DNA from: Magallana gigas | Lineage: Eukaryota | Length of the DNA: 64,000 nt | Assembly (NCBI RefSeq): GCF_963853765.1 | Contig: NC_088854.1 | Coordinates: 31,434,001 to 31,498,000, forward strand | Direction: 5' to 3' | Part shown: positions 1-64,000 of the stretch, piece by piece | Numbering within the stretch: position 1 is the first letter of the stretch | How the letters are laid out: the number at the start of each line of letters is the position of its first letter | The notes under the pieces: model-generated | Seen by the model: only the letters and a program-made list of their open reading frames with translations | Databases searched by the model: none | Told to the model about the DNA's origin: nothing | Made by a program: the position numbers and the translations under genes

Positions 1-27078: not shown

Positions 27079-30000
27079 TTATTTCCTGGGTAAGGCGTTG
27101 AGGACCTCCGCTATTTTTTCGTAGTCAGAGAGTTGGTTGTAGACAGTGGCGGACAGCCTGAGGTAGAGCTGGCCCTGGGCGGGACACACGGCAGTGTTGA
27201 TTCTGTGCTTCCTCATCAGATCTAATATCAATCTCTCGGCTCCTTCCTAAAATAAGATCGAATTTTAAGTATAAACTTACCGGTACATCTATCTTAATTA
27301 TGGTTTTAAAAAATTGTTCAACATATATCCAATTTTTTTTCTTCTGATATCTGACAATTCTTTTATTATGAGAACAACTGAAGATATCTCAACAACTGTT
27401 TAACATGCGTTCTAAAATGTGTTACAAATGAAGGTTTTTATGAGAGGGTTTTCATCCATCTTTGCAAGATGTCAGCAGATACTAAATGTACAGCACAGAC
27501 CTCAAAGCTGTCAGAGGGTGACTTTCGTCATTCATCATCGACTTTCATATTTCCAAATCAATACCGACAAAATTGAGTGCTACCAGGTAGAAATGTCTTC
27601 TGTTTAGCTGTGTTGCAGGAAAACAAAACAGGTGAGTTTCAGTCTCATGCCAAGTATTTCTTACTTACATGTGTTCCAGCTGGATATCCTTCGTATTCTG
27701 GAAGCAAGACTAGTCTCATGTATGGTGCTTCCATCGACTTCGGAATTTCCGGCTTTGGAGTTCCTAGTTTATCCGATATCATTGATGTTACGTTGTCCAA
27801 GAGAGCTTTCGTGTACTGGTGAATCTTCTCCTGCATATGACGGATATATGGTTGTGATAAGATTTGAACTTGAATAACAATTTGCCACCGAAAGTATGTT
27901 TACATATAAGGATAGAGTGAGGGTAAAACGAATGAATAACCCCTAACAGACCTATATGGAACCGAATCCTTAAAAAATACCTTGAATAGTAAGTCATGAA
28001 TCAAAAATGATCTACATGTAGTCAGAACAAGAGAGTTCTAACATGCTTTCTTCTCTCCTGTCGGTAACTTTCACTCAAAAATATTATTTACTGCGTACCA
28101 TAAAAACCAAAACATAATTATTTACCATTCCTCCAATTTCAGAAAAGAACTTTAGCGCCTCTGGGACTAAGAAATATGGTATATTGTCACGAGTTCCTTG
28201 CATAAAGTATTCCAACTGAACGCCTTTTTTGTACATATGTGACGTCACAAGTGGAGTACACCAATCATGGTGTTGTTTAGCAATCCAGAGAATTGCACAC
28301 CCTCGAGGCGTGAACACCCATTTGTGAAAGTTCCCAGTATAGAAATCGGGTTGAAGCTCTTCCAAGTTGATTTCCACTTGCCCTGGAGCATGCGCTCCGT
28401 CTATAAACACCAAGACTCCCCTTTTTCTGCACTCTTCAATCATTTCTCTCAAGGGGAAAACTAATGCTGTCGGGCTGGTAATGTGATCTGCAAGAAAGAT
28501 TCATTTTTTGACGAATAAAAAAAACTAGCATCCAAATTTTACGACAAATATTTATTTAACTAACAAATTGAATCTTTCGTTACCTAAAACAACTAATCGG
28601 ATCTTTGGATGTTTGTCAAGGTGTGACGTCATGCTTTCGACCACTTGTTGTTCGTCCTTAATGGGGAAGCGTATATCGAATTGGTGTATGTGTCCACCTA
28701 AAACGTTCATGCATTGTTTTCTTACTAGTTACAGTAATTTGAGAGAACAAATATTTAAAATGTTTAATGTAAAGAACAATATTCTTGACTAATAGAATCA
28801 TTTGTTGCTGTTAACACGACCTCGTCGCAAACCATGGTTTTGAGTTCACAAGATGTTAATACGGGTTCTGAGCAATTGTCAATGATGTTACAAAATATAT
28901 AATCTGCTCGGAATTAAGATTACTCTAGCTATTTATGAAGCATATTTATTACTAAAACAGCTAGAGAAGAAAATTAAATTTATTATTCAAACCCCAACCC
29001 CCGCCTAAAAAAAATAAAATAGATAAATGTGTTAAACTTTTAGCCGATCGCAGTCGCAATGACAGAAATGTTGGTGACTTTTTCATTAACATGTATACAA
29101 AAATCTCTTGATGGTTAGAAAGAATACAGAGAATAGATTCGCTTTTTTAAATATCAGACCTGTGGAAAATTCTGCCACTTTACGACACGCATTAGCAACA
29201 GCTCTGTATGTATGTACTGTCGTCAAAATCTCGTCTCCATCTCGCCATGGCAAAGCCTTCAGAACACTGTTAACACCTGAAAAACGTATTCATATAATAC
29301 TAGTATTGAGAAACTTCAATCGGAACCATAAGGTACAATTTATGTCTAAGTATACGAAATATATGGTTATTTGGCGACATATCTGACCTGTGGTCGCATT
29401 CTGGACGAACACTAAATTCTCTGGATCCGCGCCCACAAATCTGGCGGCCGCCTCCCTGGCCTGCGTGTACAGCTGGTACTCAGTCTGTCTGTAGAACAGG
29501 TCCGGGTTGTAGTTTAACTCATCATGTAATCTGAAACAATATTCTGTGAATGTATATATATATGATTACAAAATGGTTATTTTTCGTAAGCGTAGCTTAA
29601 GGTAGTACAAAACAGGTAAGCTAAATTTTTCCTATAATTCAATTTTTCTGAAATTTTTATATTTTTTTCTTTGGAATGAAATCTTTTAATACGTAAAATT
29701 TGAAAAAAAATCCGACTTCTCAATTTTTGCCCGCATCGCCCCAAACTTAACATTGGAATATCCTCTCAGTGGAGTGTAAAATGAAATAGTCATTGTTATA
29801 ATTTTCTATGCCATTAAGTTATTTTTCAAGATATTACAAATATTTGTGCTGCTATTTAAACAAGAGACATTCTTGTTACTTAAAAATACTAAAATAAATT
29901 ATAACTGGTAACTTAAGATAATTTCTCATGCAATATAATGTAAAACTAGTGCTTGTGAATACTCTTTTAAGACGAAAATATGCAGCACTTAACGGTATCT

Positions 30001-31364
30001 AAAAAGAAAATGTATAATTCAAATTTGAATAAAATTTAACAGTATGATTGGCATGACCCTGTAATTAAAATATATCAAAATAAAGAAAATTTAACCATTG
30101 GTTTTAGATTAATTAAGGTTTAAGTATGTTTGACGGAGGTATAAATTGATTAAAATCTTAGATGACGTCATCATATTTGACCTTTGACCTGATGATATGA
30201 CCTTGAAATTTGTTTGACATAAAGCTAAAATACTGGTGGTGGCTGTGTCTAAATTTCAGGTCTTCACTATGAAAAGAACACAAATTACGCATTTTTAAAT
30301 GATATAAGGCTAAATTGCATAAGAATCATATGAACACCATCCAAATGTATGTTTCAAAATTATCGAAATACGTTGTATCCTAACTTTATTTGGCCTTGAG
30401 TAATTGATGGGTATGATTTATATTTTTTTCTTAAGATAATGGACTATAATTAATTTTTACATCATATTAAGTCATTATTTTGTGTATTTCTGAAAATATT
30501 TCAAATAGATAATTTCAGGGGTGTTTCGTACTACCTTAAATGATCAAAACACGGTTGCATATTTTGTAGTTTCCGTTATCAACTCTAAACCAGAATTAGC
30601 GCTATCTGAAAAATATAGTTTTATATTTACATATACCGAATACGATTCCCTTTATTTTTACTTACTTTTTTATAATCAATTTATTTATTAGTTAAAAGAG
30701 ACATGTAAATATAAACAATAAAATGCTTTCTTTGATGATTCATGCGGGTTATGAAGGTAGCGATCATTGCAGAAAAATATTCGGGATGTGTATTTTTTCT
30801 GCAATGTCGCCAACTTCATATCCCGAATGAATCACCAAAGAGAACATTTTATTGTTTAAATAAACCTATGATGATTGAATTTTAAAATAGTGGTTATAGG
30901 TTATAAATTATCATTTACAGACAGGAATCTATATTTATCAGCAAATTCTATTGTTAACGTTTATTTGCTTACCAAAAAAATAACCAACTTCGATAAGCAT
31001 TCGTAAACTATAGTTTACAACCGTTAAATATGATTTTTCAGATGAAAACTAATTAAAGTAAACGAATCGTTTCAGTCATATAGTTTTCGGTTTGAAAACT
31101 ATAGTTTATCAACTGTGAAACTATTTTTAGCTTATTTTGGTTATCATGGCGTGCCATAGATTTTTCATGTGTTGGGTTATATGATAACAAGTTCGTAAAG
31201 GCCGATGCCTGAAATATTTGGAGAGTAACCTAATCTTACTGTTTTTGTCTATCTCGTATCTTTATAGGGATCGCCCCATATGATCCATGATTTAAAAAGG
31301 TCACTCCCTCCTCGAAATGAAAGCATTCTTTTTTCATAGCTGCTCCAAATATTGCGTTAGCCAT
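27079..31364 (-). CDS. PLP-dependent class-V aminotransferase-fold C-S lyase (Egt2 hercynylcysteine sulfoxide lyase / L-cysteine desulfhydrase / isopenicillin N epimerase family), 396 aa
   Basis: Exons 31364-31240, 29530-29388, 29276-29160, 28697-28584, 28487-28126, 27830-27669, 27246-27079 (1191 nt, open). Family motifs FLNHGSYG, NATTGVN, DHITSPT, DGAHAPG, GNFHKW (PLP lysine), QGTRD and YLRLSATVYN. Confidence 0.9.
29601..30535. mobile_element. Non-autonomous TTAA-site DNA transposon (Kolobok-like), 935 bp, in the lyase gene intron
   Basis: TTAA|GGTAGTACAAAACA ... TGTTTCGTACTACC|TTAA; TIR 13/14; no ORF. Confidence 0.8.
30726..30845. repeat. Fold-back (long inverted repeat) element; related fragments near 5320 and 44243
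   Basis: Arms TGATTCATGCGGGTTATGAAGGTAGCGATCATTGCAGAAAAATA / TATTTTTTCTGCAATGTCGCCAACTTCATATCCCGAATGAATCA around a short spacer. Confidence 0.7.
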
Positions 31365-31733
31365 GGTCCCTCTTGTCCAGATTTCCTGAAAGGCGCGGAT
31401 CCAAAAGCAAAGGTAACACCTAATCAAAGGCACAATAATCACACAAAGCAGATCTAGATCTACAGCATTTAAAACCTTTTGTTTATAAGGGGCTGTACTG
31501 TGATTGTTTCTTTCTATCTCTAATCCGTGAAGTCGACCGAAACGATATATACATGTATACAATATTAGTATGTAAATTTGTGTTTTTATGTATATTAATT
31601 AATATAGGTTACAGACTAATCCATAATCTTGACAAGCAAATAGAAAAAAAACCCTGAAAGTTCAAAAACCTTATCCCTGGGAGATGGGGGTGGGGGGGGG
31701 GGGGGGGACGGAGGGGTAAGTTGGGTTAGGATC

Positions 31734-31928
31734 ATAGGCGTCGGAACCGGGGGAGGGGGGGGGGGGGCTTACCGGGGGAGGGGGGGCTTAGCCGTCCGCT
31801 GCCGTCACATTTTCGTTCAGGATTTTGGGGGTAACCTTTTTATTTGGGTTTTTCTAATGGTTAGTCTAGCCCCCCCCCCCCCCCACACACACACACACAC
31901 TTTCAATGTGCTTCCCGGCGACGCCACT
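31734..31928. mobile_element. Truncated G/C-tract MITE related to 56582-56931
   Basis: Starts CATAGGCGTCGGAACC and ends CGACGCCACTG, with poly-G and poly-C tracts. No clean TSD. Confidence 0.55.
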
Positions 31929-32355
31929 GAGCGTTGTATTTTAAACTTTAATTTTATTGCGAATTTTTTTTTGTGTTTTTTTTTACTTCAAATTTTAGAG
32001 ATGGAGGGGGAGTGGGAACTGACACCTTCATAATTCAATATTTAGTTGTTATTTATAAGTAATTTTTTTGGAAAATATATATATATGTTATATATGTTGC
32101 GAAAAAAATCCTCCCTATCCCTATCTGTAGCTACGTTTATGTATTTTTTTTTTTAAATGTATTATCGTATTATTTAACCAATACCACCATTTCCTTCTTA
32201 TTTAAAAGTCTGCACTCATTTTTTAGAAAGACCTATGCAAGTTGTTTTCAAAACTGAAAAATGAGTTTCGTCCCTCCTAGTTTACAAATAATTATTGATC
32301 TTCGAATGATTAGTATCGATGCAGAAAAAATGTATATTATCTTTGTTTTACAGTA

Positions 32356-32713
32356 CAGGCACGTAGCATCGTTTTTGAAAGTGGGGGGCCAGACTCATCC
32401 AAAAATTCTTGACAAGCAAAAAAAAAAAAAAAAAAAAATTAAATAAGACTTTCCCAAAAATCTTCAAAATCCTAATCCGGGGGGGGGGGGGGGGGGGGGG
32501 GGGGGGCTGGCATAGTATATAACTTCAATTTCAATCCTAATTTCCTTATTCTCATATCAATTTTTTACATCCTCAAAAAAAGTGGGGGGCCAACTCCATG
32601 ATAATTCAATTTTTTATGTGTCAATTTAAAAAAATTAGTTGATGTGAGAAAAAGTGGGGGGCCAGGCCCCCCCTGGCCCCCCCCCCCCCCCCCCCCCTGA
32701 TGCTACGTGCCTG
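32356..32713. mobile_element. G/C-tract MITE with 5-bp TSD
   Basis: Perfect 15-bp TIR CAGGCACGTAGCATC / GATGCTACGTGCCTG, flanked by CAGTA on both sides. Confidence 0.85.
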
Positions 32714-33399
32714 CAGTATCTAATTTTTTATTTGCAAATGATGGTCCATAAAACTATGCAAAATGGCTAACTATCCCTTTTCCGGAAATAAAAATCATAT
32801 TGACACAGTTTTAAGTTTTAGCGAGCTTTGTTTACTTCCTCTTTGAATTGCTGATAAACTAACCAAGTTGATCATGTTACTTTAAAATAGCTGATAATTT
32901 TATGGTAATCAAATAGATGAACAATTTTTCAGCTGATTATCATAAACATAGATAGAGTGTTCATGTTGAATATCAGGTAACAGTTTTTGTAACGAGTACA
33001 AGTACTTGTGGCGAACTTGTGCTGGATTTGACTTAACAGTTAACTATAGAATAGGCCTCTATAGGTTTTTTTTATTTGTTTGAGTTTTTTGGGGGGTGCA
33101 TTAATTTTGAAGTATTTTGTAGATTTTTATATATATTCACGTTAAGAAAGAATAATCTTACAGTGACCAGGCTACGCTCAGGTCACAGTAAGAATTTGTC
33201 TTATACACTTGCAATGTAGCAGCCGCGAAGCGGATGATCTTCGCGTCGATTTTAAGTCCGTTAAAAATAATCTGCAGAGGAAAAACACATTTTAATACAT
33301 TACAAACCTTTTTGGACATGCATATGTAGTTTAGTCCACAAAATATCCATTTAATGCGTCGTACCAAGGCATTTTGTTAAACTACGCGTTTGAATTTAC

Positions 33400-33460
33400 C
33401 TGCCATTTTGTCGGAAATTGCACTCGGAATGTCTTGGATTTTATCGTTAACATGGCGACC
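33400..33460. promoter_or_regulatory. Putative compact bidirectional promoter shared by the lyase and AASDHPPT
   Basis: Back-to-back YY1-like motifs: CAAAATGGC on the minus strand (ATG 33406) and AACATGGCG on the plus strand (ATG 33452). Each is followed by a consensus donor (after 33400 on minus, after 33560 on plus) leading to non-coding exons. Confidence 0.55.
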
Positions 33461-33790
33461 ATAATAGCGAATTTTCAAATGTGATGATAAAAGTTGCAGC
33501 GATTTCGTTGCAAAAACAGTTTATGTGGTAATATGGGATTATAAAAAAGAAACATTGCAGGTATTTGAGACCAATCATGAAAATTTAGGCGAGATACAGT
33601 GCGATATAATTTTTTTATTTGCTACGAAGCGAGTATATGGGACAAATTCTATCGTTAAACCGGGTCCGTAGGACATCTGTCATTTTAACGAAAGAACATT
33701 CTATCTAATTCACGTTATAAACACATATAATTATCATGAGATATTTCACTTGTAGCGTACTTGAACAGAACTGTATAGCTTCTCGAGAAA

Positions 33791-36151
33791 ATGATAAAAT
33801 GGGCTTTCAGTTTCCGAACTTGGCAGCCAACAAGATCGGAGTGGATGTTTTGTGGCCAGTGTATACAGAGTGAAGAAAAAGACCGAATTCAGAGATTTGT
33901 TTTTAAGAAAGATGCAAAAGCAGCCATGGTAGGTCCAATATTAAAAAAAAAAATTAATTAAACAATGATGTCAAAATTCATGCAAGAACTTTTTCAGTCA
34001 TGGAAGGTCTATTATGAATAAAGATTGAATTAAATAATGATGTCAAAATTCTTGCAAGAACTTTTTCATTTGAAATTTTAAGATTGGACGGCTGTTGATT
34101 CGAAAAGCAATTGCAGATTGCTTACACATACCATGTACAGAAATCAAATTAGGAAGAACAGAAAGGGGCAAACCTTTCCTTGAAAATTCAGGACAGGAAG
34201 ACTTTAGTTTTAATGTTTCTCACCATGGAGACTATGCAGTTCTGGCAGCCACTAAAGATGGATTGGTTGGTGTGGATGTCATGAAGTATGAAGTCAGTAG
34301 GTATAAAGAAAAACTAAATGCTACATACATTTGTTGACACAATCTCTTTAGTATCTGCTTAATATGTTCAAGACAACAGTCATTGGTCTTTAATCATTGT
34401 TCTTCAATTTTGCAGAAACTTCTGTACCAAATTTTTTCCATACTATGAGGCGCCAGTTCACTGATTCTGAATGGATTCAGATACGGAAATCAGCGAAGGA
34501 AAGTGAGCAGCTGAAAACATTCTACAGACTCTGGGTAGTATTGCATTTTATTTTAAGCTTTGAAATGCTTAGCATGGAATTTGCCATGGGTACTACCAAT
34601 AGTAGTTTATTTTTTTCATTTCATGGGAATTCAATCTATGCATAAGAATTTTTCAAACATACTATTTGGTAACATTTCAAAGATAGTTTTTTAAATTTAA
34701 TATGGCCCAGTTTATATAAATGTATTTCCAGATTAAGGCTATAATTATCAAGTGATACCTGCATTTTCGAACATGTCATCACTACTATTAGCTTGTAGTG
34801 CAGTATTTTTCACAGTTCTACTTATTTCTGTTACTACACGTATGTTATTTCTGTTCCTATGAACATAAATTGTAACACTTTGTTACTTGAGAAGGCAATT
34901 ATATACAAGATTACATGACTATTTCATTCATTGACAAGTTATTTCATTGTCATCTACTTCAGTGTCTTAAAGAGAGTTATGTGAAAGCTCTTGGAACAGG
35001 AATAGGATACGATTTAAGTAAACTGAACTTTGAATTCAAAATGGACTTTTTGCAAGAAAACAAAGTAACAACAGATACAAAGTTGAGAGTGTATGAAGAG
35101 GATCTTTCAGAATGGACTTTTGAAGAACATTCTCTTGACAACCATTGTATTGTAGTGGCAAAGAATCAAAAGGTGGGTCAAAAGCATAATGTAAGCAAAA
35201 TTTGGTCTATCTAAATACCAGTCTATCAAAGAATTTAATTGTCAATAGACACTTTGGGTGCTTTCCATTAAACCTGCATTGCTGCCACTTGATAGATTTT
35301 CTGGTGGTGCCTTTATCGCTGATTGATGGAAGGTGCATTGCCAGCTGGTGATTATGGCAACACATTTTACCATTGCATATCAGGAAACAATATGGCAATA
35401 AGTTTTCCTATTCTACAAAACGGGGATTTCTGTAACTCTGATTTGTCCTATTACATTGAACTACATTATAACTTCAAGTAGCCTTCATTTCAAGATAAGT
35501 ATTAGTTTTAAGCTGCAATGTTGAAATCATTTATGTTGAAGTATTGTGACATTGCCAACCGTACCATTAACGACATCTCTCTGGATGACTTAGCCAGTTA
35601 AGCAACATTAATGGAAAGCGCCCTTATTTAATTAAACAGAGCTTGTGCCATGCTTTGTTTACATCAGTTCAATATACCGTTAAAAGCTCTTTTTCAAGCT
35701 GAGTTTCTGTCTGCTTATTTATTGTTAACATAACAGTTTCCAGTGTTTGCCACATTCAGTTTAGATCTAAACTAGGAATTTTTTTTCAAAATGTAAACAA
35801 AACATGACCTGAGCTTTGTTTATAAAAACAAAGAATTGTGAACCCTCTATTACGCTTATAACTTGACAACTGCCACTCAAATTTAGTTGACTACTTAGTA
35901 TTAGATGCCCTTTTTATCTGACTATATTAACTAAGCCTAAAAAAATTTAGCATAACATTTTTTTTTCTGTGTTTCAGACTCAATCATCCAGTGGAAACGA
36001 AACAAATGATAACCCTTGTAGTTTTAAACTCTTATCATTAGAGGACTTATTAGAAAAAGCCTCACCAATAAGTGACCCTGATGAAAGATTCTGGGAAAAC
36101 TTTCACCTTAAAGATGAGGCACCTCAGATTAAACAGAAAAATAGTGAATAA
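33791..36151 (+). CDS. AASDHPPT: L-aminoadipate-semialdehyde dehydrogenase-phosphopantetheinyl transferase (Sfp-type PPTase), 284 aa
   Basis: Exons 33791-33928, 34083-34296, 34416-34534, 34963-35172, 35978-36151 (855 nt). Motifs KWAF, RTERGKP, FNVSHHGDY, VGVDVM and WCLKESYVKALGTG. Confidence 0.93.
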
Positions 36152-36663
36152 TTTTTTTAAAATCTTGAATATATACTACTCTTCTAACGCATGAAAAAGA
36201 TTATTTGTCATTTTCAGTGTATAAGCTGACATACTGTTATAGCAAACAGTTAATTTGCTCTGTTGAATTGTTATAAAGCTGAAAAACCTTAAATTCACCT
36301 AAAATCTTGTGAAATATTTTTTTTTAACTACAAGTATGCAGCAATAAAATGAAAGACATATGCATGTTATTGTTGTGAAAACAGGTCGTTTTTAATTATT
36401 AACATTGATTTGTAAGGGGTAAATTTTCTGTGGCATGGAAAGTTTTATGTCAGTTTCATTTTACCTGGTATAAGATTTTGTACATGTAAGTAACATGCCA
36501 TTTTAAAGTGGGAAAGGTACATGAAAGTACATGTGAATAGGGATCATTTCCGACTCATTAAATGGAAAACACCAGATGACAAGCTATATTGATATTTATT
36601 ATATATATACCAGAAGTACAATTTTGTTAGTTTTTATTTTGAATACACTCATAAATGCTCTTC

Positions 36664-39242
36664 TTAATTCACGTTTAAGAAGTAGGCCCAATATACAACA
36701 TTAAACGTTATGAAAAGAAAAGGGTAGACAACTCTAAATATATTCTGTAATTTTCCGTGTTGGATTTTACAACAAGAATTTTCATCACCTTCTTCAGTTC
36801 CAGAATTCTCCTGCAACAAAAACATCGTTTGTTAGCTTTTAGAATACATGTAGTCTTATGGATGTTACAGACCTACATTTAATCAACAAGTAAAAAATTA
36901 GGACGATGTGATTTGTGTACCTTATATTTGTTTTTGGACTTATCCTTCCTCCGTTTCATGTTATGAACAACAGCGAAGACACACAGAGCCATAATGGTGA
37001 ATAGCATGCATACTGCAATCCAAATGTCAATGGCCAACACCCCCTCTAGTCCATTTCCTAGAGAAACCACGCCCACCAGTTGTGTTACTATGGTGAGAAC
37101 ACCTAACACGCCCAGACTGGTGCGCGCGCCGACTTGAGCCTTGTCAATCCACATACTCATCCATCCCAAGATGACGATGAACAAGCTAGGGACGTAGATA
37201 CGTAATATGTATTGGCTGAAATCCCTCACTATCCCCACATTGTATTTTAAACAGGGGTACTCTTCTGAAGAAAAAAAATCACAGATACGTGAGATACCTT
37301 ATTTGATTATTCACCGTATTTGATTATTCAATCTTATAAATCTGAGATATTCAATTGCAAGACATTAAGGCACCTATCCAATAATTACGTGCTGGGTCTG
37401 TGCAGCTGCCTTCTTTTATATTTGTTACACTTGAACTACTGGCGGAAAACGGGTGCTTGTATCTAAAAGGGTTCTGTTGGTCCCAAACCATGCTCATCTC
37501 CGATGCTGAATAGGTGTCTGAAACGTAACGTATTATATTTTAATGCTTTAAAACTTGAATCATTGTAAAATACCTATTACAAATTCAATTGATTATCAAT
37601 GTAATCGATAGGCATATTGAAACTTACAACTTTCAATTGTAATTTCGCAAGACTGAGAACCACGTGGAAAACCTTGTGACGTCAGAGGGCATGGTGTTCG
37701 AACTGTCAGTCTAAAAGAAAATATTGTATGTCATATAATGAGGTCAAAATCAAAATGATTTATGCATTTGGTATTCTATATTATTTTCAGGAAAAGGAAA
37801 CTTGTCTGTCACCTTGTACTTTTGACTAAAGTTCCGTTAGGATAGATGCGTATGAATACATTGGGTTTGGTTACGCTGTGCTGAACTTCAGATATGGCGT
37901 TGCTGATGTAACTATCGGGCGTCCATATCGTGGCGTATTTATCCTGGTCCACCAAAACGTATTTCCCCGCAAAAATGATGGAGCTGGCGTCGTACTGTAG
38001 ACGAACGTCCTCCCATTGCTGAATCAAATGAAATGACGTGGCAAGCTCCTAATTTTGGGAGAAAAGTCATATTCATATCTTTGCCTAAAGCTTTGTGGCT
38101 AAAAAGCAAAAGTTATCAAATATTCTATTGTTGTATTATGGACTTTTTTCATTGTGCTTTCAATTTATTACCATGCAGGTACTTGCATATTGATAAAAGG
38201 GTAAATATACCTGTAGATTTTAAACTGACTTCAATAATGCAATCATTTTAGAACATTGTATGCCTCAAAGTTTGAAAAAGTCCGATGAAATAAACAAAAA
38301 GACACATGTATATAAGTTAAAATTATGAGAAACGTACAATGTATTTATAAGTTTTTACAAATTTAAAGCCTAATTTATTGCAATATAAATATACTTTTTG
38401 ATCATCTGGGAACAATCGGGAATTGCTACAGGCTCGATATCGGTATATCGAGTGAAATGGAGATGCGCGAGCTGGTTAAATTTAAAAATGGCGTACATGT
38501 AAGCAAAGAAAAAAGGATTTGACCCTGATGGTCGAAAGATGACTGAACAAGGGTGGTCCCAGAGAAGAGGTGGGGTAGGATTAACTAATCAGCCACGGAG
38601 CTTGCTTACCGTAAGGGTTGCAGACTGGATGTAGGTGAATAGAAGCTGGGTCCTGACCTGTGTAACTTGACCTGAAAATGATGAAAGAAAAGTTCTACAC
38701 TTGAGATTTTTCTGTGTCAAACTCAAACGTACGCAGAACAAGAATTATCAGTTATTTTGATCAAGAAAAATTCGCTTTTGAATTTTAAAACTTCATCATT
38801 CGATATACATGTATCTAACACGTTTAAATTTGATTTTAAGGTATTTATGGGTTTTTTTTAAAACCCTTTGTAATAAGTGTATATTTATATTTTAGGTCAG
38901 TCTCAGTCTTCATCTACATCTTAGATATTTCTTGATCATCTTTTATTTCGCTATGCATCAGAACTATGATGGGGGAAAATTAGGTAGTGATCATGTCCAT
39001 CTAGTTACCTGTGTGTATCCAAGGAGGTAGATCATAGTCAACGCGAGACAAGTTTGCTTCTAGTTGGTCCCAACTTTTAAAAAAAAGATTAACATACATG
39101 CACCTATGTATCCATAGAAAAGTGTTTAAATTGCATGATATTCAAATTCGAAAATAAGCGAAGCGTTTTACCTTGGCAAAGCAGCGAGAATTCCGACCAC
39201 TGTGGAGAAAATAGAACAAGCTAGGTATAAAGAAATGGGCAT
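36664..39242 (-). CDS. Orphan Cys-loop (pentameric ligand-gated) channel subunit A, GlyR/GluCl-like clade, 378 aa
   Basis: Exons 39242-39172, 39073-39009, 38671-38610, 38048-37813, 37710-37628, 37517-37389, 37264-36921, 36810-36664 (1137 nt, open). Signal peptide, QWEDVRL, IWTPDSY, Cys-loop CPLTSQGFPRGSQSC, loop-C cysteine pair, M1 YVPSLFIVILGWMSMWI, M2 GARTSLGV, M4 FRVVYPFLFITFNVVYW. Confidence 0.92.
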
Positions 39243-39673
39243 GATGGCGGGTGTTGTCTGCTTATATGAATAAACCCCTTCTGCAAAACCAGTATTTAAA
39301 GGTCATTCAAGTTGAAACCAATCGCGGTGCCTCAATTGTTCATTTCTATTTCGAAATTCTTCTGCAAATTTTTTCCTTAAATATTTATCAATGAACTTTG
39401 CGGATTTTTGCTTTTTAAATCAATTAAGTTTTTAACACAACACGAAGTTGGAGGTTTTTTTTCGGCGTCTGCTGTGAAGGTGTTTAATTAAGTCGCTTCA
39501 TTTGGTGGTATTTGATATCATGTGAAGAGAACGTTGGTGTCTGACAATTTTAAATGATTGTAGATAAACTGAGACCGTCATGCTCACTTCACTTGAAAAC
39601 AAAACAAAAACATTCCCAGCATGACGGAATGATCGAAACCTTGAAAAATGATCAACGGCTATTCAAAGGCATG

Positions 39674-39698
39674 CTCTCTCTCTCTCTCTCTCTCTCTC
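39674..39698. repeat. Short (CT)n microsatellite between the channel genes
   Basis: About 12 CT units. Confidence 0.9.
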
Positions 39699-40486
39699 GA
39701 TCTCTCGAAACAACATTGGCAGGGTACGGCCGTCACTAATAACATGCTACCGTCGCTTAACACACCGTATTTTGACCAATTTAGACACAATTTTATTGAA
39801 GGCTTCAGATCACATGTCTTGGTCGGTTTGCTCCCTCCCTCTTTCCCTCCCCCCTTCTTAATCGCTAAAATCTATTTATTACAAATCTCAAATCTTTTGA
39901 CAGTACACATATCTGGTGTCGTAAGAAACAGACGTGGTTTAGGATATACAAGTACTGTTATTATCTAACGTTCTTTGGATCGGAATTTTTAGAGATACTA
40001 TTCCAGGAATAAAAGAACATCTACATGTACTCTTACAAACAGTGAAATCGATATTAGCACTATGTGCATGTTGGTGATAAACTACTAGTACTTAGGGGTG
40101 AATAATTATTTTCAAAACTTTTTATGTTCTCTACTAAAGAGTAAAGAACAATATGGTCCTTTTTTTAAACAATCATTAAGATACAATACAGATGAATTAA
40201 TTTACATATGAAATTTATGCAGAGCAAATGGAAAATAATACAAATGCAAATGGAAAATTAAAGAATAAAAATTGATTAATTGAAATATTAAGTCGACGCA
40301 AGAAACCCTATTCAAAAGGCCAAGCAATCTGATGGAACCATAATCCGTGAATTTAGGTTTCTTTGGAACTTTGAAATTAATACATCCTCTAATACATGCA
40401 CACAAACAATTAAATACTATATTGAATCTTTTAAAAATTTATAGATCAATTGTCTTTTCCTTCCATATCGCGCAAAAACTGTAGCA

Positions 40487-43400
40487 TTAGTCAATGTTTA
40501 TGAAATAGGCCCAATATCCAATGTTGAATGATATGAATAAGAATGGGTAGACAACTCTGAATATGTTCTGTAATTTTCCGTGTTGGATTTGGCAGCAAGG
40601 ACGCTCATCGCCTTCTACAGCCTCAGAGTTCTCCTGCAAAAGAGAGCATTCTTTAAAAAAGCAAGAGGCCCATGGGTCTTCATGGTCACCAAATGTTTAA
40701 ATAAATAGAAAGAAAGCTGGACACTATTAAACTTACATGTAAAATTGAGCGATTTAATGTTTAATTAAATAGATAGACCTGGAATTAGACAATAAACTTT
40801 TTTTGGGATGTAATAGAGGAACAAAGTCGTTTTAGTCCACTTACAATTTTCATAGTGGGTATGAAGGTGTTTTAAAAATTAAATCAATTAAATTTTTCAG
40901 GTTTTTATTACATTGAAAGTGATACTATAGGCACCATCCCATCATGATCTGTTCAACCCTTCAACACATTTCGATTACAGCTGCATTGTTACACATATTA
41001 AACAAAAGAAATACAAAAAAGATAGAAAAATTGAATAAAAACGTTTTTTTTAAATCGGGTTGGTGCATTTTAAAGAGGTTCGTTCCTCTGTTTTTGGGAA
41101 GCCATTTTGGGTCACCTCTTTTCTAGAAATTATGCATCATATATTGATTCTACTCATTAATTCAAATTTTATAATGCCAATTAAACTATCTTAAATAAAA
41201 CAGTAATGGAAAAATAAACATTTACAGAGTTTAGTATGGGACTATATTTTGTGGCGGAGGGTTTTTAAGAAGACAATGCACATTTTTCATAACTCAGTTG
41301 TTTAAGAGTACCGCCATTTTAGCTTCCTTATTTTCAGTCCAAACAAAATTTTCAAATAGTTTGCGCATTAGAATATCATATCTTCATTTTGTTACAAAAA
41401 ACATAATTTTACAATTTTTCAGTATTTCTATCGACCTATATTGGCAAATTTAACTTATATGTCAAGGGAAAATGAATCCCAATTTTTGCCTAAAATCAGC
41501 TTATTTCATGCCATACCGGTATCTCAAATTTTACATAATAGACCCCTACTTTTTGTTTTATTTTTCTGACAAGTTTATCATAATTTGAGAAAAAGTTTGA
41601 CACTTTTAAATAATTTCCTTACATGTTGAATTGGTAATAGATAAAAATAGCGTTTGATCAGTGCAAAAAGGTCAAAATATCAATTAGCTGAAGAAATTGT
41701 AACATTTTTCTTCATGATAATTTTATTTTTATTTATTTGGTGCCATGGTTCATTCTGTTAATAAAATATAGAGGGAAAAGCGATTTATGTGTAGTCTGCA
41801 CTTTCAGTACAGAAAGGTCATATTAAATACACCGTAGCGCCAAATGAAGCATATAGATCCCAAATGTTTGTTTTGAATTTTGGTTAAGCTCTGTGTGTAG
41901 ATTTTTAAAAAATACTTTGGGAAAAAAAACTTTAAGACTTTTGATCGCAGGATCCAACGTCCTTAAGGCATCGTCGCAAAACCTCGACCGTGATTTGAGA
42001 CGATGATTTTAAAGCAAATGTAATCACAGTTTTCGCCTAACTATGAAATTGAAAAGTTGGGCTTAAAAATCACTCGGCACTTGTTCTTCTATTTCTCTAA
42101 AAATTAAGAGATCTGATAATGGTTAAATCTAAGCAACACAGATACAATCCTAAATCTCAGACATCAAAAATCTATATTGAAAACGACTGTTACCTCCGTA
42201 GGACACTTAATTAAATGCTCTGTTTTTCCTGGGGGGTTTTAAATGTTCATATGTCATGTATATGTAAAGTGAATTGCTTAGTAAAACGGTTGCGTACGAT
42301 GATTCATTAATTATAACTGGGGTCGACAAGCAATAGGGTTTTTTTGTACCTGATATTTGCTTTTGGCCTTATCTCTTCTCCTTTTCATGTTATGAACAAC
42401 AGCAAAGACACAAAGTGCCATAATGGTGAATAGCATGCATACTGCAATCCAAATGTCAATGGCCAGCACCCCGTCTAGTCCGTTTCCAATAGAAACCACG
42501 CCCACTAGTTGTGTCACTATGGAGAGAACACATAATACGCCCAGACTGGTGCGCGCGCCGACTTGAGCCTTGTCAATCCACATACTCAGCCATCCCAAGA
42601 TGACGATGAACAAGCTAGGGACGTAGATACGTAATATGTATTGGCTGAAGTCCCTCACTATTCCGACATCGTATTTTAAACAGGGGTACTCATCTGAAGA
42701 AAAAAAATGATATTTTTATGTTGTCTTTATTAATATGTCGTATGCATTTCTGGGACAAAGCCATAGAAATGTAATTACTTGTTGTGTCTTTACAGCTGTT
42801 CTGTTTTATATTTGTAACACTTAACCCTCTGGTAGAAAACTCGCCCTTGTAACGAAAAGGACTCGTCTGGTCCCAAGTCATACTTATTTCTGTTGATGAA
42901 TAGGTATCTGAAAAGTATGTTGTATGTCAATTATAAACAAAAACTACGTGTTAATGTCGATTTTCAAGTGAAGAGTTTTGTTTTAACATTGAATTGGTGT
43001 TTTGGAATATCTGTTTAAAGAAAGTCTTACAACTTTCGACTGTAACTTCGCAAGATTGAGAACCACGGGGAAAACCTTGTGACGTCAGAGGGCATGGCGT
43101 ATTAACAGTCAGTCTGTAAATTTATCATTTATCACATGAACATTGTTAAAGCTAGACTAAGTATTTATGAAACTGTAAATCAATGTCAGCTAGGAGAGTA
43201 AGCATGTAATACATTTGTCTCCAACCTTGTACTTTTGACTAAAGTTCCGTTAGGATAGACGCGTATGAATACATTGGGTTTGGTTACGCTGTGCTGAACT
43301 TCAGATATGGCGTTGCTGATGTAGCTATCTGGCGTCCATATCATCACGTATTTGTCTAGGTCCAGCAAAACGTATTTCCCCGCGAAATTCAGGGAACTGG

Positions 43401-44926
43401 CGTCGTATTGCAGACGAACGTCCTCCCATTTCTGAATCAGATGAAACGACGAGGCAAGCTCCTACTTTTGCAATAAAAAGAAACATGATTGGCCGTTGAC
43501 ATTCTGTTACCATTGACGGCATACAAAATGTGCAAATATTACATCATTTTTTTTGTTCAGAATTTTATATAGTTAGTTGAAAATCCATAGATGATCATAC
43601 TATTGCAAAATTTCTCATCAATTATTTATATGTATAATGCATAGAAATGGTCCAACTGATGAATTGTTGCTATGAAACTGCATGTGAAACTTTAATGCAA
43701 AAAGCAGAGGAATATCGACCAGGAGCTGCACTTAATGTTTGATGTTTCGTTGATCATGATTTTTCCCCTACTTTTTTGCTTTCACTCTCTTTTACGAATA
43801 ACATGACATTTTAAATTGAAGCTTTCTCTACGTTGAAAATTCATCAAATAGAACCATTTGTTGGTAATTGTCGCCTCACGTATTTTCATTCGGTTCAAAA
43901 TGTACTAACAAAATGTCTCTAACAATTTAATCCATCGATTATCGAATAAAAATACTTTTTTTCAATTAATGAATAATACAGTCATAGGCTACTAATATTA
44001 TTTTCAACAAAACGGTAAAAGTTCTACAATGTACTAGTATTATTCAACGGATCGATACAAGTATTAAACTAAATCATGTTATAAATAGAAAATGAACAAG
44101 ATAACACATCCTCACAACGTCAGGGGTCCTGAGTCCACTCGTGGCCGTGAGTGAACTCTGGGCCCCTGACGCTAACATGGGTTATGGGTTTTTTTTGGGG
44201 GGGGGGGGTTTGGGGGGGGGCTTTTTTTTTGGGGGGGGGAGTTGCAATGTCGCCACCTTCATATCCCGAATGAATCACCATAGAAAGTATTTTAGTGTAA
44301 TATAAGTAATCTAAAAATGATTGAAACTTGAAAGGTGCGGTGGTGGAAGGGGGGGGGAGTGTGTGTCAGTCAGTGAGGTCACCTACCGTCAGAGTTACGG
44401 ACTGGATGTAGGTGAACAGAAGCTGGTTCCTAACCTGTGTGATTTGACCTGAAAATGATAAACGACGTGTACACTGAAAGTTTTCAATGTTGAACTTCAT
44501 GGAAAAGAAATATTTCAGATCATGATAGGCAATACGTCTCCACCTTTTCTCATAACTTATACAATTTTAAAATGATACAAACTCTGCTACTATTTTTTTT
44601 TAAAGCACTGTCTCTTTTTCATCGGTCTTCTCCGGTCATTTCTCTTTATATAAATCCGAACCACAAGAAATACAAGGTAATACTAAAACGTGTAAAGAGA
44701 TACCTGTGTGTATCCAAGGTGGTAGGTCGAAGTTACGGCGAGTCAAGTTTGCTTCAAGTTGCTCCCAACTGAAAGATGGTTACTAATTCAGTAATATAAA
44801 AAAGGATGTTTAAAAAAATTATATAATAGAATTTGAAAATGAATTTTGGATTTACCTTGGCAAAGCAGTTAGAGTTCCAAAGACTGAAAAGAAAATGGCA
44901 CGACCTAGATTTTGAGAAACGTGCAT
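40487..44926 (-). CDS. Orphan Cys-loop channel subunit B, tandem paralogue of A, 378 aa
   Basis: Exons 44926-44856, 44768-44704, 44448-44387, 43461-43226, 43113-43031, 42907-42779, 42693-42350, 40633-40487. Exon sizes and phases are identical to A and the frame is open. Confidence 0.92.
44118..44171. repeat. 54-bp GC-rich hairpin in channel B intron 3
   Basis: 24-nt arms, 20/24 complementary, with a 6-nt loop (CGTCAGGGG...CCCCTGACG). Confidence 0.75.
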
Positions 44927-46335
44927 AATGGCTGGTCTGTATAATCTATATTTAAAGTTTATACAGGGATAGAGGGTTCGTGTACATTATTCAGATAACC
45001 ACGCTACACCAAAACTCTCAATATCTTCGAAAGGCTAAGTGTATCTTAAATATTTGATTTTTAAAAATCAATGAAGGATTTAACCTAAAACTAGAGACTT
45101 CTCTCGCCTTATCCACTATTATGATGTAAAATTTGGTGATACGTATAATTGATCATGGATTATTTATTCTGTGAATTTTACTCAAGTGCAAAATAAAAAG
45201 ACTGCCAATATAATATTCCCTTTAGAATTATTTATATGAAATGTCGTTCCAAAGAGCCATCTGGACTGATTTTGAAGAAAAAAAGTTTTAACGAAATATT
45301 TTTTATTAGCATAATATGGAATAATTCTCCAAACCATCCAGTTTTGAGATGATAAAAAAATTCATTGCAAGAATTGCCCTCAATATTATTTTAGCGTTGT
45401 GTTTAAAATACCGAATTTTTCGCTACATTGTAATAACTGACAAGAAAATTATTTAATATCGCAATTTTTTAAAGAAATTGGTCAGGCATACGCGATACTC
45501 AACGTTAACGATATATGCACGTTATTCTGACAATTGATTTCCAATCTTTTTTGTGAATTTTTTTGGTATGTGTCTTTATTTCACGTGTTTGGAACAGTAA
45601 CTGTCGCTAGACCTCGCGGAAATATGTGCAAGTCTGTTTCTCCTTGGTAAAATTTAGTAGAATTGTATGTCTTTTAATTCGTCACTTATATATTGAGTAT
45701 AATAAAGAACCAATAACTGGCCCGTTATTCACAAAGTTATTTCCCGGTACATAGAATTTTCTGCGGATAAGCTGAATTTAACAAGTTTCTCTAAAATAAG
45801 GATTTATAAAACTCCTTAATAACCAATGTATACTGGTACATGTATATGTATATACTTCTGTGTACAAAAACACTGCACGTGTCACTGGGTCTTACAAAAT
45901 TGGGTAAGAGCGATTTATATTATTTACGAATTTAAAATCACAAATTCATTTCCCACTTCCATGTCCTTTGAAAATCTTGTCATTGTCTTAAATTTCACAA
46001 TCAATGTAATATAACAAAAGTTGCAATACTATTCTACAATAATCTATTTTGGTTTCATTTGAAGTTCTATCTTCATAAAGCCAAAATCAGTGGCTATGGG
46101 ACATCTAGTAGGTTTTTCCCTTTCCACCTTTACCAACTTTTCCTTTTACCCCTAATGTTATGCACATAAACCTAGTTACATGAAGCAATGACTGTCATAA
46201 AATTTTAATTTAAAAAAAACCCGACCTGCTATGTCATCGTAAAGACAAGATATATTTCATAAATGTAGCACCTTCTACTTTATTTTGCTTGTAAACGAAG
46301 GTATAGCACACAAATTACATGTGCACAAGTACTTA

Positions 46336-47186
46336 CGACAAGAGGTTCTCGGGCTTTGACGGTCACCTGAGTCCCTTATATCTCTCAGATTAACATGTCA
46401 GAGTCTCATGTTTGCATTTTAAGCTTCATTTTGAAGTCTAATTAAACCCTGATCTGAGACTCCTCTGGCTGTTATCCTGCTTTTATTGTTTGAAAAATAT
46501 TCATTCATAAAAAGGGATGTTGTGTGTTTAAGTGGGAGGTATCTCGGATTATCTGTACCTTAGCTCCAGGGGCCAAAATGTTTAATAACACGAGACCTGC
46601 AGGCCTTAAATATCACTTTTTTTATTACGGTATACTCAAAGTTTTATTCATAATGCACACAAAATGCATGCAGGTTTTTTCCACAGTATACAAAGTACAG
46701 GATATTAAAATTTATTTCATAAAAAAGAAAGCATGTTTAATTCAACATTGCCTTGCCAAGTGACGATATATATAGTTTTCAAGATGAAGTTCAAATTGTT
46801 TACGTGTGACACATAGCAATAACCCAAAGATACATGTTCAATATATGGCCATATTTATCCCCCCCCCCCCTCTATCCTTGACTGTGATAATACAGAAAAT
46901 ATATCCAAACATTTCACTATTCGGCCATATTGGCCACGCCATATAGCCCGAAGACCCTACCCAGGGATCATGAACTTTACAATTTAGGTAGAAATTTAGT
47001 TTTTTTAAGTACATATGGGAGAAGAAATTTTTTTTAAAGATTTTTACTATATGGCCATATTGGCCCTACCCTAGGGCCCGAACCCCTGACACAGGGGTCA
47101 TGGATTTCTTAATTTGGTCAACGGCTTTATAGACGTCATAATCATTCATTTAGATTTTTTTGCAATAGGTCACCTGACCTAAAAAT
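46336..47186. mobile_element. Helentron/HINE-like element carrying Cg170-like satellite monomer remnants
   Basis: Starts ACAAGAGG...GGTCACCTGAG, contains two copies of GGCCATATTGGCC...CCCGAA.CCC..AC.CAGGG.TCATG about 130 bp apart, and ends AATAGGTCACCTGA..CCTAAAAA. These resemble oyster Helentron-type repeats from memory; no search was run. Confidence 0.55.
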
Positions 47187-48486
47187 TACAATAAACAATA
47201 TATATATATTATGTGTTTATTCCATTCTATTCTTGAAAAATGTTTACAAATATTATCGGTGGATACAAGATCTACATGCAAGTCAAATATTTTATTCGGT
47301 CTACAAAGATTATTTACAACCTAAAATCAACAGGAAGAAAATCTCCACATCTTGATTCCACACAAATGAATAGTTTCAAACAGTGACAACAGAATTCAAT
47401 TCTTTATATCAAATAATTTCACAAGACAATACTCTAGTTTATAGCAAAATTGAAGTGTTTGATCCATGTTTAAATTTTCATACATCTCTAACAATAAATT
47501 GATGAATACACAGGAATGTTTTATACATATTCCCATCTCAACCCCCACCCCCATCCCGAATCTCTCATACATTAACAAAACAAAGAAACCAGAAGACTCA
47601 ATGAAAAACATATGTAAATGGATTATATCCATAAACTGATAAAATACTTGTTGAAACAATAAAACGATTGTGAGGCAGGTAGCGTGGATTTTATCTCATC
47701 CGATTGATACAGCATTAATGTAGATTTTGCTTTTAGACAAAAAAGTCTACGCCCATCCATATCCTTAGATTCTCTCCCCCTGGACAATAAAAATACTTGA
47801 ACGATTTCCATGTAACATATACAAGATTAAGGAGATTAACATTATGCAAATATTACTTCAAATCCTTGCTTACAACAATCTAGTGGTCATAGTTTTTTGT
47901 ACTTTGTACACCTTTCACCAAAGCTTGTTCACTGTCAGCTATAAATCCTTGACACAGTTTTCACAAAACTCATCACAGACACAAAATGACTTCAAACTGC
48001 AATATAATTCTATCTGCATTGTACAAGAGGGTATTTCATTCAATCTGATCAAAAATAGACCATGCTAAAGTAAAACGAATTTGTGCCAAAATGACATTAA
48101 AATCCATCAAAAATACCCGAACAAACCCACTCACCAACAATTTTCAACATGATTATAGGAGTGTCGATACCAAGTTAACATGATAAAATCTTACAACACA
48201 CATTATTATGCACAACAATATGATTTTGTTCTTCAGCAACTTTTCACTTTCAAATTTCATAATCAATTGTACAAAAAAACTTTTTTTCTCATAGGAATAA
48301 AAAAAAAGTCCAACTAGTCAACCAGAAATTTGTCTCAAGGAAAAATACCCTCAACTTTCATTCATCAAATTCTTTCTCACAATAAAAACTGGGGCTTTTT
48401 TAAATGTCCTAGAGTGATATATTCATCATTTTCATGCAAACCACAGACAAACACCAACAAAAGACAGTGGAATCACTGGGCTCCTT

Positions 48487-51400
48487 CTACTGCTGCTGAA
48501 TTTCAGTGAACACCTGCTCCCCTTCGGCTGGCTGGGCTTGGTCAGGCTGCTGCATGATGTACTGCACAGTTCCGTCCTGGTCAACAATGGCGTGGGTCGC
48601 GTTCTCGGTCCCATCGGCACTCTGTACGATGATGATGGTCTCCTGGCCAGCATCATTCTGTAGCGTGGTCAGGGCCTGTCCAGACAGGATCTGGGACGGG
48701 TCACTCACAACAGCTGTGTGGTAGTCCCCTTCTGCTCCAGCCACTGTCACATAGGTCTGTCCTTCAGCAATCTGTTCATGAATGCAAAACATGTTTTGTG
48801 TATATGTGTACAGTTAACAAATTTAATATTTAGATACAAGCAAAAAAGATTTATGAGAATATATCAAGGATTCAATTATTCATTCTAACAAAAAAGTTGA
48901 CATTTCGTGAAATTGGCTGAAAGGAAATTACCTCTCCTTCCTGTTCTTCTTCCTCCTCTTCTTCAGAATCGTCCAAGAGATCATCTTCCTCTACTTCTTC
49001 AGTCAGCTCAAACTTCCTGATGATGGCCTGAGCCGCCTCGCCAGCAGTGACATGGATGCGGCCTATGTGTTCCAGAAGCATCTTCTTCCTCTTGAATGTC
49101 TCGTGGCACATATCACACTGGTAGGGCGACAGCTTCTTGTGAACCAGCTGAATGTGGGACATAAGGTTGGACTTGTTGTTGAAGCATCTGCCACAGTCTC
49201 CACACTTGTGTGGCTTTTCTCCAGTGTGGATTAACATGTGGCGATCCACATGATATTTCTTAGTGAATCTTTTTTCACACACTGAGCAGATAAAGATTTT
49301 TTGATTGGGTGATTTCCAGCCTTCGTGGACTCTCTTAGTGTGTCCTATCAGTGCTCCAAGGGTCTTGAATGCAGCCTTGCAAGTAGTGCAGAGATACTGC
49401 CTTGTGTGAAGATGCATTCCTTTTAAATGCGTATTCAGGTTTCCTCTGAACGCAGAAGCATAGTCACAATGAGGGCATTTGTAGGGCTTACGTCCAGAGT
49501 GGACAGTTCTCATGTGCGAACTCATTCCTGTCTTGAGCACCACCTTTCCACAGATTGGACATGGAATTTGCATTCTGTTTTGCTGGTGAAGCTCCATATG
49601 CCTCTTGATGTTCTTGGCCACTTTGCCACATTCAGGGCACTGCTCTCCTTCTTCCACAGAGCCTTGGACTGAAACTCTCATGATCTTTTCTCTCCACTTG
49701 GCATTTCTCATCTCCTCTTCATAATCAGTCTCATCTTTGTGTTTCCCCTTAATGTGTTTTACCAATCCAATAAAAGCTTTGTCACAGAAAGGACAATTAA
49801 GGGCTTCCTCTGTATTCCGTATACCTCTTCTTTTGTTCTCCATTTCTTCGAACAACCCTACATCCTCTTCCCTTTTCCCTCTCCTCTTCTTTGGGGAATC
49901 AAAATCTTCATCAATACTTGTCTCCATATCTTGAGCTATGGGACCTATCTTTTTCTTCTTCAGTTTAGGATCTGTTTGTGTCAAGACCGATCGTTTACCA
50001 GGAGATTCCTCAATCAATTCAACTTCTACAAAATTTGTTTGAGTGCCTTGAGAGTCTTTTGCTGATCCAGGCTGTGCGGTCATGATGTTGTCAATGTCAA
50101 TTTGATCGAAGTCATAGACATCACCAGTTTGAAGAGAACTTTGGTTGGGATCTTTTAACAAAGAACTCTTGGAAGTGGATGGCCCTGCTTCAGACTGCTC
50201 GAATTTAATAGAAGCAACATTTGGTCCAGTGGAGGCATCAGATGTAGTAGTTTCAGTTGTCTGCCCTTTCTGTTTCTTCGCAGGAGTGGGTGCGTCATCA
50301 GTTGTGGTTTCCTGAGATTCAGTGTCATCATCTCCTCTGCTGCGTTTTTTAGATAATGTGGCAGTGACAGTTGGTGTTCTTTTGGGAGTTTTTTCTTCAG
50401 TGTCTACTTTTCTTGGTCTTCCTCTTCCTTTAGGAGTTTTATCATCTGCAGACTTTGGGGGTCTGCCTCTCCTTTTCTTTGTTTCCTCAAACTCCTCCTC
50501 TTCTTCTTCATCTTCACTTAGTTCAATTGGTACATCATCCACTTCCATTTCTAAATCTTCATCTTTGTATGTACTCTGGTTCTTTTTTCCTCTGCCACGT
50601 CTCTTAGTTTCACTGCTGGGAGTTTCTGGCTCCTCTTTCATGGTTTTTCTTGTTATTTTTGGAGTAGATTCAACATCGCTGTCAGTTTGCTTTTTGGGAC
50701 GACCTCTTCCACGTTTGGCAGACTTAGGTTCCTCATTTTCAACCTCCTCTTCCTCTTCATCAACAGTTTCTTTAGCTTGTCTTTTGGGTCTACCTCTTCC
50801 CTTCCTAACTGGCTCTTCATCTCCTTGAGCCTTCTTCTTAGGTCTTCCTCTACCTTTCTTTACAGGTTCTTCTTTTTCTATCTCTTCATCATCTTCAACC
50901 ATTTCTTCTTCCTCTTCTACCTCCTCCTCCTGCTCTTCTTCTTCATCCTCCTCTTCCTCCTCTTGAACTTGCTTCTTTGGTCTTCCTCTACCACGCCTTC
51001 CAGATTTTACAACAGGTGTGGTTTCCTCCACTTCTGATTGATTTTTCTTGGGTCTACCTCTACCTTTTGATGGGGTTACTTCATCTGTGCTGTCTTCAAC
51101 AGTTGTATCTTTTAGAGAAGACTTGCGTCCTCTCTTTTTTGGTTCAGATTCATTCAAAACTGGAGTGGATTTACTCTCCTTTGGAGGTCTTCCACGCCCT
51201 CTAGATTTGGGTTCAGGTGTCTCTGAAACAGATGTATCTTTATCAGACTCCGCGGCAGTAGACCTCCTACCTCTTCCTCTGGTTGGCTGCTCAATTTCCT
51301 GAACACCTTCATCAGAACTTTGTTGCTCCTCCTCCACCTCTTCAATATTTTGATTTCCTTTTCCACTACGCTTGGGGTAAGACTTGGTGGGTGCTTCTAC

Positions 51401-61757: not shown

Positions 61758-63818
61758 ATGGCTTTGAACAAGTTGGCAATCGACCAGATAGACGTCAGTG
61801 GTAAAAGAGTACTAATGAGGTAAGTTGAACACCTGCTATTCGGTAAATTTCGGAGGAATGGCTTTTAAGTGACGCAAAACAAAGACCGGCAAGCTGACCT
61901 TGTGTTTACCTCAACTCAAGGCCATGCACGTTCATTTTGCATGTACATAATTTGTAAACACACTCGATATGTACGAAGTGATGGATACACGTTACTGATT
62001 ATTTATTTATATTATTATTAATTTTTTTTTATCTCTATGTAATATTGCATTATAGTACAAACGCAAAATCGTTATTTTAGTGAAAGGGGGGGGGGATTAC
62101 TTAATGTTGCTTTACAGTTACTCTGCAACCTTTATATTTCAATCTTATTCTTTACTCATGGGATTTTATTTTAAATGATGTTGCTATGTAGCTTTTGACA
62201 ATGTTTGTAAATTGTGTTTATAAATATTACTTTAGTTTATTTGATTTTGTGACTGTTATTACATGTAATTAAATACATATTGCTTTTTCAGAGTTGATTT
62301 CAATGTTCCCTTAAAAGAAGGCAAAATCACAAACAATCAGAGGTAAGCAACCAGAGATAAGCAAATATTTATATTGGCTATCATAGTTTGATCCCAGTTA
62401 TTGTTTACATCTCATTTTATTTTTCACTCACGCTTTTTTAAACAAAAATAAACATCTGTCGAAGAAGAACAATTGAAATTGATAAAGTAAAAAAATCCAA
62501 AGATTTTTTCATTGAGTACATTTTTTTTTTTATCCTGACCCTGAGAAATTCACAAAAACCAATAAAAAAACGATTTCTCTTCAAATATACAAGAGGAAAA
62601 ATCTGTGTCACAGACATGTTATTAATAGTATTTAAAACAAGGTTTAATTGCTTTATATCACTCTGAGTTTACAGGTATAAATATAATTGACAAGGAACAT
62701 GTATGATATGCACCATATGCCAAAAATGCTGGTCCATAAGTGTTTTAACCAGTAACACAGCTAACCAAATAGAAAGCATTTGGTCATCATATTTTTGAGA
62801 TACTGTAAATATATTATATTTGTGTACAATATTTGACGGAAAATAGTTTTTGAACAAGTTAGCATGGATTTGAATTAGCATATTCCTGAATGTGACTATT
62901 CTTATACATATATGCATGGCATAGCGATGTACTTGATTTAGCGGAAGCCACATTCTGCCAAAAACGCCAAATAGAATACGCAGCCAAATGTAATGCGTTT
63001 ACAATACTCAAATAAAAATTATGAATATGGTTATGTCATCTTACTAATTTTCCGATTACTAGTTTTTGCATCTAGGCACGTCAGAATTTGAGTTCACTTG
63101 TACGAAGGGCACTTGGATTTTAAAGTTAATGTCCATTCCTGTAACCGCTAACTTTTCATGCAAATCAAAATTCCTCATTGGTTTATGGGGATAAAACCTG
63201 TATGTTTTTTATTAATTTTTTTTTTTAAAGTTGGCCTTTTGGTGTTGTATTATGTATATGTATAGATATGAAAAGATACAGATTTTCTACATGATATTCC
63301 TTCTTGTAACAAGCTGTACTTTTTTTGTAGAATTGTTGCAGCAATTCCAACAATAAAGTATGCACTGGAAAAGGGAGCTAAATCAGTTGTTTTGATGAGC
63401 CACCTTGGTCGTCCTGATGGAAGAAAGGCAGACAAGTATTCTCTTTTACCAGTCAAAGCTGAGCTAGACAAATTGCTTGGAAAGTAAGTGAAGTTTATGG
63501 AGTCTGAATATCATTTTACATACTGGGTATTTTGATTTATCTTACCTTAATCTATTGCCAGTATAAAGAAGTGCACAGCATACAAAATATGCTGTTTTAT
63601 GCATCTTACACATTTGCTCATTGTGTATGGCTTTTGATTGTCTATGATTAGCGTACATTTTTACCTCATTCAGGCCAGTGGAGTTTCTCTCTGACTGTGT
63701 GGGAGCCGAAGTGGAGGCTAAGTGTGCTGACCCCCCAGCAGGCTCTGTTTTCCTGCTAGAAAATCTTCGCTTTCATTTGGAAGAGGAAGGAAAAGGGGTC
63801 AATGAGGCTGGCGAAAAG
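61758..63818 (+). CDS. PGK: Phosphoglycerate kinase, first four exons (gene continues beyond the window)
   Basis: Exons 61758-61819, 62292-62342, 63331-63483, 63674-63818: [39 protein letters not shown]...MSHLGRPDG...[15 protein letters not shown]. Confidence 0.97.
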
Positions 63819-64000
63819 GTAGTGTTTAAAAATACACAAATATTTAAGGAGGCTTGGTGGTCAATAAATTGAATTATTCACCATCTGATCTAACAAAAAT
63901 TTTAATGCATGATTTTTTTTTAGCCATAAGTTATTGTTTAGTGAAAAAAACAACCCATATTATTTGCTTTTTAAATTTGGGTATTTTTCTATATTTTTAT

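What the first reader, a model, noticed from the sequence alone, without database searches (positions are those of the whole stretch)
27079..31364. Intron-containing animal Egt2-type C-S lyase: candidate for the missing ovothiol (OvoB-equivalent) step
Seen: an intact 396-aa, 7-exon gene with all the family motifs (LNHGSYG, DHITS, DGAHA, NFHKW with the PLP lysine, GTRD). Established: fungal Egt2 cleaves hercynylcysteine sulfoxide in ergothioneine synthesis, and the plant relative LCD makes H2S. Animals are not known to make ergothioneine, but many marine invertebrates including bivalves carry OvoA and make ovothiol. To my knowledge the animal enzyme that cleaves the 5-histidylcysteine sulfoxide (bacterial OvoB) has not been generally identified. 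Inference: this lyase is a chemically apt candidate; cysteine desulfhydration/H2S production is the alternative.
Basis: partly seen in the sequence, partly recalled or inferred. Interest (0 to 1): 0.72.

Follow-up and report, generated by a model that had tools for sequence, protein, structure and literature searches.

The report
Oyster Egt2-like PLP lyase gene
This is a real, expressed oyster gene for a vitamin-B6-dependent carbon-sulfur lyase related to the fungal ergothioneine enzyme Egt2; it is a reasonable but unproven candidate for the still-unidentified enzyme that completes ovothiol synthesis in animals.

Summary
Window 27079-31364 (minus strand) carries a 7-exon, 396-aa gene. All introns are GT-AG, all five motifs are present, and all six junctions appear in transcript contigs from three studies. 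The protein is a class-V PLP enzyme, 75% identical to a Crassostrea virginica protein that RefSeq names "hercynylcysteine sulfoxide lyase-like". A confident model of that orthologue matches fungal LolT and Egt2 best (TM 0.87-0.90, 27% identity).

The animal proteins form one clade, from sponges to amphioxus. PLP-binding and cysteine-binding residues are conserved. The Egt2 parts that hold the imidazole are not: a loop is 16 residues shorter, Gln224 is His, and Phe304 varies.

This genome has OvoA but shows no EgtD and no bacterial-type OvoB. The papers read say OvoB is unknown in animals outside Hydrozoa. The family was seen in 10 of 15 OvoA-positive species in a published table and in 0 of 12 OvoA-negative ones, but that reflects only about two independent losses.

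Points against a dedicated role: five paralogues here, functionally diverse relatives, and a bacterial OvoB described as broad-specificity.

Verdict: known kind of gene. The ovothiol role is plausible (about 0.35), apparently unpublished, and directly testable.

The parts
31240..31364 (-). Coding exon 1: ATG at 31364, residues 1-41 plus 2 nt. It contains LNHGSYG (31295-31275).
   Evidence: The junction 31240/29530 is in contigs of runs X1, X2 and X5.
29388..29530 (-). Coding exon 2. It holds Arg56, the equivalent of N. crassa Egt2 Arg75.
29160..29276 (-). Coding exon 3. It holds Tyr113, the equivalent of Egt2 Tyr134, which stacks on PLP.
28584..28697 (-). Coding exon 4.
28126..28487 (-). Coding exon 5, the catalytic core. 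It carries DHITS, DGAHA (Asp196, His199), NFHKW with the PLP lysine Lys222 (28323-28321), His250 and GTRD (Thr265).
   Evidence: Pfam Aminotran_5 at 2e-10. PDB phmmer gives LolT 6e-21 and Egt2 2e-18.
27669..27830 (-). Coding exon 6.
27079..27246 (-). Coding exon 7, with Arg371 (equivalent of Egt2 Arg438, which binds the substrate carboxylate) and the TAA stop at 27081-27079.
31365..31528 (-). 5' untranslated region, at least as far as the X1 transcript contig reaches. It has no in-frame ATG upstream within it.
   Evidence: record 1 covers 31240-31528.
27067..27083 (-). AATAAA signal (27083-27078) overlapping the stop codon, followed by a very short 3' end. Contigs stop at 27067-27069.
   Evidence: Contigs cannot prove an RNA end.

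Best explanation
The gene encodes a cytosolic, probably dimeric, PLP-dependent carbon-sulfur beta-lyase of the class-V Egt2/LCD/CefD subfamily. Inferred mechanism: Lys222 holds PLP as an internal aldimine. The alpha-amino group of a cysteine-derived substrate displaces it. Arg371 binds the substrate's alpha-carboxylate, and Tyr113 stacks on the cofactor. The alpha-proton is removed and the sulfur substituent leaves by beta-elimination, giving aminoacrylate, which breaks down to pyruvate and ammonia. The most specific plausible substrate is S-(5-histidyl)-L-cysteine sulfoxide made by the oyster's own OvoA. Cleavage would release 5-thiohistidine (via its sulfenic acid, reduced by cellular thiols), which the OvoA methyltransferase domain converts to ovothiol A. 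The enzyme would then be a non-homologous replacement for bacterial OvoB. Shown here: the gene, its expression, its fold, its catalytic residues, and the genome and phyletic context. Inferred: lyase chemistry, and above all the substrate. I put about 0.75 on 'beta-C-S lyase acting on a cysteine derivative'. I put about 0.35 on the family being the main animal ovothiol lyase. The figure is lower for this paralogue alone.
For: The gene model and splicing are confirmed. The AlphaFold model of the 75%-identical orthologue P0173 has pLDDT 95.3. Its best solved matches are LolT and N. crassa Egt2, TM 0.87-0.90. Egt2 functional residues are listed in PMC10805701. In the alignment and the counts, these are conserved: Lys247, His246, Asn244, Asp221, Tyr134, Ser196, Thr107, Thr307, Arg438 and Arg75. 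Arg75 is kept in 52 of 61 animal sequences against 8 of 25 bacterial ones. No conserved persulfide-carrier cysteine exists, so this is not a NifS/SufS-type desulfurase. The genome has OvoA on C7. EgtD was not detected. No PatB/OvoB-type lyase was detected, and the best hit of that search is an alanine aminotransferase. The papers read say OvoB is unidentified in metazoans and kinetoplastids. The animal proteins form one clade that broadly follows animal phylogeny (SH-aLRT 94). The family was seen in 10 of 15 OvoA-positive and 0 of 12 OvoA-negative species of Table 1 in PMC4768315.
Against: There are no biochemical, genetic or co-expression data. Identity to Egt2 is only 27%, and an equally close structure, LolT, is a Mannich cyclase. 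The Egt2 features that contact the imidazole half differ. The loop between the His276 and Thr307 equivalents is 15-16 residues instead of 31. Gln224 is His in all 92 aligned sequences, including bacteria. Phe304 is variable. His276 is kept in only 29 of 61 animals. Cys156 is absent. So the animal clade resembles the general family more than it resembles Egt2. The oyster has five copies and other animals have several, while only one OvoA sulfoxide-synthase locus was detected here. Bacterial OvoB is called a broad-specificity beta-lyase (PMC12631010), so a generalist lyase could fill the step. The phyletic match rests on about two independent losses, and the hit lists are lossy. In Capitella larvae the orthologue marks protonephridia.
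Confidence: 0.38

Rival explanations
1. It is a general cysteine, cystine or cysteine-S-conjugate beta-lyase (desulfhydrase). It would make H2S, persulfide or thiols for sulfur metabolism or detoxification, as proposed for plant LCD and shown for cyanobacterial C-DES, with no dedicated role in ovothiol synthesis.
For: RefSeq names many orthologues 'L-cysteine desulfhydrase'. C-DES cystine lyase is the next-best fold after Egt2 and LolT (TM 0.79). The active-site signature (DGAH, short loop) is shared with the large bacterial and early-fungal family. There are lineage-specific expansions and tandem double-domain forms. The Capitella orthologue is expressed in the protonephridial (excretory) cell cluster. 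Freshwater taxa (Ephydatia, Potamilus) and a priapulid keep the family.
Against: It does not explain why the family tracks OvoA so closely across animals and is missing from vertebrates, insects and nematodes, which still need sulfur metabolism. The names are automatic transfers, not assays. Arg75 is conserved in animals as in Egt2 but in only a third of the bacterial sequences.
Confidence: 0.37
2. It catalyses other PLP chemistry on a non-sulfur or non-lyase substrate, such as epimerisation (CefD-like), C-C bond formation (LolT-like), desulfination or transamination.
For: LolT is the top structural hit. JGI names the bacterial relatives isopenicillin-N epimerase. The subfamily is functionally diverse.
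Against: The residues Egt2 uses for beta-elimination on a cysteinyl moiety (Tyr134, Ser196, Arg438, Arg75) are all kept. Animals have no known penicillin or loline pathways (my knowledge).
Confidence: 0.15
3. It is the true Egt2 of an animal ergothioneine pathway.
For: RefSeq uses 'hercynylcysteine sulfoxide lyase(-like)' for orthologues in C. virginica, Haliotis, Pecten, Lingula and Styela.
Against: No EgtD histidine methyltransferase was detected in this genome. The only sulfoxide synthase found matches the OvoA model. The hercynine-contacting loop and residues of Egt2 are not conserved.
Confidence: 0.04

Closest known systems
Neurospora crassa Egt2 (hercynylcysteine sulfoxide lyase; PDB 5UTS, 5V12, 5V1X)
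   Same: Class-V PLP fold, TM 0.88-0.90 to the model of the orthologue. phmmer E-value is 7e-40. These residues are conserved: Lys247, His246, Asn244, Asp221, Tyr134, Ser196, Thr107, Thr307, Arg438 and Arg75. The reaction it performs is the 2-thio counterpart of the proposed one.
   Different: Identity is only 27%. A 16-residue deletion lies in the 268-297 loop that touches the histidine part. Other differences are Gln224 to His, Phe48 to Tyr, Phe304 to Met and Cys156 to Gln. The partner Egt1/EgtD is absent from the genome. The oyster protein is about 100 residues shorter.
Bacterial OvoB (Erwinia tasmaniensis; PDB 5Z0Q)
   Same: It catalyses the step proposed here, PLP-dependent beta-elimination on 5-histidylcysteine sulfoxide (PMC8433421).
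   Different: It never appears among the PDB hits of the oyster-type protein. By my knowledge it belongs to the class I/II MalY/PatB-like aminotransferases. The oyster genome has no convincing PatB-type gene. Any shared function would be analogy, not homology.
LolT, PLP-dependent Mannich cyclase of loline biosynthesis (PDB 8DL5, 9AZA)
   Same: It is the best sequence and fold match (E 3e-40, TM 0.87-0.88), with the same DGAH and HKW motifs.
   Different: It catalyses C-C bond formation in a fungal alkaloid pathway with no animal counterpart.
Synechocystis C-DES L-cystine C-S lyase (PDB 1ELQ)
   Same: A class-V lyase without a persulfide cysteine. It is the next-best fold (TM 0.77-0.79; E 1.6e-20).
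   Different: Identity is about 20%. Its substrate is cystine.
Plant L-cysteine desulfhydrase LCD and bacterial CefD-like 'isopenicillin-N epimerase' proteins
   Same: Same subfamily. They are the source of the automatic names given to many animal orthologues and bacterial relatives.
   Different: No sequence of a characterised LCD or CefD was available here to place on the tree. The bacterial clade is separated from the animal-plus-protist clade (SH-aLRT 97).

Membership tests
Class-V PLP-dependent enzymes (Pfam PF00266 Aminotran_5) | Significant match to the family profile | tested here: met
   Exon 5 alone scores 2.1e-10, 40.6 bits against a cut-off of 21.5. The orthologue P0173 scores 7.9e-32.
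Class-V PLP-dependent enzymes (Pfam PF00266 Aminotran_5) | Schiff-base lysine and the aspartate that pairs with the pyridine nitrogen | tested here: met
   Lys222 in NFHKW and Asp196 in DGAHA align with Egt2 Lys247 and Asp221. Both are invariant in 92 aligned sequences, apart from one gap.
Egt2 (hercynylcysteine sulfoxide lyase) in the strict sense | Same fold and catalytic set (Lys247, Tyr134, Arg438, Ser196) | tested here: met
   TM 0.88-0.90 to 5UTS, 5V12 and 5V1X. The residues are conserved.
Egt2 (hercynylcysteine sulfoxide lyase) in the strict sense | Elements that bind the histidine/hercynine half: loop 268-297, Phe48, His276, Phe304 (PMC10805701) | tested here: not met
   The loop is 16 residues shorter. 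Phe48 is Tyr and Phe304 is Met. His276 is present here but in only 29 of 61 animal sequences.
Egt2 (hercynylcysteine sulfoxide lyase) in the strict sense | Pathway partner that makes hercynine (EgtD, or the Egt1 methyltransferase part) in the same genome | tested here: not met
   TIGR03438 gave no match in the 564-Mb genome. That search works exon by exon, so its sensitivity is limited.
Egt2 (hercynylcysteine sulfoxide lyase) in the strict sense | Cleaves hercynylcysteine sulfoxide to ergothioneine | not testable with these tools
   This needs an enzyme assay.
OvoB (ovothiol beta-lyase, bacterial type) | Homology to E. tasmaniensis OvoB | tested here: not met
   5Z0Q is absent from the PDB hits. 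The protein is class V. The genome search with the PatB C-S lyase model gave only weak hits, the best of them an alanine aminotransferase.
OvoB (ovothiol beta-lyase, bacterial type) | Cleaves 5-histidylcysteine sulfoxide to 5-thiohistidine (functional equivalence) | not testable with these tools
   Only context is available: OvoA present, no other dedicated lyase known, matching phyletic spread.
NifS/IscS/SufS cysteine desulfurases | Conserved catalytic cysteine on the loop before the C-terminal arginine, to carry the persulfide | tested here: not met
   Cys362 of the oyster protein is shared by only 2 of 61 animal sequences. NCBIfam desulfurase models score 50-80 bits against cut-offs of 475-660.
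EgtE (mycobacterial ergothioneine lyase, TIGR04343) | Score over the family cut-off | tested here: not met
   57 bits against a cut-off of 400 for P0173.

The most novel reading that the evidence does not exclude
The animal-wide clade of Egt2-like class-V lyases, to which this oyster gene belongs, is the long-missing ovothiol C-S lyase of metazoans. It would be unrelated to bacterial OvoB. Opisthokonts would then pair their thiohistidine sulfoxide synthases (Egt1 in fungi, OvoA in animals) with the same lyase family, and the family would have been lost together with OvoA in most ecdysozoans and in bony vertebrates.
Probability: 0.33. Interest if true: 0.75.

Novelty: new member of a known kind. 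Interest (0 to 1): 0.55.

Why it matters
Ovothiols are major redox buffers in the eggs and tissues of marine invertebrates. Yet the papers read here say that only OvoA is known in animals. The lyase step is described as unidentified in metazoans outside Hydrozoa and elusive in kinetoplastids.

Named orthologues exist in the classic ovothiol organisms: sea urchins, mussels and oysters. That turns the gap into a direct experiment.

If confirmed, the animal pathway would be complete, which would allow ovothiol production from animal genes alone. It would also be a clear case of non-orthologous enzyme displacement between bacteria and animals. If refuted, the family remains a widespread, uncharacterised sulfur-metabolism enzyme of marine animals.

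Tried and rejected
1. An upstream coding extension. Contigs of X2 and X5 jump from 31412 to 33756. That is the plus-strand splice of the neighbouring phosphopantetheinyl-transferase gene, merged by unstranded assembly. It is not a lyase exon.

2. Gene neighbourhood. Contigs carrying near relatives (P0234, P0223, P0144, P0136, P0063) are compact eukaryote genomes with no informative neighbours. A cyanobacterial one (P0240) has no OvoA, EgtB or EgtD nearby.

3. Rosetta-stone fusions. Ten long relatives were scanned. None is fused to a sulfoxide synthase. The fusions found were to GGACT, DTW and LMW phosphatase, plus probable mis-joined gene models.

4. A bacterial-type OvoB in the oyster. Only weak hits were found, and the best is an intronless alanine aminotransferase 2 copy.

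5. Earlier scan notes returned nothing.

6. Literature searches for the animal enzyme under its three automatic names found no functional study. Two of these searches were badly framed and swamped by common words. Irani 2018 and Gerdol 2019 are not held.

7. Absence claims drawn from the word-search lists were dropped. Nematostella was missed by all three word searches and surfaced only in the cluster look-up.

8. The '719-aa open frame' reported for the OvoA locus is not real.

10. The spliced 396-aa protein has no reference, so the fold and PDB searches used exon references or the 75%-identical orthologue P0173.
Full report
THE OBSERVATION

On the minus strand, seven exons join with canonical GT..AG introns into a 1191-nt reading frame. 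The exons are 31364-31240, 29530-29388, 29276-29160, 28697-28584, 28487-28126, 27830-27669 and 27246-27079. The frame encodes 396 residues and ends in TAA.

All five quoted motifs are present: LNHGSYG (24-30), DHITS (167-171), DGAHA (196-200), NFHKW (219-223) and GTRD (264-267). The lysine of NFHKW is Lys222, codon 28323-28321.

The model does not rest on sequence alone. Logan transcript contigs from three runs of three different studies carry all six junctions. One 1370-nt contig covers most of the mRNA, from 27067 to 31528. About 27-32% of the stretch's sampled words are held by the 14 RNA or probable-RNA runs listed, which fits the exon fraction.

Two contigs appeared to add an upstream exon at 33756. 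That join is a plus-strand donor at 31413 and a plus-strand acceptor at 33756. Both belong to the neighbouring, divergently transcribed phosphopantetheinyl-transferase gene. The ATG at 31364 therefore stands.

WHAT THE PROTEIN IS

Exon 5 alone matches Pfam Aminotran_5 (2e-10). Against solved structures, its best sequence matches are fungal LolT (6e-21) and N. crassa Egt2 (2e-18).

I therefore ran the exhaustive representative search with exon 5 to obtain full-length relatives. The word search can only see proteins of similar length to the query, so it could not do this from a single exon.

The closest full-length relative is P0173, a 397-aa Crassostrea virginica protein. It is 75% identical over the whole length, and UniRef/nr carry it as 'Hercynylcysteine sulfoxide lyase-like isoform X3'. 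It is closer to the window gene than to the paralogues elsewhere in this genome, so it is the likely orthologue.

An AlphaFold model of P0173, built on a 40-sequence alignment, is confident (pLDDT 95.3, pTM 0.93). Foldseek ranks LolT (8DL5, 9AZA) and Egt2 (5UTS, 5V12, 5V1X) first, with TM 0.87-0.90 at 25-28% identity. The cystine lyase C-DES follows at TM 0.77-0.79, then the SufS-type desulfurases.

NCBIfam models for SufS, IscS, EgtE and the like all fall far below their cut-offs.

ACTIVE SITE

PMC10805701 lists the functional residues of N. crassa Egt2. I mapped them through the phmmer alignment of P0173 to 5UTS. In that alignment the chain index equals native numbering plus 7, which I checked at Lys247 and Tyr134.

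The oyster protein keeps these:
- the Schiff-base lysine (Lys222);
- His246 and Asn244;
- Asp221 (Asp196);
- Tyr134 (Tyr113);
- Ser196 (Ser171);
- Ala106 and Thr107;
- Thr307 (Thr265);
- the carboxylate-binding Arg438 (Arg371);
- Arg75 (Arg56);
- His276 (His250).

It differs at Gln224 (His199), Phe48 (Tyr29), Phe304 (Met262) and Cys156 (Gln134). It also lacks 16 residues of the 268-297 loop, which in Egt2 touches the histidine half of the substrate.

Column counts over 61 animal, 6 early-fungal and 25 bacterial relatives put this in context:
- His at the Gln224 position and the short loop are universal in the family. The Egt2 state is therefore the derived one.
- Arg75 is kept in 52 of 61 animal sequences but only 8 of 25 bacterial ones.
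- His276 is kept in 29 of 61 animals.
- The Phe304 position is variable.

No conserved cysteine sits where desulfurases carry the persulfide.

My reading is a beta-eliminating lyase with an intact site for a cysteinyl moiety, and a distal pocket that is not Egt2's.

EVOLUTION AND DISTRIBUTION

Names attached to the hits place the family in many animal groups:
- sponges (Amphimedon, Ephydatia, Oscarella);
- anthozoans (Nematostella, Actinia);
- a priapulid and a brachiopod;
- annelids;
- many bivalves and gastropods, and a chiton;
- all five echinoderm classes, including Strongylocentrotus purpuratus and Lytechinus;
- hemichordates, amphioxus and tunicates.

In an IQ-TREE analysis, 33 named animal sequences fall on one side of a branch (SH-aLRT 94). 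Their order broadly follows animal phylogeny. Their sister group is ten unnamed sequences. They are separated from early-diverging fungi and from a bacterial clade that JGI labels 'isopenicillin-N epimerase' (SH-aLRT 97). A larger FastTree gives the same picture. Three of those sister sequences lie on compact eukaryote contigs.

So this is an old, vertically inherited animal gene. It is neither a contaminant nor a recent transfer.

The family is prone to duplication:
- This genome has four further copies in tandem on C5:4.90-4.95 Mb (55-73% identity by exon), plus a distant class-V gene on C6.
- Diadema, Haliotis, Mytilus and Glandiceps each have several copies.
- Scallops encode 755-806-aa proteins with two lyase domains.

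THE OVOTHIOL QUESTION

PMC8433421 states that no OvoB-like sequence was found in metazoans except the hydrozoan OvoB-OvoA fusion. PMC8623360 repeats this. A 2023 preprint calls OvoB elusive in kinetoplastids.

In the library searched, the only paper that names 'hercynylcysteine sulfoxide lyase' in an animal is a Capitella single-cell study, where it marks protonephridia. No paper combines 'cysteine desulfhydrase' and ovothiol in an animal context. The proposal therefore appears to be unpublished.

The oyster genome fits the proposal:
- The OvoA sulfoxide-synthase model matches nine exons on C7:31917470-31922410, summing to roughly 445 bits.
- SAM-binding motifs follow just downstream.
- EgtD gives no match.
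- A PatB-type C-S lyase model finds only weak hits, and the best is an intronless alanine aminotransferase.

I compared my hits with Table 1 of PMC4768315. The lyase family turned up in 10 of the 15 OvoA-positive species that have genome accessions: Amphimedon, Nematostella, Capitella, Lottia, Crassostrea, Aplysia, Lingula, S. purpuratus, Saccoglossus and Branchiostoma floridae. It turned up in none of the 12 OvoA-negative species (C. elegans, Drosophila, bony fishes, tetrapods). Fisher's exact test gives p = 0.0004.

This looks strong but is weak evidence, for three reasons:
- The negatives reflect about two ancestral losses.
- Many genes share the pattern of being kept in marine invertebrates and lost in ecdysozoan and vertebrate models.
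- My positives come from capped, lossy lists. Nematostella was missed by all three word searches and found only in the cluster look-up.

The five unseen positives (Trichoplax, Biomphalaria, Octopus, Ciona, Callorhinchus) are therefore open, not absent.

WEIGHING THE EVIDENCE

For the ovothiol role:
- a real enzymatic gap;
- a chemically apt enzyme, whose best-characterised relative performs the isomeric reaction;
- an intact cysteinyl-binding catalytic core;
- OvoA present, with no competing dedicated lyase and no ergothioneine pathway;
- a matching phyletic spread.

Against a dedicated role:
- 27% identity to Egt2, with an equally close relative (LolT) doing unrelated chemistry;
- non-conservation of exactly the Egt2 parts that read the imidazole;
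- multi-copy status against a single detected OvoA synthase locus;
- the description of bacterial OvoB as a broad-specificity lyase, which means a generalist could serve;
- no expression or biochemical link.

My estimates are as follows:
- about 0.75 that the protein is a beta-C-S lyase acting on a cysteine derivative;
- about 0.35 that the family supplies the animal ovothiol lyase;
- about 0.37 that it is a general cysteine, cystine or S-conjugate lyase;
- about 0.15 for other PLP chemistry;
- about 0.04 for a true ergothioneine role.

The first two functional readings are not exclusive.

NOVELTY AND VERDICT

The gene is a new member of a known kind. Orthologues already sit in RefSeq under automatic names. 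It is not a member of Egt2 in the strict sense, because two defining features failed the test. It is not homologous to OvoB.

The value of the finding is the hypothesis, which is specific, apparently new and cheap to test. Interest: 0.55.

Noticed in passing
window 31413 and 33756-35175 (+ strand): A divergent neighbour gene encodes an AASDHPPT-like 4'-phosphopantetheinyl transferase (MIKWAFSFRTWQPTRSEW...). Its non-coding first exon ends at a donor at 31413, inside the lyase's 5' UTR and near exon 1. The two mRNAs therefore overlap head to head, and unstranded Logan contigs fuse them.
   Followed up: partly
window 29588-31063 (intron 1 of the lyase): Repeat-like sequence in intron 1 has very high summed depth in RNA contigs (up to about 1900 at 30572-30899), many variants and loose ends. 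It includes a palindromic stretch around 30720-30850. It is probably a multi-copy mobile element (MITE-like) that is transcribed elsewhere.
   Followed up: no
window 27067-27083: The AATAAA signal overlaps the TAA stop codon, and transcript contigs stop 10-12 nt after the stop. This suggests an unusually short 3' UTR.
   Followed up: no
G000:C5:4903800-4947300 (loci L018-L020, L023-L025): Four tandem plus-strand paralogues of the lyase lie here, at 55-73% identity by exon. Two of them have incomplete or rearranged 5' exons in the tblastn picture. Scallops instead carry two fused lyase domains in one 755-806-aa protein (P0001, P0161).
   Followed up: partly
G000:C6:23659111-23660581 (L031, L032) and G000:C7:31916500-31917050 (L022:6523-7042): The best matches to the OvoA C-terminal methyltransferase model (TIGR04345, summing to about 197 bits) are on C6. 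That is far from the OvoA synthase exons on C7, and no synthase exons lie nearby on C6. C7 has its own, more divergent SAM-motif exons downstream of the synthase. The oyster may therefore have a stand-alone OvoA-Cterm-like methyltransferase in addition to OvoA.
   Followed up: partly
G000:C4:13396317-13397762 (L029:1153-2598): An intronless 481-aa ORF is strongly similar to alanine aminotransferase 2 (PDB 3IHJ, E 4e-193). It is possibly a retrogene.
   Followed up: partly
P0128 / L035:8001-12065: In a fungus-like eukaryote assembly (GCA_021432655.1), a 1041-aa gene model joins a gamma-glutamyl cyclotransferase (GGACT) domain to a class-V lyase of this family. If the fusion is real, it recalls the removal of glutamate before C-S cleavage in gamma-glutamylcysteine-conjugate pathways. 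It could also be a fused gene model.
   Followed up: partly
window 6185-23464 (+), 36879-42658 (-), 48872-51751 (-), 59491-59859 (-): Other genes in the window: laminin-chain exons (N-terminal domain, EGF-like region, coiled coil); two tandem exons encoding near-identical transmembrane regions that look like Cys-loop receptor channels; a 959-aa AT-hook and C2H2 zinc-finger ORF; and a MAPEG/MGST-like exon. None is related to thiohistidine metabolism. These readings come from ORF translations only.
   Followed up: no
window 31660-31900: Long G and C homopolymer runs and a CA repeat lie just upstream of the lyase 5' end, in the shared region between the two divergent genes.
   Followed up: no
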